Positions 1-64,000 of a DNA stretch of 64,000 nt are shown here, one piece after another. The position numbers and the translations under genes are program-made. The stretch lies in sequence record NC_019406.1; one strand, given 5' to 3'. The notes under the pieces were generated by a model. It was not told the DNA's origin. It did no database searches and worked only from the letters and a program-made list of their open reading frames with translations. Numbering within the stretch: the stretch's first letter is position 1; the number at the start of each line of letters is the position of its first letter.

Positions 1-354
1 GGCCCCGACCCCGAGCGCTCATCTACATTTGGTGCCAATTTCGACATCACCCCATAGATGTGGGGCAAATCTCGGGCTCTAGACACCTGGGATTCTGCGG
101 GGCGCGTTAACCATGTTTGTTTACGTTACTGCGCGCCCGACCGGTAACCCTAATTCGTAGTCTTAAAATCCCCGAGTTTACCTGGAGTATGGCCCAGCAC
201 TACCCGGTCAGACTGCTCCGGTATGGCTGCGAGATCAGCGCGTCGACAGCCTCCTCGACCTGTCTGCGCGCTGACAGCCGCCGGCGCCTGCCCTCAAACC
301 TACGGACCTCCGTCACCAAACCTACGGAGTCCGCCGATCGAGGTCCGCAGGTTG

Positions 355-490
355 GGGACCCTTCAAAATTCACCCTGGGGACCCTTCGAAATTCATGGGC
401 CAGGGACCCTGGAAATTTTACCGGGGGACCCTTCGAAATTCTGCCTCCGGGGACCCTGGGAAATTCTGGAGCCAGGGACCCTGGAAAATT
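355..490 (+). repeat. Six copies of GGGACCCT-N3-AAATT-like 16-mer, period 22-25 bp
   Basis: Copies start at 355, 378, 403, 425, 450, 475. Confidence 0.9.
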
Positions 491-739
491 CACCCAGATT
501 TCCGGCCCGAATCGCCTCCCATTTAAGCCCAACCCTCAGATCGGCAGAAATATCGGCGATTTTACCCCATTTTGGGCCTAAAATCCCTTAAAAATCAGCC
601 TTTTAGCTCCATTTCAACATCGGCAGCGCCCGCTCCGCGCCCTGCCTGACTGTAGTCATCCTTCAACGCAAATGTGACTCACCGACCTGTCGCCACAATT
701 CCTCCCATCTTTTCAACATGTTACAGAGTCACATCTCAA

Positions 740-875
740 ATCCGGCCACGCCCAGCCCGATCCGGTCATCCGGCCAGACCTTAATCCGGACATATCCGGA
801 CAGAGCCCCATCCCAGAAACCTCAATGAAATCAACACGACCACCTTGCCAAACGTGACTATCCGGACATATCCGG
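740..875 (+). repeat. ATCCGG(A/C/T) repeated 7 times
   Basis: ATCCGG at 740, 760, 768, 784, 794, 860, 870. Confidence 0.75.
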
Positions 876-929
876 CCACGCAAACGTGACTCTCACCATA
901 TTGCTGCACCGCAACATAATCCCAGCCCG

Positions 930-978
930 TACAACCCATTTCGGTTGTATTTCGACCTCACAACCGATTTTGGTTGTA
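930..978. promoter_or_regulatory. Two operator-like palindromes ACAACC-N6-GGTTGT
   Basis: 931-948 and 960-977, 29 bp apart. Confidence 0.55.
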
Positions 979-1374
979 TCGGCCCAGACACATCCCTCCT
1001 CTCCTGTCAATCCCACCTACCTGCGACCTCCTCGCAGTCCTGAATTGGCAGAAACGAGACTGTGTCGCCGGCGCCGCGCCCCTGCGTTATCGTGCCACGC
1101 TTGCCAGCCCGCCAGGATCGTGCCCTACTGTCTCTCGGGAGCCGGTCTCCCTGGCCTGCACGTCGTAGACGCTAGTCGGTACCCCCTCACCCAGCCCGAG
1201 GGCATTCCAGACGCTAGTCCGCCGCTCGCAGGCGGCTTCGATCGCTCTCTCCCAAGGCGATCGAGGTCAGGCCGGCTCCTATCCCACCTCCAGGAGCCCA
1301 AAACAGGGTCAGGAGCCCGGATTAGCCCGATTCTGGGCTAAAAACGCCTCAAATCGGCCGAAAAACACGACAAA

Positions 1375-1516
1375 ACGCCATTTCATTCGCAAAACTCGAC
1401 GCGATTCCATTAATTTGACGCGACGCCATTCCATTTCGCCGACTCGACATGACGCGATTCCATTCCGGCGACTCGACATGACGCCATTTCATTTTCTTGA
1501 CGCGACGCCATTCCAT
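1375..1516 (+). repeat. Six copies of ACGC(C/G)ATT(C/T)CAT
   Basis: Starts 1375, 1399, 1423, 1452, 1481, 1505 (spacing 24/24/29/29/24). Confidence 0.9.
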
Positions 1517-1547
1517 CCCGCCGGCTCCAGACCACCGCCCAGGTCGA

Positions 1548-1786
1548 TTAGGGTAAACGTCAGGCCCGTTAACCACGTTCGTTAGGGTTACCGGTCCAGG
1601 TAAGGTTACGAATTAGGGTAAACAGGGCGTTAGGGTTAATGCCCCGTTAGGGTTAACACCGCGATGCACACTAACACTACTACTGTTAGGGTTAACGCCA
1701 CTGTTAGGGTTACGAATTAGGGTTAACGCGCCCGGCCGGTATTACTCGGCACTACCCGGTAATACCTAATGGCCATTAGGGTTAAC
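1548..1786 (+). repeat. Nine copies of TTAGGGT(T/A)A(A)C
   Basis: Starts 1548, 1582, 1613, 1630, 1647, 1686, 1704, 1717, 1776. Confidence 0.9.
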
Positions 1787-1794
1787 GCCCTGCG

Positions 1795-1868
1795 AGCGCG
1801 CAGCCCCGCCGTTGCGCCCCTACGGTTCGAAGAGCCCGGCCCCTGCCGGGTCCCGCCCGGCTACATCT
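1795..1868 (-). ncRNA. Candidate ~80-nt structured RNA, copy A
   Basis: Lies downstream of the minus-strand promoter at 1881-1904. Core GGGCTCTTCGAACCGTAGGGGCGCAACGGCGGGGCTGCGCG is shared with copies B-D. No ORF. Confidence 0.6.
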
Positions 1869-1931
1869 ACACCTTAGCCTCTATTTCTTAACAAACCGTA
1901 AACGCCGGGCAGTTTCCCGCCCGGCGCCGGC

Positions 1932-2186
1932 TTAGTCGTCAGATTGCGCGGCTAGGCCATAATCGCAGTCATCCCACAACCAAGAGAGGATGTAATCCGG
2001 GTTCTTGTTCGGGTGCGCGGCCTCTTGCGCCTCTAGCTCTTCGCGGAAGGTCGCCGCGTCGTCACCTTGGAGCCAAACAGACGTTTGGGCGATCTTGTTT
2101 CGCAGGGTGTACGCCGCGCCGTTGCCATAGCTGTCTAGGGCGTAACGGGTACCTTCCATAATCCGAATCGGGCCTGAAAAAGCCAT
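1932..2186 (-). CDS. Hypothetical early protein (84 aa)
   Basis: ORF with upstream hairpin and AAGGTG SD-like site. Confidence 0.7.
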   Translation of the reverse strand: MAFSGPIRIMEGTRYALDSYGNGAAYTLRNKIAQTSVWLQGDDAATFREELEAQEAAHPNKNPDYILSWLWDDCDYGLAAQSDD

Positions 2187-2292
2187 GGATTCACCTTGGA
2201 GAGCGCGCCGGGCGTCTCCGCCCGGCGCTAGGGGTTACCAAAGCGCCCAAAGGATGAGCGCGGCGAGAATGAGGGGCGTTAGCTTGATCAAG

Positions 2293-2619
2293 CTACAGCC
2301 CCAAGGTGTGCGGGACGCCCCAAACGGCCGCCGCGTTGCGCGGGCGGGCGTCCAGAGCGAGGCGCCACCGGTAGAGGTATTCTCGCGCCGCCGCTTGTTC
2401 GGGCGTCCGGCCGTGTCCGATTCGCTCCGCCATGCGGGTTGCGGTATCGGCGCCGGGAACCTTACGAAGAGGCCCGACGATCATAGCTGCGAACAATTCG
2501 CAAGCTTGCTTGATGTCGTTGGCGCGGTCGTTCTGGACGTATCGCAGGAACTGCACAAGGGTCAGGCGAATAGGGCGCCCGAACTCGCGCGATTGCTGCA
2601 CGTCAGATGCAGGGTACAT
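2293..2619 (-). CDS. Hypothetical early protein (108 aa)
   Basis: Downstream of promoter 2680-2702 (-), GAGG SD. Confidence 0.75.
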   Translation of the reverse strand: MYPASDVQQSREFGRPIRLTLVQFLRYVQNDRANDIKQACELFAAMIVGPLRKVPGADTATRMAERIGHGRTPEQAAAREYLYRWRLALDARPRNAAAVWGVPHTLGL

Positions 2620-2789
2620 GATGCCTCACGATGTCAAAGAGCGCGGCGGGGTTGTCCGCCGACCCGCTCAATCTCGCATCTATTTCTTAACAAGACGTTA
2701 ACGGCCGAATCTTTTTCGTGTTTACGATTTGTTAAGAAATCGGCTCTAGTGTCTCACGTGTCGGCGCATCCCGCGCCCTGGAGTCTCGC

Positions 2790-2996
2790 ATGTCTCAAGA
2801 CAGCATGAAGATACCCCGCGACACGTTCGCCGTGTTCTGGTCCCTGCCCGGTGACGTGATGCAGTTTCACGGCGACATGAAACGGGCGCTGTATCCGACC
2901 GCCCGCGCCGCCGCTGAAGCCTTCCGCGCCATGTTCCCCCGCAACGTGGTCAAGAGCGTCCGCGACGCGTCCGGCCGCTTCCTGGCCTTCAAGTAG
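2790..2996 (+). CDS. Hypothetical early protein (68 aa)
   Basis: Promoter + GGCGCATCCCGCGCC hairpin + GGAG SD. Confidence 0.8.
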   Translation: MSQDSMKIPRDTFAVFWSLPGDVMQFHGDMKRALYPTARAAAEAFRAMFPRNVVKSVRDASGRFLAFK

Positions 2997-3005
2997 GAGT
3001 CGCCC

Positions 3006-3296
3006 GTGTCGCACGTCTATGACATCGAATATACCGACACGTTCGCCGGAGAGGCGAATTACTCATGGGTTCGCCGGGCAACCGTGACCATGCCGGAGCT
3101 AACCCATTATGGGTATGACGGCGGGACGAACTACGCCAAGGCGAACAAGGTGTTTAATCGCGAACTCATGAAGCGCGCCAAGGCCGCCATGGGCTTGACG
3201 GGCGTTAAGGGCGTCACCTCGACGCACGGCGACACCCTGGAGTTTCGCCCCTACAGGTCCGCGACGGTCCTTTTCGCCAACTATCGCGACGCCTAA
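3006..3296 (+). CDS. Hypothetical early protein (96 aa)
   Basis: AGGAG SD, GTG start, phage-like codon use. Confidence 0.8.
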   Translation: MSHVYDIEYTDTFAGEANYSWVRRATVTMPELTHYGYDGGTNYAKANKVFNRELMKRAKAAMGLTGVKGVTSTHGDTLEFRPYRSATVLFANYRDA

Positions 3297-3354
3297 GGCG
3301 GAGCCCGGCGCCCTCCAGCGCCGGGCGAACGCTTGCCCAGCCCGTTAACCATGT

Positions 3355-3430
3355 TTTTGAAAAACGCGCATCCCCGCCGTAGCGCCCCTACGGTTCGAAG
3401 AGCCCGGCCCCGCCGGTCCCGCCGGCTACA
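3355..3430 (-). ncRNA. Candidate ~80-nt structured RNA, copy B
   Basis: Downstream of promoter 3449-3469 (-), same core sequence, ends in a T-run. Confidence 0.6.
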
Positions 3431-3557
3431 GGTCCAATCTAGCGCCCATTCCTTAACAAACCGTAAACGCGATAAAGAATCTCGCGTTTACCTTTTGTTA
3501 AGAAATAGGGTCTAGGGTGTCTTTGTGGCGGGACGGTCCCGCCCTGGAGATGAACCG

Positions 3558-3956
3558 ATGAACGAAGCTCAGACCAACGCCGCCGCCTCGATCCGCGCGA
3601 CCGGTGAAACCATTCTGGCCAAGATCGAAGCCGCCCGCGCCAGCGTCGCCGCGAACCCGCACCTCGCCGGGCAATTCTACCTTGTCGGCGACACGGGCGG
3701 CGGACTCGTCGTCAACACCGATGGCGGCGCCGGCTACCGCTTCGGCGGCATGTTCTCCGAAACGGTGATCGCGTTCCCCGCCGACGCCAAGGAAGAGGCT
3801 TACCGCCTCGCCGCGCACTGGAATCGCCGCCTCTCGCCTAAGGAACGGGCCGCCCGCTGCACCGTCACCGTCCAGACCCGCGAGGAGGCTTGGACCGCCC
3901 TCGAAAAGTCCTGGCGCGAGACGTTCGCCATGATCGAAGCCGCCAAGGTCGCCTAA
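3558..3956 (+). CDS. Hypothetical early protein (132 aa)
   Basis: Promoter + GGCGGGACGGTCCCGCC hairpin + GGAG; start moved to ATG 3558. Confidence 0.8.
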   Translation: MNEAQTNAAASIRATGETILAKIEAARASVAANPHLAGQFYLVGDTGGGLVVNTDGGAGYRFGGMFSETVIAFPADAKEEAYRLAAHWNRRLSPKERAARCTVTVQTREEAWTALEKSWRETFAMIEAAKVA

Positions 3957-4057
3957 GGCGAGCGCCCCGGCCGAAAAAGCCGGGGCGTTTACCTCTTGTT
4001 AAGAAATATCCTCTAGGTTCATCTTGTCGGCGCATCCCGCGCCCTGGAGCAAGTCAC

Positions 4058-4438
4058 ATGGCTTATCGTGGAAAGTACCCCGAGCGCGTGAAATCGTGCG
4101 TCGAAATCGGCCCGAACGATCACATGCTTAAAGGCCCCCTGGCCTTGATGCTCCTGAACGACGGCCGCCGCTTCCACATCCGGACCCGGAACAAGTACCA
4201 CGCCGGTTACGCGATTTGCGGCGAGGAATTCGCCCAGATCAAGCGCGGCGGCTGGTACGACATCGAGCCGGCGCCGGAAGAGCCCAAGCCCGCCCGCAAG
4301 CCTCGCCTGTATTTCGAATATTACGGCGTCACTGTCTGGCGCAACACGTCGCCGGGCTTCGCCCTCCGCTGGAGCGGCGGCGGGTACGCGGCCGATACCC
4401 AAGAGGGAATCCGCCGGCTGATCCGTGAGGGGCGATGA
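4058..4438 (+). CDS. Hypothetical early protein (126 aa)
   Basis: Cassette leader + GGAG; start moved to ATG 4058. Confidence 0.8.
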   Translation: MAYRGKYPERVKSCVEIGPNDHMLKGPLALMLLNDGRRFHIRTRNKYHAGYAICGEEFAQIKRGGWYDIEPAPEEPKPARKPRLYFEYYGVTVWRNTSPGFALRWSGGGYAADTQEGIRRLIREGR

Positions 4439-4722
4439 GCAACGCCGCCCGCGCGGAACGCTGGATAGGCCACGTTGAGAAAGGAGTCGGCCGCGCCCTC
4501 GAAAGGGCGGCGCGGTCCCGGCCCTTCGCTATCGAGGCGGAGGCCGCCCCGTTCCTGGCGACCTTCAAGCGGCAGGCCGCCGGACATGCGCAGCGCGCCC
4601 AGACCCTGGCCCTAGCTGGCGACCGCGCCGGCGCCTTGGTCGAGGCGCGACACGCGGAACGGTGCGCCGCGAACCACGCGAGAATTTTGGAGGCCGTCGA
4701 CTCCGTCTTAACCGCTTGTTAA
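4435..4722 (+). CDS. Hypothetical Ala-rich early protein (95 aa)
   Basis: ATGA overlap with upstream gene; stop lies inside the next promoter box. Confidence 0.7.
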   Translation: MSNAARAERWIGHVEKGVGRALERAARSRPFAIEAEAAPFLATFKRQAAGHAQRAQTLALAGDRAGALVEARHAERCAANHARILEAVDSVLTAC

Positions 4723-4778
4723 GCAATAGGCGGTAGGTTGCTCTTGTGGCGGGACGGTCCCGCCCTGGAGAACCTGAG

Positions 4779-5045
4779 ATGAGCACTCTTCCCGTTCGGA
4801 CCCTGGAGCAAATCGGCCATCTGACTTGGGTGGCCACGCGCCGGGGCGGCGGCTTCGATGCCGCGTTCGCCGATAGTGACGACGCCATCCGCCACGCCAT
4901 GGCGACCGGCGGCGCCCTAGGTCACACCCTGCTAGGCTGGATTGACATGTTCAGCCCTTCCGCGACGTTCGAAGCGAACCAAGCGCAGGTTGTGGCCTTC
5001 CTTGATCGCGGCGACGAATTCGACCGCGTGATGAGCGAAGCCTAA
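4779..5045 (+). CDS. Hypothetical early protein (88 aa)
   Basis: Cassette leader + GGAG. Confidence 0.75.
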   Translation: MSTLPVRTLEQIGHLTWVATRRGGGFDAAFADSDDAIRHAMATGGALGHTLLGWIDMFSPSATFEANQAQVVAFLDRGDEFDRVMSEA

Positions 5046-5114
5046 GGCGAGCGCCCCGGCCGAAAAGCCGGGGCGTTTACCTCTTGTTAAGAAATAGCCT
5101 CTAAGGTGATCACG

Positions 5115-5185
5115 TACCCGGCGGGACCGGGCGGGCCGGGCTCTTCGAACCGTAGGGGCGCAACGGCGGGGCTGCGCGTTTTTCA
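5115..5185 (+). ncRNA. Candidate ~80-nt structured RNA, copy C
   Basis: Downstream of promoter 5076-5108, same core, ends in TTTTT. Confidence 0.6.
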
Positions 5186-5278
5186 GCGCCCCGAAAAAGT
5201 TTCCCGCGTTAACTTCTTGTTAAGAAATAGGCGGTAGGTTGCTCTTGTGGCGGGACGGTCCCGCCGGAGAAAAACGAC

Positions 5279-5716
5279 ATGACGACGCAAGCCGCCCTCG
5301 CCGCCCGCCTGGACCGCGCCGCCCGGATCATCCGGGGCGAAGTCCCGGCCTCCAAGCGCAAAGAGCGCAAGGCCCGCCGCGCGTTTCAGCGCGCCCTCGC
5401 CGGAATGGACATTCCGACCTATGTCGCGTGGCTGAACGATCCGGCCGACACCCTCCGCCTCACGGATGACGTGGAGCATTGGGCGTCGTTCGGGATTACG
5501 AACGCCCTTCAACTCGGCGACTATCTGAACGGGTGCGTTCGCCGGGAAATCGAAAAGGACTCGCGCTGGAGCGGGTACGAAGACGAGGCCGACGACTTCG
5601 GCGGCTTCGGGGGCGATGATGACGGCGAGGGCTACAGCTTCGACCGCGACCGCGCCGCAGGGATCGCCGCCGACAAGGCCAAGCGCGACGCCATGCACGA
5701 AGACACCCCTTTTTAA
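5279..5716 (+). CDS. Hypothetical early protein (145 aa, acidic C-terminus)
   Basis: Cassette leader + GGAG. Confidence 0.8.
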   Translation: MTTQAALAARLDRAARIIRGEVPASKRKERKARRAFQRALAGMDIPTYVAWLNDPADTLRLTDDVEHWASFGITNALQLGDYLNGCVRREIEKDSRWSGYEDEADDFGGFGGDDDGEGYSFDRDRAAGIAADKAKRDAMHEDTPF

Positions 5717-5767
5717 CCCCCTAGGGCGGCGGATCGGCCGCCGCCCGCCTCTCTGGAGCGCAAGCCC

Positions 5768-6202
5768 ATGACCCGCCACATTCTCGCCCTCACGACTCCG
5801 GAATATGACGCCGTTCTAGCGGCCGTCCGCGTCGTCTCGTTCGCCCTGGAACGCGGCCAAGAAACCGCCGACGTAGCCGGCGACTTTCTCGACATCGCGA
5901 CCAATGGCGGCGAACACGCTTACGCCAGCCCGGCCGACATCGGCGCCCGTCTGGGCGACCTCGCCGACTCGTGGCAAGCGAACCCGGACACGCCCGGAAC
6001 CGGGGCGAACCCGGTGCAAGTCATCATCGCTTCGCACGGCGGGGACGTGATCGCCGCCGCCCGTGGTCTGGGCTACATCATCCGCAAGGATGCGGCCGGG
6101 CGCTACTATCCCGCCCAAGACCTCGAATCGGCGTCGCGCCACGGCTACCACGACACCCGCGAAGCCGCCGCCCGCCTTGTCGTGGAAAGCGCTTTTCTTT
6201 AA
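5768..6202 (+). CDS. Hypothetical early protein (144 aa)
   Basis: GGGCGGCGGATCGGCCGCCGCCC leader + GGAG. Confidence 0.8.
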   Translation: MTRHILALTTPEYDAVLAAVRVVSFALERGQETADVAGDFLDIATNGGEHAYASPADIGARLGDLADSWQANPDTPGTGANPVQVIIASHGGDVIAAARGLGYIIRKDAAGRYYPAQDLESASRHGYHDTREAAARLVVESAFL

Positions 6203-6283
6203 CCTCTTGTTAAGAAATAGAGGCTAGAAGGAAAGCACGGGCGGCGGATCGGCCGCCGCCCACATCCCCTGGAGCGCAAGCCC

Positions 6284-6864
6284 ATGTCGCAACGCTACCG
6301 TCTCGCCGACCAAATCAAGGTTGCGAACGACGTTTCAAAGCTGCTCTATGCAGCCGCCGAAGCGCTGGAGCCGAACAATCAGAACGTGACGCCGCAAGCG
6401 CGCGCCGAACTCCGCGAAAGCTGATCGGCGCGAGCGCCGGCGCCCTGACGCACAAGCCGCCGGCTGAAGTCCTGAAAACCCTCGTTTGGGTTGTCGAGTT
6501 GGCGCAAGATCGCGCCACCGGCTCGGACTTTAATTCGTCTCAAGAGGCCCTGGACGAACACGACGCCCTAGCCTTCGTCGCCGACTGGCTGGAGGCGCAA
6601 GGCGAAGACGTGAGCCCGATTCGGATGGCGCAACCGTCCGCCGAACGCCTCGCGGCCCTTCGCCAATTCGCCGCCGACGAGGAAGCCGAGCGCGCCGCCC
6701 TGGAGCGCACGCAAGGGCGATTCGTCGTCGTTCACGGTGTCGCCGGTTCGCCCATGGGCGACCGCCTCCCCGGCCGCTTCGAAACCTACGACGAGGCCGA
6801 AGACGCGGCGGAGCCCTACCGCAAGCCGGGGACGTGGGCCTATGTTGACGAGTTAGCCTCGTGA
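6284..6864 (+). pseudogene. Early gene split by an apparent 1-nt deletion near 6417-6420 (46 aa + ~147 aa)
   Basis: ATG 6284 after a full cassette leader stops at TGA 6424, while the -1 frame continues open to 6864. Confidence 0.55.
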
Positions 6865-7033
6865 GCGCGCGCCCCTACGTCACAACGGCCCGTTGCCCCG
6901 ATGGCGTCTTTTACGGCGCCGCCTGGAGGGCGGACGGAACCCTAATCGCCATGTCAGAACCCAAGGCTTCGCGCTCCGCCGCGCGTCGCTGGGCTCTGGC
7001 GCAACTCTAAACCCCTCAGGACAAGGAGTCCGC

Positions 7034-7270
7034 ATGACCACGACCGACAAGACCCCGACCACGCGCCGCAAGCTGGCGACCGTGCAACGCGAGCAAGACG
7101 CCAAGGCCGCGCCCAAGAAAGCGCCCGTCAAGGCCAAGGCCGCCCCGGCTCCGAAGGAAGCCGCGCCCAAGGCCACCCGCAAGACCAAGACCCCGCCGCC
7201 GGCCGCGCCGCGTCCGAAGGTCCGGGGCCTGAAAGCCGCCCTGTTCGGCGGCGCGTTCAACCGCCTGTAA
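7034..7270 (+). CDS. Lys/Ala/Pro-rich basic protein, histone-H1-like composition (78 aa)
   Basis: AAGGAG SD; KAAPKKAPVKAKAAPAPK repeats. Confidence 0.75.
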   Translation: MTTTDKTPTTRRKLATVQREQDAKAAPKKAPVKAKAAPAPKEAAPKATRKTKTPPPAAPRPKVRGLKAALFGGAFNRL

Positions 7271-7364
7271 AAACTTCCGGGCGTTTACCTCTTGTTAAGA
7301 AATAGGAGGTAGGTTCTAGTCACGGGCGGCGGATCGGCCGCCGCCCAAACTCACGGGAGGCCAC

Positions 7365-8066
7365 ATGGCCCGCAAACTGACTCTCTCGCTGCTCTCGAAC
7401 CCCGATTTGAGCATGGCGAACGTTACGACCGCCTCGCAACGTATCGAGGACTGGTCGACGGTCCTTTACGGTGACGAGGACGGCCGGGGCGAAACGGCTG
7501 ATATCGTCATGCCACCGGTCACGTACGGCGCCATCAATGACCACGCCGCCGACCTGCTGACCGAAGCGCAAAAGCGCACCGCCGACCGCTCGCCGGATCG
7601 TGAGGCGCCCCGCGACCTCGCCGACCGTTTCGAGGAAACCGAAGGTTTCCACGAATGGAAAGAATCGTTTTCGCCGATGATGAATTTCGTTTGGCCGGTG
7701 TGCCTGCCCTATCGCACCGACGCGGAACAAGTCGCCGCCCTGCTGCAAGAATTCTGCCCCGTCATGACTCTGGTCAGCTTCGGCGATGGCTCGCCGTTCT
7801 GCGAAGAGGAACACGGCTTCGCCCTCTCGGGCGGCGGAATGAACCTCGCCGACCAAATCGCGACGGCCTATCTCTGCGCCGGCGTCGTCCCGCCCTCCGA
7901 ACTGCTGGAATCGCTCGCCGGCGTCATCGGCGATTATCAGCGGAACAAGGTCGGGCCGGTCCTGCGCAAGGCCTATCAGCGGGCCGCCGAATACCACGCG
8001 CACCGGGTCAAGGCGATCCGCCGCGAAGCCGCCCGCGTCTTCGCCAAGCCCAAGACCGAAGGCTAA
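7365..8066 (+). CDS. Hypothetical early protein (233 aa)
   Basis: Cassette leader + GGAGG SD. Confidence 0.85.
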   Translation: MARKLTLSLLSNPDLSMANVTTASQRIEDWSTVLYGDEDGRGETADIVMPPVTYGAINDHAADLLTEAQKRTADRSPDREAPRDLADRFEETEGFHEWKESFSPMMNFVWPVCLPYRTDAEQVAALLQEFCPVMTLVSFGDGSPFCEEEHGFALSGGGMNLADQIATAYLCAGVVPPSELLESLAGVIGDYQRNKVGPVLRKAYQRAAEYHAHRVKAIRREAARVFAKPKTEG

Positions 8067-8129
8067 GCCCTGGAGGCCCGGCGCACCCCGCCGGGCCTTT
8101 AGCGTGTCTGGCGCGTTAACCATGTTCCG

Positions 8130-8203
8130 AAATTGCGGGCAGGTTCGCCGTAGTGCCCCTGCCGTCCGAAGAGCCCCGCCGCGCCCGATCCTGCCGGGCC
8201 ATG
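8130..8203 (-). ncRNA. Candidate ~80-nt structured RNA, copy D (diverged, compensatory changes)
   Basis: Downstream of promoter 8219-8242 (-); core GGGCTCTTCGGACGGCAGGGGCACTACGGCGAACCTGCCCG. Confidence 0.55.
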
Positions 8204-8330
8204 GGTACACCCTAGCCCCTATTCCTTAACAAACCGTAAACGTGAAAAAGAATCTCGCGTTAACCTCTTGTTAAGAAATAGACGGTAGGTTCATCCCTGC
8301 CGGCGCATCCCGCGCCCCTGGAGAACGCAC

Positions 8331-8978
8331 ATGGCCCGCACGGTCACTAAGCAAGTTTTCGAGTATGACGAACTGACCCCCGCCGCCCAAGAAAAGGCGC
8401 GCGACTGGTTCCGCGACATGCAAGACCGCTCCGGCGATAACAGTTTCGCCGAACCGGTCTTGGAGGAAGTCGCGCGCATCGCCGACATGCTCGGAATCGC
8501 CCTCAAGATCGACCGCGACGGCGAGCCGGCGATTCTCTGGTCGGGCTTCTACAGCCAAGGCGACGGCGCCAGCTTCGAGGGCCGTTACGCGGCCCCGGAA
8601 AAGCCGGCCCTGGAGGCGATCAAGGCCGAATTCCCTTCGGAACTCAAGCTGCACGCCATCGCGGCCGAACTGGACGCCTTCCAAGATCGCCGCCGCCGCC
8701 GACTGGTCGCGGACATCACCCGCAACGGCCGGACGAACTACGTACACCCCTACACCGTCGATATTGACGTTTTCGTCACCGACGACGACGGCGAGGAGTC
8801 GAACGTAGACGACACGACCGAAAAGGCTATCGCGGCCGAACTGCGCAACTTCATGGACTGGATTTGGCGCCAACTCATGGCCGCCTATGAGGCGGAGCGC
8901 GAAGACGACGCTATTGCCGACAATATCCGGGCCAATGAATACGAATTCGAGGCGGACGGCCGCCGGACCCGCGACTAA
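8331..8978 (+). CDS. Conserved phage protein with SGFYSQGDGASF and NEYEF motifs (family often labelled antitoxin-like; function unverified)
   Basis: Motifs recalled from a widespread phage family; cassette leader + GGAG. Confidence 0.7.
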   Translation: MARTVTKQVFEYDELTPAAQEKARDWFRDMQDRSGDNSFAEPVLEEVARIADMLGIALKIDRDGEPAILWSGFYSQGDGASFEGRYAAPEKPALEAIKAEFPSELKLHAIAAELDAFQDRRRRRLVADITRNGRTNYVHPYTVDIDVFVTDDDGEESNVDDTTEKAIAAELRNFMDWIWRQLMAAYEAEREDDAIADNIRANEYEFEADGRRTRD

Positions 8979-9028
8979 CGCAACCGGGCGGACTTCACGG
9001 CCCGCCCAAGCCCTGGAAAGGCCCTGAA

Positions 9029-9472
9029 ATGAACATGGCTCGCAAGGAACAAGCCGGAAGCTACCAAATCGGGATTTGGGGCGTCGAGAGGATCGGCCGG
9101 GGCGTCTGGGAAGCCCGCGCCAACGGCCCCGGCACGCTAGGCGACGGCTCGCCGCAAACCTTCCCTTCGCTGGGCGCCGCACACCTCGCCTTGACTGGCG
9201 AGCCCATGAGCGAAAGGCCCGTCAAGCCGGCCGCCGCTCCGAAGCCCCCGCGCCTGCCGTGGTCTGACCTCAAGGTCGCCTATGGGCTGGACAACCCGGA
9301 CCGCTTTTGGCGCGCCCTGGACGCCGGCAAGCTGGACCTCCCCGCCGGCTGGACCGTGAACGAGACGGATTGCAGCGGTTGCCGGTGCGTCGTCGTCTTC
9401 CGGGTCGAAACCCTGCCAACGGTCGAGGATGGCCGGAAGGTCGCGAAGATCGTTCGCCGCTTCGGTCGCTAG
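9029..9472 (+). CDS. Hypothetical early protein (147 aa)
   Basis: ORF fills the gap between cassettes. Confidence 0.7.
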   Translation: MNMARKEQAGSYQIGIWGVERIGRGVWEARANGPGTLGDGSPQTFPSLGAAHLALTGEPMSERPVKPAAAPKPPRLPWSDLKVAYGLDNPDRFWRALDAGKLDLPAGWTVNETDCSGCRCVVVFRVETLPTVEDGRKVAKIVRRFGR

Positions 9473-9534
9473 TAACCTTTTGTTAAGAAATGGCCTGTAA
9501 GGTCACATCATCGACCCCTCGGGAGACACCCGCC

Positions 9535-10104
9535 ATGATGAACAATCCGCACTCGCTCGCGATCCTCAAAATCGCGAACCGCATCCTTCCGCTGACGCAC
9601 CTGCACGCCACGGAACAACGCCGCCCGGCTATCGACATCATCGGCGACCTGTACAAGGTCGCGGACGACATCGACAAGGAAGCCGCGCCGGCCGTCACCC
9701 TGCCCGCCGGTAACGAGACGCTGGCCAAGCTGGGCGCCGCCGTCGCGCTGGCTCGCCTGGAACTCGAAAGCGCCTATCAGCGGACCGAAAGCCTTAGCGA
9801 GCGTCACCGCCTCGCGCCGCTCATCGCGACGATGTCGGAAGCGCTCAAGGCGTACCGCGCCGACCCGGCGACGCCCAAGGCCCCGGCCGCGCCGCTTCCG
9901 CACGCCTTCGCGACGATCCCGGACGGTTCGGCCCTGGAGCGCGCCACGGCCGCCGGAATCGCGATCTTTCAGGCCGAAGGCTCGACGTTCTACACGCCCG
10001 GCCCGTCCGCCAACTTCACCCGCGACGACTGGCGCGGCCCGTACTACGGCGCGGCCGAAGCCGCCCGCGCCGCCCTGGCCGAACGCTCCGGCAAGGCGGC
10101 CTAG
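9535..10104 (+). CDS. Hypothetical early protein (189 aa)
   Basis: Promoter 9472 + GGGAG SD. Confidence 0.8.
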   Translation: MMNNPHSLAILKIANRILPLTHLHATEQRRPAIDIIGDLYKVADDIDKEAAPAVTLPAGNETLAKLGAAVALARLELESAYQRTESLSERHRLAPLIATMSEALKAYRADPATPKAPAAPLPHAFATIPDGSALERATAAGIAIFQAEGSTFYTPGPSANFTRDDWRGPYYGAAEAARAALAERSGKAA

Positions 10105-10107
10105 CCT

Positions 10108-10605
10108 ATGCCGTACATCCCTGACGAACATTTCGCCTATTGCGTGGAGCAAGCCGCGCCTTCGCCCTGGATGCACCTCGTTCGCGGCGCGCTCAAGCTC
10201 TACGACGCCGGCCACGGCTCCAAGTCGTGGCAAGCGGTCCACGGGCGGCAAGCCATCGGCGAAGCTATGGTTGCGCTCAACGGCGCGCCCCTGGCGTTCT
10301 TCGGCGGCCTGACTCGTGACGAGTCTTACCGCTACAAGGGTGACGACCGCCCGGCGTCGGAAGTCCCGGACGCTCTGGAGACGCTCGCCGCGCTCCTCGC
10401 GCCTCTGGAGCAAGCGCCGGAGGAAGTGGCGGACCTCGTCGCCAAGATCGCCGCCGCGCAAGCCATCATCGACGAGGACGACGCCAAAACGTCGCAACTC
10501 GACATGATGAACGGCCACGAACGGGCGCACGTCGAGTGCGACCTGTACCGGGCAAAGCTCGCCCTGGCGAACCTTCAACTTCAAGCCATCCGCAAGGAAG
10601 CCTAA
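10108..10605 (+). CDS. Hypothetical early protein (165 aa)
   Basis: Operon-like 3-nt gap, phage codon use. Confidence 0.8.
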   Translation: MPYIPDEHFAYCVEQAAPSPWMHLVRGALKLYDAGHGSKSWQAVHGRQAIGEAMVALNGAPLAFFGGLTRDESYRYKGDDRPASEVPDALETLAALLAPLEQAPEEVADLVAKIAAAQAIIDEDDAKTSQLDMMNGHERAHVECDLYRAKLALANLQLQAIRKEA

Positions 10606-10608
10606 CCG

Positions 10609-11079
10609 ATGAGCTACGACACGAAAACGCTCGCCGCGCAAACGATCATCGACGCGCACACCGCCGGCCGTGGCCTGGAGGATGACCAGAGCCGGGCAAC
10701 CGACCTCTACCACGTTCTCGACTCGCTGCTGACGTGGTGCGACTTCCACCGCGTGGATTTCGACGCCACGCTTTCGGAACTTCGCGCCGACCTCGCCAGC
10801 GACAAGCCGACCGAAACCGCTAAGACGGTCGCGGTAACGCTGGACAAAAGCGACGCCGTGGAAGTCCTGGCGCGCTTCTACACGATTGCGGAAGCGGAGG
10901 CCTATCTAGCCGGCCCCGGTATCGACGCCGAAGCCCTCCACGCGGGGCGCTACGGTATCGACGCGCCGCACGGGCTGGGCCATGACTCCGAAGCCGTCCC
11001 GCTGGCGCGCAAGCTGGGCTATCTGGGCAAGGATTGCCCGGCCGCCGCCTTCGCCTTCCTCTCGACTCGGGAGCCCTAG
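10609..11079 (+). CDS. Hypothetical early protein (156 aa)
   Basis: AAGGAAG SD, 3-nt gap. Confidence 0.8.
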   Translation: MSYDTKTLAAQTIIDAHTAGRGLEDDQSRATDLYHVLDSLLTWCDFHRVDFDATLSELRADLASDKPTETAKTVAVTLDKSDAVEVLARFYTIAEAEAYLAGPGIDAEALHAGRYGIDAPHGLGHDSEAVPLARKLGYLGKDCPAAAFAFLSTREP

Positions 11080-11082
11080 CCC

Positions 11083-11523
11083 ATGACCAAGCGCAAAGCG
11101 TGGCCCGCCCCGAACCTCTTCGCCCGCTACAGCGTCGCCGGCCTCGCCGACGCGGACAAGATCGCCCGCCGGCCGTCCCTGGCCTGCATCCGGCATTTCG
11201 TCCGGGAAGCCGCCAAAGCCAAGGCGGACGCCGCCGCCCGCCTCGCTGATCAAAAGTGGATGCGGGACGCCTCGGACATGGCGCAAAGCTGGACCCGCGA
11301 CACGGCGAGCCGGAGCATTCACGCCATCGCCCGGAAGGCCCTGGAATATGCCCGAATGCGGGCGTTCCTGACTGTCTCGCCGGAGCGGGCCGGCTCCTAC
11401 GCGCCCGCCGGCTGGCCTATCGACCGCCCGGCCCGTGACCAGTGGCAAGCGCTCAACCCGCCGCCGGCCCGTGACTACGACTCGTTGATCGGCCGCGCCT
11501 CTCGCGCCGCCGGCTGGCCCTAA
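11083..11523 (+). CDS. Hypothetical early protein (146 aa)
   Basis: GGGAG SD. Confidence 0.75.
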   Translation: MTKRKAWPAPNLFARYSVAGLADADKIARRPSLACIRHFVREAAKAKADAAARLADQKWMRDASDMAQSWTRDTASRSIHAIARKALEYARMRAFLTVSPERAGSYAPAGWPIDRPARDQWQALNPPPARDYDSLIGRASRAAGWP

Positions 11524-11539
11524 CCGGAGGAACCCGCCC

Positions 11540-11827
11540 ATGGCTGACCTGATCAAGCTCAACCCCGAACCCGCCAACATGACCGCCGTCAAGCTCGGCG
11601 CCGTCACCCTGTATTTCAGCTATCAGACCCTTGTCGGGTTCACGTGTCCGCATCTGGGCACGGTGTCCAATCCGGACGGCAAGGGCTACGGCCGAACGAC
11701 CGCCGGACATATGACGAAATTCGGCCTTTCCGGCGCTCGGACCACGGCGACGGAGTCCGATTTCCAGACCCTGGCGCTTCGCGCCGTTCAAGGCCACGTC
11801 CGCGACATCGGCGGCCTGTTGACCTAG
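11540..11827 (+). CDS. Hypothetical early protein (95 aa)
   Basis: GGAGG SD. Confidence 0.8.
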   Translation: MADLIKLNPEPANMTAVKLGAVTLYFSYQTLVGFTCPHLGTVSNPDGKGYGRTTAGHMTKFGLSGARTTATESDFQTLALRAVQGHVRDIGGLLT

Positions 11828-11840
11828 CCGGCCCCGTACA

Positions 11841-11942
11841 AGAGTCACGTTTCGGGCCTAACCTGACTCCCAAGGAGTCACATTTTCGCCGAACCCTGAC
11901 TCTGCCACGATTTCCCGTCACGTTTCAGACCTAACGTGACTC
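11841..11942. promoter_or_regulatory. Cluster of five GANTC sites embedded in GAGTCACGTTT-like motifs
   Basis: GANTC at 11842, 11865, 11875, 11898, 11938. Confidence 0.7.
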
Positions 11943-11975
11943 ATCCGATTTTCTCAGTAGAAACAAGGAGTTAAC

Positions 11976-12050
11976 TTGCGCTTCATCGAACACGTGTTGG
12001 AAGGTTCGGGCCTCATCTTCGCCATCGTGATTCTTTTTCTGCTGCATTAA
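11976..12050 (+). CDS. Small hydrophobic peptide MRFIEHVLEGSGLIFAIVILFLLH (24 aa)
   Basis: AAGGAG SD 5 nt before TTG; below the ORF-track cutoff. Confidence 0.5.
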   Translation: MRFIEHVLEGSGLIFAIVILFLLH

Positions 12051-12132
12051 CCTCTTGTTAAGAAATAGGGGTTAGGTCTAGAGGGGTCAGGCGCACACCG
12101 CGCCGGCCCCTCTTTCTGTTGGAGCGCAGACA

Positions 12133-12624
12133 ATGCCCGACTACAAGACGAACGATCCCAAGGGCTACATGGGCGACCCCCGCCGGGGCGCCGCCATGGG
12201 CCGCCCGACCTATGCGCCGGACGCCGCCGGCTGGACCGTGGAAGGCCTGGAAACGGCCGCCGCCCTCGAAGAGGACCGCGCCCGGATCGCCGAAGAGCAA
12301 CGCGAGAACCGCCCCGGCGACGGCTACAAGCGCCAGTGCTGGGAAGCCGCCGCCGCGTCGTTCCGCAAGGAAGCCGAACGCCTCCGTTCGCTCATCCCGG
12401 CCGCCCGCGCCATGCTCGCCGCCTCGCCGAAGATCACCCTTCAACGCGTCCGCCTGGACTCGGGCGGCTACGACTCGAACGGAACCTATTTCGGGCATGA
12501 CCTCCCCCTGTATTGGGCGGCGGACGAGTCCGGCGACTATGACGCGACGTTCCGCGCCGCCGACCGCAACGCGGCGAAGGCCATCGTTCGCGAGACGTAC
12601 CCCGGCGCCCGCTTCCACAACTAG
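12133..12624 (+). CDS. Hypothetical early protein (163 aa; RLDSGGYD..G.YFG motif)
   Basis: Cassette leader + GGAG. Confidence 0.85.
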   Translation: MPDYKTNDPKGYMGDPRRGAAMGRPTYAPDAAGWTVEGLETAAALEEDRARIAEEQRENRPGDGYKRQCWEAAAASFRKEAERLRSLIPAARAMLAASPKITLQRVRLDSGGYDSNGTYFGHDLPLYWAADESGDYDATFRAADRNAAKAIVRETYPGARFHN

Positions 12625-12701
12625 CTGGCGTTAAGGGGTTGTTAAGAAATAGCCGGTAGGTTCATCCCTACCGGCGCACCCCGCGCCCTGGAGAAAATCG
12701 G

Positions 12702-13550
12702 ATGACCTCGCAACTCTGCATCGCCGACGAAAACGCCGCCCTGGATTTCCTGGCGCGCGCTGTCCCCGCCCTCTGTGACGCCGGCATAATGCCGCCGACG
12801 CTGGATATCCTGGACTCGCTCGCCGCCAATCCGAACGCATACGGCCTTAGCCGCGTCCCGACCCTGGCGCCCCTCGCCGCCGAATGGGCGGGGCCGTATC
12901 AGACGCAAGCGAACGACGGCGAAGGCCCGACCACGGTCCGGGCTCTGATCGTCGCCGCGCTGGGCGCCGATGAGTCCGGCAACTTCGATATCGGGTTCCG
13001 CACCTACGCCGTGAACGACACGGAACACTGGAATCTTGCCGGGACTCCTCTTGAGGGCGTGCCGGCCTATAGCCTGTATTTGATCCGCGAAGGCGAGCAA
13101 ACTTACATGTGCTCGCTCACGCCATCGAGCTACGCCTATGGGATTCAGAACGTGTTCCTCTATCCCGATCAAGAGGGCTTGCCGGCTGTCAATGAGTACG
13201 GGCAAACGGCGGTTGAAGCGTACATGGACGCTGAAAACCCCGAATATGAGGCCGTCGAAGATACCTATTTCGGGTATATGGGCGACCGCGAAGCCCTGGA
13301 CCGCCGCGAAGCCGAAGAGGGCGACGTTTCGGAGCGCCTTAGCTTCGATAAGTCGGTTTTCCGTGTGGACCTCTCCACGCTGGACGGGTTCGCCGCGTCG
13401 CCGGCCAATCCCCGCGAAACGACCGCGTTCGCCGACTTCGAAACCCTCGCCGCCGCCTTCTACAAGGCCGCGTGCGACTCGGCTTGGGAGGACGCGAAGG
13501 AATACGTTAGCGGCAACGCTACGGAACCGCGCATTTTAACGGGTTGTTAA
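12702..13550 (+). CDS. Hypothetical acidic early protein (282 aa)
   Basis: Cassette leader + GGAG. Confidence 0.85.
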   Translation: MTSQLCIADENAALDFLARAVPALCDAGIMPPTLDILDSLAANPNAYGLSRVPTLAPLAAEWAGPYQTQANDGEGPTTVRALIVAALGADESGNFDIGFRTYAVNDTEHWNLAGTPLEGVPAYSLYLIREGEQTYMCSLTPSSYAYGIQNVFLYPDQEGLPAVNEYGQTAVEAYMDAENPEYEAVEDTYFGYMGDREALDRREAEEGDVSERLSFDKSVFRVDLSTLDGFAASPANPRETTAFADFETLAAAFYKAACDSAWEDAKEYVSGNATEPRILTGC

Positions 13551-13613
13551 GAAATAGCCTGTAGGTTCTCCCATGGGCGGCGGATCGGCCGCCGCCCTAC
13601 CGGAGCGCCTAAC

Positions 13614-13826
13614 ATGGCTTTCTCGACCGCCGCCCTTAACGCTCACGTCGCCGAAGTGGCGGAATGTGAGTCCGACCTGAACGAAGCCTTTGAGGCTTTC
13701 GACCGGGGCGAAGCGCCCGACCGTGGCGACTGCGATTATGCGTTTCTGAAGCTGGAAACGGCGGAAATGCACCTCGCGCAATTCCTGGCGCCGGTCCTGG
13801 CGTCGCCGATCTTCGTTCACGCCTAG
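13614..13826 (+). CDS. Hypothetical early protein (70 aa)
   Basis: Cassette leader + GGAG. Confidence 0.75.
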   Translation: MAFSTAALNAHVAEVAECESDLNEAFEAFDRGEAPDRGDCDYAFLKLETAEMHLAQFLAPVLASPIFVHA

Positions 13827-13837
13827 GAGGGCCTGAC

Positions 13838-14053
13838 ATGTCCAAGCGTCCCGATTTCACCGGCCGCCTTCCCGTCCGCGACGACGTGCAAACGGTGACG
13901 TGTCACCGGCCGCCGACGCGCTCGGAAATCAGCTTTGGTCACGGCGCGACGCATTACCGGGATTTCCCGGTTGCGGCCGTGTGCTGGGCCGGAACCCGAT
14001 TCAAGAAAACGTGGTTCGTCGCCGACGACGGACTCCGTTATTACACGTCTTAA
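13838..14053 (+). CDS. Hypothetical early protein (71 aa)
   Basis: AGGAGG SD. Confidence 0.8.
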   Translation: MSKRPDFTGRLPVRDDVQTVTCHRPPTRSEISFGHGATHYRDFPVAAVCWAGTRFKKTWFVADDGLRYYTS

Positions 14054-14130
14054 CCTCTTGTTAAGAAATAGGCCCTATGGTCTATTTCGAGGGCGGCGGA
14101 TCGGCCGCCGCCCGAACCGGAGTAGACGAG

Positions 14131-14562
14131 ATGTCCGCCCGCTTTCAAACCGCCGCCGCCGCCCGTCAATTCATGCTCGGCGGTAACGCCGTGGTCACGC
14201 TGCAAAGCGAAAAGACCGGCGCGCGCTTCACCTACAAAATCAAGGCCGCCCCTGACGGCGCGGTGTCGTTCGTTAAGCTCCTGACGGGTCAGGACAACGA
14301 ATCGGATTACGCCTATATCGGGTTGATCCGGGGCGCTCAATTCGCCCGGACGGCTAAGGCCCGCGTCACCGCCGACGCCCCTAGCGTCAAGGCCCTGGAA
14401 TGGGCCTGGAAGGCGCTTAGCGCGGATCGCCTCCCCGATACCCTGGCGATCTTCCATGAGGGCCGTTGCGGGCGCTGCAATCGCCTCCTGACGGTCCCCG
14501 AGTCCATCGAGTCGGGCTTCGGTCCCGAATGCGCCGGCCGCGTCCTGCGCCAAGCCGCCTAA
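14131..14562 (+). CDS. DUF6011-like Zn-ribbon protein (143 aa)
   Basis: C-terminal HEGRCGRCNRLLTVPESIESGFGPEC matches the DUF6011 pattern. Confidence 0.75.
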   Translation: MSARFQTAAAARQFMLGGNAVVTLQSEKTGARFTYKIKAAPDGAVSFVKLLTGQDNESDYAYIGLIRGAQFARTAKARVTADAPSVKALEWAWKALSADRLPDTLAIFHEGRCGRCNRLLTVPESIESGFGPECAGRVLRQAA

Positions 14563-14609
14563 CCCTCAACGGGCGGGCCTCGCGCCCGCCCAAGCCCTGG
14601 AGTCCGCTC

Positions 14610-14840
14610 ATGGCCTATTACCCGCCCGTCAAAGGTCAAGTTCACCGTTTTCGCGATTCGGTCTGCCTGTACGTCGGGACCGGCGAGACGGTTTACGTCT
14701 CGGCCGCCGACGCCCGCAAGATCGCCCGCGCCCTGAACCGCGCCGCCAAGTCCTGCACCTCGGAGCCGTTCGCCCAAAGCTCCGGCCTGACGTTCTCGTT
14801 CTCGTTCGCGGACGGCCGCGAAAAAGACCTCCCGCGTTAA
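14610..14840 (+). CDS. Hypothetical early protein (76 aa)
   Basis: GGAG SD. Confidence 0.75.
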   Translation: MAYYPPVKGQVHRFRDSVCLYVGTGETVYVSAADARKIARALNRAAKSCTSEPFAQSSGLTFSFSFADGREKDLPR

Positions 14841-14918
14841 CTTGTTGTTAAGAAATGCCGTCTAGGGTGACGGCATGGGGCGGCGGATCGGCCGCCGCCC
14901 TAGCTGGAGCGAAAGCCC

Positions 14919-15218
14919 ATGACCAAGACCAAGCGTCCCGCCGGCTACTACTCGAAAGCCGCCCGTGAAGCCCGCGCCCTGGCTCGCCAGCGCCGCGCCG
15001 CCGCCCGCCTCAACTGGTCGGATGAAAAGCGCGTCAAGATGGCCGCCAAGTCCGCCAAGTTCTTCGCCAAACACGCGGCCCGCGCCGCCCTGGCGGGTAA
15101 CGAAAAGGAAACCCGCCGCCTATCGGTTCACATGACCCGATTCGACAACGTGCGCCGCGCGCTCGGCGCCGTCCTGGCGGTCCGCGCCGCTCGCTTCCGC
15201 ATCGAGGCCGCCGCTTAA
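14919..15218 (+). CDS. Basic Ala/Arg-rich early protein (99 aa)
   Basis: Cassette leader + GGAG. Confidence 0.75.
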   Translation: MTKTKRPAGYYSKAAREARALARQRRAAARLNWSDEKRVKMAAKSAKFFAKHAARAALAGNEKETRRLSVHMTRFDNVRRALGAVLAVRAARFRIEAAA

Positions 15219-15248
15219 GGCGGCCTCACAACCTCGAAAGGACAACCC

Positions 15249-15446
15249 TTGAAACACGCCGCCGACGTTCTCGCTATCGCCGCTGTCTGCGCTTTCCTCG
15301 GCTTCCTCGCGTGGAATAACGCGCATCCGCCCATGATCGCCGTGGGCCTGGACTGTCGGGGCGAAGCCGTCCGCGTCTACGGCGCCGACGACGCCCCGGA
15401 AGCCTCCAAGGTCTGCCGGACCGTGGAAATCCACAAGGCCCCCTAG
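15249..15446 (+). CDS. Small membrane-anchored protein (65 aa)
   Basis: AAGGA SD; N-terminal hydrophobic segment. Confidence 0.65.
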   Translation: MKHAADVLAIAAVCAFLGFLAWNNAHPPMIAVGLDCRGEAVRVYGADDAPEASKVCRTVEIHKAP

Positions 15447-15539
15447 AAAGTTCGGCCTCTTAACTTCTTGTTAAGAAATGGCCTCTAGAGTGACTACATG
15501 GGCGGCGGATCGGCCGCCGCCCGAACCGGGAAAACCAAG

Positions 15540-15920
15540 ATGACCCGTCAAGCTAAGCCCTTCGCTCACCTCAAGGCCAAGAGCGAAACCAAGGCGCAAG
15601 CCCTGCTCCGCCTTTCCGAGTTCTCGCGCTTCGGTGCGATGGCGCAACTGTTCATCATCAACGCGCTGAATCACAAGTTCGGCGACCTGGAATATGTCGG
15701 TCGCGAGACGAACACGGACAAGCTCAAGCAAGCCCTTAAGTTCGCGCCGTCTATGACTATCGAGGCCATCGAGAAAGAGGCCGCCGGAGTCGCTGGCGCT
15801 GGCCTGGAAGGGGTCCGCGAGTCCTTCGCCCAGAAAGGCGCAAGCGGCTTCATCAACCCCGATGCGTGGCATGGGGTTGCGGTGGAAATCAAAACCGCCC
15901 TCGACGCCGCCAAGGCCTAA
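15540..15920 (+). CDS. Hypothetical early protein (126 aa)
   Basis: Cassette leader. Confidence 0.75.
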   Translation: MTRQAKPFAHLKAKSETKAQALLRLSEFSRFGAMAQLFIINALNHKFGDLEYVGRETNTDKLKQALKFAPSMTIEAIEKEAAGVAGAGLEGVRESFAQKGASGFINPDAWHGVAVEIKTALDAAKA

Positions 15921-15994
15921 CCCCTGACCCTGTAGCGTAACGGGGCGGCGGATCGGCCGCCGCCCCTAACCCCCTAGGACTGGAGTCCTTCGCA

Positions 15995-16189
15995 ATGTCC
16001 CGTTCGTTCCGTCACTCCCCCGCCTTCGAAGATACCCGCGCCGAATTCGCGGCCCGGAAAAACGCCCGTGAAGCCCGCAAGGCGGAATTCCGTGCGCTGG
16101 GCTTCGAAGAGGCCGAAGCCCTGGCCGTGCGTCCCCTGCATCGCCCCTACAAGGGCCGGAATCGGTCGGTCCTGGACATCGACGCCTAG
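15995..16189 (+). CDS. Hypothetical early protein (64 aa)
   Basis: Hairpin leader + GGAG. Confidence 0.7.
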   Translation: MSRSFRHSPAFEDTRAEFAARKNAREARKAEFRALGFEEAEALAVRPLHRPYKGRNRSVLDIDA

Positions 16190-16284
16190 GCCCGGAAACG
16201 GCCCGCCTAGAGCCCCTACAGAAGGCCCGCCCTAATCGGCGGGCCTTTACTGTTTGGTAAGACCTTCCCCGCTAGAGTGTGCGT

Positions 16285-16497
16285 ATGGACAAGCCCGCCC
16301 TCTTCGAAGTGATCACGCGCCACGCCGACGGATCGGCTACCCGTGGGATCGTCCCCGCCGCTCTGGTCAAGACGGCTTACGCGCAAGCCTTGCGCAAGGC
16401 CTGGAAAGCCAAGGCGGGCGACCTCGTGTCCGTCTACCCCTACGGGGTGGCCCTGCCGAACACGCCCGCCAATGTCGAAAGACTTTTCACGCTTTAA
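16285..16497 (+). CDS. Hypothetical early protein (70 aa), possibly leaderless
   Basis: ATG lies ~7 nt after the TAGAGT -10 element, with no SD. Confidence 0.65.
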   Translation: MDKPALFEVITRHADGSATRGIVPAALVKTAYAQALRKAWKAKAGDLVSVYPYGVALPNTPANVERLFTL

Positions 16498-16558
16498 CCT
16501 CTTGTTAAGAAATACCCTCTAGGGTAGGCACATGGGCAAGGCCCTAGGAGACAAAGCG

Positions 16559-16768
16559 ATGACCCTGCATCACACCCTTATGACCGCTCTGGACACCGCC
16601 CAGATGAACGGCGCGCAAGCCGATCCGCTTCACGCGGACATCCGCCGCGCCCTGCGCCTCGCCCAGATGGCGGGCGTTACCCTGGACACGGCCGAAGAGG
16701 TCGCCGCCGCCGTCCTGCGCATGAAGGTTGCGCAGCAACAGGCCCGCCGCCGCTCGCGCCGGGCCTAA
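16559..16768 (+). CDS. Hypothetical early protein (69 aa)
   Basis: Promoter 16494 + AGGAG. Confidence 0.75.
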   Translation: MTLHHTLMTALDTAQMNGAQADPLHADIRRALRLAQMAGVTLDTAEEVAAAVLRMKVAQQQARRRSRRA

Positions 16769-16869
16769 GGAAGAAAGTTGAAGGCGTTTACCTCTTGTTA
16801 AGAAATAGGGGGTATGGTCTTCACATGGGCGGCGGACTTCCCCGCCGCCCTCACCTCGGAGCCCCTGCC

Positions 16870-17082
16870 ATGTTCCCCCGTAACGTCGCGATCGCCGAAG
16901 CCGCTCAGTTCTCGCAAGTGTCGATGGCTGATTACCGTGAGCACGTCGCCGAAGAGCGTCACGCGATGCGCGTGAAGCTGGCGAAGCAAGCCAAGCTTAA
17001 GGCGGACATCAAGGCGGGCGCGTTCGCCTTCGCCCTGGCCTTCGTGGCTGCTGGCGTGGTCCTCGCTCTGGGCGTGTTCTAG
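16870..17082 (+). CDS. Early protein with C-terminal TM helix (70 aa)
   Basis: Cassette leader + GGAG; hydrophobic C-terminus. Confidence 0.75.
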   Translation: MFPRNVAIAEAAQFSQVSMADYREHVAEERHAMRVKLAKQAKLKADIKAGAFAFALAFVAAGVVLALGVF

Positions 17083-17403
17083 AGGGAGTGGGTCGCCCTC
17101 GGCGAGAGTCGAGGGTACCTGAAAGAATCCATCCGGACCCCTTGACAAAATCGGGGGGCCGGGGGAGGGTCGAGTTTCAAAATGGGACACCCAGGGACCC
17201 AAGGCCGGGGTGGGTTGTTAACCATTTTTCCGGGGCGCCTAGTGTAGTGACCGCGTTTTGATGTGCGGGTCAATGGCGTCAGAGATTTCGAAAAATTTCT
17301 CAGAGGAGTAGGGGACCCAGGCCAGCGGCTTTTGGATTCGAAAACACGAATCTGGCTGACCGAAATTTTATTTCTGTAAAATAGGGGTCAATAAGCTCAA
17401 ACG

Positions 17404-17438
17404 AAAAAGCCCGGCGGTGATCGGCACCGCCGGGCTTT
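17404..17438. terminator. Intrinsic terminator, probably ending the minus-strand capsid-paralog transcript
   Basis: AAAAAGCCCGGCGGTG-ATCGG-CACCGCCGGGCTTT. Confidence 0.75.
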
Positions 17439-17494
17439 CGTGAACGAAACTCGCGCTCCGCTCAGCCTGAACAAGACCATAAACCACAGCCCGA

Positions 17495-18460
17495 TCAGGC
17501 CGTCAAGCGAGCCCCGGTAAGACCCGACAGGCGCACTCCGGCGCGACCGCTCATCACGCCCAGGGCGACCAGCCATTCGTAGCGCGTACGCTGCACCGGA
17601 ATGTGCTCGACGTAGCCCAGGTCATCCACCTGGACCGAACCGTTCTGGAGTCCGGTGACGCCGTGCTTGCCGATATTCAGTACGTAGGCATCCGTTTCCA
17701 AGATGGCTGGCTTACCTTCCAGGCGGTAATCGACGATCACGGTGACCGTGTTGTCCTCGTCGGCGGTGGTGTAGCGATAGGTGCCCTTAGTGCGCTTGAG
17801 CAGCCGACGCTTCTTCATGGCGTCGCGCATTTCGACCGAAACGAGAAGGTAGTTGGGATCGTCGACCATGGCGATTGCTTGGTCCAGGACAGTACGGCTG
17901 AGCACGCCGTTGACTTGGAAGTGCTGACCGCCCACGAAGCGCTGACGCAGCCCATCGGCGACGCGCGGATCGACGTCCGAGTCACCGTTCACTAGTGAGT
18001 TGGTCAGGTAGTAGGCCTTCTCACGCAGGTACATGCGGCGCTGCGCCGGCACGATCGCTTCGCCGTGAGTCTTGATGAGGGCCTTGTCGACGTCGCAGTC
18101 GCCGCCGGCGATTTTCAGGACTTCAACAGTGGGGTTGACCACGCCGACTCCGCTATTCATGGTCTCGGGGCGGCCCTTGAAGGCGATTCCAGGCAGCCAG
18201 CCCTCTTGGATATAGGTGAAGCTACCTCCCGCAATGTCGAGCCAGGGCAGCGCGCGCATCAGTTCGGATTCGGACAGATATTGGACGGCTTCAGCGTAGA
18301 GGTCGCCCGGCTTATCCTTAGCGGACCAGGGCGTACCGGCTTGCGCCGTGATGTTGGTGGTATCCATGGCCGGCGAAGCGGCAGCTTGGGTCGCAACGTT
18401 GAGCGCGGGAACGGCGACGAACAGGCCCAGCAGGGACTTAAAGAAGTTACGACGTTGCAC
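17495..18460 (-). CDS. Major capsid protein paralog (HK97-type) with N-terminal twin-arginine signal peptide (321 aa)
   Basis: AGGAG SD 6 nt before GTG 18460 gives MQRRNFFKSLLGLFVAVPALNVATQAAA. The body shares blocks with 39756-40688: GVGVVN, VEVLKI.GGD.DVDKALIKTHG, YVLNIG..GV.GLQNG, RTR.EWL, VMSGRA. Confidence 0.85.
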   Translation of the reverse strand: MQRRNFFKSLLGLFVAVPALNVATQAAASPAMDTTNITAQAGTPWSAKDKPGDLYAEAVQYLSESELMRALPWLDIAGGSFTYIQEGWLPGIAFKGRPETMNSGVGVVNPTVEVLKIAGGDCDVDKALIKTHGEAIVPAQRRMYLREKAYYLTNSLVNGDSDVDPRVADGLRQRFVGGQHFQVNGVLSRTVLDQAIAMVDDPNYLLVSVEMRDAMKKRRLLKRTKGTYRYTTADEDNTVTVIVDYRLEGKPAILETDAYVLNIGKHGVTGLQNGSVQVDDLGYVEHIPVQRTRYEWLVALGVMSGRAGVRLSGLTGARLTA

Positions 18461-18533
18461 CTGAATCTCCTGATTGATGGAACGGCTCAGGTTGTATCGC
18501 GTGCCAGTATGGCTGTCCATACATCGCGAGTGA

Positions 18534-19175
18534 TTAAGGAGTCCGATAGATCGCGGTCTTCTCGACATCCACGCGATAGCCCGGCATCGGGCCGATCTTC
18601 CGCTTCCCATCCATACGGATGCCGCCAAAGCGGTCACCGCGCGTGCTGTCGTACGGCGCCGGCGTCTCCGCCGCACCAACGCCCACTTCGTACCAGCCCT
18701 GGTCGGCCGTCTCGACCAGCAGGGTCGCGTGAGCCAACCCGATGCCGGGGCTCCACATCATCAGGATCATTCGGTCGCCGCCCTGCCCGGCCTTGTGGAG
18801 CCGCTCGGCCAGGGTGAGCGCGTAATCCTCGCAGTCGCCGCACAGGGTGTCATTGTCCCAGAAGTCCGCGTTGCCGATGCGCAGCTTGTCATCGCGGTAC
18901 TCGAACTTCTTGCGCATCTCCAGGTCGATCGAGATCACATCGGTCGATGCGAGCGCCTTGCCCGGCCCGCCGGCGCAGATCAACGCCTTCGGCGCACGTC
19001 GACAGAAGTACGCTAGCTCGTAAATGTTGATCGCTGCAACTCGCGCGGGCGAAATGGTCGAATTGACCGCGCCGCCGCGTACCGCGCCAATTAAAGGGAT
19101 TTCAGGGCACTGCGACGCGGCCGGCGAGCAGGACAGCAGGGCAAGGCAGGCGAGGAGTCCGGCGAGAATACGCAT
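18534..19175 (-). CDS. Predicted lipoprotein, transglutaminase-like cysteine protease (BTLCP / peptidase C93 / LapG-like)
   Basis: Signal MRILAGLLACLALLS-C (lipobox); catalytic-type motifs GDCEDYAL and HATLLV. Confidence 0.75.
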   Translation of the reverse strand: MRILAGLLACLALLSCSPAASQCPEIPLIGAVRGGAVNSTISPARVAAINIYELAYFCRRAPKALICAGGPGKALASTDVISIDLEMRKKFEYRDDKLRIGNADFWDNDTLCGDCEDYALTLAERLHKAGQGGDRMILMMWSPGIGLAHATLLVETADQGWYEVGVGAAETPAPYDSTRGDRFGGIRMDGKRKIGPMPGYRVDVEKTAIYRTP

Positions 19176-19240
19176 GACAGGAAGTCCGGCAGGAGAATGC
19201 CAGGAATCCTGTCACCATCAAACGTGACTCGCAAGTAATG

Positions 19241-19467
19241 AAAAACCCCGCCGAGACGCGGACGCCATCCCAGCGGGGTTCCTTCCCATCCTTGACTGGA
19301 GAGGGTCAAGAACGCCGCCGTTCTAGGCAACGCCTTGAGAAACGTCAAGCTGCGAAAGGAAAAGCCCGCCAGCGCGACATGGGGGGAGCGCTGACGGGCT
19401 AGGCGGTCCAGCGCGGTGGGGCCGACGCCGGAGACTTCTATAGAACAGGCGTCGAGATGCCTGTCAA
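19241..19467 (-). ncRNA. Candidate small RNA / attenuated leader: sigma70-like promoter followed by two terminator-type hairpins
   Basis: TTGACA at 19467-19462 with CTATAG -10; hairpins 19360-19400 and 19241-19280 end in T-runs on the minus strand. Confidence 0.45.
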
Positions 19468-19597
19468 CATGCGACCATGTCATCGCGCATAGAAAAAGCC
19501 CGGCGCTCTGGGTTTGCGCGCCGGGCCTCAACACTTGCTGCACAGGGAAGGCCCCTAGGTCTTAGGCCACCCTGAAGTCCTCTGGTGAAATCAAGAG

Positions 19598-19609
19598 CTA
19601 AGCGCGCAT
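19598..19609 (-). other. Three-codon minigene ATG CGC GCT TAG with perfect SD, inside a ~170-nt transcription unit
   Basis: AGGAGG 5 nt upstream; promoter TTGACA-N17-TAGCGT at 19696-19668; terminator 19493-19526. Confidence 0.45.
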
Positions 19610-19813
19610 GACAGCCTCCTGTGACGAGTTTCTGGGAAATCCCTCAGGTTTCCTGTGTGAAGTCTTCACGCTAGAGATGCCCTTAGAAGGTGTCAACCAG
19701 AAAAGCACGTGGGGTTCAAAAATCCTGGCATTTCAACCTCAGCGTTAACATGTCTTATTTCGTGGCGCTCGATTTTTAGCTTGACAGCGTGACTGGCACG
19801 TTCCCGAGCAACG

Positions 19814-19850
19814 TGCCAGTTTTCTTGACATGCCCTGTTAACCATGTCAT
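19814..19850 (+). promoter_or_regulatory. Portal promoter candidate TGCCAG-N5-TTGACA with TTAACCAT CtrA half-site
   Basis: Same architecture at 30406, 38510, 41861, 42951, 58709. Confidence 0.6.
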
Positions 19851-19956
19851 CCGTGGCGTCGATCAGGGCCGCGTGCCCTGGTTCCCTCCTTCGTCATAAG
19901 CCTTGGGCGGGGTCCGTGAGTAGAGTTTTGGACCTCGCCCACTTTTTCAAAAGAAC

Positions 19957-21942
19957 ATGGCTGGTCTTTCACCCAACTCCGCGAACATTCGACGCACGAA
20001 GCGTGGCGCTCAACAGTTCACGCACCTCGTGGTCCATCCGGAGTACGAGTATTATCGTCCGGATTGGGCGAAGATTCGCGACGCCATCGCCGGCGAACGC
20101 GAGATCAAGGCTCAGGGTGTCAAGTACCTGAAGGCCCCGAAGGGCTTTGACGACGAAGACTACGCGAACTACCTCGATCGCGCCGCCTTCTACAACATGA
20201 CGTCGCAGACGCAGGCCGGCATGGTCGGTCAGATTTTCCGCCGTCCGCCCGTCATCCGTAACCTCCCCAACACGGGCGCGATCACGGGCCGTGATGCCGA
20301 AGGTGGTGTCCAGGTCGTGGCGCCGGCGTCGATCGGCAAGCTACTCACTCAGCTTCAACGCTTCGCCAAGGACGGCACGTCCCACCAGGGTTTCGCCAAG
20401 ACGGTCGCGCTGGAGCAGGTGGCGATGGGCCGTTTCGGCGCCCTGGTCGATGTGGCTCCAAGCAGCGATCCCACCGCGCCGGCGAAGTCCTACACGGTCG
20501 GCTACGCCGCCGAGAACATCGTCGACTGGACCGTAGAGGACGTCGACGGTTTCTACGTCCCGACCCGCATTCTGCTGCGTGAGTTCGAGCGCGTGGATGA
20601 GCACGCCACGCCGTCGCAGCAAAATCCCTGGATCGGACGCGAAGGCAGCGAGACTGCCCAGCGCACGAGTGGCGGTCGCCGCGCCGGCCTCGCGGAACGC
20701 CAGGGCTCGGCCCGTGCTGACGCGCTGGCTCGCCCGTCGCGCTTCACCAGCAGCTACACCTTCCGCACGATCTACCGCGAACTGATCCTGGAACTCCAGA
20801 AGGACGGCAGCCGGGTCTACAAGCAGTTCGTCTACGTCGAGGACCCGCTGGGCCAAGCCCGCGACGTCTACACTCCCATGGTGCGCGGGCGCACCCTCCC
20901 CTTCATCCCCTTCGTGTTCTTCGGCTCCATGTCGAACGCGGCCGACTGCGAAAAGCCGCCGCTGCTCGACATCGTCGAATTGAACCTGAAGCACTATCGC
21001 ACCTACGCCGAACTGGAGCACGGCCGCTTCTTCACGGCGCTGCCCACCTACTATGCACCCGAACTCGACGACTCCGACGCCTCGGAATATCACATTGGTC
21101 CGGGCCGGGTCTGGGTTGTCGACAAGGAGAGCGGCATCCCCGGCATCATCGAGTTCAAGGGCGAGGGTCTGAAGACCCTGGAGCGCGCCCTGAACGAGAA
21201 GGAGCAGCAGATCGCCGCGATCGGCGGACGCCTGATGCCCGGCATGTCCAAGTCGGTCTCCGAGTCGGACAACCAATCGGCGCTGCGTGAAGCCAACGAG
21301 CAGTCGCTGCTTCTGAACGTCATCATGGCGCTCGAAGACGGCATGACCTCGGTCGTTCGTTACTGGCTAATGTTCCGCGACATCCCGCTGACCGACACCG
21401 CGACGCTCCGCTACGAGATCGACGCGACCTTCCTGACGACGGCCCTGGACGCCCGCGCCCTGCGCGCGATCCAGCAACTCTACGAAGGTGGCCTGCTGCC
21501 GATCGACGCTCTGTACGAGAACTTCGTCAAGAACGGCATCATCCCATCGACCCAGACGCTGGAAGAATTCACGATCAAGATGAACGATCCGAAGTCGTTC
21601 ATTGGTCAGCCGGACGCGATCGCGATGCGTCGTGGCTACGTCAGCCGCCAGCAGGAACTGGATCAGCAGCGCGCGGCCCGCGACGCCGACTTCCAGCAGC
21701 AGGAACTGGAGCAGGCCGAGCGCCATCTGGAGATCGACGAGGAGAAGCTGCGCATCTCCGCCAAGGTCGGTTCGACCAGCGTGGCCGCGAGCCGCAAGTT
21801 GGGCGATCCCGAGCAAGCCAAGCCGTCCAAGGCCGAGCAGGCTCAGATCGACGCCCAGCAGAAGCAGGCCGCCGCCAAGCCTGTCACGCCCACCCCCGGC
21901 ACCGTCCAACGCGGCCGTCCGCCGCAAAATGGAGCGAGCTAA
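19957..21942 (+). CDS. Portal protein (DUF4055-type)
   Basis: PDWAKIRDAIAGE...YLDRAAFYN motif, 661 aa, position upstream of head genes. Confidence 0.85.
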   Translation: MAGLSPNSANIRRTKRGAQQFTHLVVHPEYEYYRPDWAKIRDAIAGEREIKAQGVKYLKAPKGFDDEDYANYLDRAAFYNMTSQTQAGMVGQIFRRPPVIRNLPNTGAITGRDAEGGVQVVAPASIGKLLTQLQRFAKDGTSHQGFAKTVALEQVAMGRFGALVDVAPSSDPTAPAKSYTVGYAAENIVDWTVEDVDGFYVPTRILLREFERVDEHATPSQQNPWIGREGSETAQRTSGGRRAGLAERQGSARADALARPSRFTSSYTFRTIYRELILELQKDGSRVYKQFVYVEDPLGQARDVYTPMVRGRTLPFIPFVFFGSMSNAADCEKPPLLDIVELNLKHYRTYAELEHGRFFTALPTYYAPELDDSDASEYHIGPGRVWVVDKESGIPGIIEFKGEGLKTLERALNEKEQQIAAIGGRLMPGMSKSVSESDNQSALREANEQSLLLNVIMALEDGMTSVVRYWLMFRDIPLTDTATLRYEIDATFLTTALDARALRAIQQLYEGGLLPIDALYENFVKNGIIPSTQTLEEFTIKMNDPKSFIGQPDAIAMRRGYVSRQQELDQQRAARDADFQQQELEQAERHLEIDEEKLRISAKVGSTSVAASRKLGDPEQAKPSKAEQAQIDAQQKQAAAKPVTPTPGTVQRGRPPQNGAS

Positions 21943-22337
21943 TGATTCTCCCGACTCACGATGAGGCCATTTTCCGTCCGGATCGTCAGGAGACGATCGC
22001 TGCTGCTCATGAACTTCTGGCGGGTGACCAGACGGTGGTCGAACTCATCTACCGTAAGGTCGCTGACTTGTGGACGGATACGAAGCAGGCTGCGCATGCC
22101 TTCAGTGATGCCGAGTATCGACGCGCGCGTGCTCGGGCTGCCCTGGAAGAAGCACAGGCAGAATACGACGAAGCGTCCAAGGCATTTTCCGCAGCCAAGG
22201 ATGCTTCGATCCAAACCATGCGTGACGCCGGCGTCATCATGCACCTCGCGCGCATCGCCTCTCTGGGCGGCAGCGAAGTTTCCTGGATGGTCTACAACCG
22301 CGAGTTCCGCCCTGATCCGGTGAAGGACGAAGCCTGA
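21942..22337 (+). CDS. Hypothetical protein (131 aa)
   Basis: TAATG coupling to portal. Confidence 0.75.
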   Translation: MILPTHDEAIFRPDRQETIAAAHELLAGDQTVVELIYRKVADLWTDTKQAAHAFSDAEYRRARARAALEEAQAEYDEASKAFSAAKDASIQTMRDAGVIMHLARIASLGGSEVSWMVYNREFRPDPVKDEA

Positions 22338-22462
22338 TGGCCCTCACCCTCAACGACGCAGCGTCCATGTCGCCCGGCGGCCAGCCGGGCAGCAAGACCT
22401 GCAAGCCCATGCCCGGCGGCAAGCCGCCGATGAAGCGCTCCAAGCCTGGAAAGAAGAAGTGA
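22337..22462 (+). CDS. Small basic protein (41 aa)
   Basis: TGATG coupling; MALTLNDAAS...KPGKKK. Confidence 0.5.
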   Translation: MALTLNDAASMSPGGQPGSKTCKPMPGGKPPMKRSKPGKKK

Positions 22463-22755
22463 CCGACAAGACCGAAACCGCCGAGACGACTGAAGTCGTC
22501 CTCACGCCGCCCGAACTGCTCGCCCTGGAGTGGCTGAAGACGTTCCACAAGGACACCGGCGCCGAGTGGTCGACCGAGGCGCAATGGCGCGCTTACGCCG
22601 ACCGCCCGACCATCACTCCGGACGCCAACCGCGCGCGCGGCTTCCGCATCCCGCCGATGCTGGAGAAGGGCGTCATCGAGATGACCACCGCCAACATCCA
22701 CATCGCCCGGTACGGCGTGCAGCCCGATCCGGTCGCGCTGTACCGTCCGGTCTAG
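22459..22755 (+). CDS. Hypothetical protein (98 aa)
   Basis: GTGA overlap. Confidence 0.7.
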   Translation: MTDKTETAETTEVVLTPPELLALEWLKTFHKDTGAEWSTEAQWRAYADRPTITPDANRARGFRIPPMLEKGVIEMTTANIHIARYGVQPDPVALYRPV

Positions 22756-22777
22756 TTTCAGTACCCAGCGTATCGCC

Positions 22778-22975
22778 ATGTCACGTCGTTACTCCGATCT
22801 CGATGACCTGATCCAAGACCTGGATTCGAACGGGTCACTATCCGACGACCCGTTCGGCATCGCCGGCTTCGACGACGATGATCTTGCCCTGCTCGGCCAC
22901 GTGTCCCCCGACGCGCCACGCCGAGCCCCCAAGAAGCCCGCCGCTCCTAAGCGCGGGCGTCCGAAGAAGGACTAG
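22778..22975 (+). CDS. Acidic/basic bipartite small protein (65 aa)
   Basis: ORF track; codon use. Confidence 0.65.
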   Translation: MSRRYSDLDDLIQDLDSNGSLSDDPFGIAGFDDDDLALLGHVSPDAPRRAPKKPAAPKRGRPKKD

Positions 22976-22980
22976 CCCCG

Positions 22981-23319
22981 ATGCACTATGCTGTGGCTGA
23001 AGCCGACTACGATCGCTGGATCGAAACCAAGGTCGCCGAGGCCCGCGCTGAACTGGAACTCGGTCTGGGCATCCCCTCCGAGGTGGTGGAAGCCTACTTC
23101 GCCGGCCGCCGCGCCAAGGCGGACCACCAGACGGCGATCGATCTGGCTACGCAGAAGCGCACCGACGACTTGCGCGCCATCGCGCTGCGTCAGGCCGTCG
23201 ACGCCCAGGCCGGCAAGTTCGAACGCGACGGAGACGCGCTGGACGCCTCCTACGTCATCCAATCCGCCCGACAGTTCTACGCCTTCCTGTCCGGCGATAC
23301 CCCGACCTCTGAAGGCTAA
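22981..23319 (+). CDS. Protein with N-terminal PaaA2-like antitoxin motif (112 aa)
   Basis: YDRWIETKVAEARAELELGLGIPSEVVEAYFAGRRA resembles the YDAWFRAKV...IPHEEV antitoxin pattern. Confidence 0.5.
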   Translation: MHYAVAEADYDRWIETKVAEARAELELGLGIPSEVVEAYFAGRRAKADHQTAIDLATQKRTDDLRAIALRQAVDAQAGKFERDGDALDASYVIQSARQFYAFLSGDTPTSEG

Positions 23320-23330
23320 AGGAGCTTCCC

Positions 23331-23992
23331 GTGGAAGAGTTCTTCAACAACGCTGTGACCCAGGTCAAGACCGTCGTCAACCAGACCAAGACGGCCGCGA
23401 TCATCATCTTCGTCGCCGGCCTGCTGACCGGCTGCGTCTTCGGCTAAGCCGATGGCCCGAACCGACGAACGTCGCCGAGATTTCGGAGCCGGCGCCATCT
23501 TCATGGCGGTGATCGAGTTCCTCTGCGACGTCGTCGGTTCACTCGCCGAGTCCTGCTGGGGTGATTGATGGACTTTGAGTACCGGGGCCGCCGGCCCGAA
23601 GACGCGTTCATGTCGTGGGTCTGGCATCATCCTCGTGTGGCGTTGGCTGTGGCCTTCGGCATCATGAGCGGTATCCCGGCGCTCGTAGGGTTCCTGATGG
23701 GGCTCGCACTATGAGCGGCTTTCCCTTTCCCCTGCCGATCCTCCTCGTGAGGATCAACATGTACGAGACCGACTTCGCCGAAGTGCTGGAGGGCACCCTG
23801 GTTGAGACGGTCGAAGCGTTCGACACGGAAGCTCTCCGAGACTCCTACGAGGCGGTGATGATCGCCTGGAGCCATTACGCCGCGCACGACGACAGCGTGA
23901 TGAAGGAAGATACCCGGCGCCGCCTTGTCGACTGGATCAACCTGACTGTCTGCCCGCGCATCGCACGGGGGCGACTGCCCATTTGGCTGTGA
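23331..23992 (+). CDS. Run of four short coupled ORFs (23331-23447, 23452-23568, 23568-23714, 23711-23992), two with TM helices
   Basis: Start/stop overlaps; hydrophobic segments IIIFVAGLLTGC and ALAVAFGIMSGIPALVGFLMGLAL. Confidence 0.55.
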
Positions 23993-23995
23993 CGA

Positions 23996-25048
23996 ATGAC
24001 CGACTCCTACAACTCCACGCCCGGCGCGGATTTCTACGAAGACCATCCTATCCTGGGCGGCGGCGTCCCTGAACCGGCATCCACCGTTCATTATGTGTCG
24101 ACGCCCAACGCGGACGCGTTTTGCAAGACGACCGGGACACTCGTGTCGAACGAAGCCGCCGGCGACGCCTGGGCGGCGGCCCATTCCATCATCGACAGCT
24201 TCGTGAGTCAGGACACGACGACCACGGTCGTCAACGAATATGTGCCGGCCATGCTGCGTACGGACGAAGCGGTCATCCCGCTGTCGCGCGAGCGCACGAT
24301 CCTCCTGGAATCCACTTCCGACCTCATGAAGGAGCGTGACGCAATGCGCGCGGCCTCCAACGAGTCCTCGGCCGAAATCGCACGGCTTGAAGCGCGGCTC
24401 GTCGACCTCGTGGACAAGAACGCCCGCTACAGCCACGCGCTGCGTGCCTCCACAAAGGAGTTGAATGAAGCGAAGACCACGTTGGCGGAGCGCGACGCGG
24501 CATACCACGCCGCTTTGTTCGACGCTCGCGACGCCCGCTTCACCCTGGGCGCCCTGCGACGCACGCTGACCGAAAAGGAGAACGAGCAGTTCGAAGAAGG
24601 CCTGCGACATCTCCACGTCGCGGAAGCCAACGAGCGCGACATCGAAGATGCGGAGCGTGAGAACGCACATCTTCAGACCGAGATGTCCAAGCAGCGTGCG
24701 GAATTCACGGCGCGTTACAAGGCGACCAATCAGCAAATCGACGCCCTGCTGACTACGATCGCTAACGCCGGAGTCGACCACGCCACGCTCGTCGCTGACG
24801 TCCACACGCAGATCGGCATTATGTTGGAGGCGGGCAAGATCGAAAGCGACTATCACCGCAACCGCAACGAGATGGAGCGCAACAAGCAGACCATCTTCCG
24901 CGCCAAGCAGATCGCTGCCGAACATGCCCTTTCCGGCCGCGCCCTGATCTGCGCTGCCTTCGCGCGCTCTCCCGAACTGCCGAGCAAGCCGAAGCTGACG
25001 GTCGACGAGAAGCTGGCCCTAGCCAACCTTCAGTCCATGGAGGAATAA
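23996..25048 (+). CDS. Coiled-coil hypothetical protein (350 aa)
   Basis: Heptad-rich central region. Confidence 0.8.
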   Translation: MTDSYNSTPGADFYEDHPILGGGVPEPASTVHYVSTPNADAFCKTTGTLVSNEAAGDAWAAAHSIIDSFVSQDTTTTVVNEYVPAMLRTDEAVIPLSRERTILLESTSDLMKERDAMRAASNESSAEIARLEARLVDLVDKNARYSHALRASTKELNEAKTTLAERDAAYHAALFDARDARFTLGALRRTLTEKENEQFEEGLRHLHVAEANERDIEDAERENAHLQTEMSKQRAEFTARYKATNQQIDALLTTIANAGVDHATLVADVHTQIGIMLEAGKIESDYHRNRNEMERNKQTIFRAKQIAAEHALSGRALICAAFARSPELPSKPKLTVDEKLALANLQSMEE

Positions 25049-25600
25049 ATGACCGACGTCCCTACCAAGCGTCCGATCACCGTCACCGTTACGAGCACCG
25101 AACCCGGCGCTGGCAAGACCACGCTGATCGCTCTGATCGGTCACGCGCTGCACAACACCGGCCACAGCGTGAAGGTGCCTCCTCAGAGCGCTGGCCCGCT
25201 GCATACTCGCAGCCTCGAAGAATTTTTCGACGTGACGTTCCTGGAGTCCGAAGGCCCGATCTATACGCCGCGCCAACTGGAATGGGAAATCGCGCGCCGC
25301 GTCGACGACATGAAGGCGGCCCATGACGCGAAGATCGCTGAGTTCCGGCAGGCCAACATCGAACTGCTGAAGCGCCTCGAAGATCAGCGCCACGAAATCG
25401 AGGCGACCATCGTGAAGCGTACCGAGGCGATGCGCCAATCGTACGAGCAGCGCTTGGAAGCGATGTCGGCGGAAACGCATGAACTGCGTCGCGCCGAGTC
25501 GTTCGCCAGCAACGATGCCCAGCAGGCCCGCAACGCCCTGGCCGAGACCGCCATCATCATCGCGGGTCTGCATCAAGACCGCCGCCTTCAGAAGGGTTGA
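25049..25600 (+). CDS. Protein with P-loop-like N-terminus and coiled coil (183 aa)
   Basis: STEPGAGKTT; GGAGG SD. Confidence 0.75.
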   Translation: MTDVPTKRPITVTVTSTEPGAGKTTLIALIGHALHNTGHSVKVPPQSAGPLHTRSLEEFFDVTFLESEGPIYTPRQLEWEIARRVDDMKAAHDAKIAEFRQANIELLKRLEDQRHEIEATIVKRTEAMRQSYEQRLEAMSAETHELRRAESFASNDAQQARNALAETAIIIAGLHQDRRLQKG

Positions 25601-25602
25601 TC

Positions 25603-26286
25603 ATGCCCGAAGTTCTTTCGCCAGAATCATACGCCTCGATCCAGGAACTGGCGCGCGACGCTCAGCGTGATCTGCAAGCCGCGCAGGATCAGTTGAAGGT
25701 TAAGGCGCGTGAGGTGCGCCTGAAGCTGTGGGCCGTCTCGGATGCGGAGTCCGACGCAAAGCGCCTGATCGCCGATGCGGAGCGCGCTCACCTGAACGCC
25801 AAGCAGGATTTCCGCGCCTATCAAGCCCACGCCGAAAAGATGGCCGATCGCGTCCACAAGTTGAACGACCTGATCCGGCAGAACAACATCGATCAGCATC
25901 CTCACAAGGCTTCTGCTCTGAATTGGGCCGAAGCCCATCCCGAGTACACCCTGGACCTGACGCAATCCTACAAGGTGCTGGTCAACCGCGCCGGCCGCTA
26001 CATCGGCGAGGTCTCCTGCATTCGCCCCCACGTCGACACGTGGACCTTCCTCTTCGCGCCCTATCGCTGCGTCGAGATGAAGGCGATCGGTCCGTTCGAA
26101 TACCTCGAAGACGCGCTGGATGCCGCGACGACCGTCACTCCGTACGAGCCTGACATCCACACGGACGCTGCGTTCGGCGCCGGCGTCGCGGACAAGGCGT
26201 TTCTGCCTCCCGTCTACAGCCCGACGTTTGAGCAGGCCGGCATCGACAACAACAACGCGGCCTGCGCAGTCGCAGAGGGAGCCTAA
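25603..26286 (+). CDS. Hypothetical protein (227 aa)
   Basis: Operon-like spacing. Confidence 0.8.
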   Translation: MPEVLSPESYASIQELARDAQRDLQAAQDQLKVKAREVRLKLWAVSDAESDAKRLIADAERAHLNAKQDFRAYQAHAEKMADRVHKLNDLIRQNNIDQHPHKASALNWAEAHPEYTLDLTQSYKVLVNRAGRYIGEVSCIRPHVDTWTFLFAPYRCVEMKAIGPFEYLEDALDAATTVTPYEPDIHTDAAFGAGVADKAFLPPVYSPTFEQAGIDNNNAACAVAEGA

Positions 26287-26288
26287 TC

Positions 26289-26810
26289 ATGTGCGTAGTT
26301 TCCGCAGTCATGGACTACGGCCAGCAACTCTGGCCTCAGCCGCAAAAGCCCTGGATGACTCCGCTGGTCCCGGACATCCCGATCGACATCGCGCCGGACA
26401 AGCCGCTCACCCTGAAGGATTTCGCCAAGAAGGAGGAGGGTCGCCTGCCGACGGCTGCTGAGATCAAGGCGTTCAAGAAGCTGGTCGATGCGGCCGAGCG
26501 CTTCGACGCGATCGCCAACCAGCCGCACTGCGAGGACCCGGAGAAGATCAAGCTGCTCCAGCGCCTCGAAGAGCGACTGGCTCGCATCGAGGCCGCAGTC
26601 GGTGCTCCTGGTCCGGACGATCTGATTCAGGTCCACGCCCACACGCTGGAAGCTGCCCGCGTGTTCTACAGCTACCTGACCAGCAGTATCTCCGCCCACG
26701 TCGACTTCTCTGTCGTGTCGGCCGGCGTCCTTCAATCCCATCCTGAGGCGGATGTCGTGGAAGCCGAGCGTCGCGCTCGTGCTGCCTACGATCTCCTGCA
26801 CGAGGTTTAA
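26289..26810 (+). CDS. Hypothetical protein (173 aa; MCVVSAVMDYG N-terminus)
   Basis: GAGGGAG SD. Confidence 0.8.
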   Translation: MCVVSAVMDYGQQLWPQPQKPWMTPLVPDIPIDIAPDKPLTLKDFAKKEEGRLPTAAEIKAFKKLVDAAERFDAIANQPHCEDPEKIKLLQRLEERLARIEAAVGAPGPDDLIQVHAHTLEAARVFYSYLTSSISAHVDFSVVSAGVLQSHPEADVVEAERRARAAYDLLHEV

Positions 26811-26813
26811 GCC

Positions 26814-27671
26814 ATGACCCAGCGCAATATGGGCAGCTATATTTACGAGCCGATGGCGATCCGTCCGCATCTGCTGGATGCCGTCTTCGCGCGCGTCCAA
26901 TCAGGCGAGCCGTTCTCGCCCCTGGACCTGAGCAACGCCTACCGCGCCGCCGATACTGCTGAGATGCGCGAGCACATTCAGCGCACCTTCGGCGACGCCT
27001 CCAACCTGCACACCTACGAGAACGGGGCCTCGCTCGCCGACGTCAGTCGCATCATGCTGGCCCTGCGCCAGTCGGGCGCGATCTGCCAGGACTTCTCGGC
27101 TGGTAAGGGTCGCGTGCTCTGGAAGTTGGAGACGGAATGGCACGGTGATCACGGGACGATCAGCGTGCCGGTCTATCAGACTGTTTCCGAACGCCTGGGA
27201 CAAGCGCGCAAGATGCTCGAAGCCCAGCCGGTCGGCAAGAAGGCGCCGGGCCAGGACTTCAATGCGCTGGAGGCGCACGTCATCGCGCATGCTGAGCAGC
27301 ACGGTTTTCTGGAGCCCGAGGACTGGAGGCTGAGTCCGGAGACCGGTAACTCGGAAGGCTACGGCAGCTATTTCCGTAGCATCAACGAATGTGCGCCTCG
27401 GGTAGACGCGCCCAAGCGCTCCCGCTCCTTCATCGGCCGCATCGTCAATTCGGTGAAGGACTATGTCACCGAGTCGATGCAGGTGATCAACTTCAACTTG
27501 CGCGGCACTGCCGATCTGCCGGTGACCGAGATTATGAAGGCCTCTCCCGAGGACAAGCTGCGCTGGGCCAATCGACATGCGCCCGGCGAAGACATTCCGA
27601 TCGAGAATCGCAAGAACTACTACCGCCCGAACCTGCGCCCCTCCATCATCCTCCGCATCCCGGTCGGCTGA
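26814..27671 (+). CDS. Hypothetical protein (285 aa)
   Basis: GAGG SD. Confidence 0.8.
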   Translation: MTQRNMGSYIYEPMAIRPHLLDAVFARVQSGEPFSPLDLSNAYRAADTAEMREHIQRTFGDASNLHTYENGASLADVSRIMLALRQSGAICQDFSAGKGRVLWKLETEWHGDHGTISVPVYQTVSERLGQARKMLEAQPVGKKAPGQDFNALEAHVIAHAEQHGFLEPEDWRLSPETGNSEGYGSYFRSINECAPRVDAPKRSRSFIGRIVNSVKDYVTESMQVINFNLRGTADLPVTEIMKASPEDKLRWANRHAPGEDIPIENRKNYYRPNLRPSIILRIPVG

Positions 27672-27898
27672 TGGCGCGCCGACCCACCCGAAGTGAGCAG
27701 GAGTGCGACGCGTTTCGCGACCTGCTCACCAAGGGCTTCTACGTCGTCAACGCCGACGGCGAGGTCAACGCACCGGGCGAACTCGAAGCCGCCCTCGCCG
27801 CGACCAAGCTCTGGCGGAGCGAACTGTGGAAAGCCTTCCGCTCCCTGGATGATCAATTGAACCCCGTCCGGAAATTCGAAAGAACTGGTCAGCCATGA
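27671..27898 (+). CDS. Hypothetical protein (75 aa)
   Basis: TGATG coupling. Confidence 0.65.
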   Translation: MARRPTRSEQECDAFRDLLTKGFYVVNADGEVNAPGELEAALAATKLWRSELWKAFRSLDDQLNPVRKFERTGQP

Positions 27899-28191
27899 AG
27901 GTTCTGTCGGTATTCGTCGCCACCTACAACGAGCGTGGCCTTGAAAAGTTCAAGATGGCCGGCGTGCGTCCGCAGGGTAAGCAGTTGGTCTTCTTCGAGG
28001 AAAGCGAGAAGACGGCGTCGATGTTCTTTCGCCTCTATACCCGGAACCTCTACGCGATTGAACTCAGCAAGAGCGAGTTCAGCCTGTACCAGCCCAATCC
28101 GACGCCGCCTTCTTCGCTCGGCTTCCTGAGCGATCTGGACGAAACCCAAAATCTCAGCCTCAACCCTGGCCTCGCCGACGGGAGCATCTGA
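27895..28191 (+). CDS. Hypothetical protein (98 aa)
   Basis: ATGA overlap. Confidence 0.7.
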   Translation: MKVLSVFVATYNERGLEKFKMAGVRPQGKQLVFFEESEKTASMFFRLYTRNLYAIELSKSEFSLYQPNPTPPSSLGFLSDLDETQNLSLNPGLADGSI

Positions 28192-28430
28192 TGAACACGA
28201 ACGGTCTCCAGCGCTTCACCCTGAGCGAGATGCAAAACCGCCAGAACGTCCTGGACAAGGCGCGTCTCGACCCGGTGCTGATCCAGGGTCACTACACCGA
28301 CTACGTCCTGATGTCGAAGCAGGAGTACGAGTCGCTCATCAAGGCTCCCGTGCCCGAGCCGCGCATCGGCTCTCCCGATCTCGACATCCTGATCCCCGCG
28401 CTCGCCAAGATGGCCCAGGTCGGCCGGTAG
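28191..28430 (+). CDS. Phd/YefM-like antitoxin-fold protein (79 aa)
   Basis: FTLSEMQNRQNVLDKARLDPVLIQGH..DYVLMSKQEYESL follows the Phd pattern. Confidence 0.6.
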   Translation: MNTNGLQRFTLSEMQNRQNVLDKARLDPVLIQGHYTDYVLMSKQEYESLIKAPVPEPRIGSPDLDILIPALAKMAQVGR

Positions 28431-28438
28431 GAGGAGTC

Positions 28439-28741
28439 ATGTTTGACGTAGAGCAGGACGAAATCCACGTCTCCGAACACGCGGACCTGCGGGTGCGCAA
28501 GCGCATGGGCATCCCTCGCAAGGCCGTCGACCGAATGGTGACCAAGGCGCTCGCCGACGGCGCCAGCCACTCCGCCTTCAGCGGCTCGATGAAGCGCTAT
28601 CTGGACCACGTCTATCTGAAGGAAGGGCGGGCGAACAACATGAAGGTCCACGCCGGCTACCTCTTCCTGTTCGCCGGCTCGACCCTGATCACCTGCTGGC
28701 CGCTGCCTCCGAAGTATCGAAACACGAAGCCCCGCGCATGA
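28439..28741 (+). CDS. Possible RelE/BECR-like RNase-fold protein (100 aa)
   Basis: HVSEHADLRVRKRMGI N-terminus and C-terminal LITCW strand; AGGAGGAG SD. Confidence 0.45.
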   Translation: MFDVEQDEIHVSEHADLRVRKRMGIPRKAVDRMVTKALADGASHSAFSGSMKRYLDHVYLKEGRANNMKVHAGYLFLFAGSTLITCWPLPPKYRNTKPRA

Positions 28742-29163
28742 CGACCATTGCCTACCGCTCAGGAATTTTGGCCGCCGACAGCCTCGTCACGAACGGAAGT
28801 TCGCGGGCATCGACGACCGCGCGCAAGATTCGCCGCATCGGCAAGGCGCTGATCGCGGGCTGCGGCTATATCGGCGAATTGGAAGCGTTCGTCGATTGGG
28901 TCGCCGGCGGCATGGAGGGTAAGGACCCACTGCGCGGTGGCGAGACGTCCTGCATGTTGATCGTCAAGGGACAACCGCCTGTGATGTTCGGCGCGACCGG
29001 TCCATGGCCCTTCACCACCGATTATATGGCGATGGGCTCGGGCGAAGACTTCGCTTTCGGCGCCATGCACGCCGGAGCGACCGCCGAACAGGCCGTCGCT
29101 GCCGCCATCGCACACGATGTCTATTCCGGCGGCCCGATCGTCACCCTGAAGTTGCGAGATTAA
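28738..29163 (+). CDS. Ntn-hydrolase (proteasome-beta/HslV-like) peptidase (141 aa)
   Basis: N-terminal MTTIAY..GILAADS, then K, and MGSGEDFAFGAM. Confidence 0.75.
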   Translation: MTTIAYRSGILAADSLVTNGSSRASTTARKIRRIGKALIAGCGYIGELEAFVDWVAGGMEGKDPLRGGETSCMLIVKGQPPVMFGATGPWPFTTDYMAMGSGEDFAFGAMHAGATAEQAVAAAIAHDVYSGGPIVTLKLRD

Positions 29164-29411
29164 TGATGACCGTCCCGTGGGACCCCCGCGCCAAGCCGAA
29201 GCGCGTCGGCGACGAACGCGAATTCCTCTCATCGCGCGAATATATCGCTGAGTTCGAACGTCGGGATCGTACTCCTGAACCCGAAGGTACGCCCGAGCGT
29301 GAGGAACAAATCGTCCGCATCGCAAAGCGTATCCTGCCCGGCGCATTGCGTAAGGCGTCGCGCGATCAGGTTCTGACGCAACACCGTCTCTTCATGTCGG
29401 GGGTCATGTGA
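29163..29411 (+). CDS. Hypothetical protein (82 aa)
   Basis: TAATG coupling. Confidence 0.65.
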   Translation: MMTVPWDPRAKPKRVGDEREFLSSREYIAEFERRDRTPEPEGTPEREEQIVRIAKRILPGALRKASRDQVLTQHRLFMSGVM

Positions 29412-29866
29412 AGGTTCAATTCCTGACCGAGCAGGAGCACCGACTGCGCCTGCGCGCCGCTCATCCGCGCTGGAAGACCCAGACCAAGACGCATGATCCG
29501 GAGAACGGGATCGAAGGCAACTGCACGCAGGCGGCTTTTGCTTCGCTGCTGGGCATGGAGCTTGAAGAGGTTCCGGACTTCAACACCCTGCACCAGGGCG
29601 ACGAGCACGCCGGCGCGTTTTGGCATCACCTCTACTCGTGGTGCCGTGAGCAGGGCTGGCTACTTCAGATGCGGCCGGCGAACCACGTGCCTGATATCCT
29701 CTATCTCGCGGACGGGCCGTCTCCGCGTGGCGTAGGTCACTTCGTCATCATGAAGGAAGGTGAAATCTTCCACGATCCGCATCCGTCGCGCGCCGGCATC
29801 CTGGAGGTCAAGCACACCTGGATGCTGTTGCCGGTTGATCCGGCGGAAATGAAAAAGGTCGCCTGA
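29408..29866 (+). CDS. Conserved phage protein (GNCTQAAFASLL, HFVI, HDPHP motifs; possible papain-like fold)
   Basis: Cys/His/Asp motif pattern. Confidence 0.6.
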   Translation: MKVQFLTEQEHRLRLRAAHPRWKTQTKTHDPENGIEGNCTQAAFASLLGMELEEVPDFNTLHQGDEHAGAFWHHLYSWCREQGWLLQMRPANHVPDILYLADGPSPRGVGHFVIMKEGEIFHDPHPSRAGILEVKHTWMLLPVDPAEMKKVA

Positions 29867-30006
29867 TGAACGAGGACTTGCTGCTCTACAGCCTGTACGG
29901 CGCAACGATCATGCTCATCGCGGTCCTGCGTTTCGAGATGTGGAAGTGGTGGAAGCGGGGAGCCCGCCTGACCGAAGACCAAGTCGATTCAGTCCTCTGT
30001 AACTAA
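29866..30006 (+). CDS. Small membrane protein (46 aa)
   Basis: TGATG coupling; hydrophobic N-terminal half. Confidence 0.5.
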   Translation: MNEDLLLYSLYGATIMLIAVLRFEMWKWWKRGARLTEDQVDSVLCN

Positions 30007-30374
30007 CGACCGGGTGATCAGGGTCTCGACTCCTGATCACCCGGCCGCCGGCGGCATGCCGAAGGCGTCCGCATGACCGTGATGTAGCCTCACCAGTTCC
30101 ATCACTTTGGGGTATTGACCCCGCGATCGTCACGCAACCGCACCCAGCTTTGGCTACACGAGGGTATTGGGCTCCCCCGAGGCGACCGACCTCCGCCAAC
30201 CTAAACGAGGGCCTTGTCCGGCGGCTCCGTCCGGTTCTCTCTAAGATTTACGTCCTGGAGAAAACGCAGGACGGGTGACGCGGACTTCGTGCTCACCCCG
30301 TGCCCCGTTAGAAACGGGATCGGTAGTGCGACGTCCACGGACCGTCTATAGCCAAGCCCGCAGAGGCCTGTCAA
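30005..30374 (-). ncRNA. Candidate ~330-nt structured RNA with its own sigma70 promoter
   Basis: TTGACA(30374-30369)-N18-TATAGA(30350-30345); many hairpins; 13-bp terminal stem 30010-30044; no credible ORF. Confidence 0.5.
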
Positions 30375-30499
30375 CTCCTGGGTTCAAAATTTAATGACCG
30401 CCCGGCGCCAGGATTATTGACACCCGGCGCCAGCATGGTTAACAGTTCCGTCGTTCCAGGCGCCAGCCATATTGGCGCCGCCCCCGACGGAGCGAAGGC

Positions 30500-31669
30500 G
30501 TGACCGCCAACATCGACGATTATATCGAACAGCAGGAAGCGGCGATCGAGGCGCAGTTCGCCGGCCGTGACTTGCAGTTCGAACACAACCGCGTCTGGAT
30601 GACCCCCGGACAACTCGAACGCGCCGCTTATCGCCTGACCATGAAGACCCGTGTCGGTGGCGCGACGCGCGACGAGAAGGCGCGCGGCATCTCCGATTAC
30701 GGCACCGACGCCGCATGCGTCGCCGACGCCTATCTCAAGATGATGCGCGATGACCGCTCCGCGATGGAACTGATCCGCCGCGCGGCGAAGCACATCGAGA
30801 CCCGCGAGGAGCGTCCGCGCGTCGACCTGTCCAAGCTGAAGATGCTGCCAACGATCCAGTTGGCGTCGGGTCGCTACTTCGACTTCATCAATCCTGACAG
30901 CACGCCGCTGGAGATCGACGATCTCGCCGCCGGTCTGTCGCGTATCTGCCGCTACACCGGCCAACTCGCGATCGACGAAGACGCGGTGTACACCGTCGCC
31001 CAGCACAGCGTCCTGGCGAGCGAGAACTGCGGCCCCGACTGCGATCCTTACGAAGCCCTGATGCACGATCGCGCCGAGAGCGTGATGAACGACATGGCCT
31101 CGCCGCTGAAGCAGCTTCTCCCTGACTACAAGGAGATCGAGGACCGCGTCGAGACGTCGACCGGCGCCTACTACGGGGTCGAGCACCCGATGTCAGCCGG
31201 CTGCAAGGCGATCGACCTGCGCATGCTCGCCACCGAGAAGCGCGATCTGATGCCGCACATCGAGGGCGACACGACCTGGGCCGGCATCGAGAACATCGAG
31301 CCGCTGCCGTTCAAGATCGTGCCGTGGTCGCCGTCGGAAGCGCGCCATCGTTTCCTGCATCGCTTTCACTGGCTGACCACCGGCCGTCTGCCCAAGCCGA
31401 CCGACCGCTACGCGCGTCCGCACGAGAACGCCCCGGCTGATTACGTCGAAGCGCTGCGTAAGGCCTGGGGCTTCTCGCCAGCGCACGCGCCGCTTGAGCA
31501 GCGCGCGACCACCGTCATCACGTCCGCGATGTGGTCTCAATTGATCGGGGCGCTGGTCGGCGCCAAGGGGCCGAGCATTCCCCTGGATCACGGCCTCAAG
31601 ATGCAGGTTCGTCCGATCGACGACACCCAGGATGTCGGTTCGGTCCTCCGCCCGGACGCCGCTGCATGA
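30500..31669 (+). CDS. HD-domain phosphohydrolase (YfbR/DatZ-like 5'-nucleotidase) with N-terminal extension
   Basis: IQLASGRYFDF, SRICRYTGQ, VAQHS, ALMHD.AE, DLRMLATEKRDL. Confidence 0.85.
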   Translation: MTANIDDYIEQQEAAIEAQFAGRDLQFEHNRVWMTPGQLERAAYRLTMKTRVGGATRDEKARGISDYGTDAACVADAYLKMMRDDRSAMELIRRAAKHIETREERPRVDLSKLKMLPTIQLASGRYFDFINPDSTPLEIDDLAAGLSRICRYTGQLAIDEDAVYTVAQHSVLASENCGPDCDPYEALMHDRAESVMNDMASPLKQLLPDYKEIEDRVETSTGAYYGVEHPMSAGCKAIDLRMLATEKRDLMPHIEGDTTWAGIENIEPLPFKIVPWSPSEARHRFLHRFHWLTTGRLPKPTDRYARPHENAPADYVEALRKAWGFSPAHAPLEQRATTVITSAMWSQLIGALVGAKGPSIPLDHGLKMQVRPIDDTQDVGSVLRPDAAA

Positions 31670-32031
31670 CCGCGCTGTTCATCCCGAATGATCGCTTGAG
31701 CCTCAGCTACGTGGCGGAGGACGGCCGCGTCGTTCGCCTGAATGACGTCCAGATGGAGACCGTTAGTTCTGCCTCGGGCACCACGGCGCCGACTTTCGAA
31801 GACGTCTCAAAGACGATCGAAGTCACCGGAACGCTTACGGCGACCTTCCATGTCGATCCGCCGTGGAAGTGCGAACTCCTCTGGGCGACTCACAACCTGC
31901 TCGCCCATCCCATTTCCGAGATCACGCACTGGCTGGCCTACATCCCCGGCCTGAAGTTCCTGCGCGATCTCGGCCTAAAGTTTCACGACATTACGGTCCC
32001 GCGCCACGCGTGGGGTACCGGCCGAGGATAA
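31666..32031 (+). CDS. Hypothetical protein (121 aa)
   Basis: ATGA overlap. Confidence 0.7.
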   Translation: MTALFIPNDRLSLSYVAEDGRVVRLNDVQMETVSSASGTTAPTFEDVSKTIEVTGTLTATFHVDPPWKCELLWATHNLLAHPISEITHWLAYIPGLKFLRDLGLKFHDITVPRHAWGTGRG

Positions 32032-32034
32032 GAC

Positions 32035-32331
32035 ATGCTGAGTGCCAAGGAAGCCCTGACGCTGATGCCGAGCAGCGATCCCAATCCCTACCTGGATGCG
32101 ATTGAGCAGCGCATCCGTGAAGCTGCTGCTGCCGGCCACGGCAAGGTGATGATCCACAACGTGCTGCCGGTCGCCCTGGCGGGCGCGTGGTGCTGCGGGC
32201 GTCCCGGCCCACTCGCCAAGAAGATCGAGGATGCCCTGAAGAAGGTCGGCTATCAGCTTGCCTACGACAGTGGCGGTCATCACGGCCCCGGCTTCGTCGG
32301 CATCATGTGGGCCGCCGAAGAGGAAAAGTAG
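32035..32331 (+). CDS. Hypothetical protein (98 aa)
   Basis: GAGG SD. Confidence 0.75.
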   Translation: MLSAKEALTLMPSSDPNPYLDAIEQRIREAAAAGHGKVMIHNVLPVALAGAWCCGRPGPLAKKIEDALKKVGYQLAYDSGGHHGPGFVGIMWAAEEEK

Positions 32332-32332
32332 G

Positions 32333-32806
32333 ATGACCTACGGCTACTGCCCTATCTGCGGCGATCACGGAGTGGCGCGCCAGCGTCGACCCAATGGTGA
32401 CGACACGTGCGTTAACAACCACACCTATCCGAGCAAGACGGCGCTGCCTATGCAGCCGCTGACGACTCGGCCTCAGGCGACGCAGACGGAGTGGATGGCA
32501 GGCCTGAGCGAGTCCTACCCCGAGCTTTTCGCCGGCCCGCTCGCGATCGCGGTCTCTTCGCAACATGAGGCGGACGCCCTGCGCGAGATGCTCAACGGCG
32601 CCAAGGGTCCTGCTGACCAGGGCATCATGGTGATTCCGTTCGGCGGCTCGGTCCTCTCCTTCTCGCCCGGCGGCACCGCCCTGCTGCGCGGCTACGTCTC
32701 CATCCCGCCGAATGGCGGCCCGATTACTCGCCAAGCCTTTGAGGCCTGGATCGAGAAGGCGATCGCGCCGTACCTCGCGCCTAACGCTTCCCGGCTGGTC
32801 CTGTGA
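32333..32806 (+). CDS. Zn-ribbon-containing protein (157 aa)
   Basis: YGYCPICG...R.R..NG.DTC.NNH motif. Confidence 0.7.
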   Translation: MTYGYCPICGDHGVARQRRPNGDDTCVNNHTYPSKTALPMQPLTTRPQATQTEWMAGLSESYPELFAGPLAIAVSSQHEADALREMLNGAKGPADQGIMVIPFGGSVLSFSPGGTALLRGYVSIPPNGGPITRQAFEAWIEKAIAPYLAPNASRLVL

Positions 32807-33111
32807 TCGTTCTGCACCAGAAGTACAACGGCCGTCTGGTCTACCTCCAGCCGGACCAGATCAAGGCCGTCGAACATCGGGGCAACGGCGATACGGCCGT
32901 AATTGTCGAAGGCATCGACGACACTTCGCCGTGGATCGTGACCGAGACGCCCGAGGAGATCGCGAAGCTTCTGATGGGCTGGAAGTGGCGCCCGCACTTC
33001 CTCAACGAAACGATTCGCGACGGCGCGGTGATCACCGCCCTCCGTCTCGACCCGAAGACCAAGGGGCTGGTTCCGACCTACGCCCATCTGCACCTGGAGC
33101 AAGTCCATTGA
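32803..33111 (+). CDS. FlbD/SwrD-family (PF06289-like) domain protein 1
   Basis: MIVLHQKYNGRLVYLQPDQIKAVE...VTETPEEI. Confidence 0.6.
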   Translation: MIVLHQKYNGRLVYLQPDQIKAVEHRGNGDTAVIVEGIDDTSPWIVTETPEEIAKLLMGWKWRPHFLNETIRDGAVITALRLDPKTKGLVPTYAHLHLEQVH

Positions 33112-33428
33112 TCCGCCTGACCGATTTCTCCGCCGCCGATCCTTACCTCTACGTGGACCCGCGTCGCATCGTCTATGTCGAGACAATCAAGGGTGCTGAG
33201 GACGAGCCAGAACGTCTGACGACGATCCATTTGGACGGCGCGGACCACACGCTGCAAGTTCGCGAAACGCCTACCGAGGTTCTTCGACTGAAGACGGGCT
33301 GGGAAAATCGCGTGCAAATGGTCGATATGCCGGCGGCCGATCTCCACAAGCTGATCGCGGCGGCGCTGGTCGCCGACACGGACGACGGCGTGCCCGAGTT
33401 GCAGTATCTGGTGGGATGGGCCGACTAA
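33108..33428 (+). CDS. FlbD/SwrD-family-like domain protein 2
   Basis: MIRLT...LYVDPRRIVYVE...LQVRETPTEV. Confidence 0.55.
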   Translation: MIRLTDFSAADPYLYVDPRRIVYVETIKGAEDEPERLTTIHLDGADHTLQVRETPTEVLRLKTGWENRVQMVDMPAADLHKLIAAALVADTDDGVPELQYLVGWAD

Positions 33429-33835
33429 TGATCCGCCTCACCCTGACCGATGGCCGCTTCATCTACCTCGCGCCCGAACACATCACCCAGGTCGGCTCGT
33501 ATGGCGACAAGACCTACGTCACGACTGTCGAACATCCCGACGGTCCGACCGGCATCGTCGAGGACCCATTCGACATCGCGCGCCTGAAGGCCGCCTGGGA
33601 ATTGCGCTATCACGCGCCTGAGATCGCCGGCGACCTACCCGTCGCGGTTTACATGGACCGCAGCGATCCCGAGAATCCGTCGATCCAGTTTCTGTGCTGC
33701 GCCATCACGCGCAAGCTCCGCGAACAGCGCGCTGGTGCGCGTCCGCAGAACGGAACGATGCCGCCCGTCAACTTTACGGGCATCTTCGACGAAATCTTCG
33801 GCGCCGCCTTCCCGCACGACCCGGACAAGCGCTGA
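33428..33835 (+). CDS. FlbD/SwrD-family-like domain protein 3
   Basis: MIRLTLTDGRFIYLAPEHITQV...IVEDPFDI. Confidence 0.55.
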   Translation: MIRLTLTDGRFIYLAPEHITQVGSYGDKTYVTTVEHPDGPTGIVEDPFDIARLKAAWELRYHAPEIAGDLPVAVYMDRSDPENPSIQFLCCAITRKLREQRAGARPQNGTMPPVNFTGIFDEIFGAAFPHDPDKR

Positions 33836-34050
33836 TGCCCGATCTGGAAGAGCACCTGCGCATCCTCAAGCGCGCGTTCAAGGATTTCCACGAACGTAAC
33901 ACCGTCTGCCGCGCGGACGGTTGCGATGGGGGCTACGTGGTGCTCGACCAGGAAGACATCGACTGGTTCACCCAAGAGCCGCGCGCTTCGCACTGCCCCA
34001 AGTGCAAGGGTACGGGCTTCGTCCCTCGCCAAATGGAGTTGCCGCTGTGA
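33835..34050 (+). CDS. Small DnaJ-type Zn-finger protein (71 aa)
   Basis: C..DGCDGGY and CPKCKGTG. Confidence 0.65.
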   Translation: MPDLEEHLRILKRAFKDFHERNTVCRADGCDGGYVVLDQEDIDWFTQEPRASHCPKCKGTGFVPRQMELPL

Positions 34051-34208
34051 TCCAGGAACCTCGTCCGCTGCTGGGGCTGGTGCTCGCCGCCACTTTCCTC
34101 GCGTTGTTCGCCATCCTCACCTACCCGCTGCGCCTCATGAACGTGCTGCCCAGCGAGACCGCTTGGGGCGCCCGCGCCTCCGACATCTTCGACGAAGAAG
34201 GCCTCTGA
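34047..34208 (+). CDS. Small membrane protein (53 aa)
   Basis: GTGA overlap; TM segment. Confidence 0.55.
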   Translation: MIQEPRPLLGLVLAATFLALFAILTYPLRLMNVLPSETAWGARASDIFDEEGL

Positions 34209-35137
34209 TGCCCAACAAGCCCGACATCTGCCTCTACCATCATCCGTGCTCGGACGGCATGACCGCCGCCTGGGCGATCTGGACGCGTTGGCCCGACATC
34301 GAATTCCTCGGCGTCAACTACAACCAGCCTGTCCCGGACCTCACGGGCAAGCACGTTCTGCTGGTCGACTTCAGCTATAAGCATGACGTTCTGGTTCAGA
34401 TCGCGGCGATCGCCGCCTCGGTCACGATCCTGGACCACCACAAGTCGGCCTACGAAGACCTCCAACCACTGCTGGACTCCGGCGTTGTCCAGGGCGAATT
34501 CGACATGGCGCGGTCCGGCGCCCAGATGGCGTGGGATTACGTCTGGCCGGCGGAGGTCGAGAACCCGTTCGATCGTGAGCACTTCCAGTATCGCAACTAC
34601 GTCGTCGAGGACGGCGAGTATCGTCGCGGCATCGGCTACGTCCCGTATCTCGTCAAGTACGTGCAGGACCGCGACCTCTGGACTTGGGGTCTGCCGGATT
34701 CCAAGGAAGTCAGCGCCTACATCCAGACCAAGGCGCTGACGCTCCAGGCCTGGGACAAGCTCGCGCACGAACTCGAAGACAGCATCGGCTACGACCGCGC
34801 CGTCGAGGTGGGCGCGATCCTGCTTCGTAAGCAGGAATCCGAGATCGCCGGCGCCTTGAAGTCGACGAAGCGTCGTATGCGTATCGCGGACTATGATGTT
34901 CCGGTCGCCAACGTGCCCTACATCTGGGCGTCCGAGGCCGGCAACATCCTGTGCAAGGGTGAGCCCTTCGCTGCGACCTACATCGACACGGCCGACGGCC
35001 GTTCGTTCTCGCTTCGCTCGGACAAGGAAGACCCGAACGCCGTCGATGTCAGCGCGATCGCGGCCTACTATGGCGGAGGCGGTCACGCGAACGCCTCGGG
35101 CTTCCGTGCGCCGATCGGCTGGGAGGGGCGCTCGTGA
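34208..35137 (+). CDS. DHH/DHHA1 phosphoesterase (NrnB-like oligoribonuclease)
   Basis: YHHPCSDG, LVDFS, ILDHH, DRDLW, GGGGHANASGF. Confidence 0.85.
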   Translation: MPNKPDICLYHHPCSDGMTAAWAIWTRWPDIEFLGVNYNQPVPDLTGKHVLLVDFSYKHDVLVQIAAIAASVTILDHHKSAYEDLQPLLDSGVVQGEFDMARSGAQMAWDYVWPAEVENPFDREHFQYRNYVVEDGEYRRGIGYVPYLVKYVQDRDLWTWGLPDSKEVSAYIQTKALTLQAWDKLAHELEDSIGYDRAVEVGAILLRKQESEIAGALKSTKRRMRIADYDVPVANVPYIWASEAGNILCKGEPFAATYIDTADGRSFSLRSDKEDPNAVDVSAIAAYYGGGGHANASGFRAPIGWEGRS

Positions 35138-35463
35138 GTCGCGAACTCTACTACGTCACCTATGAGGCTAACGACGAACTGATTTTCCTCGTGGGCACCG
35201 AAGACGCCGACGAAGCCGAAGCGTGGCGTGAATGGGTTGAGAGCATCTCCGACGTGGAGGTGTTCGCCGACGTACGCAGCGTTCGGATCGACGACGAGAT
35301 TGACGACACCGCGTTTGCGCTGATCTGCGACGACGATGATGAGCTTTATCTGTTCGAGTCGCTGGAGTCCGCCCGCACCTTCATCTCGAATGAGAACCTG
35401 AGCGGTGCGATCACGAAGGGGATCAAGTTCGGGGTTCGAACTTTCATGGAGCGTCCGCTGTGA
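35134..35463 (+). CDS. Acidic hypothetical protein (109 aa)
   Basis: GTGA overlap. Confidence 0.7.
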   Translation: MSRELYYVTYEANDELIFLVGTEDADEAEAWREWVESISDVEVFADVRSVRIDDEIDDTAFALICDDDDELYLFESLESARTFISNENLSGAITKGIKFGVRTFMERPL

Positions 35464-35714
35464 ATTCTTCCCGAATGGACAACTTCGGACAAGCGCTGAC
35501 GATGCTCTGGGGCTTTGCGGTCTTCGGCATGTTCGCGGCTTTCTGTCTTTTCGGCATCCTGGCCGGCATTATCGTCGCGGCGCCTTGGGCGCTCTACTAT
35601 CACGATCCGACGATCGTGCTTTGGCCCGCGACGGCCGGCATGGTCCTGATGATGATCTGGGCGGCGTGGCAGATGTTCCAGCCGCGCATCCCCAACCCTT
35701 TCCGTAAGCGCTGA
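35460..35714 (+). CDS. Membrane protein, 2 TM (84 aa)
   Basis: Two hydrophobic stretches. Confidence 0.7.
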   Translation: MNSSRMDNFGQALTMLWGFAVFGMFAAFCLFGILAGIIVAAPWALYYHDPTIVLWPATAGMVLMMIWAAWQMFQPRIPNPFRKR

Positions 35715-35727
35715 AGGAGCCCTCAGC

Positions 35728-35982
35728 ATGACTCTGCAATACCTGTCCCCCGAGTTGCTCGCGCAACTCGAACTCGATGATCTTCGCGACATCTCCCTCG
35801 GCCACGCCAGCATCGAACTGTTGGAATTCAAGGGTGACGGTCTGAACATGATGCGCAAGCAGCGCGACGAAAAGCGCGCCGCCGGCGAGAACACCGTGCG
35901 CCTGGACGCCGAGATCGAGTACGCCGAACGCATGACGGCCGGACCGATCTTCTACATCAACCGACAGGCGGCTGCGGCGTGA
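35728..35982 (+). CDS. Hypothetical protein (84 aa)
   Basis: AAGGAG SD. Confidence 0.75.
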   Translation: MTLQYLSPELLAQLELDDLRDISLGHASIELLEFKGDGLNMMRKQRDEKRAAGENTVRLDAEIEYAERMTAGPIFYINRQAAAA

Positions 35983-36197
35983 GGATCGCTTACGAACTCC
36001 GCCAGCAGCATGACGAGATGGGCAACGCTGCCCATCTCCTCTCGCCGGGCGATGCCGAGCGCATCAACCAGGGCGGATATCGTCGTGTCGCAGGTGGATG
36101 CACCTGCGATTGCGGCAAACTCTACTACGACCATCCGCCCGTCCTGGGCGCGCTGTGGCTAACCCGCCTGTGCGGCGGAGAGATCGTGAAGCTGTAA
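35979..36197 (+). CDS. Cys-rich small protein (72 aa)
   Basis: CTCDCGKLY.DH...LCGG. Confidence 0.7.
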   Translation: MRIAYELRQQHDEMGNAAHLLSPGDAERINQGGYRRVAGGCTCDCGKLYYDHPPVLGALWLTRLCGGEIVKL

Positions 36198-36409
36198 TGG
36201 ACAGGTGGATCGTCTTGACCAAGGACCCTTGGCGCAACGGACAGCCAGGGCCGATTTATGTCGAGGGAACTCCCAAGTCCGAGCGGCTGGGATTACGGCA
36301 AAATCGGCGTTTTGCAGCGCCACTCGCTCAAGCGGACGCTCAAAAACTGGCTGACGATCTGAATAGGTGCCTGGACACGGGCCAACATTATGAGATCGAG
36401 CCCGCTTGA
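36197..36409 (+). CDS. Hypothetical protein (70 aa)
   Basis: TAATG coupling. Confidence 0.6.
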   Translation: MDRWIVLTKDPWRNGQPGPIYVEGTPKSERLGLRQNRRFAAPLAQADAQKLADDLNRCLDTGQHYEIEPA

Positions 36410-36867
36410 TGCCCAAGCTGATCACCTGCTCGTACTGCGGCGGTAGCGGCCTCGAAGAATTCTTCGGCGAGATGCCCGTCGCGTTCGGAACTTGCACCAA
36501 CTGCGCCGGCACCGGCAAGACGGAGTCACGTTACGTGGAATCCCTGACCTACGAATCCTACATTGCTGACGCCAAGAAGCGCGGCGCGTCCATGAAGGCG
36601 CCGGGCTCTCTGATCTTCCCCAAGGATATGCCGCCAATCGCCAAGGTGGCTGACAACGGTGTTGATGTCGTCATCGACGAGGCTGCGACCCGCGCCCGCT
36701 ATTGGGGCGAGGACACCAAGACGATTGCGGATTGCGAAGCGAAGTTCGACATTCCGATGAACTTCGCCGGTGAACCCGACATCTCTGGCCATGCCGATTT
36801 CTCGACAGGCTTCGACGACGAGGGTAAGGTGTCCTCCCCTGAAGAAGATCAGGACACCCGCATCTAG
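36409..36867 (+). CDS. Protein with N-terminal CxxCxGxG Zn finger (152 aa)
   Basis: CSYCGGSG and CTNCAGTG. Confidence 0.7.
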   Translation: MPKLITCSYCGGSGLEEFFGEMPVAFGTCTNCAGTGKTESRYVESLTYESYIADAKKRGASMKAPGSLIFPKDMPPIAKVADNGVDVVIDEAATRARYWGEDTKTIADCEAKFDIPMNFAGEPDISGHADFSTGFDDEGKVSSPEEDQDTRI

Positions 36868-36913
36868 GCAAAGACCTGGAGCGATATGACGAAGGACTCA
36901 CCAGTGGAGTCCT

Positions 36914-37186
36914 ATGAGCCCTTCCCGTCGAAAGGCGTTGCGCGAAGCAGTCGAGCACTGCGGCGTCTCTAAGATCGAGGTCGAAGCTTGCCAACGCGAA
37001 TACGCGTTGGCGCACGACGCCTATAACGCCCTCGTCACCGAGAACCCGCCGAAGAAGCGCTCAGGTACGACCATCGAGAACATGCGCCGGCACGCCTTGG
37101 CGGCATACGAAGCGCTGCTCGATGCGATGCGAGTCCACTCCGACAATCTGGCCCACATCGCGGCCCTGCGAGGGACTTCGTTCTGA
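36914..37186 (+). CDS. Hypothetical protein (90 aa)
   Basis: GGAG SD. Confidence 0.65.
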   Translation: MSPSRRKALREAVEHCGVSKIEVEACQREYALAHDAYNALVTENPPKKRSGTTIENMRRHALAAYEALLDAMRVHSDNLAHIAALRGTSF

Positions 37187-37482
37187 TGTACGTCATGAAG
37201 CGCGACGCGCTCGCTTCGCCCCTGGAGCGTTGGTCGATCGAGAACACCTCGGAGTTCCGTCGCGGCCTGCTGCAACTTCCCAGCGAAGACTACCTGAATC
37301 CGTCGGCGATCGACATGATCCGTGTCGTTCGCGACAAGCCGGACCGCAGCACCGGTGAAGTTCTCACCAAGGTCCACATCGAGTGCAAGGGCTCCTGGTT
37401 CTCGACGATCTTCGACGAGGTCGATGAAGCGCGCGGTTTTGCCCGCACGGTCTGCAACTTCCGCGACGAGTACCACCGCTAA
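37186..37482 (+). CDS. Hypothetical protein (98 aa)
   Basis: TGATG coupling. Confidence 0.7.
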   Translation: MYVMKRDALASPLERWSIENTSEFRRGLLQLPSEDYLNPSAIDMIRVVRDKPDRSTGEVLTKVHIECKGSWFSTIFDEVDEARGFARTVCNFRDEYHR

Positions 37483-37952
37483 TGCGCTACTTCCTGGACA
37501 CCGAATTCAACGGCTTCGGCGGCTGCATTCTCAGCCTCGCCCTGGTCGCGCAGAACGGCGCATCGCTCTATCTCGTCTGGCCAACGAACGACATGCCTGA
37601 GGACCCTGATCCCTGGGTCCTCCAGAACGTCATCCCGCTCATGGACAAGGTGCCGGATAACGTCCGTACGATCGAAGTCCGTCGCGGCACGGACGATGCT
37701 GCCCGTCATATCGCCGAGTTCCTGCGCGGTGACCCGGCGCCCGAGATCGTGACCGATTGGCCTGACGACATCCGCTATTTCTGCGAGACGGTCATTACCG
37801 GCCCCGGACAGATGATCGCGATCCCGCGCCTCGCCTTCCAGATGCTCCGCGTCGATGCGTACCCGACCACGCTCGCCGGCGCGGTGCAGCATAATGCGTT
37901 CTGGGATGCCTGGGCACTCCACACGCTGCTGACACCCAATGGCGTCCGCTAA
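37482..37952 (+). CDS. DEDDh 3'-5' exonuclease (156 aa)
   Basis: YFLDTEF, WPDD, HNAFWDA. Confidence 0.8.
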   Translation: MRYFLDTEFNGFGGCILSLALVAQNGASLYLVWPTNDMPEDPDPWVLQNVIPLMDKVPDNVRTIEVRRGTDDAARHIAEFLRGDPAPEIVTDWPDDIRYFCETVITGPGQMIAIPRLAFQMLRVDAYPTTLAGAVQHNAFWDAWALHTLLTPNGVR

Positions 37953-38478
37953 GCGGCGGTCCGCCCCGAGGACCACCAAGAACACCATCTCCCGCCGCCG
38001 GCCGCGACGCCGAAAGGCTTCGACGACCAAGAAGACCCCCGTGTCCTACAACCACCGCACCCATCCGGCGAAGATTCATCGCCCGGCTCCGGGCCACTGC
38101 CGATGGTGCCATCAGCCGATCTATCGCGTGGATGGAACGATCAATCGCCGGCGCTCATGGTGTAGCAAGACCTGCGTGGGTCATTACTTGCTGCGTACGG
38201 ATTCCAAGATGATGCGGCAGCACATTTTCTTCCGTGATCAAGGTGTTTGTGCGAAGTGTGGAAAGGAGCACAAGTACAACAACGCGGATTGGGAAGCTGA
38301 TCACGCTCAGCCCTTGTTCCTAGCCTTTGGCGATCCTTCATTCTGGGAGCCTGAGAACGTACAAATTCTCTGCACTACTCCATGTCACAAGGAGAAGTCC
38401 GCTGAGGATCGTCGCAAGTATGGGTTCGTACTCAAGATGGCGAAGGGGCCTAAGTCTGCGCAAAATCGGTCCGGTTAG
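37939..38478 (+). CDS. HNH endonuclease
   Basis: RDQGVCAKCG, WEADH, NVQILC..CH.EKS; lower GC than neighbours; start uncertain. Confidence 0.8.
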   Translation: MASAKRRSAPRTTKNTISRRRPRRRKASTTKKTPVSYNHRTHPAKIHRPAPGHCRWCHQPIYRVDGTINRRRSWCSKTCVGHYLLRTDSKMMRQHIFFRDQGVCAKCGKEHKYNNADWEADHAQPLFLAFGDPSFWEPENVQILCTTPCHKEKSAEDRRKYGFVLKMAKGPKSAQNRSG

Positions 38479-38509
38479 CACAGCCATACTGGCAAGTAAA
38501 CTACCAAAC

Positions 38510-38549
38510 TGCCAGAATTCTTGACATTAACCATGGATTTTGCTAGAAC
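38510..38549 (+). promoter_or_regulatory. Head-operon promoter TTGACA-N17-TAGAAC with TTAACCAT in the spacer
   Basis: TGCCAGAATTC TTGACA TTAACCATGGATTTTGC TAGAAC. Confidence 0.75.
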
Positions 38550-38672
38550 CTGCGACATCCCGACTAGGTAGCCGGCTCTCCCCAGGGCTTGTTGCCGCAC
38601 CATCCATTCTCGCGACGCGACGGGTCGTCACGCCTAGTCCCAGGGTCTGGGATAACAGAGAGACAAGTTTCT

Positions 38673-39458
38673 ATGCCGATTTTCCAGTTCGATACGCTCG
38701 AACAGATTCCTGAGGCGCTCCGCAGCTACGCGAAGTCCGAGGGCGAGAAGGTTCAGATCAATCTCGTTCCCGAAGACAAGCTGGCTGAGTTCCGCCAAAA
38801 CAACACCGACCTTCTGAAGGAGCGCGACGCTCTGAAGAAGGAAGTCGAGCTTTACAAGCCGATCGTGGGTGAAGACCCCAACGCGCTGCAAGCCGAACTG
38901 GTGGAACTGCGAGCGACGGCCCAGCGCGTCAAGGACGGCACGCTGACCGACAGCAAGGCCATCGAGCAAGAAGTCGTGCGCCGTACCGAGGACATGAAGA
39001 AGTCCCTGGAAGAGCAGATTCGTCAGGCCCAGAAGGAAGGCGCCAACTGGCGCGCCAAGGCCACCGACATCGAAGCTGTTCACAAGCGCACCCTGGTCAA
39101 TTCGGCGATCAAGGACGCCCTGATCGACCCGGAACTCGGCGTGCAGCCGTACGCCTATCCGGACATCCTGGCCCGCGCGACCAACGTCTGGCGCGCCCAG
39201 GACAACGGTCAAGTCCTGGCCTTCCAGGGCGACCTGCAACTCTACGGTTCGGACGGCGGCTCGCCGCTGACTCCGAAGGAATGGATCGTGAAGCTTCGCG
39301 ACGAGGCCCCGCACTACTTCAAGGGCACTCAAGGCGGCGGCGCCGGCGGCGACACCACGCAGCGCGGTCAGTTCGGCAAGACCCAGCAGGAACTGCGCAG
39401 CATGCGCGGCGCCGACAAGCTGGCTCTGGCCAACGGAGCGAAGCCGGCCTCGCTGTAG
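38673..39458 (+). CDS. Capsid scaffolding protein (261 aa)
   Basis: Coiled-coil, immediately upstream of MCP; start moved to ATG 38673. Confidence 0.7.
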   Translation: MPIFQFDTLEQIPEALRSYAKSEGEKVQINLVPEDKLAEFRQNNTDLLKERDALKKEVELYKPIVGEDPNALQAELVELRATAQRVKDGTLTDSKAIEQEVVRRTEDMKKSLEEQIRQAQKEGANWRAKATDIEAVHKRTLVNSAIKDALIDPELGVQPYAYPDILARATNVWRAQDNGQVLAFQGDLQLYGSDGGSPLTPKEWIVKLRDEAPHYFKGTQGGGAGGDTTQRGQFGKTQQELRSMRGADKLALANGAKPASL

Positions 39459-39619
39459 GCCGGTTGGGGGCAGCCCCTCTCGCCTGAGGGGTGCTAGGCC
39501 GGGCGGGCCTAACTTAAGCGCCGGGGTTTCTTGGGGCGGTTCCCACCAAAAACCGTCCTACCAGTTTCGCCCATAAGGGCATCGCGTCGAGCGCCGATCC
39601 TGGCGATCCGCATCCAGAA

Positions 39620-39653
39620 TTAGAGTCACGTTTCCTCCGAAACGTGACTCTAA
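39620..39653. promoter_or_regulatory. Perfect 15-bp inverted repeat TTAGAGTCACGTTTC-ctcc-GAAACGTGACTCTAA
   Basis: Upstream of MCP; a 12-bp-arm twin is at 48758-48786. Confidence 0.8.
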
Positions 39654-39755
39654 CAAAATTCCCTCGGGTGTCGTCGGACGATCCGAGGGGGAGCCCGAGG
39701 CGGGGGCCGCCTCCTCAAACCTGTCCGGCATGAAACCAACTAAGGGAAAGCTCTA

Positions 39756-40688
39756 ATGGCTGCCTTGACTCTGCTCGAAGCCTCTGATCTGGCGATGGGC
39801 AACGATGAGGTGAAGCGTTCGGCAATCATCGAACTCTTCGCCTACCCGGACCTGCTGAAGGTGCTGCCGTTCATGGACGTGCCCGGCGGTTCGTACACCT
39901 ACACGCAAGAAGGCGCCCTGCCCGGCGTGGCCTTCCGTGGCTTCAACGAAGCCTACACCAACGGCGTCGGCGTCGTGAACTCGCAAGTCGAAGTTCTGAA
40001 GATCGTCGGTGGCGACCTGGACGTCGACAAGGCCCTCATCAAGACCCACGGCGCGGACATCCGTACCCGTCAGGAAAAGATGAAGGTCAAGGCTCTGTCG
40101 CTGTTCCTGGCCGGCAAGATCATCAACGGTGACTCCGAGCAGGACCCGCGCGAATTCGACGGTCTGCGCAAGCGCATCGTCGGCTCGCAGCGTATCCCGG
40201 CCGGCAACACCAACGGTGGCGACGCGCTGTCGCTGCAAATCCTGGACGAAGCCATCGACGCCGTCGAAGGTGCGACCCACCTCGTCATGTCGAAGCGCAT
40301 GCGCAACCTGCTGTCGGCCGCCAGCCGTCAGACCTCGGTCGCGGGCTTCATCACCTGGGACAAGACCGAGTTCGGCGAGCGCATCGCCTACTACAACGAC
40401 CTGCCCATCTTGGTCACCGACTACGACGACAAGAACGTCCAAGTCATCGACTTCAACGAAGCCTGCCCCGGCGGCGGTACCACCGGTACCTCGATCTACG
40501 TCCTGAACATCGGCGACAGCGGCGTGATCGGCCTCCAGAACGGCGTCATGGAAGTTGACGACCTCGGTCAGGTCAACGACAAGCCGGTGTACCGCACCCG
40601 CATCGAATGGCTGATCAGCCTCGCCGTCATGAGCGGCCGTGCTGCGGCCCGCGTGTGGGGCATCAAGAAGGCTCCGGTCGTCGCGTAA
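39756..40688 (+). CDS. Major capsid protein (HK97 fold, 310 aa)
   Basis: Strong SD (AAGGGA), high-expression codon use, follows the scaffold; LPGVAFRGFNE and GGDLDVDKALI motifs. Confidence 0.9.
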   Translation: MAALTLLEASDLAMGNDEVKRSAIIELFAYPDLLKVLPFMDVPGGSYTYTQEGALPGVAFRGFNEAYTNGVGVVNSQVEVLKIVGGDLDVDKALIKTHGADIRTRQEKMKVKALSLFLAGKIINGDSEQDPREFDGLRKRIVGSQRIPAGNTNGGDALSLQILDEAIDAVEGATHLVMSKRMRNLLSAASRQTSVAGFITWDKTEFGERIAYYNDLPILVTDYDDKNVQVIDFNEACPGGGTTGTSIYVLNIGDSGVIGLQNGVMEVDDLGQVNDKPVYRTRIEWLISLAVMSGRAAARVWGIKKAPVVA

Positions 40689-40770
40689 GTGACGGCCTAA
40701 GGGCTGGTCCTTCGGGGCCAGCCTGAGCCTCCTCCCCACCTCACACCACCTTTTCTAAGGGCATCTGAAG

Positions 40771-41250
40771 ATGAACTCCAAGATCAAGCACCAGTACGAC
40801 GCGCTTCTGGCGCTGCGTTCGCTGACCGACCGTGCGACTGCCGTGACCGCCGATGGCGCCGGTGGTGGTTACGTCGATCTGCACCACCTCCTGCCCGAAG
40901 GCACCCCCGGCGAGCCGGGCGCCCTGGGCGATGTCGCTGGCCTGTTCGGTCAGCGTCCGTTCGACGTCGTGATCCAAGTCGACGCGATCGACACCACGTC
41001 GGGTTCGGAAACCTACACCCTGAAGCTGCAAACGGTCGACGCCAACAAGGCCAACCCGACCGACGTGCCCTTCGGCGGTGCGGTCATCACGTCGGCTCTG
41101 GTCGGCGAACCGCTGGTCGTCAAGATCGACCCGGCCGTTCTGAAGCTGGCCGACGCGGATGCCGCGTACCTGCGCATCTTCGCCGACGTCGGCGGCGCCA
41201 CGCCGTCGATCACCTACTACGCGTTCGCTGCGCCGAACAGCCGCGCCTAA
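40771..41250 (+). CDS. Second capsid-associated / decoration protein (159 aa)
   Basis: Directly after MCP, same codon bias, followed by a terminator. Confidence 0.6.
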   Translation: MNSKIKHQYDALLALRSLTDRATAVTADGAGGGYVDLHHLLPEGTPGEPGALGDVAGLFGQRPFDVVIQVDAIDTTSGSETYTLKLQTVDANKANPTDVPFGGAVITSALVGEPLVVKIDPAVLKLADADAAYLRIFADVGGATPSITYYAFAAPNSRA

Positions 41251-41279
41251 GTAGGCAGGTCGGGCTCAGGCTCAACCAG

Positions 41280-41310
41280 AGGCCCGGATCGAAAGGTCCG
41301 GGCCTTTTCT
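41280..41310 (+). terminator. Intrinsic terminator of the capsid operon
   Basis: AGGCCCGGATC-GAAA-GGTCCGGGCCT-TTT. Confidence 0.85.
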
Positions 41311-41343
41311 TTACTACCTACTTTACTGACCTCGGGTTTAGGA

Positions 41344-41775
41344 TCAATCGTCCTCGTCTTCCGTGTCGTCCGCCATCGCTTCGACCAACGGGATCAGGTT
41401 GTCGCGATGCAGCGTGTGCCAGACGTAGGCGTCGTCCTCGGTCTTCAGCAGCACGTACAGGTACTGCTCTGCGAACTCGCGCTGCACAGCGTTCACATCG
41501 ACGAGCACCCGAGGCGCGACGCCGCTCTCGCCGCGATCGCGGCCGTATGCGACGGTCCAGCCCTTCGTCGGATTGTTGAAGTCGTGCTTCTCGCCGACCT
41601 CTTCGTTGATGACGCTGAGGTCGCCCAGGGCAGCCAGTTTTCGCGCCTTTTCGACGTCCGAGTAGTGGTCCAGCAACGTCTGACCGTTGCCCTCATAATA
41701 GCCGTCCCAATGGACGTAGATGAAGAGGAAGGAGCCGTCTTCCTGCTGGACGGCGACGTTGCTGCGAGTGGCCAT
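41344..41775 (-). CDS. Conserved phage protein with HWDGY motif (143 aa)
   Basis: MATRS...IYVHWDGY; start moved to ATG 41775. Confidence 0.75.
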   Translation of the reverse strand: MATRSNVAVQQEDGSFLFIYVHWDGYYEGNGQTLLDHYSDVEKARKLAALGDLSVINEEVGEKHDFNNPTKGWTVAYGRDRGESGVAPRVLVDVNAVQREFAEQYLYVLLKTEDDAYVWHTLHRDNLIPLVEAMADDTEDEDD

Positions 41776-41960
41776 GAGGGAACCCCGGTTAACTATGCCT
41801 TCAGCCATAATCGGTTTATCCCTTGATGCAAGCGAAATGTCTGCCCTGCTTGCGCCAGAGTGCCAGGAATCTTGACACTTTGGGTTAACCATGCCACAAG
41901 AAACGGGCTTGCGGCGCATGGTTGCCGCCCTTTCTGAATTTCCTCCGCCGCAGGAACCAC

Positions 41961-42467
41961 ATGAGCGAATCCGTCATCATTTACGGGCCGAACGGCCCCG
42001 AACGTCACTCGCCGGCCAACGCCCGCGATCTCGTCTACACCGGCCTCTATAGCTGGGCTGAATTTTTCAAGACCACGCCGACCGCCATCGCGCCGTTCGC
42101 GCGCCTCGACGTCCCCTCGGGCAGCCTGACCCAGGACGTGCTGGACAAGGCGATCGTGAAGGAAGAAGGCGGCGCTTCGGGAGCGGCTTCGAGCGCCGCT
42201 GCTGCCCTGGCTGCTCAGCAGGCCCAGATGCAAGCGGCCCTGCTCCAACAGCAAGCCCTGGCTCAGGCCGCTGCCCAGGCCCAAGCGGCTGCTGCTGCCG
42301 CCGCGCCGGCTCCGGCCGTGGAAATCCCGGACTTCAGCAAGCCGGTCGAAGTCGACGCCTCGGACCTGGACGATGACGGCGATGTCGCCGAAGCTGAAGT
42401 CGTCGCCGACGAAGAAATCGCCACGCCGACCCCGCGTGGTCGTGGCCGTCCGCGCAAGAACGCCTAA
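41961..42467 (+). CDS. Ala/Gln-rich protein with basic RGRGRP tail (168 aa)
   Basis: AGGA SD; related to 58757-59038. Confidence 0.75.
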   Translation: MSESVIIYGPNGPERHSPANARDLVYTGLYSWAEFFKTTPTAIAPFARLDVPSGSLTQDVLDKAIVKEEGGASGAASSAAAALAAQQAQMQAALLQQQALAQAAAQAQAAAAAAAPAPAVEIPDFSKPVEVDASDLDDDGDVAEAEVVADEEIATPTPRGRGRPRKNA

Positions 42468-42475
42468 GTCGGCGT

Positions 42476-42637
42476 CGACCCTGCATCAACCTCAGGGTCG
42501 TTAAATATGAGGCAGGGTCAACCCCTGTAGGTCCGCGCTAGCGCCGTATTCCGAGGCCGCACCTGTAAGAGGGCCGTATCGGAAGGTCTCGGAGCGGGAG
42601 ATATTGAAAGGCCCCGAACTCACGTTCGGGGCCTTTT
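42476..42637 (+). ncRNA. Candidate pseudoknotted RNA followed by a terminator
   Basis: CGACCC/GGGTCG stem with loop CCTCA pairing TGAGG; loop TTCCGA (42549) complementary to TCGGAA (42579); terminator 42607-42637. Confidence 0.35.
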
Positions 42638-42642
42638 GATTC

Positions 42643-42894
42643 TCAGAAACGACTGAACTTGCCGGGGTAGAAGGCCTGATGGTTGATGCGCCTTTCCCGG
42701 ATCAGCAGCGCGAAGATGCGGCCCCGCCCTCGGTACCGGCGCTTCCACTTGTAGCGATGGACGAAGCGCGTCGCGCCCGGCCCGACGCCAAGCTTGGCGG
42801 TCCCGGTTCGGACACCCCAGAGCGGCGACTTGTTCACGGTACTGCGATAGATGTGAATTTGGCGATCGGTCTGGAAGTAGAGATCGCCGTTCAT
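42643..42894 (-). CDS. Basic hypothetical protein (83 aa)
   Basis: GAGG SD before ATG 42894; weak support. Confidence 0.4.
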   Translation of the reverse strand: MNGDLYFQTDRQIHIYRSTVNKSPLWGVRTGTAKLGVGPGATRFVHRYKWKRRYRGRGRIFALLIRERRINHQAFYPGKFSRF

Positions 42895-43013
42895 GCCTCG
42901 GTAAAGGCGGGATTTGCCGGGGAAACGGCGCATACGCGGACCTTCCGAACTGCCAGGAATCTTGACATCTGAGCCAATCCGTGACAGAAGTCAAGGGCTA
43001 ATTTTAGCCCCTC

Positions 43014-43412
43014 TTGGCGGAATTTTCGGTGCCCAACCTCTCCTACTTTTCGCACGACAACATGATCGCGCAGTTTGGTCCGAACCAGACTTTCGCGGTG
43101 CTCGTTGACGCGCCGAACCCGGATGGCACCGGGCTGGTCGAGCCCAACGAGGCCTGGGGCTACGCGCGTCAAGCGATCGACTTCGAAGCCACGCGATCGA
43201 CCTCGGAGTCGGGCGTGACGGTGCTGCGCAACACCAACAACGTGGTCTTCGGCCCGGCGGTCACCGCCGACTGGCCGATGGTCCAATGGTTCGCTGTCTT
43301 CGACGAAAACGACAACATGATCTACTATGGTCGTTTGCGAACTGCACGTACGACTAAGCTGGGCGAAGTCACGGCGTTCCCGATCGAAGACATCGAAATT
43401 CGCCTTCGGTAA
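43014..43412 (+). CDS. Virion structural protein of fibre modules (132 aa)
   Basis: GYARQAIDF, NTNNVVF, W..V..FAVFD...N.IYYG pattern common in tail-fibre loci. Confidence 0.65.
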   Translation: MAEFSVPNLSYFSHDNMIAQFGPNQTFAVLVDAPNPDGTGLVEPNEAWGYARQAIDFEATRSTSESGVTVLRNTNNVVFGPAVTADWPMVQWFAVFDENDNMIYYGRLRTARTTKLGEVTAFPIEDIEIRLR

Positions 43413-43418
43413 GCGCTG

Positions 43419-45299
43419 ATGGCGAAGCGAGTCAGCATCACGCTCGACGTGGCGACGGATGTAGATTCGCGTCACGGCCTGGGCATGACCGCAGGTCTTC
43501 CGCCGGAGATCGAAGGCGGCACCATGGGTATCATGGATGCTGTCGTTGGCGCGGCGGTCGACGGTGGCGGGATCGTCGTCGTTCCTGGAACGATCGAAGA
43601 CCTCGTCGACGTCGAGATCAATCCGTCGACCTTGGCAGACGGCGATGTTCTGGTCTGGCGCGAGGCGCGTTGGGTCAACGAGCCTCAATCGGGCGGCGGT
43701 CCGGGCGGTAACGGTTTCCAGATTCCGCTTGGCCCGGTCGAGACGGCTGGTGACGGGTCCTGGTTGCCGGGCGCGGTTCCCCTGGCGGACGATATGGCGG
43801 TCAGTGAAGGCATCGACCGCATCAATGAAGTTCTTGGCAAGCTGGTCCCCACCCAGCCACCCGAATTCCCGAACGGCGGCCTTTCGCTGTCGAATACCGG
43901 AGGCTCCTCGCCGCGACTAGCGACGGGCGTGACCGATAATACGGGTGATACGCCCTACGCGCCGGGAGGCAGCGTTACGCGTGTCCCATCGGCGGGCGTG
44001 TCGAGCTTCGCCTTCAATGACGTGGGTCCGGGCGACAGCGGTACGGTGTCTGTTTGGATGAACGATGTCGAGGTCGCCAGCCGCGCCCTGACCGGCTCCG
44101 GCGACAACGGCATCTACAATGGTCTTCAGATCGCCGACCAGAAGGACTACCCGACTGCGCAGCCGGGCTTTTGGAAGTCGATCGACGTCTCGCTCAACGG
44201 CGTCCCTGCGGATGTCGGCGTAAACAAGGTCCAGGTGGTTCACTCGGCCGCCGGCCAGACCGCCGAAGTCTATTTCGTGCGCGACGGCATGACCGCGTCG
44301 CCGGTGGTTTCCGGCGGCAGCGTGGCTGAAGCTACCCAGGGCACGCTCGCCTATTCGTCGGGCGTGCCTCACTACGGTTCAGGCGCGTCGCTCACGGTGG
44401 GCGGATCGTTCACGAACCTGTCGGGCGAGACCTACTACGGCGGCTCGGACATCTTCACGGTGTCGGGTGAGAACGGCGTCATCAGCGGCCAGTCGTACGA
44501 CTATAGCACGCTCGGGATCACGGTTCCGCCGGTGCGCCAGAAGACCAGCGCGACCGCGATCACTCCGGTGACCGTGAGCGTGAACGGAAACGTCCATGCG
44601 GTGGGCCGTGTCCAGGGGGCCGCGCGCAACGTGAACGGCACGGGCTCGGCTGTCCTGGCATCGACGATGGTGCTGGTCAAGCGCGGCGCGGCGCCGGCCG
44701 GCAAGGTGGATGAGATGTCGGTGCCCGTGACGGGCATGGGTAGCGTCCCCAACGGCGATAACGCCGTGTCGGTGATGTTGGGAGACGGCGATACGCCGGC
44801 GGGAGCCGCGACGGCCTGGGACCCGACGGCGCTGCTGCCGACCTATTCTGCTTCGGTTGTGGCGGGCGTGCTCAAGCACGACCAGATCGACTATACCGCC
44901 GGCTACCTGCCGCAGGGACCCAACTATTCGGTGGGTCGCTCGGGACCTCAGTACCGCACTTGGTCGTTCAAGCGCGCCTCGCGCTCGACGTTCCGGATCA
45001 CGGTTACCGGTTCCTATGCAGGCTGCTGGATCAAGCTGCCGGGCGTGTCGGATTCCCAGCCGAACGCCCCGAATGGCTGGTGGAACGCCTTCGCCGCATA
45101 TGACGGCGCCGGTATCCCTGGCGAAGCTGGCGACCCCGCCGCCGGCTGCGCGCTCGGCTCCGTGATGAACGGTGGTTCGGGCACGTTCACGATCACCTTC
45201 GGCACGCAGTCCTCGACCAACGCGACCGGCAATGAAGTCCTCATCCGCTTCCGGCTGAACGCCGGCCAACAAATCACCGCGCTGGCGTACAGCAACTAG
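43419..45299 (+). CDS. Beta-rich virion protein (626 aa), paralog of the C-terminal part of 45308-47620
   Basis: Shared blocks DGSW.PGAVP, ADQKDYP...PGFWKSIDVSLNG, GCWIKLPGVSD.QPNAPNGWWNAF. Confidence 0.85.
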   Translation: MAKRVSITLDVATDVDSRHGLGMTAGLPPEIEGGTMGIMDAVVGAAVDGGGIVVVPGTIEDLVDVEINPSTLADGDVLVWREARWVNEPQSGGGPGGNGFQIPLGPVETAGDGSWLPGAVPLADDMAVSEGIDRINEVLGKLVPTQPPEFPNGGLSLSNTGGSSPRLATGVTDNTGDTPYAPGGSVTRVPSAGVSSFAFNDVGPGDSGTVSVWMNDVEVASRALTGSGDNGIYNGLQIADQKDYPTAQPGFWKSIDVSLNGVPADVGVNKVQVVHSAAGQTAEVYFVRDGMTASPVVSGGSVAEATQGTLAYSSGVPHYGSGASLTVGGSFTNLSGETYYGGSDIFTVSGENGVISGQSYDYSTLGITVPPVRQKTSATAITPVTVSVNGNVHAVGRVQGAARNVNGTGSAVLASTMVLVKRGAAPAGKVDEMSVPVTGMGSVPNGDNAVSVMLGDGDTPAGAATAWDPTALLPTYSASVVAGVLKHDQIDYTAGYLPQGPNYSVGRSGPQYRTWSFKRASRSTFRITVTGSYAGCWIKLPGVSDSQPNAPNGWWNAFAAYDGAGIPGEAGDPAAGCALGSVMNGGSGTFTITFGTQSSTNATGNEVLIRFRLNAGQQITALAYSN

Positions 45300-45307
45300 G
45301 TCCAACG

Positions 45308-47620
45308 ATGCCCATCACCACTGACGAAAAGGTCGACTTCCTGTTCAAGCAGGCTGGCTTCGGTGTCGCCAAGACCGAAACGGCCGCGAACAAGACTGGC
45401 TCGAACGAAACCATCCCGTTCCCGCAGGTGGTCTTCCCGGACTCGGTCTGGAAGGAGTCCAACCTCATTCCGCCGTCGGCGCCGGTGTCGTCGGGGGGCG
45501 TTATCGAGGCGTGGACCGGCGCGAACCGCATCCGTGCGACGACCGACCCGACTTCGACTCCGAATCTGACGTGGCTGGCGACTGAAGTCTTCGGAACGCC
45601 CGCCTCGCGTCTGTCGGGCTTCGTGCCGCCGACTTTCGGCTCCAGCTACGCCGTCAAGGTGTATATCGGCGACCCCAACGTGGGTCCGGCCGCGCGTATC
45701 TTCCCCGACACCACGGGCGAGGAATGGGTGTTCAACTACACCTCGGGCGTGCTCATGTTCATGGGCAACAGCATCCCCGCCGCTAAGACCGCCACGATCG
45801 GTTCCGGATCGGTGACGGTCGCCGCCAACGGCATTTACCTCGAACTCTACCAGTACGTCGGCGCGGTCGGCGTGGGCGATGAAGGCGTCGCCAACGGTTA
45901 CGAACTGCCCCTGGGCGGCACCAGCGCCTGGACCGGTGCCGTGCCGCTGGACGACAACACGAGCATCTCCGAGGCCATCGACTTGATCAACAACAAGCTG
46001 GGCGACGTGGCCTCGGACACGCCGGCCGACGGCTTCCATCTCGTCCTGGGCGACGTCACGGTGGACGGCGATGGTTCCTGGTCGCCGGGCGCCGTTCCGT
46101 TCACCAACAACATGCCCGTCAGCGAAGGCATGGATCGCCTCAACGAAGTGCTCGCCAAGCTGATCCCGGCAACGCCGCCGGATTTCCCGAACGGCACGCT
46201 GTCGATCTCGAACACGGCTGGTTCTTCGCCGCGTCTGGCGACGGGCGTCACCGATAATTCGGGTGGCGGTTCGGGCTACGTCGATGGTGGCGCTGTTACC
46301 CGCATCACCGCTGCTGGCATCAACAGCAACACGTTCAACGACGTGGGTCCGGGCGATGTGGGCACGGTCGCGGCGTTCCTGAACGGCGTCGCCACCGCCA
46401 CGCACGCGCTCACGGGTACGGGCGACAACGGGACCTATTCGGGGCTCGTGATTGCCGACCAGAAGGACTACCCCGTCTCGACGCCGGGCTTCTGGAAGTC
46501 GATCGACGTCTCGCTCAACGGGTTCGCGGCTCCGATCGGTATCAACAAGGCCCGTATCTCGCACGGCGGCGCCGGCCAAACCAACGACGTCTTTTTCGTT
46601 CGTGATGCCCTCACGGCAACGCCCGCGATCACTTCGCCCTCGGTCGTCCAGGCCGGCGCGGGCACCCTGGCTTATTCCTCGGGGGTCCCGCACTACGGGA
46701 CCGGCGCGACGCTGACGGTCAACCTGTCGTATTCGAATCTGTCGGGCGAGACCTACTATGGTGGTTCCGACCCCATCACGATCACGGGCACGAACAGCAT
46801 CATCGGCTCGCAGGCGTTCGATTATCCGGCGCTCGGCATCACCACGCCGATCCCGCGCCAGACGACCGCCGCCACGGCGATCACCGCGATCACCGTCAAT
46901 GTGAATCCGACGAACGTCCACAATGTTGGTGTCATCCAGGGCGTCGCCAAGAACGTCAACGGCTCCAGCACGACGACCACGCTGTCGACCACGAACGTCC
47001 TGGTCAAGGCCGGGTCTGCCGGCTCGCGCATCGACGAGATGAGCGTTCCGGTTTCGGGCCTGGGTTCGTCGCCGAACACCAACAACGCCGTCTCGGTGGT
47101 GATGGCAGGCGGCGATACGCCGGCGGGCGCGCCGTCGGCCTGGACGACGTCGACGCAGGTCCAGACCTACGACGCCACGGTCGTCGCTGGCGTACTGAAG
47201 CACGACCAGACCGACTACACCAACTACATGCCGTCCGGCCCGAACTATTCGTCGGGTCGCACGGGTTCGCAGTACCGCACCTTCTCGTTCAACCGTGCGG
47301 CGCGCTCGACCTTCAAGATCACGATCGCGGGCTCCTACGCCGGCTGCTGGATCAAGCTGCCGGGCGTCTCGGATACGCAGCCCAATGCTCCGAACGGTTG
47401 GTGGAACGCATTCCAGGCCTACGACGGCGCCGGCGTTCCGGGCGAAGCCGGCGATACCGCCAACGGCTGCGCGCTGGGCGGCGTCATGTCGGGCGGCTCT
47501 GGCACCTTCACGATCACGTTCGGCACGGAATCGTCGACGAACGCGACCGGCAATCAAATCCTGGTCCGCCTCAAGCTGAACGCGGGCCAGCAAGTCACGG
47601 CACTCTCCTTCTCGAACTAA
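45308..47620 (+). CDS. Beta-rich virion protein (770 aa), two-module
   Basis: N-terminal module paralogous to 47622-48317, C-terminal module paralogous to 43419-45299. Confidence 0.85.
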   Translation: MPITTDEKVDFLFKQAGFGVAKTETAANKTGSNETIPFPQVVFPDSVWKESNLIPPSAPVSSGGVIEAWTGANRIRATTDPTSTPNLTWLATEVFGTPASRLSGFVPPTFGSSYAVKVYIGDPNVGPAARIFPDTTGEEWVFNYTSGVLMFMGNSIPAAKTATIGSGSVTVAANGIYLELYQYVGAVGVGDEGVANGYELPLGGTSAWTGAVPLDDNTSISEAIDLINNKLGDVASDTPADGFHLVLGDVTVDGDGSWSPGAVPFTNNMPVSEGMDRLNEVLAKLIPATPPDFPNGTLSISNTAGSSPRLATGVTDNSGGGSGYVDGGAVTRITAAGINSNTFNDVGPGDVGTVAAFLNGVATATHALTGTGDNGTYSGLVIADQKDYPVSTPGFWKSIDVSLNGFAAPIGINKARISHGGAGQTNDVFFVRDALTATPAITSPSVVQAGAGTLAYSSGVPHYGTGATLTVNLSYSNLSGETYYGGSDPITITGTNSIIGSQAFDYPALGITTPIPRQTTAATAITAITVNVNPTNVHNVGVIQGVAKNVNGSSTTTTLSTTNVLVKAGSAGSRIDEMSVPVSGLGSSPNTNNAVSVVMAGGDTPAGAPSAWTTSTQVQTYDATVVAGVLKHDQTDYTNYMPSGPNYSSGRTGSQYRTFSFNRAARSTFKITIAGSYAGCWIKLPGVSDTQPNAPNGWWNAFQAYDGAGVPGEAGDTANGCALGGVMSGGSGTFTITFGTESSTNATGNQILVRLKLNAGQQVTALSFSN

Positions 47621-47621
47621 G

Positions 47622-48317
47622 ATGGCAATCTCGATCAACGAAATCGTCGACGCCCTCCAGAAGAAGATTCTGAGCGGCAAGACCAAGACCGGCAAGTCGA
47701 CCGACAAGTTCCCCTCGAACGAGTCGATCTCCTCGCCGCTCGTGGTCTTCCCGGACAACATCTGGAAGGACGCTGCTTCGGTGCCGGCCTCGCCGCCGGC
47801 GTCGACGAATTCGTTGGTCACGGTCTATGCGGGCGCCTCGCGTATCCGGATGACGGCCGACCCCACCTCGGCTCCAAACGAGACGTGGCTGGCGACGTCG
47901 ACCTACAACAATCCGGCCACGCGCCTGACGGACTTCTTGGACACGAACTTCGGCACTGGCTACGCCGTTCGCGTCTTCATCGGCGACCCCAACGGGGGAC
48001 CCGCCGCGCGTATTTTCCCCGACACGACCGGGGAAGAATGGACCTTCGATTACGTGGCGGGCGTGCTGAACTTCCCGACCGCCGTACCGGGATCGAAGAC
48101 TGCAACCGTGGGTTCCGGGACCGTCAGCGTGGCGGGCAACGGCATCTACATCGAGGTCTACCGCTACACGGGCGAAAAGGGCGTGGGTGGCGGTGGCGTT
48201 CAACCTGGGGACCTGGGGACCATGGCCACTCAGGACTCCGATGCGGTCGCGATCACCGGGGGTGACATCGCCAACGTAACCTTCTCCAACGTCACCATCG
48301 ACGGTGGCACTTTCTAA
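47622..48317 (+). CDS. Virion protein (231 aa), paralog of the N-terminal module of 45308-47620
   Basis: Shared ARIFPDTTGEEW.F.Y..GVL and TADPTS.PN.TWLAT. Confidence 0.85.
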   Translation: MAISINEIVDALQKKILSGKTKTGKSTDKFPSNESISSPLVVFPDNIWKDAASVPASPPASTNSLVTVYAGASRIRMTADPTSAPNETWLATSTYNNPATRLTDFLDTNFGTGYAVRVFIGDPNGGPAARIFPDTTGEEWTFDYVAGVLNFPTAVPGSKTATVGSGTVSVAGNGIYIEVYRYTGEKGVGGGGVQPGDLGTMATQDSDAVAITGGDIANVTFSNVTIDGGTF

Positions 48318-48329
48318 AGGGCAAAGCCG

Positions 48330-48752
48330 ATGGCTTCTATCGTCTACAACTCCATGCTCGACGATCTCGTCAAGGGCAACATCAACTTCGGGTCCGACTC
48401 GTTCAAGGTCATGCTGGTCACCAGCACCTATACCGCGAACAAGGACACGCACATGAAGCGGTCCGACGTCACGGCTGGCGAAGTCACGGGCACCGGCTAC
48501 ACCGCCGGCGGCCAAGCCACGACCGTGACCTGCACCAAGGACACTTCGTTCGACCGTGAAGACCTCACGTTCTCGACCGTGACCTGGACGTCCGCGACGA
48601 TCACCGCCAATGCGGCGGTCATCTACAAGTCGCGTAACGGCGCGGCTTCGGCTGACGAACTCGTGGCCTACGTCGACTTCGGTCAGAACGTCTCGTCCAC
48701 GAACGCTAACTTCGCGGTCAGCTTCTCCAGCCCGCTGCGCTTCCAGAACTAA
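48330..48752 (+). CDS. Virion structural protein (140 aa)
   Basis: IN.GSD.FKVML.TS.YT.N.DTH and GTGYTAGG pattern seen next to fibre genes. Confidence 0.7.
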   Translation: MASIVYNSMLDDLVKGNINFGSDSFKVMLVTSTYTANKDTHMKRSDVTAGEVTGTGYTAGGQATTVTCTKDTSFDREDLTFSTVTWTSATITANAAVIYKSRNGAASADELVAYVDFGQNVSSTNANFAVSFSSPLRFQN

Positions 48753-48757
48753 TCGAG

Positions 48758-48786
48758 GAGTCACGTTTCCTTGTGAAACGTGACTC
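48758..48786. promoter_or_regulatory. Inverted repeat GAGTCACGTTTC-cttgt-GAAACGTGACTC
   Basis: Same arms as 39620-39653. Confidence 0.8.
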
Positions 48787-48839
48787 TTTCGTTTACTATG
48801 CCGGCTTTCCCACAACGCTGATCGAAGCGCCCCTGACTC

Positions 48840-51800
48840 GTGGCTAATCTCGACCTGAATACGCCTGTCTCCGTCGCCTACTCGGGCGGCGTGGAAACGT
48901 ATGTCGCGACGTCCGCCGGTCAGGTTACCGTCCACATGTGGGGTGGTGCGGGCGCCGGCGGCTACTACTCGGGTGGATCGGGTAATACGGACCGGCGCGG
49001 TGGGGCCGGTGGCTATGCAACCGTTCGTTTCTTCGTCAAGCCCGGCGATATCCTGTCGACCGAAGTGGGACAGGGCGGTCAAGTCGCTACTGGCTCGGGT
49101 GCGACCGTCACCTCGGGTGGTAATGGTGGCTGGCCTGATGGTGGGTTCGGCGGCAAGTCATCGTCAAATACCGGCATCGGGTTCGGCGGCGGCGGCGGCT
49201 CAACCCGCCTCTACAAGAACGGTGAACTCGTTGCGGTCGCCGGCGGCGGCGGCGGTGCGACCGGCTTCTACTATGGGGGCAACGGCGGCGGCGTGTCCGG
49301 TTGGGCGTCTACTGACGCCTCTTCGGGTGGCGGCGGCACGCAAACGGCTGGCGGGGCTACCGGCACGGGCGTAACCGGCATGGCCGGTTCTTATTTCCAG
49401 GGTGGTTTGGGCGCGGCTGTACAAGCCACGGCGGCGCCAACGGCGGGGGCCGGCGGCGGCGGAGGCTATTACGGTGGTGGTTCGAACGGCGGAGCCTCGG
49501 GCGCGCACGGCTCCGGCGGTGGAGGCTCGGGCTACATCAACTCGAATGGTCAATATAATGGGGCGTTGAAGGCCGGTCAGAACAACACCGGTATTCCCTA
49601 TGATGTTTCGGGGGTTCGCGGATCGGGTATTGCGGAGGGCGGTACTGGCCCCACGGCGGCAAATAGCTGGAATCTGATCACGCCCGGTGGCAACGGCCAA
49701 CTCTACATGACGTTGGCTGATCCGTCTGCGACGGCGACCACGTTCCCGACCTCGGGCACGACCACGCTCAGCTACACCGGATCGCGCCTCGTCTACGTCG
49801 CCACGCAGTTGATGTCGGTTGACTTCGAGATGTGGGGCGGAGGTGGCTCCGGCGGCTTCTACACGTCTGGCGGCAATTCCGGCGTGAAGGGTGGCGCAGG
49901 TGGCTACACCAAGCTGACGCGTATCTTCTATCCCGGCGACATCGTCGAGATCGAGGTTGCCCAGGGTGGGCAGGCTCCCACCTCTCCTGGCGGCCTGAAC
50001 ATCGGTGGCGTGGGCGGTTGGCCCAATGGGGGCGATGGTGGACGTCCAACGACCACTACCAACAACATGGGCGGCGGTGGCGGCTCGTCCAACATTTTCG
50101 TCAACGGCCGGCTTCTGGCCGTGGCTGCGGGCGGCGGCGGCTCGACGGGCTTCTATAACGGCGGCAATGGCGGCGGACGCTATGGCCTAGCCGATGCTGC
50201 GACCACCAACAGTGGCAACGGCGGCACCTGGGCGCTTGTCGGTACGGGCTTGAACCGAGCCTACCTCCTGCTGGGCGGGCATGGTTCGCCCAACGAAACG
50301 CGTGACGTCGCGATCTCTACGGCTGGCGCAGGCGGTGGCGGTGGTTATTGGGGCGGTGGCGGCGCGCGCGGTGGGGCGAATACCCATGGCGCGGGCGGCG
50401 GCGGCTGCGGCTATCACAGCGGCGACAACACCTACAACCGCGACATGCAGATCGGCGTGGCGCAATCGGGTAATCCGTATTCCACGGCGGCCCGTCCGGC
50501 TGGCGTAGGCCAAGGCGGCGTCAGTGGCACGACGGCCGGCACGACGACGAATGGCGGCGACGGCGCGATCGTTTTTACCGTCACGCCCATCACGCCCACT
50601 ACCCTTCCGACCGACAAGACGGCGCTGAGTTTCACGGGCGCGCCTGTCCACTACATCGCTGACAGCTACGGCGCCATGAGCGTCAAGGCGTGGGCCGCAG
50701 GCGGCGGCGGCGGCACGAAGGCGACGGGTACCGCGCCTCGCGGCGGCGGCGGCGGTTTCGCCCAAATCCCTACGGTCAAGATCAAGCCGGGCGACATCAT
50801 CACGTGTGTGGTCGGCGAAGGTGGTCGTGGCCAGCCCTCTGGCACCCTAGGTGGGCGAGGCGGATACCCCAATGGCGAAGGCGGTAATGCCGCTGATGCG
50901 ACCGGCGGCAGCGGCGGCGGTGGCGGCTCCTCGCACGTCTATCTGAATGGCGAACTCATTTTGGTGGCCGGCGGTGGTGGCGGCGGCTCGATCTCGTTCG
51001 GCGGCGCCTCCGGGGGCCAGCCGTCCTATGCGCCCAGCAGCAACAGCTTCGAAACCCATGGCTCCAGCCTCAACTTGGCAGGCTGGGCGCCTCAACGCGC
51101 GTTGGAAGGTAACAACCGTGCGACCTTCATGCTGGGAGGTATGGGTCAGATCGATGGCAATCTGACCATCGATACGCCCAACAGCCTGTGCGGCGGCGGC
51201 GGCGGCGGCGGTTATTACGGCGGGGCTGGCTCTGTCCCGCTCAACTCGCGCTTCTACGGCGGCGGCGCTGGAACGACCTACATTCATCCGTCTTACGTGG
51301 GTTCGGCGATCGTCGCCACGGTCAGCGGTTCGAACACGACTGACGCCGATTGGGTGTCCGGCATCAGCGTCGCCGGTCAAGGCTCGAACACGGTCGGCAG
51401 TTCTACGCTGATCGGCGGCAACGGTCGCATCGTTATCGACTTCGACATTCCCGCGACTCTGAATGAGAGCGCGACGACGGCTGTTCCGGTCCAGAGCAAC
51501 GTGCAGACCTACATGGTCGGCAGCGATGGCGATCTGGTTCTGAACGCCTGGGGCGGCGGCGGTGGCGGCTCGACTGTGCCTTCGGGCGGCGGCGGTGAGC
51601 GCGGTGGCGGCGGAGGCTACGCGGCCGGCACTGTGACCGTCAAGAAGGGCCAGATCATCAAGTTCTACAATGGTCGTGGCGGCGGCGGGGCGACCTATAC
51701 GAGTGGTACGGCGACCGCTATGGTCGGCTCGGGTGGCCTCGGCGGCTGGCCCGACGGTGGTAACGGCGGTCTGAATACCTCCTGCATCAGCGGCGGCGGT

Positions 51801-54800
51801 GGCGGCTCGTCGCGCATCTACATCGACGATGTCCTTATGTTTGTCGCCGGCGCCGGCGGCGGTGTGGGCGCGGGGTCGACGACCACTACTCCGGGGGGCG
51901 GCGGTGGTACGACGGGCGGCAACTCGGACGCGCCTTCCGGTCAAAATAATGGCGGTCTGCAATACATCGGGGGTCGTAACTCTAACCGCACGACGGATAC
52001 GACCTCGGCCGGCGGCCTTTTCAAGGGTGGACACGGATACATCACCGGGGGCTCCATTACGGTCAGTGCCACTACGTCTGGCGCCGGCGGTGGTGGTGGC
52101 CTCTTCGGTGGTTCGGGGTCGGGCGGCTCATCGAGCTACATTGGGGGTGCCGGCGGCTCGGGCTTCATCGCAGACGGTTACGGCGTCACGCCGGCCGATC
52201 CGTATCGACCTTATGTCGGGCTCCAGTGGAGTTTCGAATCGGGCTCGTTTATCGATGACGGGCGCACGACCGAAGTCACCTTGCTCGACACCGCGCCCAC
52301 GTTGACGACGACGGGGCCGAAGTACGGCACCGCGTGCGCAAACATCAATAACGGTCACGTGACCGCCAATATCCCGGTGATCGGCACCCAGGACTTTACC
52401 CTGGAGGGTTGGTTTAATCCGACGACGCTGGCGACCGGGGTCATGATGATCATCGGCAACAACAGCATCAACGGGCTGTCGTTGCACTATTATCCCTCGG
52501 CGACGGTCCTGGCCCTGCGCTACAACAACACGGCCGGCGACGGTTCGGCTGACTATAAGTACACCGACACGAATCGCGCTGCCGGTGTGTGGGCGCACTA
52601 TGCCGTCACCCGTGACGCCAACGGGACGCGCGTCTACAAGGACGGTAAGCTCGTCACTAATGTGACCGGCGTCGCGGTCACCAACATCACCGCCACGACC
52701 CTGACCCTCGGCAACTACAATGCCGGCACGGGCGCTTCTACGCGATTCACTGGCAAGATCGATGAAGTTCGTTTGACGGTTGGCGTTTCCCGCTACAAGC
52801 AGAACTTCAACCCTCAGCCGTTCCAGAACAAGTTCTCTCAAATCCCTGCGGTGACTACGCTCACGCAAGGCTCGAACGGCGCGACGGGCCAGCCCGCAGG
52901 TACCGCCGTGTCTGGTTATCTGTCTGGACGAGGCGTCGGCGCTCAAACCACCCAATCCTTGGCCAGTGGCGTCAACGGCGGCGACGGGCAGATCAACTAC
53001 TTCCTTCAGACCTCGACTGTGGCGGCGACGGGGTCGATCGGCACGATTACGATGTCGGCGCCGGATGCTGTGGCAGGTGCCTTTTACCCGCTGACCGCGC
53101 CCGGCACCAAGATCGTTGAGAACTACTCGGGGCAGCGCGTCAACTATCAGGCGACCGCAGCCGGGACCACGCGCGTACTCGTCGAGATGTGGGGCGCAGG
53201 CGGCGGCGGCGTTTCCAGCAACAACACGAACGGTGGTGGCGGAGGTGGTTATACCTCCTACGAGGTCGACCTTAATCAAGGCGACATCATCAGCGTCCAG
53301 GCTGCTTCGGGCGGTCAGGGCGGCAATTCCGCCAACACCGTCGCGGCCATCAATGCGGGAGGTTACCCCGATGGCGGGGCCGGCTGGGCTCCTGCGTTCA
53401 CCGCTTTCAATGGCGGCGCCGGTGGCGGCTCTCGCCTTTACGTGCGCGCTGTCCTCGCGGCCGTCGCGGGCGGCGGCGGTGGCGGCGCCTATGGTTCGGT
53501 CGGCTATCAGTATTTTGGCGGCCCTGGCGGCGGGACCTCTGGTGGCAATAGCGACGCCACGGGCGGGGGTACGCAGACCGCTGGTGGCGGTAGCTCGGGT
53601 AACGGGCTTCCGGGCAGCTTCCTTCAGGGCGGCGCGGGCGGCACTACGCAGCGTATCGCCGGCAATGGCCCTGGCGGCGGTGGTGGCTACTATGGTGGTG
53701 GCGCGGGCGGCGCCAACACGGGCGGCGGCGGCGGCTCCGGCTACGTCAACACGGCTATTGCCGGATTCCGCGCAGGCTCGACGCAGGCTGGTTCCGGCTT
53801 CCAGGCCGCTGGGCAATCGTCTCCGAATTACGTAGCGGGTATTGGTCGTGGCACGACCGGCCAAGGCCCGCAAATCGGTGGCAACGGCCTTATCGTCATC
53901 ACGAATATCACGCCGACGCCGGCGGCGACGTCTGGCGACCTCGGACCGGACATCACCACCACGCCGATTACGTCGTTTGGTCTCCAGATCGGCCTGCCGG
54001 TCTCCAAGCCGAATGCGACGGTGACGATCGAGCCTCCGGTTGGCTATTACGGCTTCCCCGGCTTCCCGACGATGCAGCCGTTTGATCATGCGATCAATCT
54101 GCTGCCGGTCGAATCCAACCCGACCAGCAACGCGCTGGTCATCGTGCCGATCAACGACAGCCAGTCGATCCATCTGTCGCCGCCCTTGAACGCACCTCTG
54201 GTGGTTCCGGCGGAAGGTACGGGCGAATTGCCTACGGTGACGGTGACCGCGCCGGATGGCTCGGTGCCCAACAGTGCGACCGGCGACCTGGGCACGGCGA
54301 TCACGCTGACGCCGGTCGAGGCGACCACCGACGTTGTCCCGCCGGTCGAGACCTCGGGCGATGTCGGCACGATCACGATCGAACCGCTTCTGGGCGACGG
54401 ATCGATCAACTACAACGGATATGCGGGCGGCAACGTCGGTACTGTCACGCTGACGCCGCCTAATGGGTCGGCCGATCCCGGCAGCCCCCACGTCATCGAA
54501 GACATGCCGCCGGCTATCGTGGTCTCGCCGCCTGCGGCCTCGCTGACGATTCCGGCGACGACGTCTGGCGGCCTGGGGCCGGCGGTCGTATTGACTCCGG
54601 CGGAAGCCTTCACGGGCATCGAGGGCAACCCGCTGGCCGTCTTGCCCGAAATTCAGGTGGTCGGTCCCCTCGTGTCGGTCAACACGAGCACGGGTGACGA
54701 TGTCCAGGTCTTCGCTGATCCTGGTCAGATTTTCGTTCGTCCTCCGCTTGGAGATGGCCTCGAAATCACGGAGGCCAACTATGTCGACGGCTTGTCGTCG

Positions 54801-57092
54801 CCGCTGGTTCTGACGTTCAGCGCACCGGAAGGCTCTGCACGCGGCGATGTCCAGGGCAGCGATTTCCTGCCGACCATTTGGACGTCGGCAGTGGATTCGT
54901 TTGTCCAGGTAGAAGGCACGGTAGTCGGCTACACGGGCGACTTCATCATTCTGACGTCGCCGCCGCTGCCGGTCTACGACTCAGCCGCCAATCTGTCGGT
55001 CGCGATGCCGTCGGCGATCGTCATCAACGGCGCTGATGGCGATCCGTCCTTCGATATCACGCTGCCGTTGCCCGGCCCGATCTCGCTGACCAGCCTGGAG
55101 GGTGTGGCTCAGGGCGGCTACGGCGCGCAACTGCCACCTCCGATCCTGATCACGCCTCCGGAACCGGCGATCTTCGGCAACGCATCCGGCTCGCCCGGCA
55201 CTGTCCAGGTCACCCCGCCGGTCTCGTTTGTTGAGACGCCCGCATTCGCTTCGGGCGGCTTGCCGACCGTGACGCTGTCTCCTCCTTTGGGCAATGCCCT
55301 GGGCGGTGTGGCTGCGGGCACCTCTGGTAGTCTGCCGACGATCGCGATCGTCGCGCCCGAAGGTGGGAACGTCGCTGAAGCTGCCGTCAATGCCAACCTG
55401 ACGACCGTCTTCCTGAATGCTCCGGTTCCGCTGCCGCAGGCTAGCGTGGCGATCTCCGGCCCGAGCAACACGATCAACGTCTTGACGCCGGCGGGTTCGG
55501 CGCGCGTCTCTACGTCTACGTCTGGCGATGTTGGCGTTATTACGATCGTCACGCCTGAGGGCATCGGCTACCTCTATGAAGAGGGCTTTGCGTCAGGTTC
55601 GGTGGGCACTGTTACCGTGACGCCGCCGGCGCCAGCCGTTACGGCTGCGGCCAATAAGTCTGCGGCCCTGCCGACTGTCGTGGTCACGCCGCCTGATGCG
55701 TTGCCGATCGTTCCTGGCGAACCTGTCGTGAGCATCGGCACGGTGGTTGTGACCCCGCCCGAGGGCATGGGCTTCCCGGACACTGTCACGGGTACCGGCG
55801 ACATCGGTACGGTCGTTCTGACTTCGCCGGCCGGTACGGGCATGGTGCCCGCCCTGGTCACGGGTCCCATGGCGGCGGCGATTGCCGTCTCGCCGCCGGC
55901 TATCACGCGTGTGAACGTTTCGGGCGACATCGGCTTGATCACGGTCACGCCGCCTTCGCCGGCGCAAGTCTCGGGCGAAGTCAATCTGTCGCGTCCGATC
56001 AATCTGACGATCAGCCTGACGGCGCCAGACGGCCTGGGCTACCCGGTCATTCCCGGCGACGCGTCGGGCGGCCTGGGACCGGCAATCACGATCACCGCCA
56101 GCGACGGTACGGCGCAGGGCGAGTACAACATGATCGTCCCGCTGTCGACGATCCCGGTTAGTGCGCCCGAAGCACTGGCTCAAGGCGATGCACTGGCTGT
56201 GCAGCAGGGCGAATTGCCTGTCGTGATCAGTCCGCCGGCGGGCGAATACTATCGTGAAGCCTCGGTCATCCTGGGGTTGCCTACGATCTACATCTTCGCG
56301 CCTAACGCGACGGTTGATGCCGATGACAAGACTGCGGCGGTGACGCCGGAACTGCCTGTCATCTACATCGAGGGCGTGGACGGGTACGCCGAGGTGCCGG
56401 TCGTGGATGGCACGGCGCGCATTCAGTTCCTCCGCTCGATGACTCCCGGCGCTGTCCCCGCGTCGCTGGAAGCGCGTGAAATCGCGTTCAATGAAATCGA
56501 CGGCATCATGTACTCCCGCGACGGCTCTGGCGTTCTGCGCCCGACGCCGTGGGGTACGCTGCGCCGCGAAAGCATCCCGGCCTCCATCGGGACGGTCGGT
56601 CAAACCTATCGCGCCGATGGATCGTGGGCAGCGCCGCAGCCGGTTTACGACGCCTTTGTTCAGGGTGTGCCGGCTTCGGGTGTTCGCGTCGCGTTGGGCG
56701 AAACCTTCGTGGGCCAATCGACGCGCACGCCGACTTCGGGAACGCCTTACTACAGCCCGTTCTTCGTGCCTCGCACCGTGTCCATTTCCAGTTTGGCAGT
56801 CGACATCCAGTCGGCCGACATGGGCGTCGCTCAGGTCGCGATCTGGACTATGGATACGGACCGAGTCCTGGGTCAAGCCTTGGTCTCGGCAACCGTCCCG
56901 ACCACCGCCTCGGGTGTGCAGTCGGCAGCGTCGACGTCGGTTGTGTTGCAGCCGGGCTGGTATGCTGCCTCCTTGACCTACCTTGGCCTGGGCGCACCTG
57001 TTTTCCGCGTCATGGAAGGCCCCGCCCAGATCGCTACCGATTTCACGACCCAACAGGGAACGCCGGCCTACGTGCTGGCGAACCTCCAATGA
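48840..57092 (+). CDS. Giant fibre/filament protein (2750 aa): five Gly-rich domains, LamG/ConA lectin domain, long Pro/Thr/Val repeat stalk
   Basis: Repeated (M/A)WG.GG.GG starts; DFTLEGWFNP...W.HYAVTR...F.G.IDEVR; repeats such as SGD.GT(I/V)T(L/V)TPP.G. Confidence 0.85.
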   Translation: MANLDLNTPVSVAYSGGVETYVATSAGQVTVHMWGGAGAGGYYSGGSGNTDRRGGAGGYATVRFFVKPGDILSTEVGQGGQVATGSGATVTSGGNGGWPDGGFGGKSSSNTGIGFGGGGGSTRLYKNGELVAVAGGGGGATGFYYGGNGGGVSGWASTDASSGGGGTQTAGGATGTGVTGMAGSYFQGGLGAAVQATAAPTAGAGGGGGYYGGGSNGGASGAHGSGGGGSGYINSNGQYNGALKAGQNNTGIPYDVSGVRGSGIAEGGTGPTAANSWNLITPGGNGQLYMTLADPSATATTFPTSGTTTLSYTGSRLVYVATQLMSVDFEMWGGGGSGGFYTSGGNSGVKGGAGGYTKLTRIFYPGDIVEIEVAQGGQAPTSPGGLNIGGVGGWPNGGDGGRPTTTTNNMGGGGGSSNIFVNGRLLAVAAGGGGSTGFYNGGNGGGRYGLADAATTNSGNGGTWALVGTGLNRAYLLLGGHGSPNETRDVAISTAGAGGGGGYWGGGGARGGANTHGAGGGGCGYHSGDNTYNRDMQIGVAQSGNPYSTAARPAGVGQGGVSGTTAGTTTNGGDGAIVFTVTPITPTTLPTDKTALSFTGAPVHYIADSYGAMSVKAWAAGGGGGTKATGTAPRGGGGGFAQIPTVKIKPGDIITCVVGEGGRGQPSGTLGGRGGYPNGEGGNAADATGGSGGGGGSSHVYLNGELILVAGGGGGGSISFGGASGGQPSYAPSSNSFETHGSSLNLAGWAPQRALEGNNRATFMLGGMGQIDGNLTIDTPNSLCGGGGGGGYYGGAGSVPLNSRFYGGGAGTTYIHPSYVGSAIVATVSGSNTTDADWVSGISVAGQGSNTVGSSTLIGGNGRIVIDFDIPATLNESATTAVPVQSNVQTYMVGSDGDLVLNAWGGGGGGSTVPSGGGGERGGGGGYAAGTVTVKKGQIIKFYNGRGGGGATYTSGTATAMVGSGGLGGWPDGGNGGLNTSCISGGGGGSSRIYIDDVLMFVAGAGGGVGAGSTTTTPGGGGGTTGGNSDAPSGQNNGGLQYIGGRNSNRTTDTTSAGGLFKGGHGYITGGSITVSATTSGAGGGGGLFGGSGSGGSSSYIGGAGGSGFIADGYGVTPADPYRPYVGLQWSFESGSFIDDGRTTEVTLLDTAPTLTTTGPKYGTACANINNGHVTANIPVIGTQDFTLEGWFNPTTLATGVMMIIGNNSINGLSLHYYPSATVLALRYNNTAGDGSADYKYTDTNRAAGVWAHYAVTRDANGTRVYKDGKLVTNVTGVAVTNITATTLTLGNYNAGTGASTRFTGKIDEVRLTVGVSRYKQNFNPQPFQNKFSQIPAVTTLTQGSNGATGQPAGTAVSGYLSGRGVGAQTTQSLASGVNGGDGQINYFLQTSTVAATGSIGTITMSAPDAVAGAFYPLTAPGTKIVENYSGQRVNYQATAAGTTRVLVEMWGAGGGGVSSNNTNGGGGGGYTSYEVDLNQGDIISVQAASGGQGGNSANTVAAINAGGYPDGGAGWAPAFTAFNGGAGGGSRLYVRAVLAAVAGGGGGGAYGSVGYQYFGGPGGGTSGGNSDATGGGTQTAGGGSSGNGLPGSFLQGGAGGTTQRIAGNGPGGGGGYYGGGAGGANTGGGGGSGYVNTAIAGFRAGSTQAGSGFQAAGQSSPNYVAGIGRGTTGQGPQIGGNGLIVITNITPTPAATSGDLGPDITTTPITSFGLQIGLPVSKPNATVTIEPPVGYYGFPGFPTMQPFDHAINLLPVESNPTSNALVIVPINDSQSIHLSPPLNAPLVVPAEGTGELPTVTVTAPDGSVPNSATGDLGTAITLTPVEATTDVVPPVETSGDVGTITIEPLLGDGSINYNGYAGGNVGTVTLTPPNGSADPGSPHVIEDMPPAIVVSPPAASLTIPATTSGGLGPAVVLTPAEAFTGIEGNPLAVLPEIQVVGPLVSVNTSTGDDVQVFADPGQIFVRPPLGDGLEITEANYVDGLSSPLVLTFSAPEGSARGDVQGSDFLPTIWTSAVDSFVQVEGTVVGYTGDFIILTSPPLPVYDSAANLSVAMPSAIVINGADGDPSFDITLPLPGPISLTSLEGVAQGGYGAQLPPPILITPPEPAIFGNASGSPGTVQVTPPVSFVETPAFASGGLPTVTLSPPLGNALGGVAAGTSGSLPTIAIVAPEGGNVAEAAVNANLTTVFLNAPVPLPQASVAISGPSNTINVLTPAGSARVSTSTSGDVGVITIVTPEGIGYLYEEGFASGSVGTVTVTPPAPAVTAAANKSAALPTVVVTPPDALPIVPGEPVVSIGTVVVTPPEGMGFPDTVTGTGDIGTVVLTSPAGTGMVPALVTGPMAAAIAVSPPAITRVNVSGDIGLITVTPPSPAQVSGEVNLSRPINLTISLTAPDGLGYPVIPGDASGGLGPAITITASDGTAQGEYNMIVPLSTIPVSAPEALAQGDALAVQQGELPVVISPPAGEYYREASVILGLPTIYIFAPNATVDADDKTAAVTPELPVIYIEGVDGYAEVPVVDGTARIQFLRSMTPGAVPASLEAREIAFNEIDGIMYSRDGSGVLRPTPWGTLRRESIPASIGTVGQTYRADGSWAAPQPVYDAFVQGVPASGVRVALGETFVGQSTRTPTSGTPYYSPFFVPRTVSISSLAVDIQSADMGVAQVAIWTMDTDRVLGQALVSATVPTTASGVQSAASTSVVLQPGWYAASLTYLGLGAPVFRVMEGPAQIATDFTTQQGTPAYVLANLQ

Positions 57093-57766
57093 CCGACGTA
57101 ACCACGCCCAACACCATCTTCGCCAAGGCTCTGAAGATTAACGGAGGCGCAGGCGCGCCGACGTCCCTGGAGGATGGCGAACTCTACATCGACGAGGTGG
57201 CGCGCAAGCTCTATGTCAAGACCGCTTCCGGCTTGAATGCAACGCCGCTGGACGTGATGGGCTATCCCTCTACGATCGGGGTCGACGCTGAGTACGTGTT
57301 GGTCAAGTCCGATACGGGTTCGGAATGGCGCGAACTGAGCGCCGGCGGCGGCGGTTTCGAGCCGGACGCCGAGCCTTGGCATATCCCAGGGCTTGCTCCC
57401 GCTTCGATGGGTAGCCTGACGTTTCCGGCCGCGTCGGGCCAGACGAGCCTCATGCGCTTGGGTAAGGCAGGCTTGTTGGTCGGCACGCGCGTACGAGCGA
57501 CGTTCGGGACTGGTTCGCTCACTATGACGATTTATGAGTACGATGGATCGTTGGGCGCCCAGGTCTACACGCACACCTACGCGATCGCCGGGGCCGGCGT
57601 CTACACGTTCGCGCCCAACTTCCCCTTCGATGCCGGCGAATACGCCATCGTCTTCACCTGCCTGTCCTCGATCATTGTGGAGGTGGTCCAAGGCTATACG
57701 GTCTGGAGCGACGCTCTTCAGGCCCATCCTGTTTCGCTTCAGGTGAACTATGTCAATTCAGAATAA
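57089..57766 (+). CDS. Fibre-associated protein (225 aa)
   Basis: ATGA overlap; PTSLEDGELYIDE..RKLY motif shared with the giant protein C-terminus. Confidence 0.75.
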   Translation: MTDVTTPNTIFAKALKINGGAGAPTSLEDGELYIDEVARKLYVKTASGLNATPLDVMGYPSTIGVDAEYVLVKSDTGSEWRELSAGGGGFEPDAEPWHIPGLAPASMGSLTFPAASGQTSLMRLGKAGLLVGTRVRATFGTGSLTMTIYEYDGSLGAQVYTHTYAIAGAGVYTFAPNFPFDAGEYAIVFTCLSSIIVEVVQGYTVWSDALQAHPVSLQVNYVNSE

Positions 57767-58517
57767 GCACTCGGACACCGAGAACTCGCTGCCGAACCTT
57801 GTGCTGGGGCAGATCGCCGTCAACACCCATGACGAGGTGCTGTGGGTGCGTTCTGGTGGTCGACGTACGCCAATCCACTTGCCTTCGGTCCAACGAGCCA
57901 TGCCTTATGATGGGCAATCTGGCGCCCCACTCGTTTCGACGGGCAGCGGCTCGCAATGGGACCCACAACTGGCCCCTGTCGCGGTTGTGGATGATGCGAT
58001 CAAGGTTGACCTGCCGCCGGCGGCCGGCTTCATGGGCGTGCCCGGTGTCCAGATCAGTGGCCTTGGACCGGACCGAACCTTGCCCGTAAATTCCGTGCAG
58101 ATCGAGCCGTTTCAGGTTCGATCGGATCAGATCACGGTGACGTCCATGGCTTTCGCCGTGCGTACGGCCGGCGCAGGCGCGGTTCGTATGGGGATTTTCG
58201 ACGCGGACGACAATCGTCTCTTGAATCAGCTTTTCAGCACGCCCGCTCAAGGCGTTAACTCATTCAACTTCAACTTGGTCCTGCCCCGAGGGCACTATCG
58301 TGCTCAACTGTGGAATGCCACCGCCACGGACTTTGCGGTGGCAACCGGCATCCAGACGGATCAAGGCTGGCGGGTGGTTGGTTCGGATTTGCAGTTCGTG
58401 CGCAGCAGCGAAGGCTCCGTCAACCAGAGTAGCGGCTTGGTGCCGATCGCCGGCACGCCGCGTTTGTCCCTGGTGCCCGGCGTCGACAAGACGATGCTGA
58501 TGCGCTGGCATCTCTAA
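57750..58517 (+). CDS. Fibre-associated protein (255 aa)
   Basis: PNLVLGQIAVNT.DE.LW motif; PF.V...I.V..MA domain shared with the giant protein C-terminus. Confidence 0.8.
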   Translation: MSIQNKHSDTENSLPNLVLGQIAVNTHDEVLWVRSGGRRTPIHLPSVQRAMPYDGQSGAPLVSTGSGSQWDPQLAPVAVVDDAIKVDLPPAAGFMGVPGVQISGLGPDRTLPVNSVQIEPFQVRSDQITVTSMAFAVRTAGAGAVRMGIFDADDNRLLNQLFSTPAQGVNSFNFNLVLPRGHYRAQLWNATATDFAVATGIQTDQGWRVVGSDLQFVRSSEGSVNQSSGLVPIAGTPRLSLVPGVDKTMLMRWHL

Positions 58518-58520
58518 ACG

Positions 58521-58562
58521 AAAAACGCCGCCCCATGCGTGATCCTAGGGCGGCGTTTCTTC
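58521..58562 (+). terminator. Intrinsic terminator ending the fibre module
   Basis: AAACGCCGCCC...GGGCGGCGTTTCTT. Confidence 0.75.
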
Positions 58563-58756
58563 CGATTTGGGCTCCCTGTACGGCCGAGAACCTCGCCTGA
58601 GTTAATCACACCGTTGGCGCGTCCTTTCCTTCGTCTGTTGCGTTGATGTCGCCGATTGGTCGACGATCAAGACGTAGCCAGTGGGGCGCCGTCTGTCAAC
58701 TCTTGGCGCGCCGGTTTTCTTGACACTGTAGGTTGCTTCGGCTACCCTTCACGATC

Positions 58757-59038
58757 ATGTCTACTGAACGAGTCTATTCGCCGGATAACGAGCCGTTCGA
58801 CGTCACGCCGAACCGCGCCGCGTACCTGCGTCTGGAACGTGGTTGGACCAAGACTCCCTTCGAGCGCGTCGCTGTGCCTGAAGTGACCCCCGCGCCGGTG
58901 TTCGACGCGGATGCGGAAATCGAAATCGAACCCATCGCCGCGCCGGCTCCCGCGCGCGGGCGAGGTCGTCGGCGCCGGGCTGTAGAAGCCGTGCCGGCAG
59001 ACGTGATCGCTGATCACGACGAAAGCTGGCGTAGCTAG
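58757..59038 (+). CDS. Small protein with basic RGRGRRRR tail (93 aa)
   Basis: After promoter CGCCGG-N5-TTGACA at 58709; related to 41961-42467. Confidence 0.65.
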   Translation: MSTERVYSPDNEPFDVTPNRAAYLRLERGWTKTPFERVAVPEVTPAPVFDADAEIEIEPIAAPAPARGRGRRRRAVEAVPADVIADHDESWRS

Positions 59039-59191
59039 TTCTACCGCGCTCGGCGCGCACCCTCACATCAAACCTGATCGTGTCGACGGTACCCTTGTGT
59101 CGTCTTTGGCTCAAGTATTCGTACTTCTGAGAGCGGAACTTTATTGCTTGTCGCACAGTAATAAGCCCTTGAAAATAAATAGAAAAAGATA

Positions 59192-59220
59192 TTGACCGCA
59201 CACTTCGCAGTGTGTATAAG
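59192..59220 (+). promoter_or_regulatory. Strong sigma70 promoter for the tRNA array, with AT-rich UP element
   Basis: TTGACC-N17-TATAAG preceded by AAAATAAATAGAAAAAGATA. Confidence 0.85.
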
Positions 59221-59239
59221 GTCTTCATCGAAAGTGAAT

Positions 59240-59325
59240 ACGGGAATTCCAGAGCGGTCAAATGGGCTGGTCTCCAAAACCAGCGGCGCAAGCCTTCGGG
59301 GGTTCGAATCCCTCTTCCCGTGCCA
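59240..59325 (+). tRNA. trnW: tRNA-Trp(CCA) with a long variable arm
   Basis: ACGGGAA/TTCCCGT-G-CCA; CTGGT-CTCCAAA-ACCAG; extra arm GGC-GCAA-GCC. Confidence 0.85.
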
Positions 59326-59335
59326 CCTCTAATAC

Positions 59336-59412
59336 GCGTCTATAGTATATTGGTCTGATTACCCTTCGTTGCCAACGAAGAGAGGCGGGTTCGATTCCCG
59401 CTAGACGCTCCA
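59336..59412 (+). tRNA. trnG: tRNA-Gly(GCC)
   Basis: GCGTCTA/TAGACGC-T-CCA; CTTCG-TTGCCAA-CGAAG. Confidence 0.95.
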
Positions 59413-59416
59413 ATTC

Positions 59417-59490
59417 GCGTCCGTAGCTCAATGGTAGAGCAATGGGCTTCCACCCCGTGGTCGTGGGTTCGATCCCCACCGGACGCTCCA
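59417..59490 (+). tRNA. trnG: tRNA-Gly(TCC)
   Basis: GCGTCCG/CGGACGC-T-CCA; loop CTTCCAC. Confidence 0.95.
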
Positions 59491-60054
59491 GCTTTTCTTG
59501 CAAGCTGCCAGAAATCCTGTCACCATTCTTTCGTGAACCGGGAAGCCCCTCTGTTCCTCTCTCCGCCCTGGCCGTGCGGATGACGTACATGCGCTCCCGC
59601 CTCTGCTCCCCGCGCCTGTCTTCGGACGGGAAGGCCATATGCCCACAAGGGCGCGCAGGAGTCGTGCGAAGAGGGCGTTGGCGCCGGGCCAGCAGGAGAA
59701 GGCGTTAGGAGCGTCACCCGGCATTTACATCGTTATGGAGCTAGGCATGCACCCCTATTCGCCTCCCACCGATATCGGCCGCACGATCGCCGGCCACGAA
59801 GTCCATCACCTCACCGCTGACTGCCCTCGCAATCACTCGCGCCGCGCCGCCAAGAGGCTACGCCACGCGGCCCGTCAGTACGATCGCCAACTTATTTGTC
59901 AGGAGGTAGCCAATTTTCTTGACGCCTCCCTCGCGGCCTGATACAAGCGCATCATTATGACGTACCTGATGTCCCTTTACGAACGAGAGGCCCGCCTGGG
60001 CCGAGATACGACCGCCGCTTAATTGCGGCTTTCGTGTCGATGGCCCTTGCTTAT

Positions 60055-60133
60055 GGGGCCTTCGTCTAAACTGGACTAAGGATAGCCGGCTTTCACCCGG
60101 CAGATGCGGGTTCGAACCCCGTAGGCCCTTCCA
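60055..60133 (+). tRNA. trnE: tRNA-Glu(TTC)
   Basis: GCCGG-CTTTCAC-CCGGC; TTCGAAC T-loop; CCA. Confidence 0.9.
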
Positions 60134-60148
60134 AGCCATCCTCACTCA

Positions 60149-60223
60149 GGTGCGTTCGTATATCGGTTAATACACCGGACTGTCGATCCGGGAAGACGGG
60201 TTCGACTCCCGTACGCACCGCCA
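60149..60223 (+). tRNA. trnD: tRNA-Asp(GTC)
   Basis: GGTGCGT/ACGCACC-G-CCA; CCGGA-CTGTCGA-TCCGG. Confidence 0.95.
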
Positions 60224-60236
60224 AGGTTTCGCTGAA

Positions 60237-60383
60237 ATGCCCCTGCAACAAGGCTCCAGCCAAGCAGTCGTTTCGCATAACATCGCCAAGCTGATCGCCG
60301 AGGGTCACTCTCACGATCAGGCTGTCGCCATCGCGCTCGCTCAGGCAAAGCGCAAGAAGTCGCGTAAGACGCGGCGCAAGTAG
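60237..60383 (+). CDS. Small basic conserved phage protein (48 aa)
   Basis: MPLQQGSSQAVVSHNIAKLIAEGHSHDQAVAIAL matches the widespread MPLKKGKS..ISENI...QAVAIAL family. Confidence 0.75.
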   Translation: MPLQQGSSQAVVSHNIAKLIAEGHSHDQAVAIALAQAKRKKSRKTRRK

Positions 60384-60501
60384 GATCAAGATGCCCGCCG
60401 GCTAACCTCTCTCCTGATGAACGATTTCCAGGAAGGAGGACCCCAAATGGTCTCTCTGTCAGAGCCTGCCTGCTTCTCTGGATCGTCCAGGAGGAGCCAG
60501 C

Positions 60502-60699
60502 ATGGCCCACAATATCCAGCGCGCGAAGCGCATGCTGTCGCTGTCGAACGCGGCACTTCTTCAGGTCATCGCGGGCAAGACGCTCGCGTCGGCCTCCGCC
60601 CGCTTTGAATTGAAGCGTCGCGGCTACGAAGCCGTCCTCACCAAGAAGGGAGGATGGCACTTGGCCCCCATCACTCCCCACAACGAGCCGGCGCTTTAG
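60502..60699 (+). CDS. Hypothetical protein (65 aa)
   Basis: AGGAGGAG SD; hairpin after the stop. Confidence 0.7.
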   Translation: MAHNIQRAKRMLSLSNAALLQVIAGKTLASASARFELKRRGYEAVLTKKGGWHLAPITPHNEPAL

Positions 60700-60714
60700 C
60701 GCCGGCTCTTGAGA

Positions 60715-61165
60715 TCACGCCGCCCCGATGGCGTGACCCCGAGCACGCGCCCGATCGCGTGCGGATCGCGCCTGGAAGCCCCCGCCCAGGCGCAAGCGCG
60801 GTGCCCGTCCACCGCGTCCCCGTTTTGGAGTGGTCAAGCTCCAAACGATTGCGTCCCTTCTTGACTATGTTCGGCGGCCGACATAACGTCGTTCGTAATG
60901 CGGCTGCGCTTCGGCGCGGGCTAAAGGCAGTTCTGGGGGAAGACGGCCCTCGACGTCTTCGGGCGTCTTGCTAGTCGTCTGGACAAACGGGCTGGTGAGG
61001 GGGCGACCGCACTCGACCTCTCCGGTGAGTGACCACCCACAAGTCGCAGGTTCAATTTTCTACTTGCACCGTTCGCGCGGCGTAGCTAGAAGATCGACGT
61101 GGGCCGCCGGGGAGCGGCCTGTCGTGGTTTCGGCCACACAAAGCCCCACCCGGCTCTCCCTACGA
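60715..61165 (+). ncRNA. Candidate large multi-hairpin RNA within the tRNA array
   Basis: At least nine hairpins; the first four have CCC-containing loops; no SD-supported ORF. Confidence 0.45.
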
Positions 61166-61498
61166 ATTTTTCTTTGACAGTATTCTTGACACCCGTCTCG
61201 AACTGTGAGAGAAGCAAATCCTCAACGGGCCACAGCGCCCACGTTTTCGCCTTGGATCAGAAGATGACCTTCTCGACGCATAAGCCGAGCACTTTGAAGC
61301 CCGCCACCGGCGCGGCCTCGCTCGCCCATGCGTCCCTTCTGACGCCGGCGACGAGCAAGCCGTCGCTATCACGGTCGCTCTAGGACTCCAGTAGTCCTCT
61401 TCAGAAGCGGCCGGATCACCGCCGCTTCTGCTCTCCACGCTTACACCCCAAAGCACAGCAGACGCGGCCCCTCCAACTCGGGGTTCGTTAACCATCAT

Positions 61499-61576
61499 CT
61501 GCGTGTAGCTCAGTCTGGTTAGAGCGCTCGGTCCGGAGCCGAGGGGTCGTAGGTTCAAATCCTGCTACGCAGACCA
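61499..61576 (+). tRNA. trnP: tRNA-Pro(CGG)
   Basis: CTGCGTG/TACGCAG-A-CCA; CTCGG-TCCGGAG-CCGAG. Confidence 0.9.
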
Positions 61577-61583
61577 AATCAGT

Positions 61584-61658
61584 CAGAGTCTGGCCGAGCG
61601 GCTAGGCACCGGTTTTGGGAACCGGACGAGGCGGGTTCAACTCCTGCGGCTCTGACCA
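61584..61658 (+). tRNA. trnP: tRNA-Pro(TGG)
   Basis: CCGGT-TTTGGGA-ACCGG; CCA. Confidence 0.9.
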
Positions 61659-61659
61659 T

Positions 61660-61736
61660 CAGTGTGTGGCGCAGTTTGGTAGCGCGCTTGCTCGGGATGC
61701 AAGAGGTCGCAGGTTCAAATCCTGCTACACTGACCA
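61660..61736 (+). tRNA. trnP: tRNA-Pro(GGG)
   Basis: CTTGC-TCGGGAT-GCAAG; CCA. Confidence 0.9.
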
Positions 61737-61742
61737 GTTTAA

Positions 61743-61815
61743 GCTGTCGCGTGTGGATTCACGCCGGCCCCTTGGTATGGGGCAGTAGAAGGTTCAATTC
61801 CTTCCGGCAGCACCA
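61743..61815 (+). tRNA. trnT: tRNA-Thr(GGT), atypical D-arm junction
   Basis: GCCCC-TTGGTAT-GGGGC; D stem directly abuts the acceptor stem. Confidence 0.8.
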
Positions 61816-61820
61816 AGTTC

Positions 61821-61890
61821 GCCGATGCTTCAGGGAAGAAGTGTCTTTCGTAGTGACGCCAGGAGGGTTCGAGTCCTTCCATCGGCACCA
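61821..61890 (+). tRNA. tRNA-Thr(CGT)-like, 70 nt, 3-nt D loop
   Basis: GCCGATG/CATCGGC-A-CCA; TGTCT-TTCGTAG-TGACG (U31.U39 mismatch). Confidence 0.6.
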
Positions 61891-61931
61891 GTTTTAATTC
61901 TTGATCCGAGGAGATCAAATGTAGACAAAAT

Positions 61932-62012
61932 GGATCGTGAGCTTAATTCCGGGTGGCCGGGACCGTCCTCTTAAGTCGAGAGCAAGTGGTTCGACTCCAC
62001 CACGATCCTCCA
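61932..62012 (+). tRNA. tRNA-Lys(CTT)-like with expanded D region and weak anticodon stem
   Basis: GGATCGT/ACGATCC-T-CCA; loop CTCTTAA; canonical T loop. Confidence 0.5.
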
Positions 62013-62018
62013 AAACAT

Positions 62019-62108
62019 GGGTGAGTTCTCCGAGCGGTCGAAGGGGAGTGACTCTTAATCACTTGGACGAAAGTCCCACCGTGGGTTCGAATCCCACCTC
62101 ACCCTCCA
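62019..62108 (+). tRNA. trnK: tRNA-Lys(CTT) with a long variable arm, U73
   Basis: GGGTGAG/CTCACCC-T-CCA; AGTGA-CTCTTAA-TCACT; extra arm GGAC-GAAA-GTCC. Confidence 0.85.
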
Positions 62109-62114
62109 ATTTAT

Positions 62115-62202
62115 CCCGGTGTGACGAAGTTTGGTAGACGTGCGAGTTTCAGATACTCGTGTCCGAGAGGGCGGGGAGGTTCGAATCCTCTCACCGGGAC
62201 CA
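62115..62202 (+). tRNA. trnL: tRNA-Leu(CAG)
   Basis: CGAGT-TTCAGAT-ACTCG; long V arm; CCA. Confidence 0.9.
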
Positions 62203-62209
62203 AATTAAT

Positions 62210-62296
62210 GCCCAACTGGTCGGAATGGCAGACGCAGGATACTCAAAATATCCGGACCGCAAGGTCGTCCCGGTTCAAGTCCGGGGTTGGGCACCA
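62210..62296 (+). tRNA. trnL: tRNA-Leu(CAA)
   Basis: GGATA-CTCAAAA-TATCC; CCA. Confidence 0.95.
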
Positions 62297-62303
62297 AGTT
62301 TAA

Positions 62304-62391
62304 CGCAGCGTGGCGGAGTCTGGTAGACGCGCCATCTTGAGAGGGTGGTGTCCGAAAGGGCGGGGAGGTTCGAATCCTCTCGCTGCGACCA
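62304..62391 (+). tRNA. trnL: tRNA-Leu(GAG)
   Basis: CCATC-TTGAGAG-GGTGG; CCA. Confidence 0.9.
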
Positions 62392-62399
62392 AGTTCTGA

Positions 62400-62474
62400 T
62401 CTGGTGTAGTCGAGTGGTTAAGACGCCGCATTGTGGATGCGGAGGCTCTGGTTCAATCCCAGGCACCAGTACCA
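62400..62474 (+). tRNA. trnH: tRNA-His(GTG), no G-1, U72/A73
   Basis: CCGCA-TTGTGGA-TGCGG; 3' end CACCAGT-A-CCA. Confidence 0.9.
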
Positions 62475-62478
62475 ATAC

Positions 62479-62553
62479 GGGGATGTAGCTCAGGGGTAGA
62501 GCGGCTGTTTTGCAAGCAGCGGGTCGGGGGTTCGAATCCCTCCATCTCCACCA
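62479..62553 (+). tRNA. trnA: tRNA-Ala(TGC)
   Basis: G3.U70 present; loop TTTGCAA. Confidence 0.95.
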
Positions 62554-62558
62554 ACAAC

Positions 62559-62631
62559 GGGGTATGCGCAGGGTCCGCAGGCATCCTTTGCAAGGAAGCT
62601 GAGGTGGGTTCGAGTCCCACATACTCCACCA
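62559..62631 (+). tRNA. trnA: tRNA-Ala(TGC) second copy, atypical D-arm junction
   Basis: G3.U70 present; D stem GCG/CGC abuts the acceptor stem. Confidence 0.75.
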
Positions 62632-62632
62632 C

Positions 62633-62722
62633 GGATGGTGAACCGGTCAGGCGCGCCGGGGCGGTTTCGAAAGCCGAGCGGACCTTCACGGGTTTGGGGA
62701 TCATGCCCTCCGCCATCCGCCA
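62633..62722 (+). tRNA. trnS: tRNA-Ser(CGA), non-canonical T loop ATCATGC
   Basis: GGATGGT/GCCATCC-G-CCA; loop TTCGAAA; long V arm. Confidence 0.8.
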
Positions 62723-62726
62723 ACAT

Positions 62727-62816
62727 GGAGAGCGAACCGGACAGCCGCGCCGGGACCGATTGGAAATCGCGTCGGACCTTCACGGGTCTGGGGATGGTGT
62801 CCTCCGTTCTCCGCCA
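62727..62816 (+). tRNA. trnS: tRNA-Ser(GGA), non-canonical T loop ATGGTGT
   Basis: GGAGAGC/GTTCTCC-G-CCA; loop TTGGAAA; long V arm. Confidence 0.8.
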
Positions 62817-62820
62817 ACAA

Positions 62821-62908
62821 GGATGTATGGCTGAGAGGCTGAAAGCGCCCGTCTTGAAAACGGGTCGACCGCAAGGTCGCGGGAGTTCGAATCTCTCTAC
62901 ATCCGCCA
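62821..62908 (+). tRNA. trnS: tRNA-Ser(TGA), canonical
   Basis: CCCGT-CTTGAAA-ACGGG; TTCGAAT; G73-CCA. Confidence 0.95.
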
Positions 62909-62979
62909 AATGAGGGTCACGACCTCTCTCGCCTGTCGTGAGCAAATTCAGGGAGGATCGCCCTGGAGCCCGTGTAATT

Positions 62980-63067
62980 GGAGAACAAATCGGCCGGCGG
63001 CCGAGACCGATTGCTAATCGAGTCGGACCTTCACGGGTCTGGGGATGGTGCCCTCTGTTCTCCGCCA
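62980..63067 (+). tRNA. trnS: tRNA-Ser(GCT), non-canonical T loop ATGGTGC
   Basis: GGAGAAC/GTTCTCC-G-CCA; loop TTGCTAA; long V arm. Confidence 0.8.
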
Positions 63068-63096
63068 TATTCAACCGCGAGCAAGGGAGCCGCAAC

Positions 63097-63318
63097 ATGA
63101 CGACGATGACGCAATGCCGACTGGAACGCAATGGCGCGGTCCAAGTCGCCTGGATCGAGTCGAAGTTCGCTAAGCCGACGAAGGTCGTCAAGATCAAGGT
63201 CGACGGCGAATGGGAAGACGGGTGGGTGGTCGCCAAGACCGGCACGACCCTACCGGCCGAAACGGTCCAGAAGCGCGAGCGGGACTTCAAGTCACACCGC
63301 CGCGCCACCGACGTGTAA
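63097..63318 (+). CDS. Hypothetical protein (73 aa)
   Basis: AAGGGAG SD before ATG 63097. Confidence 0.75.
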   Translation: MTTMTQCRLERNGAVQVAWIESKFAKPTKVVKIKVDGEWEDGWVVAKTGTTLPAETVQKRERDFKSHRRATDV

Positions 63319-63321
63319 GGG

Positions 63322-63355
63322 AAACGCCCCGGTTGCGAGACCGGGGCGTTCTTTT
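63322..63355. terminator. Bidirectional intrinsic terminator
   Basis: AAACGCCCCGG-TTGCGAGA-CCGGGGCGTTCTTTT between convergent genes. Confidence 0.8.
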
Positions 63356-63356
63356 G

Positions 63357-63809
63357 TTAGGCCGTCACGCCGTCAGTAGCGGCGATGACCAGCCATTGAG
63401 TACCGGTCCAGCGCAGGATCACCATCGTGGGCGGCGTAGGCACATGCGCGCCCACCACTCCGAGCGGATTGAATGGTAGGAAAGTCAATTCCTGGTACTG
63501 CTGCGCGTTCCATTGGAACGGCTTGCCCGGCGCCGTCTCCGCCAGATTGAGCGTTTCTGAAAGCGCTCGCAACTTGAACGTGGCTCGATTGGCGGTGTTC
63601 GTGCCAGATTCGAACTGAGACGGCAGCGGCAGTAGACGGACGACAATCTCGTCACCGGGCGATTCGCCCGGCGCGAGCCAGCCGTACAGCGTGACGTCGC
63701 TGTTATGCTCCAGGCGGATATCCACCTGACGCTCGTCGTTGCGGTTGATCACCGGGGCCACGGCGTAATTGGTCGCGGCCTGCGGAATTGAGATCAAGGT
63801 AGCAGACAT
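63357..63809 (-). CDS. Hypothetical protein (150 aa), lower GC
   Basis: AAGGA SD before ATG 63809. Confidence 0.7.
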   Translation of the reverse strand: MSATLISIPQAATNYAVAPVINRNDERQVDIRLEHNSDVTLYGWLAPGESPGDEIVVRLLPLPSQFESGTNTANRATFKLRALSETLNLAETAPGKPFQWNAQQYQELTFLPFNPLGVVGAHVPTPPTMVILRWTGTQWLVIAATDGVTA

Positions 63810-64000
63810 ATGGTATTCCTTGGTTTGATGGAACCAGACAACGTCGTCCGGCTCAGCTTGTGTAGCGAACATAACCGGAACATGCAAGACCAGAATGGAC
63901 AGAAATTCTGGCGACGCTAAACTGCGCCCATGACTTACCCGATCGCGCCGACCGCCTTTCCTGAGAACCCGTTCAACCCGGCATGGGTAGCTCGCGATTT

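Follow-up and report, generated by a model that had tools for sequence, protein, structure and literature searches.

We report that the long terminal repeat of Caulobacter phage CcrColossus carries four copies of a short non-coding element whose conservation resides in sequence rather than structure. The element family appears undescribed so far; since its invariant core is close to boxA, host transcription elongation may be the target of what would be a new phage RNA. The window analysed comprises bases 1-64000 of the phage genome (64 kb). All four copies, A to D, align and lie where an earlier note on this DNA had placed them (table 1; the outer bounds of D are approximate), and nowhere else in the window does GGGCTCTTCGRAC occur with 0 mismatches. 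Ten homologous copies were found in CcrPW, Ccr2, RBC57, BL64, BL57, and Brevundimonas phage Bajun; the comparison set thus holds 14 copies in all, with 13 distinct sequences used for the pairing tests. The element was not found in phiCbK or Swift, nor in large public collections, and its absence from these two phages makes it dispensable. The description of the copies as promoter-driven, non-coding, multi-copy early units stood and extends beyond CcrColossus: ATG, GTG, and TTG are all absent from the transcribed core, and neither strand has a conserved ORF that begins with a start codon. The family also lies outside all Rfam families, as the earlier note had supposed. With the Rfam 15 covariance models only tRNAs reached the gathering threshold in the 64-kb window, and no match overlapped any copy even at E<=10. 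Copies B and C both finish in UUUUU, as claimed, and A and D show no clear U-run. Each copy would make up a minimal early transcription unit without an ORF, composed of a CtrA-box/sigma-73-type promoter, a 5'-terminal GC hairpin, and two invariant sequence blocks; copies of the B and C types would also have a weak terminator, which the A and D types lack.

Table 1. Positions of the four copies and of the gp002 leader in the window (strand as transcribed; RNA bounds are predicted)
Feature	Position	Strand	Details
Copy A promoter	1871..1904	-	CGTTTAC-N3-TTGTTAAGAAATAG-N2-GCTAAGGT, from motif match and alignment; CtrA-box-like TTTA-N7-TTAA over the -35; Caulobacter-type -10
Copy A RNA	1795..1864	-	P1 1845-1861; boxA-like GGGCUCUUCGAAC 1825-1837
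Copy A 3' part		-	block 2 AGGGGCGCAACGGCG 1807-1821; tail GGGCUGCGCG 1797-1806; no U-run; continues into TTAGGGTTAAC array
Copy B promoter	3436..3469	-	back-to-back with gp005 promoter at 3495(+)
Copy B RNA	3360..3429	-	P1 3412-3426; boxA-like block 3393-3405
Copy B 3' part		-	block 2 3375-3389; UUUUU 3360-3364; convergent with gp004
Copy C promoter	5074..5107	+	immediately past gp008 terminator hairpin 5049-5078
Copy C RNA	5114..5183	+	P1 5117-5131; boxA-like block 5138-5150
Copy C 3' part		+	block 2 5154-5168; UUUUU 5179-5183; then gp009 promoter at 5217
Copy D promoter	8209..8242	-	back-to-back with gp015 promoter at 8268(+)
Copy D RNA	8131..8202	-	most divergent copy; P1 8183-8199; GGGCUCUUCGGAC 8164-8176
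Copy D 3' part		-	block 2 8146-8160; tail AACCUGCCCG 8136-8145; convergent with gp014
gp002 leader (comparator, same region)	2617..2693	-	promoter 2680-2693; ATG 2617-2619
gp002 leader inner parts		-	5' hairpin CGGCGGACAACCCCGCCG 2644-2661; exact alphaproteobacterial-type boxA GCUCUUUGACA 2632-2642; SD GAGG

The promoters would tie the copies to early expression. By chance, 0.17 matches to the promoter motif TTGTTAAGRAATRG would be expected in the window; there are 22, every one within 1.8-16.8 kb, in the ~16.7-kb terminal repeat, and GGGCTCTTCGRAC of each copy sits 30-35 nt 3' of such a match. An intact promoter precedes all 14 copies. The four copy promoters resemble the other 18 early promoters, being of the CtrA-box/sigma-73 type, and in all four TTTA/TTAA-N7-TTAA overlaps the -35, as in CtrA-regulated terminal-repeat promoters. 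In CbK-like phages, promoters in intergenic DNA of the direct terminal repeat have a TTAA-N7-TTAA-type CtrA box; in phiCbK such promoters are bound and activated by CtrA, dependence on it having been shown for gp005 and gp018 only (PMC9437464). The architecture of the phiCbK gp018 promoter equals that of the copy A promoter.

The element had been proposed as a structured RNA defined by covarying stems, which our comparison does not bear out: covariation is confined to a generic 5' hairpin, P2 fails often, and there is no thermodynamic signal. Covariation in P1 is real (double changes in five of six pairs, with pairing kept in 97% of cells), but it is not specific to the element, because an equivalent GC hairpin lies 2-5 nt past the start after 20 of the 22 early promoters, including 18 mRNA leaders. 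For P2, 84.6% paired among the 13 distinct homologues, the double C-G to G-C change in copy D is genuine, yet pair 44-67 is unpaired in 5/13. In the inner C-UACG-G stem, pair 52-59 is lost without compensation in 3/13 distinct sequences. A competing hairpin, CCGUAG/CUACGG, is likewise broken in 5/13 distinct sequences. Against dinucleotide shuffles the RNA shows no excess stability, sense-strand MFE z-scores running from -1.7 to +1.8. The supposedly single-stranded block is predicted to be mostly paired in the full RNA (P(unpaired) 0.13-0.41) and the boxA-like block spans 0.23-0.80 in nascent RNA, such predictions being unreliable for GC-rich RNA. Two blocks of primary sequence carry the conservation, GGGCUCUUCGAAC at 99% identity and AGGGGCRCWACGGCG at 94%, and each is better conserved than the promoter. 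Pairwise identity across the 14 copies is 0.99 in block 1 and 0.94 in block 2, 0.86 in the -35/CtrA box, 0.73 in the -10, 0.75 in P1, and about 0.4 in the flanks. In the distant phage Bajun the blocks hold at 0.99 and 0.90 and P1 drops to 0.27.

BoxA is a single-stranded RNA signal on nascent rrn and lambda nut transcripts, recognised by NusB-S10 (NusE). Its core comprises 8 nt, N-G-C-U-C-Y-U-U, in which G2, C5, and Y6 are intolerant of transversions; U8 is held at the NusB-NusE interface, and lambda, with A8, is still functional (PMC3177189). Block 1 reads G1-G2-C3-U4-C5-U6-U7-C8 in 14/14 copies and so agrees with this core at 7/8 positions: 1-7 are kept, including G2, C5, and U6, and U8 is replaced by C. 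It begins 6-9 nt past the 5' hairpin, at a distance of about 25-30 nt from the predicted start, that is, where boxA is expected, early in the predicted nascent transcript and beside a small hairpin. The 7-mer boxA match was chosen after many motifs had been viewed and is weaker than its nominal probability. B. subtilis rrn operons likewise start with a small 5' hairpin followed directly by boxA, the consensus being AUGAUCUUUGAAA there and UGCUCUUUAACA in E. coli (PMC13753749). In the rrn leaders of four Alphaproteobacteria we find YUYUUUGACAW, and in Methylobacterium the order is hairpin GCCGGGUUCGCCCGGC, GC, GCUCUUUGACAAG; this consensus, taken from other orders as a stand-in for the host's boxA, is matched exactly by the gp002 leader and at 8/12 by the element. 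The gp002 leader holds the only exact GCTCTTTGACA in the 64 kb, in the order promoter, hairpin, boxA, and thus presents a genuine boxA in the paralogous position. Leaders of the gp002 type also occur in CcrPW, BL64, and Swift, with differing hairpin sequences. Aligned with the gp002 leader, the element core gives GCTCTT(T/C)GA-A(T/C)CGT-AGG (score 9, p about 0.005 against shuffles); the same alignment with the Bajun copy is not significant (p=0.15). The earlier suggestion that CUCUUC acts as an anti-SD found no specific support, the motif being better explained within the boxA-like GGCUCUUC.

Several other explanations deserve consideration. The element might be a trans-acting base-pairing sRNA, with invariant GGGCUCUUCGAAC as the seed for host or phage mRNA (the anti-SD idea included) and stability provided by the 5' hairpin and a 3' U-tail. 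The own promoter, the 5' hairpin, the hairpin plus U-run of the B and C types, the invariant 13-nt block, and the sporadic occurrence in a host-takeover region, typical of accessory regulators, all suit such an RNA. We nevertheless hold it unlikely: a seed needs less than two invariant blocks as long as 13 and 15 nt, block 1 is conserved yet not predicted to be accessible, and the A and D types have no U-tail. Moreover, complementarity to the block is at chance in the window (8 matches at <=2 mismatches vs 5.7 expected, four of the 8 being the copies themselves), and CUCUUC would make a poor anti-SD for the CUGGAG/GGAG sites of the phage. A decoy, sponge, or aptamer RNA for another partner, with the boxA resemblance coincidental, seems rather improbable. 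Such a partner could be a host defence sensor, a nuclease, another RNA-binding protein, or a phage protein, for example of the co-inherited gp004 family, a B-type copy and a gp004 homologue occurring together in 5/5 Caulobacter phages that have the B type. Two blocks invariant in primary sequence without a supported fold, and the high copy number, would fit this. However, copies A, C, and D do not adjoin gp004, BLAST found no element in the Agrobacterium, Pseudomonas, and Stenotrophomonas phages with gp004 homologues, and none of the neighbouring proteins has an assignment in Pfam, PADLOC, or PDB from which a candidate partner could be identified.

The functional entity could also be DNA, either a protein-binding site tied to early promoters or an activation site for repeat arrays, whereby leftward transcription or an R-loop formed by the G-rich transcript would activate the adjoining arrays (a possible ori/pac region). 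The A-type copies of CcrColossus, CcrPW, RBC57, BL57, and Bajun do run straight into GTTAAC-containing repeat arrays, with a G-rich transcript over a C-rich template, and the B and D flanks carry GTTAACCATG, which we take to be a CtrA half-site/SciP-type motif. Yet orientation to the promoter is fixed in 14/14 copies and P1 pairing is kept by compensatory changes, which indicates a transcript rather than DNA. Given also that the same arrays occur in phiCbK and Swift with neither promoter nor element, that B, C, and D do not adjoin arrays, and that the conserved blocks are neither palindromic nor iterated, we consider a DNA function very unlikely. Equally hard to credit is that the copies are non-functional relics, that is, orphan boxA-type mRNA leaders which lost their gene and spread with promoter cassettes, their conservation reflecting recent transfer or gene conversion. 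In favour of such an origin are the similarity to the gp002-type leader, the patchy distribution (phiCbK and Swift being without the element), and a gp004 plus copy-B module that is ~85% identical across genera whose repeats otherwise differ. Relics should, however, decay evenly, whereas here promoter spacers, P1, and flanks diverge and the blocks keep 94-99% identity, both between paralogues in one genome and in Bajun, and no copy has lost its promoter.

Engagement of host Nus factors by the element RNA, as a decoy or by making transcription Rho-resistant, is a reading we put forward tentatively, as a real possibility still short of an even chance. That the element is transcribed, that its RNA binds Nus factors, and that host or phage is affected in any way, we infer from sequence. 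The idea of a host-protein decoy, already raised in the earlier note, is compatible with our findings, NusB-S10 being the putative partner. In the most likely mode, short, abundant RNAs would draw NusB-S10 away from host rrn leaders by competition in trans, aiding host takeover; with four units per repeat, there are eight per virion DNA. The 5' GC hairpin, which would cap almost all early transcripts and sits at the boxB position of rrn leaders, is probably a 5'-end stabiliser. A trans-acting product would agree with the own promoter, the 5' hairpin, the U-runs of B and C, and the occurrence in either orientation. Alternatively, the terminator-less A and D might act in cis, rendering leftward untranslated transcription Rho-resistant; 3/4 copies are oriented opposite to gene flow, which speaks against cis antitermination. 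Against Nus engagement in general stand C8 in 14/14 copies, since a decoy is expected to carry the high-affinity U8, the AAC at positions 10-12 vs alphaproteobacterial CAW, and the predicted pairing of most of the boxA-like block in the full RNA. The more specific proposal of a natural RNA sponge for the host Nus complex, CtrA-driven and combining a tuned boxA variant with a second recognition block, we regard as a long shot, although not a negligible one. Here stabilised short RNAs would sequester NusB-S10 in the early phase of swarmer-cell infection. If true, the sponge would collapse rrn antitermination and ribosome synthesis (host takeover), or redirect Nus factors to phage transcripts, and would be the first natural free-standing boxA RNA working in trans.

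Known systems offer partial parallels. Like the rrn-leader and lambda nut signals (boxB hairpin, boxA, boxC), the element is promoter-proximal, with a linear pyrimidine-rich block 3' of a small hairpin; as in lambda nut, where the deviation is A8, the boxA-like block departs at position 8, and as in alphaproteobacterial rrn leaders (GUGGGCGRCGG), a G-rich block follows. Unlike in these signals, C8 is invariant, 3/4 copies have no downstream operon, the element is multi-copy and free-standing, and a U-run comes directly after B and C. No N-like protein was identified for it, in contrast to lambda nut. The suhB 5'-UTR boxA of E. coli and Salmonella serves Nus-factor autoregulation (Baniulyte et al. 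2017, PMC5725501). Like the suhB leader, the gp002 leader, itself similar to the element, is short and has, near the RBS, a boxA that belongs to neither rrn nor lambda; the element, unlike the suhB 5'-UTR, lacks an RBS, start codon, or gene. In its proposed mode, the element would resemble 6S RNA, CsrB/RsmZ, and phage RNA anti-CRISPRs, small, abundant RNAs with their own promoter that mimic a host protein's nucleic-acid ligand, although it is unrelated to them in sequence or structure (Rfam negative). Friedman et al. reportedly observed in 1990 that boxA over-transcribed on plasmid constructs titrates NusB in E. coli; we know of no natural Nus-factor sponge. Both HK022 put, which acts on RNA polymerase elongation, and lambda OOP RNA are, like the element, short phage early-region RNAs just past an early promoter. 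Put has a defined two-stem structure and acts in cis only, unlike the element with no supported fold; OOP is an overlapping antisense RNA, whereas the conserved core of the element overlaps no gene. Copies B and D, like OOP, are convergent with the upstream gene.

A family of early units without an open reading frame (ORF), each made of a CtrA-box promoter, a 5' hairpin (P1) and two sequence blocks, is real in CbK-like phages and apparently undescribed, and it is two invariant sequence blocks, rather than covarying stems, that define it. For Caulobacter as a cell-cycle model, CbK-like phages are the standard ones, yet hardly anything is annotated in the "early" regions of their terminal repeats. 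The window is identical (100%, same coordinates) to bases 1-64000 of NC_019406/JX100810, and copies A to D lie in the ~16.7-kb direct terminal repeat of CcrColossus (PMC3556154), where all genes are annotated "hypothetical" and no annotation covers any copy. Exact matches to GGGCTCTTCGRAC, found at these four sites only, together with an alignment across ~75 nt plus the promoter, bear out the four copies of the earlier note. Their non-coding nature also holds, as ATG, GTG and TTG are absent from the transcribed core and neither strand carries a conserved start-bearing ORF. Across the window, TTGTTAAGRAATRG, the promoter motif, is matched 22 times (0.17 expected), and every match falls at 1.8-16.8 kb; 18 of them lead to a 5' hairpin, SD and ATG and the other four to the element, which supports the claim that each copy is promoter-driven.

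BLAST, nhmmer and a covariance model yielded 10 further copies: four in CcrPW (syntenic), two in RBC57, one each in Ccr2, BL64 and BL57, and a divergent one in the Brevundimonas phage Bajun. The promoter precedes the element in the same relative orientation in 14/14 copies; within CcrColossus, A, B and D lie on the minus strand and C on the plus strand. Averaged over all pairs of the 14 copies, identity (in parentheses, Bajun versus the rest) reaches 0.99 (0.99) in block 1, GGGCUCUUCGAAC, and 0.94 (0.90) in block 2, AGGGGCRCWACGGCG, against 0.86 (0.52) in the CtrA box/-35, 0.73 (0.55) in the -10, 0.75 (0.27) in P1 and ~0.4 (0.28-0.39) in the flanks. This contrast between blocks and flanks, also seen among the four CcrColossus paralogues, is the hallmark of recognition by sequence. 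The element ranks among the most conserved sequences of CbK-like terminal repeats, yet is not a gene. No copy occurs in the first 13 kb of phiCbK or Swift, from which we judge the element dispensable, and phiCbK RNA-seq is therefore uninformative on it; the single-copy carriers Ccr2, BL64 and BL57 suit knock-outs. Two pattern scans of IMG/VR returned only CcrColossus, CcrPW and one chance match; GTDB, at one genome per species, gave 12 matches agreeing in the pattern letters only, and JGI metagenomes 24, all within unrelated high-GC coding sequence. BLAST from the Bajun copy added no phages, and the covariance model, run over the window and eight loci, recovered just its 14 training copies. 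Rfam gave no hit over the copies at the gathering threshold or at E<=10, in agreement with the claim of no known family, and the searchable literature, including CbK genomics, CtrA-phage and phiCbK RNA-seq work, holds no description of the element. Should the link to Nus factors fail, the family would still be a clear-cut example of a phage ncRNA that is undescribed and that is conserved in primary sequence.

The covarying stems by which the element had been defined fared unevenly. P1 is a real covarying hairpin, with 97% of cells paired and double-sided change in 5/6 pairs, but it is not specific to the element: an equivalent GC-rich hairpin lies 2-5 nt past the predicted start after 20/22 early promoters (1.8-16.8 kb). 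These hairpins are of several unrelated sequences, in a few families (GGCGGGACGGTCCCGCC, GGCGCATCCCGCGCC, GGGCGGCGGATCGGCCGCCGCCC). P1 is therefore a general trait of early transcripts; such a 5'-cap-like hairpin is their general leader design, probably with a role in stability. In the proposed stem P2, copy D exchanges C-G for G-C, and both D and BL57 turn U.G into C-G; even so, its pair 44-67 is broken in 5/13 distinct sequences. The inner stem loses pair 52-59, uncompensated, in three of the 13. The obvious alternative fold (CCGUAG/CUACGG, extended by pairs, rich in G.U, between GGGCUCU and the 3' G-run) is broken at 46-54 in 5/13. Sense-strand MFE z-scores against dinucleotide shuffles run from -1.7 to +1.8. 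Thirteen near-identical sequences give R-scape no power and cannot settle the fold; as the evidence stands, structure does not define the element.

What might read block 1? The boxA signal, N-G-C-U-C-Y-U-U, consists of 8 nt of single-stranded RNA, for whose reading NusB is almost wholly responsible; U8 sits at the NusB-S10 interface, G2, C5 and U6 are intolerant of transversions, and lambda boxA has A8 (PMC3177189). Block 1, G-G-C-U-C-U-U-C, is identical to boxA at positions 1-7 and deviates at position 8 only, with an invariant C where U would bind best; in the RNA folding prediction, it is mostly base-paired. The boxA consensus is UGCUCUUUAACA in E. coli and AUGAUCUUUGAAA in B. subtilis, whose rrn operons open with a small 5' hairpin and, directly after it, boxA (PMC13753749), and GYTCTTTAANA has served as the gammaproteobacterial search consensus (PMC5725501). 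PLSDB yielded no Caulobacterales rrn, and the host boxA was inferred from rrn leaders of four other Alphaproteobacteria (chromid records), which give YUYUUUGACAW. In Methylobacterium, the leader reads hairpin GCCGGGUUCGCCCGGC, GC, GCUCUUUGACAAG, and a GUGGGCGRCGG-like G-rich block follows ~25 nt further on in 4/4. Positions 10-12 of the element are unlike this consensus. Mimicry would gain strong support from a host boxA/boxC similar to GGCUCUUCGAAC or AGGGGCRCWACGGCG; with a host boxA of GCUCUUUGACA and no likeness to block 2, just the 7/8 match would be left.

In the early region itself, the gp002 leader carries an exact alphaproteobacterial-type boxA, GCUCUUUGACA, between 5' hairpin and SD, and the exact GCTCTTTGACA occurs once in 64 kb; thus, a host-type boxA is used in the early region, at the position of block 1. 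Such leaders recur in CcrPW, BL64 and Swift, where the hairpins covary and the small downstream genes differ. This suggests that an early phage gene is controlled by Nus factors, as in E. coli suhB. Aligned to the gp002 leader, the element shares GCTCTT(T/C)GA-A(T/C)CGT-AGG (score 9, p ~0.005 versus shuffles); the Bajun copy gives no significant alignment versus shuffles. The likeness suggests that the element is a paralogue of the gp002-type leader in which the gene was lost and the boxA-like part retained. Copy A lies downstream of the boxA-led gp002-gp001 operon, pointing into the 1.8-kb non-coding left end. Elsewhere, TTTCTTTGACA in the tRNA cluster agrees with the boxA consensus of Alphaproteobacteria; it lies ~320 nt ahead of tRNA-Pro(CGG) and might just as well be a TTGACA -35 element.

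From these likenesses, a Nus-related role for the element is possible, and we propose it tentatively; the invariant C8, the divergent positions 10-12, the predicted pairing of block 1 and the dispensability in phiCbK and Swift count against it. The phiCbK gp005 and gp018 promoters are CtrA-activated (PMC9437464). By homology, those of the element would be too, and the units should then fire at once in CtrA-rich swarmer or predivisional cells, which are those infected by these phages. The hairpin near the start would likely stabilize the RNA, which might engage NusB-S10 and, accumulating in trans, compete with rrn leaders for Nus factors. The free-standing design, the use of either orientation, the U-runs after the B and C types and the four units per repeat favor a trans-acting RNA, yet this decoy version as such is doubtful. 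In copies A and D, without a U-run, the same signal could work in cis, making untranslated leftward transcription Rho-resistant. If of boxA type, the element would connect takeover by the phage with the machinery of Nus/rRNA antitermination beyond the lambdoid phages, and its format, without an ORF, in several copies and timed by CtrA, would be new.

Other roles were weighed against this. A base-pairing sRNA is unlikely, its targets within the window being not above chance. A decoy for a partner other than Nus, quite unlikely in our view, would draw on the gp004 family, which accompanies a B-type copy in 5/5 Caulobacter phages but also exists in unrelated phages for which no copy of the element turned up by BLAST. 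That the units act at the DNA level or through R-loops on the adjoining GTTAAC arrays is improbable and is weakened, as is origin or array activation, by phiCbK and Swift, which have kept the arrays but lack the unit. Decaying relics, very unlikely too, are contradicted by the contrast between blocks and flanks. Sense-strand coding was rejected for lack of a start codon. An antisense frame (…PAVAPLRFEEPGP…) is open through both blocks; mostly without a start and frame-shifted in D, it was dismissed as an accident of high GC. Of the few changes seen in this frame, several are either synonymous or conservative, as with R to K in Bajun. Also rejected were a tRNA/tmRNA-like element (ARAGORN finds only 15 tRNAs, at 59-63 kb), a G-quadruplex (fewer than four G-tracts in CcrColossus copy D and CcrPW copies A and D, judged by eye on the alignment), a CRISPR-repeat mimic (no CRISPR-DR match in the copies) and anticodon-loop/T-arm mimicry around UUCGAA (the needed stems are missing on inspection).

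Coordinates of the element copies and neighboring features (window unless a comparison locus is named)
Feature	Position	Strand	Remark
Copy A	1795-1864	-	GGGCTCTTCGRAC at 1825-1837
Copy B	3360-3429	-	GGGCTCTTCGRAC at 3393-3405
Copy C	5114-5183	+	GGGCTCTTCGRAC at 5138-5150
Copy D	~8131-8202	-	GGGCTCTTCGRAC at 8164-8176
gp002 leader	2617-2693	-	promoter, 5' hairpin, C, boxA, SD, ATG
gp002 leader boxA	2632-2642	-	GCTCTTTGACA
gp002-type boxA, locus L002	~2907-2917	-	
gp002-type boxA, locus L005	3243-3253	+	
gp002-type boxA, locus L027	2681-2691	+	
Early-leader hairpin (example)	2644-2661	-	promoter-leader survey
Early-leader hairpin (example)	3527-3543	+	promoter-leader survey
Early-leader hairpin (example)	6241-6261	+	promoter-leader survey
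gp004	3006-3296	+	96 aa, PHROG 22729
Left end without annotated gene	1-1930		three arrays
Array GGGGACCCTKSRAAATTC	354-496		x~6
Array GACGCSATTYCATT units	1374-1527		
Array TTAGGGTTAAC	1547-1790		x~9
CGTTAACCATGTT, flanking copy B	3343-3356		3' end
CGTTAACCATGTT, flanking copy D	8113-8150		3' end
CGTTAACCATGTT, further sites	107-118, 1567-1576		
CGTTAACCATGTT, past Bajun copy (L007)	8050-8180		many times
GCCGRGGCGGTCCCTGGCCYYC repeats, phiCbK (L026)	~2100-2290		five, tandem, ~22 nt
TTTCTTTGACA	61169-61179	+	

Around the copies, the gp004 and copy B module keeps ~85% DNA identity in BL64, Ccr2 and RBC57, where the terminal repeats are otherwise dissimilar, and gp004 has protein homologues (55-68% identity) in Agrobacterium, Pseudomonas and Stenotrophomonas phages. 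No function emerged for gp004, and across gp001-gp009 and gp014 there was no Pfam, PADLOC or PDB assignment and no PHROG function. The left end, whose three repeat arrays have analogues (GTTAACCYTAAC and GACGTCAAAACGC) in phiCbK, Swift, BL57 and RBC57, may be an ori/pac or a CtrA/SciP-binding region. In phiCbK, the GCCGRGGCGGTCCCTGGCCYYC repeats stand ahead of the GTTAAC array; RBC57 and BL57 have an A-type promoter and element in their place. CGTTAACCATGTT (TTAACCAT, the CtrA half-site/SciP-type motif) recurs at the genome end. On the plus strand, the flank of copy D (GTTAACCATGTTCCGAAATTGCGGGCAGGTT) resembles a whole early promoter aimed antisense into that copy.

Follow-up and report, generated by a model that had tools for sequence, protein, structure and literature searches.

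The gp036 gene of Caulobacter phage CcrColossus encodes a paralog of the phage's own major capsid protein, headed by a predicted twin-arginine (Tat) signal peptide that is kept across an old clade of related proteins. In the reading preferred here, to which a probability of about 0.6 is assigned, gp036 is an accessory protein from this paralog clade of phiCbK-like giant phages (Dolichocephalovirinae), which is exported in the folded state by the Tat pathway and is not a building block of the virion. The window analysed is a stretch of 64 kb, representing the left part of the CcrColossus genome (JX100810 / NC_019406, 279,967 bp), with which it agrees at 100% identity and with unchanged coordinates. 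The features on which the argument depends are as follows.

17409..17435, minus strand: intrinsic terminator, a hairpin (17412..17435) followed by a T-run, ending the gp037-gp036 transcription unit and present in phage CcrPW too
17495..18460, minus strand: gp036, capsid-protein paralog (HK97 fold, epsilon15 gp7 type), 321 aa including the stop codon, supported by the open reading frame, annotation, identity to gp081, phrog_212 and NF045672 matches, and AlphaFold2 and Foldseek results
18284..18376, minus strand: linker, approximately residues 29-58 of gp036, without alignment to the N-arm of gp081 and modelled for the most part with low confidence
18377..18460, minus strand: predicted twin-arginine signal peptide, residues 1-28 of gp036, composed of MQRRNFFK, the h-region SLLGLFVAVPAL and the c-region NVATQAAA, with the predicted cut before SP
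18467..18471, minus strand: Shine-Dalgarno sequence AGGAG of gp036, 6 nt upstream of GTG 18460
18534..19175, minus strand: gp037, BTLCP / Peptidase_C93 cysteine protease with a lipoprotein-like signal (MRILAGLLACLALLSC), directly upstream of gp036
39756..40688, plus strand: gp081, the true major capsid protein and paralog of gp036, identified by sequence searches and in Table 2 of Gill et al. 2012 (PMC3556154)

A capsid-protein paralog outside the head genes

The kinship of gp036 to the capsid protein encoded at 39756, proposed in the initial annotation, is firmly established, as the two proteins share 43% identity over 287 residues (E = 2e-71). Moreover, gp036 matches the phrog_212 family 'major head protein' (2.9e-51) and lies just above the cut-off of NF045672, the epsilon15 gp7-type capsid model (78.1 bits against a cut-off of 75). 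The Pfam family PF20911, in which gp081 scores 37.4 bits, gives no match to gp036 at E <= 0.01. This paralogy is already published: gene 36 was described by Gill et al. (2012; PMC3556154) as a diverged and translocated duplicate of capsid gene 81, located about 21 kb away, and that paper makes no mention of a twin-arginine signal.

The capsid fold that had been expected for gp036 is recovered with confidence in an AlphaFold2 model, based on a 145-sequence alignment (mean pLDDT 87); this model was used instead of one built on a 7-sequence alignment, which was unusable (pLDDT 38). Residues 52-321 are modelled as an HK97-type fold with its E-loop hairpin, spine helix and A-domain, and residues 1-50 are disordered, with an average confidence of about 50 or lower, in keeping with a signal and a linker behind it. 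When the model was compared with the PDB by Foldseek, 371 matches were obtained at E <= 0.001, and the best 50 of the 371 are all HK97-fold shells or their engineered derivatives, headed by family 2A encapsulins (E about 1e-13, TM about 0.6), after which come many phage capsids. Searching the PDB with gp036 by sequence alone detected no solved structure.

The encapsulins, which give the best structural match to the model, are an example of the capsid fold in non-virion use. Nevertheless, they are cytoplasmic, cell-encoded and paired with cargo genes bearing targeting peptides, unlike gp036, which is phage-encoded, bears an export signal and has no cargo gene adjacent to it. The similarity is at the level of the fold only, with no Pfam or NCBIfam match to encapsulin families and no PDB sequence match.

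The relationship to the epsilon15 gp7-type capsid proteins (PF20911 / NF045672 / phrog_212, including CcrColossus gp81 and phiCbK gp68) is of a different kind, as it consists of homology along the whole fold, the HK97 fold itself and shared motifs. What sets gp036 apart from these proteins is the exchange of the N-arm for an export signal and linker, the lack of a near-invariant E-loop arginine, a location outside the structural module and dispensability in a sister phage. No part of gp036 corresponds to residues 1-24 of gp081, and residues 1-58 of gp036 are likewise unmatched in gp081. The statement that the N-arm was replaced by a signal and linker holds for gp036 and its two closest relatives only; it fails for most other paralogs, in which the N-terminal motif TLLxMA is retained and follows the signal and a Pro/Ala-rich linker.

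As for the locus, gp036 is called 'hypothetical protein' in GenBank and 'major head protein' in RefSeq, and both annotations begin at GTG 18460. The sequence upstream of this codon, caggagattcag, contains AGGAG with a 6-nt spacer, and inspection of the sequence upstream of the internal ATG (MDTTN) revealed no Shine-Dalgarno-type motif, so the start at GTG 18460 with AGGAG at -6, as originally assigned, stands. The longest minus-strand reading frame reaches TTG 18679, and such an extension overlaps gp037. At the other end of the gene, the claimed terminator is indeed present at 17409..17435 as a hairpin and then a minus-strand T-run. The position of gp036 away from the head genes was likewise described correctly: the distance to capsid gene gp081 is 21.3 kb, and the two genes lie on opposite strands.

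The neighbouring gp037 is recognized by PF06035 (31.2 bits, cut-off 27) and phrog_12671 (2.9e-97). Together with gp036 it makes up a small unit on the minus strand, flanked by the terminal repeat and the portal gene. The two genes are probably co-transcribed, and both products appear, from their predicted signals, to be directed to the envelope. This pairing is not general, since the protease occurs without the paralog in CcrPW and the paralog without the protease in other phages. An Rfam scan of positions 16500..20200 yielded no meaningful non-coding RNA.

CcrColossus, a prolate-headed giant siphophage, is classified in the subfamily Dolichocephalovirinae. In CcrPW, a phage of the same genus, both flanks of gp036 are present at 89-90% identity and gp036 is absent.

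17490..18543 (1,054 bp): segment present in CcrColossus and missing from CcrPW, comprising gp036, the final few codons of gp037 and the 73 bp between the two genes, with blastn alignments breaking at 17489 and 18544

Without this segment, the protease gene of CcrPW runs directly into the shared terminator. A DNA search detected no ortholog of gp036 elsewhere in the CcrPW genome. At the junction, about 20 nt resemble the 3' end of gp036 (GGCGTCAAG compared with GGCCGTCAAG), a remnant which suggests, and does not prove, that the gene was lost in CcrPW. Since the sister phage has the same head type, gp036 is not an essential component of the head.

The predicted twin-arginine signal and its conservation

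The Tat pathway transports folded proteins, and its bacterial substrates share the consensus S/T-R-R-x-F-L-K. The N-terminus of gp036 reads MQRRNFFKSLLGLFVAVPALNVATQAAA/SP, where the slash marks the predicted cut. Residues 2-8 (QRRNFFK) place a hydrophobic residue and a lysine after the arginine pair, and they are followed by the uncharged h-region SLLGLFVAVPAL and by the signal peptidase I site AAA/SP, with a maximum 10-residue hydropathy of 2.42. The likeness to bacterial Tat substrates therefore comprises the QRRNFFK motif, a moderately hydrophobic h-region and an AxA site, and it extends to homologs with RRNLFK, RRFFLK, RRDLLK and RRTFFR; the difference is in the passenger, which is a viral capsid fold without a known cofactor.

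The specificity of this pattern was assessed by a strict rule of our own design, which asks for RR no later than residue 12, a hydrophobic position at +2 or +3, a minimum of 13 uncharged residues whose mean hydropathy is 1.8 or higher, and a small-x-small site. In the whole window, GTG 18460 of gp036 is the only one among 1092 candidate start sites that passes. In other words, the RRxFxK motif, hydrophobic core and AxA site that had been read directly from the sequence are distinctive within the window. The curated Tat profiles TIGR01409 and PF10518 gave no match at E <= 10, either to whole proteins or to 40-residue N-termini, in searches where HMMER filters drop most weak, short matches. The signal-like feature of gp036 is real and not a product of chance.

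The conservation of the signal was examined in relatives of gp036. A word-based search retrieved two metagenomic proteins, P0002 and P0003, which are 41% identical to gp036 over the full length and have the N-termini MHTHRRNLFKSAGLLLAGLMAPAAAFA. A profile made of these three sequences, compared with 1.84 billion cluster representatives, identified 592 family members; a word-indexed profile search found few. The strict rule is passed by 14 of 164 family proteins (the top matches fetched of the 592), and 13 of these 14 fall in one clade. Their N-termini include, for instance, MNRRFFLKAS, MNRREVFKLGG, MHRRDLLKTAA, MNRRSFLLTT, MNRRDLIKAG and MNRRNFLTVS. Besides these proteins, the signal is found in BL57_025 and, with KR replacing RR, in P0027. 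The second arginine of the pair is invariant in the alignment of signal-bearing paralogs, and the first is replaced only in P0027, by lysine.

The signal-bearing relatives are 27-48% identical to gp036, and RR occurs in 13 further 50%-identity cluster representatives and in BL57_025. Conservation of the motif among orthologs, which the initial annotation had named as a point to be checked, is therefore confirmed over considerable divergence. The homologs start at an ATG directly before the RR, after a purine-rich, Shine-Dalgarno-like stretch which is mostly of a clear AGGAG/GAGG type and weak in L014. Additionally, a small-x-small site is located at the usual distance in all 14 RR-carrying members; this is weak evidence of cleavage, because such sites arise easily in Ala-rich proteins.

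One cultured carrier apart from CcrColossus is Caulobacter phage BL57 (PQ287320), where BL57_025 (12401..13420) begins MNRRTFFRSVAALALTAASGLPASA/KPYP. The ordinary capsid gene of BL57 is at about 32.1 kb, 19 kb from BL57_025. A tblastn search of cultured phages with P0016, P0039, BL57_025 and P0014 found BL57_025 only, and the region of phage Kabachok that is syntenic to contig L011 contains no paralog.

The clade that contains gp036 in a maximum-likelihood tree (IQ-TREE, LG+C20) has 19 representatives (support 96/94), of which 15 bear the signal, one of them as KR. This clade is sister to gp081 (support 98/99), and a FastTree analysis of 146 rows agrees with the placement. The simplest reading of the tree would be that the capsid gene was duplicated once, long ago, in the phage lineage, and that the signal was gained early and then lost a few times. 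A similar signal, MKKINRREALKVGAIGAAGLATGAMFLPNKVLA/K, is present in P0118, which belongs to a different, low-GC capsid lineage and also has a non-structural context; its separate ancestry indicates a second, independent gain.

Four members of the clade are signal-less, namely P0012, P0013, P0014 and P0042. The assignment is certain for P0012 and P0014, as their upstream DNA has no room for a signal. P0013 begins MTFRNMLRSLLG, which looks like a decayed version of RRNFFKSLLG of gp036. The existence of such members means that the function of the paralogs may not strictly need the periplasm, and a model confined to the periplasm has yet to account for them.

Loss of capsid-specific features and genomic context

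The arginine of the E-loop (R of PGVAFRG) is present in 122 of 124 canonical family members. By contrast, none of the 18 paralogs has arginine at this position: gp036 and P0012 have lysine, and the others have F, H, L, D, E or a deletion. About half of the paralogs, BL57_025 among them, have lost most of the E-loop, which is retained in gp036. The positions of the fold core, on the other hand, are fixed in the paralogs (G170, R174, Y228, R291, E295 and W296). In the P0002/P0003 pair, dN/dS equals 0.37 and the signal peptides differ by one residue. Together, this ratio, the kept core residues and the lost arginine indicate that the paralogs are under selection, but not under selection for a capsid lattice. 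A residue that is nearly invariant in ordinary capsid proteins is missing from every paralog, which lends weight to the suggestion of a repurposed capsid fold.

These data bear directly on the view that gp036 might be a functionless, decaying duplicate with a Tat-like N-terminus acquired by chance. The protein is diverged, it is present in one of two sister phages, and branches in the paralog clade are long, as such a relic would predict. Its reading frame is nevertheless intact and preceded by a Shine-Dalgarno sequence, dN/dS is 0.37 for P0002 and P0003, the arginine pair is kept across deep divergence, a similar signal has been gained twice independently, and only one start site in 1092 passes the strict rule. 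Decay combined with chance is thus extremely unlikely.

A different question is whether gp036 serves in the virion, for example by occupying a vertex or capping the long prolate head. Phage T4 provides a precedent for a second, diverged copy of the capsid gene in one genome, as its vertex protein gp24 is a paralog of the capsid protein gp23, and gp036 is a full-length capsid paralog in a prolate-headed phage, named 'major head protein' in RefSeq. However, T4 gp24 is structural, encoded in the head module and devoid of an export signal, whereas gp036 lies outside the structural module on the opposite strand, is absent from the same-genus phage CcrPW, has lost the canonical E-loop arginine and carries a conserved export signal that is incompatible with head assembly in the cytoplasm. 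Moreover, in phiCbK, the only phage covered by the virion proteomics of Gill et al. (2012; PMC3556154), the band tentatively assigned to the vertex consists of ordinary capsid protein. A specialized virion role is accordingly regarded as highly improbable. As a major capsid protein, gp036 would be expected in the head module of all relatives and with the invariant residues of the family; it is found 21 kb from that module on the other strand, is missing from CcrPW and has lysine in place of the E-loop arginine.

The initial annotation had listed a shell or lattice among the conceivable fates of the exported protein. Following export, gp036 could build a periplasmic shell, a sheet or capsomer-like rings, enclosing something or altering the envelope. 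The fold is intact, its best structural matches are encapsulin shells and phage capsids, and the E-loop is retained in gp036 together with most motifs of the family, among them GGDxDVDKALIKTHG and RTRxEWL; the capacity of Tat to carry folded proteins, which is general knowledge, would also suit such an assembly. The option is weakened by the E-loop losses, which affect the arginine in all paralogs and the loop itself in about half of them, by the replacement of the N-arm in gp036, and by the lack of any cargo-like or partner gene conserved beside the paralogs. An assembly of this type is considered unlikely.

The gene neighbourhoods were examined at nine paralog loci, seven with signal-bearing genes and two with the signal-less P0012 and P0014, and in all of them the paralog lies among non-structural genes. 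Each of the seven signal-bearing genes is embedded in a long array of small genes of non-structural type, and those contigs that are long enough to judge measure 62-114 kb. The arrays consist of small early or metabolic genes of phiCbK-like contigs, and the neighbours encode, among others, CCA-adding enzyme, NAD synthase, PRTase, 2OG-Fe oxygenase, adenylosuccinate synthase, NADAR, PTH2, RNase T and GmrSD. Two of the contigs, L003 and L011, were tested by BLAST against cultured phages, and both are related to CcrColossus and to giant phages of Brevundimonas and Caulobacter. The position of the paralog varies between phages.

It was also considered whether the signal-bearing gene could be the sole capsid gene of the metagenomic phages L003 and L009. 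This was rejected, as the neighbours are non-structural (DUF7275 and others). The L003 and L009 contigs are related to regions of CcrColossus far from the head module, and a walk along a 94-kb contig reached no head module, so that the canonical capsid gene was not met directly.

Across the loci, no conserved partner gene, exported or otherwise, was found beside the paralogs, and the shared neighbours encode cytoplasmic enzymes. This bears on the idea that gp036 is a carrier, exporting through Tat a signal-less 'hitchhiker' partner of phage or host origin that is bound in the cytoplasm. Co-export of partners by Tat is an established mechanism, the capsid fold offers several protein-binding surfaces, and the signal-less variants could bind the same partner in the cytoplasm. 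Nonetheless, no neighbouring gene hints at a partner, and a carrier function is judged very unlikely.

Proposed role at the cell envelope

In the preferred reading, that of an exported accessory protein, gp036 would be transcribed together with gp037, the gene of a periplasmic BTLCP protease, divergently from the head genes. Its product would fold in the cytoplasm into the HK97-type fold; the host TatABC system would recognize MQRRNFFK and carry the folded protein over the inner membrane, where signal peptidase I would cut after AAA to release a soluble periplasmic protein of about 32 kDa. The calculated pI of the mature protein is 6.1. Devoid of the capsid-specific E-loop arginine and of the N-arm, gp036 would form no capsid lattice, and its fold could instead act as a binding platform at the cell envelope. 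On sequence grounds, export, cleavage and periplasmic residence are likely.

The signal might, alternatively, remain uncut and act as an anchor in the inner membrane, or oligomers with several signals might block the Tat translocon of the host, or keep it occupied, as a means of taking over the cell. Capsid-fold proteins tend to oligomerize, which would present several signals at once, the Pro/Ala-rich linkers behind the signal resemble tethers, and the small-x-small sites could be chance occurrences in Ala-rich sequence. These sites are, however, at the usual distance in 14 of 14 members with RR, a role of this kind needs nothing particular from the capsid fold, and variants without the signal persist. 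Anchoring or translocon jamming is therefore thought improbable.

For the released protein, a role in phage competition or in envelope control is suggested tentatively, either as a superinfection-exclusion factor or through masking of envelope structures. An accessory envelope role is favoured because the distribution of the gene is patchy, mobile and moron-like, and because the paralogs have lost lattice features and kept a stable fold with many binding surfaces; masking or remodelling of envelope structures could be part of it. Phage accessory proteins devoted to superinfection exclusion or directed to the envelope, such as the lipoproteins T5 Llp and Cor and the T4 proteins Sp and Imm, are patchily distributed. 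They resemble gp036 in being products of patchy accessory genes that are predicted to be, or act, outside the cytoplasm, and their folds are unrelated to that of gp036. To our knowledge, proteins of this type use Sec or lipoprotein signals and not Tat.

A full-text literature search, combining the Tat signal with capsid or HK97 terms, capsid paralogs and phage names, returned no description of an exported capsid homolog. The HK97 capsid fold is, as far as we know, described only in cytoplasmic assemblies, namely virions, gene transfer agents, satellite capsids and encapsulins. The export signal of gp036, its conservation throughout the clade, its second independent origin and the loss of capsid-specific residues thus appear to be new.

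More broadly, the odds seem about even that phiCbK-like giant phages possess a class of Tat-exported HK97-fold proteins, acting in the periplasm as a superinfection or envelope factor or as an assembly, which arose at least twice. These ideas can be tested in a model bacterium, as the host is C. crescentus; CcrColossus and BL57 are cultured carriers, and the near-identical CcrPW is a natural control. The RefSeq name 'major head protein' is probably wrong as a description of the function of gp036, which is a warning for the annotation of similar genes. If the proposed reading is true, gp036 and its relatives would represent a new type of accessory gene in giant phages, and the capsid fold would for the first time be known to work beyond the cytoplasm, so that a very common fold would acquire both a new compartment and a new job.

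The gp037 protease and its upstream gap

The gene directly upstream of gp036 (the capsid-protein paralog with a predicted twin-arginine signal) lies on the same strand, and a gap separates it from the portal gene.

window 18534..19175, minus strand: gp037, BTLCP / Peptidase_C93 (LapG-like) cysteine protease
window 19176..19956, minus strand: 780-bp gap that separates gp037 from the portal gene

With its lipoprotein-like signal, MRILAGLLACLALLSC, gp037 is a predicted periplasmic protease encoded by the phage, and it is kept at 90% DNA identity in CcrPW, the sister phage that lacks gp036. The gap contains two promoter-like sites of the TTGACA type and, on the minus strand, three hairpin-plus-T-run elements. 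These elements, located 5' of gp037, could be structured leaders, attenuators or small RNAs; an Rfam scan gave no meaningful match there.

TTAA-N7-TTAA sites in the terminal repeat

Exact TTAA-N7-TTAA sites occur 12 times between window positions 2687 and 16508, all on the plus strand, versus a chance expectation of about 0.13, and most of them read TTAACCTCTTGTTAA. All 12 are contained in the terminal repeat of about 17 kb, and none lies upstream of gp037/gp036. The sites look like CtrA boxes, and terminal repeats dense in CtrA sites have been described for phiCbK-like phages (PMC9437464).

Large terminase of a metagenomic relative

The large terminase of a metagenomic relative of CcrColossus has matches to intein and Hint-domain.

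L003, from 20482, and L017, 10694..13396: large terminase, 900 aa

Further copies and forms of the paralog

Among the matches listed, tblastn searches with the paralogs in CcrPW, Kabachok, Papperlapapp, CcrBL9, CcrRogue and BL64 gave the ordinary capsid gene only; for some queries there were two matching places in these genomes, and the second places could be more diverged paralogs or fragments. In sample SRR22868754, the signal-bearing paralogs P0039 and P0003, which differ from each other, lie on separate contigs (L014 and L009, respectively). Two other metagenomic members belong to the same clade as gp036.

L018, 652..1590: P0012, without signal peptide
L019, 8001..8981: P0014, without signal peptide

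Both have non-structural genes as neighbours, and 21 contigs carry P0014, some of them exceeding 200 kb; these two proteins are predicted to be cytoplasmic capsid paralogs. The N-terminus of the metagenomic protein P0013, which starts MTFRNMLRSLLGDIRR, resembles a decayed version of MQRRNFFKSLLG in gp036, and may be an export signal partway to loss.

Follow-up and report, generated by a model that had tools for sequence, protein, structure and literature searches.

A predicted exported BTLCP-family peptidase of Caulobacter phage CcrColossus belongs to a divergent phage clade and lies next to a capsid paralog by insertion

The locus and its annotation

The window analysed here is a stretch of 64,000 nucleotides and comprises the initial 64 kb of the genome of Caulobacter phage CcrColossus (JX100810.1 / NC_019406.1; hereafter Colossus); a 9-kb segment around gene 37 aligns with this record at 99.9% identity and at the same positions. 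Gene 37, whose product gp037 is a predicted exported cysteine peptidase, is followed on the same strand by gene 36, which encodes a diverged paralog of the major capsid protein (MCP), and is separated from the portal gene (gp038) by a divergent control region (Table 1). In GenBank, gp037 has been labelled "putative transglutaminase-like cysteine peptidase" since 2012, and RefSeq names it "peptidase"; both the gene and its family assignment are already in the public record. The text of the genome paper (Gill 2012, PMC3556154) does not mention the peptidase.

An initial annotation, made from the letters alone, had reported a lipobox, the motifs GDCEDYAL and HATLLV, and a same-strand gap of 73 nt to gp036, and all of these are in the sequence. 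The N-terminus of gp037, as read from the sequence, consists of M-R and a hydrophobic run followed by LLSC, with Cys16 ending the lipobox. GDCEDYAL spans residues 113-120 (Cys115 codon, 18831-18833) and HATLLV residues 149-154 (His149 codon, 18729-18731).

Table 1 Features of the gp036-gp037 locus in the Colossus window.
Feature	Coordinates	Strand	Basis
Rho-independent terminator	17409..17435	-	Annotated in the record; found by scan; conserved in CcrPW and contig L010
gp036, diverged major-capsid-protein paralog with N-terminal twin-arginine-type signal	17495..18460	-	NCBIfam, PHROG, alignment
Spacer between gp037 and gp036 (73 nt), holding the gp036 Shine-Dalgarno (AGGAGA) and no terminator	18461..18533	-	Sequence reading, terminator scan
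gp037 CDS, predicted exported BTLCP-family (Peptidase C93) cysteine peptidase, 213 aa	18534..19175	-	HMM matches, AlphaFold2, Foldseek
Clade-specific C-terminal extension, residues 166-213, with near-invariant R182, D189 and G190	18537..18680	-	Clade alignment
BTLCP core, ~residues 48-165, with G-D-C-E-D-Y motif (Cys115) and His149	18681..19034	-	BTLCP match extent, hhalign
Signal peptide with lipobox L-L-S-C, residues 1-16, Cys16 predicted lipidated	19128..19175	-	Motif reading
Divergent control region from gp037 to the portal gene gp038, with three conserved units	19176..19956	-	Alignment, terminator scan

The orthologue in phage CcrPW (L005 3432-4073; NC_048046.1 / MH588545.1) is annotated from an internal Met as a protein of 149 aa. 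An intact 213-aa ORF with the same lipobox begins 192 nt upstream of that annotated start. The short CcrPW peptidase is an annotation difference, and the gene is not broken.

Family, fold and catalytic residues

The initial annotation had placed gp037 in the BTLCP/C93 family and had named an HMM search against PF06035 as a check, and the placement is borne out. Specifically, the Pfam model scores 31.2 bits (E 2.2e-7) against a gathering score of 27, although just model positions 41-120 of 162 are covered and the threshold is exceeded by only 4 bits, and phrog_12671 ('peptidase') matches gp037 over its full length (E 2.9e-97). Together with low dN/dS values (0.08 against the CcrPW orthologue, 0.25-0.46 against more distant homologues), these matches indicate that gp037 is a real gene and not a chance ORF, and that it is under purifying selection.

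Searching the PDB with gp037 as a single sequence returned no relevant match, and a clade profile was needed. The profile of 17 homologues matched LapG (4u65_E, E 4.5e-5; 4fgo, E 1.4e-3), and the G-D-C-E-D-Y-A stretch around the catalytic Cys is identical in gp037 and LapG 4u65_E. In line with this, the six best PDB matches of the AlphaFold2 model (mean pLDDT 85) in Foldseek were all LapG (probability 1.0, TM 0.38-0.49), at 14-18% identity over ~130 residues. Alignment of the phage clade to 25 cellular BTLCPs with hhalign gave a probability of 99.6% (E 6e-25, 134 columns). On the strength of these profile, model and alignment matches, gp037 is assigned to the BTLCP superfamily. The earlier description as LapG-like is thus right at the family level, where LapG is the nearest solved relative, but does not extend to orthology, since gp037 scores 10.7 bits against the NCBIfam LapG equivalog model (NF045674), for which the cut-off is 320. 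LapG (P. fluorescens; L. pneumophila; 4u65, 4fgo/4fgp/4fgq) shares with gp037 its place in PF06035 and a predicted periplasmic location. TM between the two reaches only 0.43-0.49 over ~130 residues, and gp037 departs from LapG in lacking an acid where the canonical Asp would align, in its additional C-terminal extension and in its predicted lipid anchor.

Conservation of the presumed active site was assessed in 72 clade members. Cys115 and His149 are found in all of them (72/72), and each residue of the G-D-C-E-D motif is found in 67-71 of the 72. The host C. crescentus encodes a BTLCP of its own, HvyA (CCNA_00166), with catalytic residues C192, H226 and D241, and a D241A variant is reported to be non-functional (PMC4241560). 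This canonical triad Asp (V-L-D-N motif in cellular proteins) aligns with V164 of gp037 in MAFFT or with V166 in hhalign, and both columns are hydrophobic throughout the phage clade, leaving no acid at the canonical position. Conserved acids do occur nearby, namely E163 (68/72), just before the canonical column, and D158 (66/72), and also in the C-terminal extension, where D189 is Asp in 67 and Asn in 4 of the 72 members. E163, D158 or D189 may be substitutes for the third catalytic residue.

The hydrophobic Asp column is also what would be expected if gp037 were not a protease at all, but either a transglutaminase acting as a cross-linker of envelope proteins or a binding protein inactivated by loss of the triad; the BTLCP domain has in addition been credited with transamidation and deamidation chemistry (PMC4241560). 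Nonetheless, a Cys, a His and a G-D-C-E-D motif that are invariant or nearly so in 72 members are unexpected for a dead enzyme, and either E163 or D189 may serve as the third residue. We therefore regard a non-proteolytic gp037 as distinctly unlikely.

Four further cysteines are conserved in the 72 members (C58 in 71, C67 in 71, C23 in 65 and C112 in 63), and would fit two disulfides formed in the periplasm.

Export signals of the peptidase clade

The N-terminal export signal that had been read from the sequence of gp037 is present, and the N-termini of the clade as a whole all look exported. A lipobox-like motif was found in 31/72 members, including gp037, CcrPW and Brevundimonas phage Bajun, and the rest have a Sec-type signal or N-terminal anchor; the peptidases of phiCbK and Rogue are among those with a Sec-type signal or anchor in place of the lipobox. 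In E. coli, a Ser at position +2 directs lipoproteins to the outer membrane. By this rule gp037, which has Ser at +2, would be sorted to the outer membrane. The possibility that gp037 is an o-spanin was considered separately and rejected; spanins were placed in the lysis cassette by Gill 2012 (PMC3556154).

The capsid paralog gp036

gp036 is called hypothetical in GenBank and "major head protein" in RefSeq. It matches the NCBIfam model MCP_gp7_epsi_15 (78 bits) and phrog_212, and is 43% identical to the true MCP, gp081; according to Gill 2012 (PMC3556154), gene 36 is a duplicate of the major capsid gene 81 that has diverged and been translocated. Two metagenomic homologues, P0019 (L012 8001-9116) and P0020 (L015 7982-9088), align with gp036 over the full length at 41% identity. 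All three proteins share an R-R-N-F/L-F-K motif at the N-terminus followed by a hydrophobic stretch, as well as two deletions relative to bona fide capsid proteins, and P0019 scores higher against gp036 (230 bits) than against gp081 (181 bits). These shared characters and the closer affinity of P0019 to gp036 argue that the HK97/epsilon15-type capsid-fold paralogs are a small, old clade, and its dN/dS of 0.36 points to purifying selection.

With regard to the export of gp036, the initial annotation had referred to a Tat capsid paralog. The capsid ancestry holds and a twin-arginine-type motif is present, but no Pfam or NCBIfam Tat-signal model matched any of the three proteins, even with the E-value relaxed to 10, so Tat export of gp036 is a reading at the level of the motif only. 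The neighbours of P0019 showed no export signals and no informative families. An exported capsid-fold protein would be unusual, and the paralog clade is a more unusual object than gp037 itself.

Genomic neighbourhood of the peptidase gene

The peptidase gene is back-to-back with the portal gene in 9/9 phiCbK-like loci that we examined. Prohead protease genes likewise adjoin the portal gene, gp037 in Colossus also adjoins a capsid-fold gene, and the MCP of phiCbK appears to be processed (PMC3556154); from its place between portal and capsid-like genes, gp037 could be taken for a cytoplasmic head-maturation protease. However, prohead proteases belong to another fold family, and no prohead-protease family matched gp037 in Pfam, NCBIfam or PHROG. 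An N-terminal signal with lipobox, conserved cysteine pairs and membership of a periplasmic enzyme family also speak for a predicted exported protein, and the gene is transcribed away from the head module. We consider the chance that gp037 matures phage heads to be next to negligible.

A second proposal concerns the other flank. The initial annotation had suggested that gp037 and gp036 form a two-gene extracytoplasmic module, with the peptidase possibly maturing the exported capsid-like protein; as a dedicated pair, the lipoprotein peptidase would process its Tat-exported neighbour. The operon-like layout on which this was based is real in Colossus, where both genes lie on one strand with a terminator-free spacer of 73 nt and a single terminator after gp036, and this layout makes a common transcript of gp037 and gp036 likely. 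Export-type N-termini are predicted for both proteins, and the Tat-type paralog clade co-occurs with the peptidase in at least one other phage genome. The gene-neighbourhood comparison, which had been named as a check, nonetheless goes against the module. A capsid-like gene neighbours the peptidase in Colossus only (1/9 phiCbK-like loci). In CcrPW and contig L010 nothing lies downstream of the peptidase, in the phage encoding the peptidase orthologue P0005 the place is taken by an HNH endonuclease gene (L007 6642-7037), and in phiCbK and Rogue by a gene for a small acidic cytoplasmic protein.

The way in which gene 36 came to its present place can be traced by DNA alignment, for which the corresponding segments of CcrPW (L005 4074-4130) and of the metagenomic contig L010 (6640-6700) were used. 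In both of these relatives, the terminator that closes the gp037-gp036 pair in Colossus closes the peptidase gene, almost directly after its stop codon. In Colossus, a precise insertion of ~1.03 kb (~17507-18533) that contains gene 36 separates the peptidase stop codon from the terminator and so splits a unit that existed beforehand. Gene 36 takes its last four codons from flanking DNA that is already present in the relatives, and the inserted segment has no promoter-like box and no terminator of its own. The slot has the look of an insertion hotspot, since another relative carries its HNH endonuclease gene there.

The two genes also occur apart from one another. CcrPW, the closest relative, has no second capsid-like gene at E 1e-10, and together with ~29 isolates it keeps the peptidase under purifying selection without any such capsid paralog. 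In the 93,781-bp metagenomic sequence SRR25434964_1910, P0019 and P0005 are ~27 kb apart and on opposite strands. The genes are thus not linked in relatives, an outcome that the initial annotation had named as refuting its proposal, and a conserved two-gene module of peptidase and capsid paralog is not supported; as judged from these comparisons, the pairing with gp036 is a one-off insertion in Colossus and the peptidase is independent of gp036. The predicted co-transcription follows from the site of insertion and is therefore no evidence of partnership, and we hold a dedicated pair to be very unlikely.

Distribution of the peptidase in phages

gp037 is part of a divergent, phage-only clade of about 70 clusters. 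In an exhaustive profile search of 1.8 billion representatives, ~62 clusters were retrieved at E 1e-30 or better with full-length matches. A gap in E-value separates these from generic BTLCPs, which appear at ~1e-12 and match the core only (~residues 48-165); all cellular BTLCPs are set apart from the phage clade by this wide gap. Scanning 185,579 species genomes for the clade motifs gave only two loci, of which one was an 18-kb MAG contig and the other a canonical Parvibaculum BTLCP with 31% identity, whose long contig is evidently cellular and whose neighbouring genes are ordinary cellular ones. Given this outcome, the sequence data indicate that the peptidase clade is essentially viral and not a recent capture from hosts.

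Among phages, the peptidase was found in 31 records, which include Colossus, CcrPW, the phiCbK/Karma/Magneto/Swift/Rogue types and Bajun. No tblastn match to it was obtained in the Bertelyvirus group or in the large Brevundimonas BpoS phages with records in the same collection. Clade relatives are also found in unrelated viral contigs without portal or capsid homology, and BFVD contains other viral BTLCP-fold proteins from other viral groups. In a survey of river single-virus genomes, BTLCP was the most frequent auxiliary gene and looked horizontally exchanged (PMC11283719). PHROG 12671, which gp037 matches over its full length, and these virus-encoded BTLCP 'auxiliary metabolic genes' are among its nearest known counterparts. 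The virion proteome of phiCbK, in turn, comprises eight proteins, and gp041, the peptidase orthologue, is not among them (PMC3556154). An accessory and non-structural role fits with this frequency in river viruses, the occurrence in other viral groups and the absence from the phiCbK virion.

The divergent control region

Three units precede gp037 in the 780-nt divergent control region, each made up on the minus strand of a TTGAC-type box and, after a short interval, a GC hairpin with a T-run. CcrPW and contig L010 share all three units with Colossus, and L007 shares them in part. The units could correspond to two or three small RNAs, or else form an attenuated leader ahead of the peptidase gene. 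The peptidase may therefore be expressed by read-through of such a leader or from its own weak promoter. An Rfam scan of 17300-20000 gave nothing credible, and a sigma-70 consensus scan found no promoter, the TTGAC-type boxes being visible in the alignment only.

On the minus strand, the boxes are at 19696-19691, 19467-19462 and 19348-19343, and the hairpins at ~19526-19492, 19399-19355 and 19278-19240. Within the first unit there is also a mini-ORF of three codons, ATG CGC GCT TAG, preceded by a strong Shine-Dalgarno sequence, AGGAGG (19598-19620, minus strand). The start context of this mini-ORF resembles that of gp037 itself, with CTGTCATGCG in both.

Elsewhere in the window, a cluster of 15 tRNA genes was observed on the plus strand (59240-62908), with specificities for Trp, Gly (two genes), Glu, Asp, Pro (three), Lys, Leu (three), His, Ala and Ser. 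Clusters of tRNA genes are a known feature of these large phages.

Host precedent and proposed role of gp037

Two characterized BTLCPs bear on the possible function of gp037. LapG acts from the periplasm, where it cuts the retention module of a type-1-secreted adhesin. A literal LapG-like cut of an adhesin by gp037 is unlikely, because LapA, the substrate of LapG, is reported to be absent from C. crescentus (PMC4241560). HvyA, on the other hand, belongs to the host itself and is a periplasmic inhibitor of capsulation that depends on catalysis (PMC4241560). It resembles gp037 in a Cys-to-His spacing of 34 and an Asp two residues past the Cys (for HvyA, by the published residue numbering), and differs from it in having a plain Sec signal without a lipid anchor, a canonical C/H/D triad and a gene within the capsule export locus. 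HvyA, which acts in the same envelope, is the best functional lead for gp037.

The reading towards which we lean, with modest confidence, is that gp037 is a stand-alone, exported accessory BTLCP enzyme of phiCbK-like phages that acts on a target in the host envelope. An enzyme that remodels the envelope on its own is favoured because LapG and HvyA both act from the periplasm on surface-export systems. In this scenario, a divergent BTLCP cysteine peptidase (or transglutaminase) would be made in the infected cell and leave the cytoplasm by the Sec pathway. For the Colossus lineage, a lipid anchor at Cys16 would place its catalytic domain in the periplasm. There, the Cys115/His149 pair would cut or modify a periplasm-exposed host envelope protein, most likely part of an export pathway for surface polymers or adhesins, with the capsule or another surface polymer as the leading candidate. 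The surface of the infected cell might thereby be remodelled during the latent period, for example by being kept capsule-free, and gp036 would ride on the peptidase transcript without being the partner of the enzyme. Activity, localisation and target are each inferred here from family, signal and precedent. Any benefit to the phage from a capsule-free infected cell is speculative; the capsule has been reported to protect C. crescentus cells from phage phiCr30 (PMC4241560).

A more specific target has also been suggested for gp037. The initial annotation had mentioned pilus, adhesin and S-layer as conceivable targets, and an enzyme that reaches from the periplasm to clip the phage's own receptor structures (the pilus portal, parts of the flagellum) or some other surface protein would agree with a phage-encoded predicted envelope lipoprotein, with the action of BTLCPs on periplasm-exposed parts of surface proteins, and with the conservation of the gene in the phiCbK group, which depends on flagellum and pilus. 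However, no evidence ties any BTLCP to pili or flagella, the Bertelyvirus group and the BpoS phages gave no match, and relatives are encoded on viral contigs that are unrelated to this group, which argues for a more general target. We therefore consider receptor clipping to be unlikely, and hold to the same degree of doubt the advantage it would confer, i.e., that superinfection would be stopped and progeny kept from adsorbing to lysing cells.

A further possibility is that the operon which arose by accident in Colossus has since become functional, such that Tat-exported gp036 and lipid-anchored gp037 cooperate in the periplasm. For example, trimming or cross-linking by gp037 might turn the folded, HK97-fold gp036 into a lattice associated with the envelope, and the infected cell would then present an altered surface. 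We regard this as highly improbable. If true, it would make gp036 the first known case of a capsid-fold protein that a phage deploys outside the cytoplasm.

Returning to the stand-alone enzyme, what the present analysis adds to the public record is a phage clade with conserved predicted export signals, no canonical Asp and a private C-terminal extension. The host precedent of HvyA offers a concrete hypothesis for the commonest 'auxiliary' gene of freshwater viruses, one that is unexplored in the literature searched, where no link is drawn between phage BTLCPs and HvyA.

As a separate observation on the host gene, the hvyA transcript changes little during phiCbK infection (PMC10688885 supplement). 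With fold changes of ~1.1-1.5, host hvyA is neither strongly induced nor shut off.

Follow-up and report, generated by a model that had tools for sequence, protein, structure and literature searches.

Compact tRNA genes without a U8-N9 connector in the tRNA array of Caulobacter phage CcrColossus

Three tRNA genes of Caulobacter phage CcrColossus, two with the threonine anticodons GGU and CGU and one a second copy of tRNA-Ala(UGC), share a compact core in which the D stem abuts the acceptor stem, the U8-N9 connector is absent, and spare bases lie on the 3' side of the D stem. This arrangement is common to homologues of the three genes in other phages, where the D stem is preserved by paired substitutions. 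Judging from these sequence comparisons, we think it probable that the genes specify functional elongator tRNAs, derived from a polycistronic array and charged by the threonyl- and alanyl-tRNA synthetases (ThrRS and AlaRS) of the host, in which a slid D helix compensates for the missing connector.

Layout of the compact genes

The window analyzed here, a stretch of 64,000 nucleotides, comprised bases 1-64000 of CcrColossus (JX100810 / NC_019406), and its coordinates are identical to those of the genome record. All three genes are housed in a same-strand tRNA array in which the intergenic spacers measure 1-8 nt and CCA is encoded by every gene; an ORF of the CCA-adding-enzyme family is present elsewhere in the CcrColossus genome. 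A strong terminator-like hairpin at 63323-63350 stands 3' of the array and a small ORF, and a scan of the array with a sigma-70 promoter model, from which Caulobacter-type promoters may differ, gave no match. Most tRNAs of such arrays (including Pro, Gly, Asp, Glu, Leu, and the canonical Ala) have kept U8 and a normal core, and two Ser genes of this array (62633-62722 and 62727-62816) are of the 8/4 type. The canonical Ala(UGC) gene, 5 nt upstream of the compact Ala copy, provided an internal comparison; U8-A9 is present in it, its D stem has 4 bp and its D loop 7 nt, and base 26 is single. The features are as follows, with paired strands separated by a slash.

61499..62908, plus strand: same-strand tRNA array housing all three compact tRNA genes
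61743..61815, plus strand: tRNA-Thr(GGU), 73 nt, compact core
61743-49 / 61805-11: Thr(GGU) acceptor stem, with A73 at 61812 and CCA at 61813-15
61750-53 / 61760-63: Thr(GGU) D stem (CGTG/CACG), with the 6-nt D loop TGGATT at 61754-59
61764-65: Thr(GGU) linker CC, followed by G26 (61766), which stands opposite A44 (61784)
61767-71 / 61779-83: Thr(GGU) anticodon stem, with the loop at 61772-78 and the anticodon at 61774-76
61785-87: Thr(GGU) variable region, followed by the T stem (61788-92 / 61800-04) and T loop (61793-99)
61821..61890, plus strand: tRNA-Thr(CGU), 70 nt, compact core
61821-27 / 61880-86: Thr(CGU) acceptor stem, with A73 at 61887 and CCA at 61888-90
61828-31 / 61835-38: Thr(CGU) D stem (CTTC/GAAG), with the 3-nt D loop AGG at 61832-34
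61839-40: Thr(CGU) linker AA, followed by G26 (61841), which pairs with C44 (61859)
61842-46 / 61854-58: Thr(CGU) anticodon stem, with U.U at 31:39, the loop at 61847-53, and the anticodon at 61849-51
61860-62: Thr(CGU) variable region, followed by the T stem (61863-67 / 61875-79) and T loop (61868-74)
62479..62553, plus strand: canonical tRNA-Ala(UGC), copy 1, the internal comparison for compact copy 2
62559..62631, plus strand: tRNA-Ala(UGC), copy 2, 73 nt, compact core
62559-65 / 62621-27: Ala copy 2 acceptor stem, with G3.U70, A73 at 62628, and CCA at 62629-31
62566-68 / 62576-78: Ala copy 2 D stem (GCG/CGC), with a 7-nt D loop at 62569-75 and an optional C62569-G62573 pair
62579-80: Ala copy 2 linker AG, followed by G26 (62581), which pairs with C44 (62599)
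62582-86 / 62594-98: Ala copy 2 anticodon stem, with A.A at 28:42, the loop at 62587-93, and the anticodon at 62589-91
62600-03: Ala copy 2 variable region, followed by the T stem (62604-08 / 62616-20) and T loop (62609-15)

A direct reading of the DNA and the parse made by a layout scanner agreed for all three genes that the 7-bp acceptor stem abuts the D stem and that U8-N9 is absent, reproducing exactly the parses given in a preliminary description of this DNA. In each gene, three nucleotides lie between the D stem and the 5-bp anticodon stem, versus the single base 26 of a canonical tRNA, and the D loops are short (3-7 nt), with the whole D region occupying 14-17 nt. The acceptor/T arrangement is 7/5 throughout. 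The anticodon loops (TTGGTAT, TTCGTAG, and TTTGCAA) all contain U33 and A37, and the T loops read TTCAATT or TTCGAGT. Set to a D stem preceded by 0 nt and followed by 3 nt, the scanner matched three places in the window, and 100 dinucleotide shuffles gave no match; over the whole 280-kb genome, it gave no match beyond these three.

The preliminary description had also assigned the genes a 3-nt linker after the D stem. Three bases do stand there, but the third is base 26, which in Thr(CGU) and Ala is paired to base 44. Among the distinct sequences compared, this pair is standard and covarying in 7 of 7 Thr(CGU) genes (GC, AU, and UA) and in 15 of 15 Ala genes (GC, AU, CG, and GU), and the changes 62581 G>C and 62599 C>G occur together in contigs of a relative from two DNA runs (a phage-genome-sized contig and a wastewater metagenome). 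Because 26:44 pairs in these two families, their unpaired linker is 2 nt long and their anticodon stem is effectively 6 bp. In Thr(GGU), a standard pair (C-G or G-C) is found in only 4 of 10 sequences, and six have G.A. As its two linker bases, Thr(GGU) has CC and Ala has R-G, the G being unchanged in all 15 sequences; in Thr(CGU), the linker varies. The second linker base could pair with the next base of the variable region in 9/10 Thr(GGU), 13/15 Ala, and 2/7 Thr(CGU) sequences; since double changes were absent and the pairing fails in Thr(CGU), we treat such a pair as a possibility.

Homologues and the pairing register

Among other phage tRNAs, the topology first noticed in CcrColossus was found in phages of Caulobacter, Brevundimonas, Mesorhizobium, and Microcystis. 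Homologues of both Thr genes occur in 30 Caulobacter phage records, which represent about 20 distinct phages and include all of the phiCbK-like Caulobacter phages, as well as in the Brevundimonas phages Bajun (detected by blastn) and Kabachok and Papperlapapp (detected by scanning the fetched loci). The compact Ala gene has homologues in the same Caulobacter records, in six Brevundimonas phages, in Mesorhizobium phage Cp1R7A-A1 and Microcystis phage Mwe-JY26, in IMG/VR contigs of 40, 102, 121, and 490 kb, and in three Bradyrhizobium assemblies and one MAG contig; in all eight loci run through ARAGORN, it sits within a large tRNA array. Public sequencing runs contributed only relatives, as contigs from wastewater or soil metagenomes, and the runs labeled "RNA" were flagged as probably DNA; among these runs, no RNA data set from infected cells turned up.

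Some pattern matches were rejected. Four IMG/VR matches to the Thr architectures (L040, L041, L043, and L044) are not tRNAs, the remainder being known Dolichocephalovirinae genomes, and several matches to the Ala pattern in bacterial genomes were due to chance.

In Microcystis phage Mwe-JY26, two Arg-type genes admit a similar compact parse. No relatives of these genes were found in the phage collection, so their parses rest on single sequences. The His genes of the phiCbK-like phages have a one-linker variant of the layout, and, as far as the sequences go, the Arg-type and His cases suggest a wider tendency toward compact cores in phage arrays.

Distinct sequences of each family were aligned with MAFFT (Thr(GGU), n = 10; Thr(CGU), n = 7; Ala, n = 15; 32 in total). 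The D stem that begins without a linker is 100% paired in every family, among phages that have little DNA identity, and both sides have changed in three of the four D-stem pairs of Thr(GGU) and in two of four in both Thr(CGU) and Ala. Its variants are CGUG/CACG, CGCG/CGCG, CGCC/GGCG, CGCA/UGCG, and CCUC/GGGG in Thr(GGU); CUUC/GAAG, CCUC/GAGG, and CCUG/CAGG in Thr(CGU); and GCG/CGC, GCU/AGC, GGG/CCC, and GCGC/GCGC in Ala. The other helices are similarly preserved in the homologues, with T stems 97-100% and acceptor stems 92-100% paired. Over whole structures, pairing reached 92.9-95.2%, versus about 36-56% when the partners were slid; double changes were seen in 12-14 pairs, and the observed covariation score was reached by none of 500 shuffles. 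A few mismatches are themselves conserved: 28:42 is A.A or A.C in Ala, 31:39 is U.U in Thr(CGU), and 6:67 is U.U in the phiCbK group.

When all registers were enumerated, the one with 0 nt before and 3 nt after the D stem was the only one that paired in 10/10, 7/7, and 15/15 sequences, and the canonical register, with two bases before the D stem and one after, was admitted by none of the 32. This contradicts a conventional cloverleaf formed by alternative pairing. Registers in which 1 or 2 linker bases precede the D stem were ruled out by the comparative data: at the canonical offset, with two linker bases and UGUG/CACG, only 71% of cells pair in Thr(GGU), and a pairing of CUUC with a second GAAG in Thr(CGU), possible if CcrColossus is considered by itself, breaks in the homologues. 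An 8/4 or 9/3 reading was likewise ruled out, base 8 being unable to pair with base 65. RNAalifold, run with no structure supplied, predicted the same D stems. Folding of single sequences agreed with the cloverleaf for both Thr genes; for the CcrColossus Ala copy, the minimum-energy fold was not a cloverleaf, and folding z-scores were weak.

Decoding, core geometry, and alternative readings

Threonine identity in Escherichia coli depends on G1-C72, C2-G71, and G35-U36, and the alanine identity pair is G3.U70. G1-C72 and C2-G71 are invariant in both Thr families (10 and 7 distinct sequences), as is G3.U70 in all 15 Ala sequences. Also invariant across homologues are the anticodons with A37, one G in the miniature D loop, and C56 and A58 of the T loop, while U33, the T-loop motif TTCRA, and the encoded CCA are invariant or nearly so. 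The preliminary description, which had found the identity elements, T loops, and CCA intact in CcrColossus, is thus confirmed, and these features are conserved across homologues.

Neither ARAGORN, applied to the 64-kb window, nor a strict scan of the whole genome revealed a further Thr tRNA in the phage, and none is reported in the genome paper (PMC3556154). The Thr codons of the GC3-rich phage ORFs are ACC (46%), ACG (44%), and ACU (8%), together 98%, and the two compact genes match them, ACC and ACU by GGU and ACG by CGU. Because a domain search of the phage found neither a class-II ThrRS-type core domain (PF00587) nor an AlaRS catalytic domain, charging would have to be carried out by host enzymes. 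Taken together, the conserved and covarying structure, the preserved loop and identity features, the fit to the Thr codons, and the lack of these synthetase domains in the phage make decay very unlikely and decoding the best reading of the sequences.

The preliminary description had reached a similar preference for selection over decay from the recurrence of one rewiring in three unrelated sequences. The preference is upheld by D-stem pairing and double changes in the homologues, but the premise that the sequences are unrelated is not established: structural identity among the three is 51-61% over 49 positions, versus a mean of 48% and a maximum of 67% with canonical neighbors. The three genes may or may not have a common origin by duplication and a change of anticodon or identity.

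We propose a geometry in which the loss of U8-N9 would be compensated for within the core. Deletion of the connector would let the D stem begin right after base 7, and the D loop, trimmed to 3-7 nt, would retain its invariant G as the equivalent of G19 for an elbow contact with C56. Two additional nucleotides would be accommodated 3' of the D stem, and the 26:44 pair would lengthen the anticodon helix. A canonical tRNA stacks seven layers above the 5-bp anticodon stem (26:44, four D pairs, 8:14, and 15:48), and the compact tRNAs would stack an equal seven (26:44, two linker nucleotides, and four D pairs), with the D helix seemingly slid two steps toward the elbow. With the layer total equal and the D helix slid, the anticodon/D arm could retain its length and the molecule, in consequence, its L shape. 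A slid helix would also explain why no connector follows base 7, why a 3-nt D loop is enough, and why the spare bases lie on the 3' side. Because U8 and its tertiary partners are absent, a stable L shape is an assumption of this model. We infer that the tRNAs are transcribed, processed, and charged, that they fold into an L, and that the layers compensate one for one. The tRNAs would supply the commonest Thr codons of the phage (ACC and ACU through GGU, ACG through CGU) and its Ala codons, although a canonical Ala(UGC) gene stands beside the compact copy, which could therefore be redundant. As to origin, we lean towards a neutral route, a deletion followed by a compensating change, and then purifying selection.

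It is unlikely, in our estimate, that the altered core was instead selected in working tRNAs because it removes a handle used by factors that attack or mark tRNAs, candidates being a tRNA-targeting host defense or toxin, the near-UV cross-link at 4-thiouridine-8, or a shutoff of host tRNAs by the phage itself. Such an escape would fit the persistence of the layout among distantly related phages and across several hosts, some of them from surface water (Caulobacter and Microcystis), its occurrence in several isoacceptors (two Thr, Ala, the two Arg-type genes of Mwe-JY26, and the one-linker His variant), and the conservation of linker bases in Thr(GGU) (CC) and Ala (R-G). However, most tRNAs of these arrays, including an Ala with the same anticodon, have a canonical core, so a general threat to canonical tRNAs is not indicated; no data tie the layout to any such factor, and we know of no defense or nuclease that reads U8 or the connector. 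We would give a similarly small chance to the broader proposal that these genes represent a distinct, recurrent class of elongator tRNAs of bacterial viruses, with the D helix slid two layers and the connector moved from the 5' to the 3' side, which would have arisen more than once (Thr, Ala, Arg, and the His variant) in mobile arrays and been kept because its core alters treatment by host or phage factors, for example modification enzymes, nucleases, or UV-A cross-linking at s4U8.

That the genes are uncharged, nondecoding tRNA-like elements, serving as punctuation in array processing or as decoys or regulators, strikes us as quite improbable. That they score poorly with the general tRNA model is consistent with such a role, and other genes of the array are structurally odd too, so that not every member need decode, but the conserved U33 and A37, anticodons, identity pairs, discriminator, and CCA would be unneeded for punctuation, and the two Thr anticodons fit the two dominant Thr codons. 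Scarcely credible is a reading as decaying pseudogenes or as conventional cloverleaves in another register, for which one could cite the GenBank label "tRNA-Pseudo" on 61821-61890 and the pairings available if CcrColossus is considered by itself (UGUG/CACG after a 2-nt linker in Thr(GGU), CUUC with the second GAAG in Thr(CGU)), because stem pairing and double changes far exceed those of shuffled and slid controls, the alternative pairings break in homologues, no sequence admits the canonical linkers, and the D region spans only 14-17 nt.

Known systems, detection, and annotation

The closest precedents for the compact genes are tRNAPyl, especially of the Methanomethylophilus alvus type, and mitochondrial tRNASer(UCN), in all forms of which a 6-bp anticodon stem goes with a small D loop and a short variable loop (PMC7609411). 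The phage tRNAs resemble tRNAPyl in the very short D loop, the 6-bp anticodon stem formed through a 26:44-type pair, and the short variable loop (PMC7609411), and in the 7/5 acceptor/T branch; tRNAPyl is used by the normal translation machinery, as the phage tRNAs would be. Whereas tRNAPyl lacks G18G19 and T-psi-C, reads UAG with a CUA anticodon, and has its own synthetase, PylRS, the phage tRNAs have retained a G in the D loop as well as TTCRA, have sense anticodons and Thr or Ala identity pairs, and would have no synthetase of their own. Two additional bases also stand unpaired on the 3' side of their D stem, and a review covering tRNAPyl (PMC7609411) describes none there. Mammalian mitochondrial tRNASer(UCN) likewise has a compact core: connector 1 is shortened, the D loop is small, the anticodon stem is extended, and the variable region is short, with D-loop/T-loop contacts kept (PMC7609411 and general background). 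Unlike the phage tRNAs, tRNASer(UCN) has one connector base and no 2-nt insert, is organellar, and is served by a dedicated synthetase.

Noncanonical tRNAs have a precedent in the same kind of phage array, in that 8/4 tRNASer and tRNAHis species resembling allo-tRNAs were described from tRNA clusters of alphaproteobacterial phages (Mukai et al., PMC5389517). Those tRNAs have an 8-bp acceptor stem and a 4-bp T stem, whereas the three genes described here are 7/5 and their peculiarity lies in the D-arm connectors. Compared with canonical bacterial tRNAThr and tRNAAla (Rfam model RF00005), they do not differ in the acceptor, anticodon, or T arm, nor in the identity elements, U33/A37, or CCA, but they lack U8-N9, have three bases where base 26 stands, and have a D region of 14-17 nt.

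According to a 2024 paper, every known bacterial tRNA is canonical (PMC11551756), and a nonexhaustive literature search found no description of a zero-linker layout in phage tRNAs. The genes would offer a natural, sense-decoding example of a rewired core, with a zero-base connector 1, a connector shifted to the 3' side, and ordinary bacterial synthetases. They raise the basic question of how much of the tRNA core is truly required and are of interest to tRNA engineering as compact or orthogonal scaffolds.

Zero-linker genes are missed or underscored by tRNA finders. ARAGORN, run on the 64-kb window, missed all three compact tRNAs. Against the Rfam model RF00005, for which the gathering score is 29 bits, Thr(GGU) scored 30.0 bits, reached only with the D arm skipped, and Thr(CGU), for which Infernal deleted model positions 8-9, and Ala copy 2 fell below the threshold, at 21.4 and 24.0 bits. 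A tmRNA-like reading of Ala copy 2 was rejected, since its weak 16.6-bit match is accounted for by the Ala acceptor and T arm that it has in common with tmRNA.

In the GenBank/RefSeq record of CcrColossus, Thr(CGU) is labeled "tRNA-Pseudo / tRNA-OTHER" (61821-61890), and Thr(GGU) (61743-61815) and the compact Ala copy (62559-62631) are unannotated. The compact Ala homologue is annotated as tRNA-Ala in the records of CcrPW, BL10, Swift, and Magneto, and compact Thr members are annotated as Thr in newer records of BL10 and Bajun. With individual members annotated in some newer records, the genes are partly known, and it is their architecture that has gone undescribed. According to the original genome paper, Thr tRNAs are absent from all phiCbK-like phages (PMC3556154); that record can now be corrected, in that each of these phages has two conserved Thr tRNAs, which together match almost all of its Thr codons.

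Compact tRNA genes in Colossus and other phages

At other loci, ARAGORN places the anticodon of compact Ala genes (in Colossus, 62559-62631) at positions 29-31 rather than 33-36, and this displaced call offers a fast marker of the compact architecture in existing annotations. Conserved non-pairs were also seen within the anticodon stems of compact genes: position 28:42 of compact Ala (columns 25:39 of the alignment, A4) is A.A, A.C or A.G in 13 of 15 genes, and position 31:39 of Thr(CGU) (columns 27:35 of its alignment, A2) is U.U in most genes.

Two Arg-type genes of Microcystis phage Mwe-JY26 (locus L011) can be parsed, each from its single sequence, in the layout of the Colossus Thr and Ala genes: the D stem is a zero-linker one, 3 nt follow it, and C26 pairs with G44. 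The phage collection contained no relatives of either gene.

L011:813-884, Arg(CCG)
L011:994-1065, Arg(UCU)-type, unannotated

A compactness akin to that of the Colossus Thr and Ala genes is found in the His(GUG) genes of four phages; most of these genes lack annotation.

L004:3898-3968, tRNA-His(GUG), BL10
L005:3916-3986, tRNA-His(GUG), Rogue
L006:3821-3892, tRNA-His(GUG), phiCbK
L012:2224-2294, tRNA-His(GUG), BL57

In these genes a single connector base, G8, precedes the D arm, a 4-bp stem capped by a loop of 3-4 nt, and two linker bases then lead to a 6-bp anticodon stem; the variable loop has 3 nt and position 37 is U. The Colossus His gene (62400-62474) is canonical.

Ser-like genes of the Colossus array

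In two unannotated genes, neither of which was detected by ARAGORN or Rfam, the acceptor stem has 8 bp and the T stem 4 bp. Both genes have a long variable arm, and TTC is absent from their T loops.

62633-62722, +, tRNA-Ser-like, anticodon CGA
62727-62816, +, tRNA-Ser-like, anticodon GGA

They fit the 8/4 tRNASer reported by Mukai et al. (PMC5389517) from alpha-proteobacterial phage clusters.

A CCA-adding enzyme family open frame

Outside the window (locus L045), a 464-aa open frame matches PF01743 (75.8 bits).

Genome 208630-208992, +, CCA-adding enzyme / poly(A) polymerase family

Although CCA is encoded in the tRNA genes of Colossus, the phage may have a means of repairing or completing tRNA 3' ends.

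Lys-type and Trp genes

Three further genes have unusual forms.

61932-62012, +, tRNA-like gene, 81 nt
62019-62108, +, gene called tRNA-Lys(CUU), 90 nt
59240-59325, +, tRNA-Trp(CCA), 86 nt

The 81-nt gene has an 8/4 acceptor/T branch, a Sec-like D arm (a 7-nt stretch, then a 6-bp D stem and a 4-nt loop) and a badly paired anticodon stem flanking CTCTTAA; its homologues in phiCbK-type phages are annotated as tRNA-Lys(CUU) and have good anticodon stems. The neighboring gene called tRNA-Lys(CUU) has a type II shape, with a long variable arm, which is atypical of Lys tRNAs. The variable arm of tRNA-Trp(CCA) comprises 14 nt and folds as a small hairpin. The homologues in BL10 and Rogue are of normal length.
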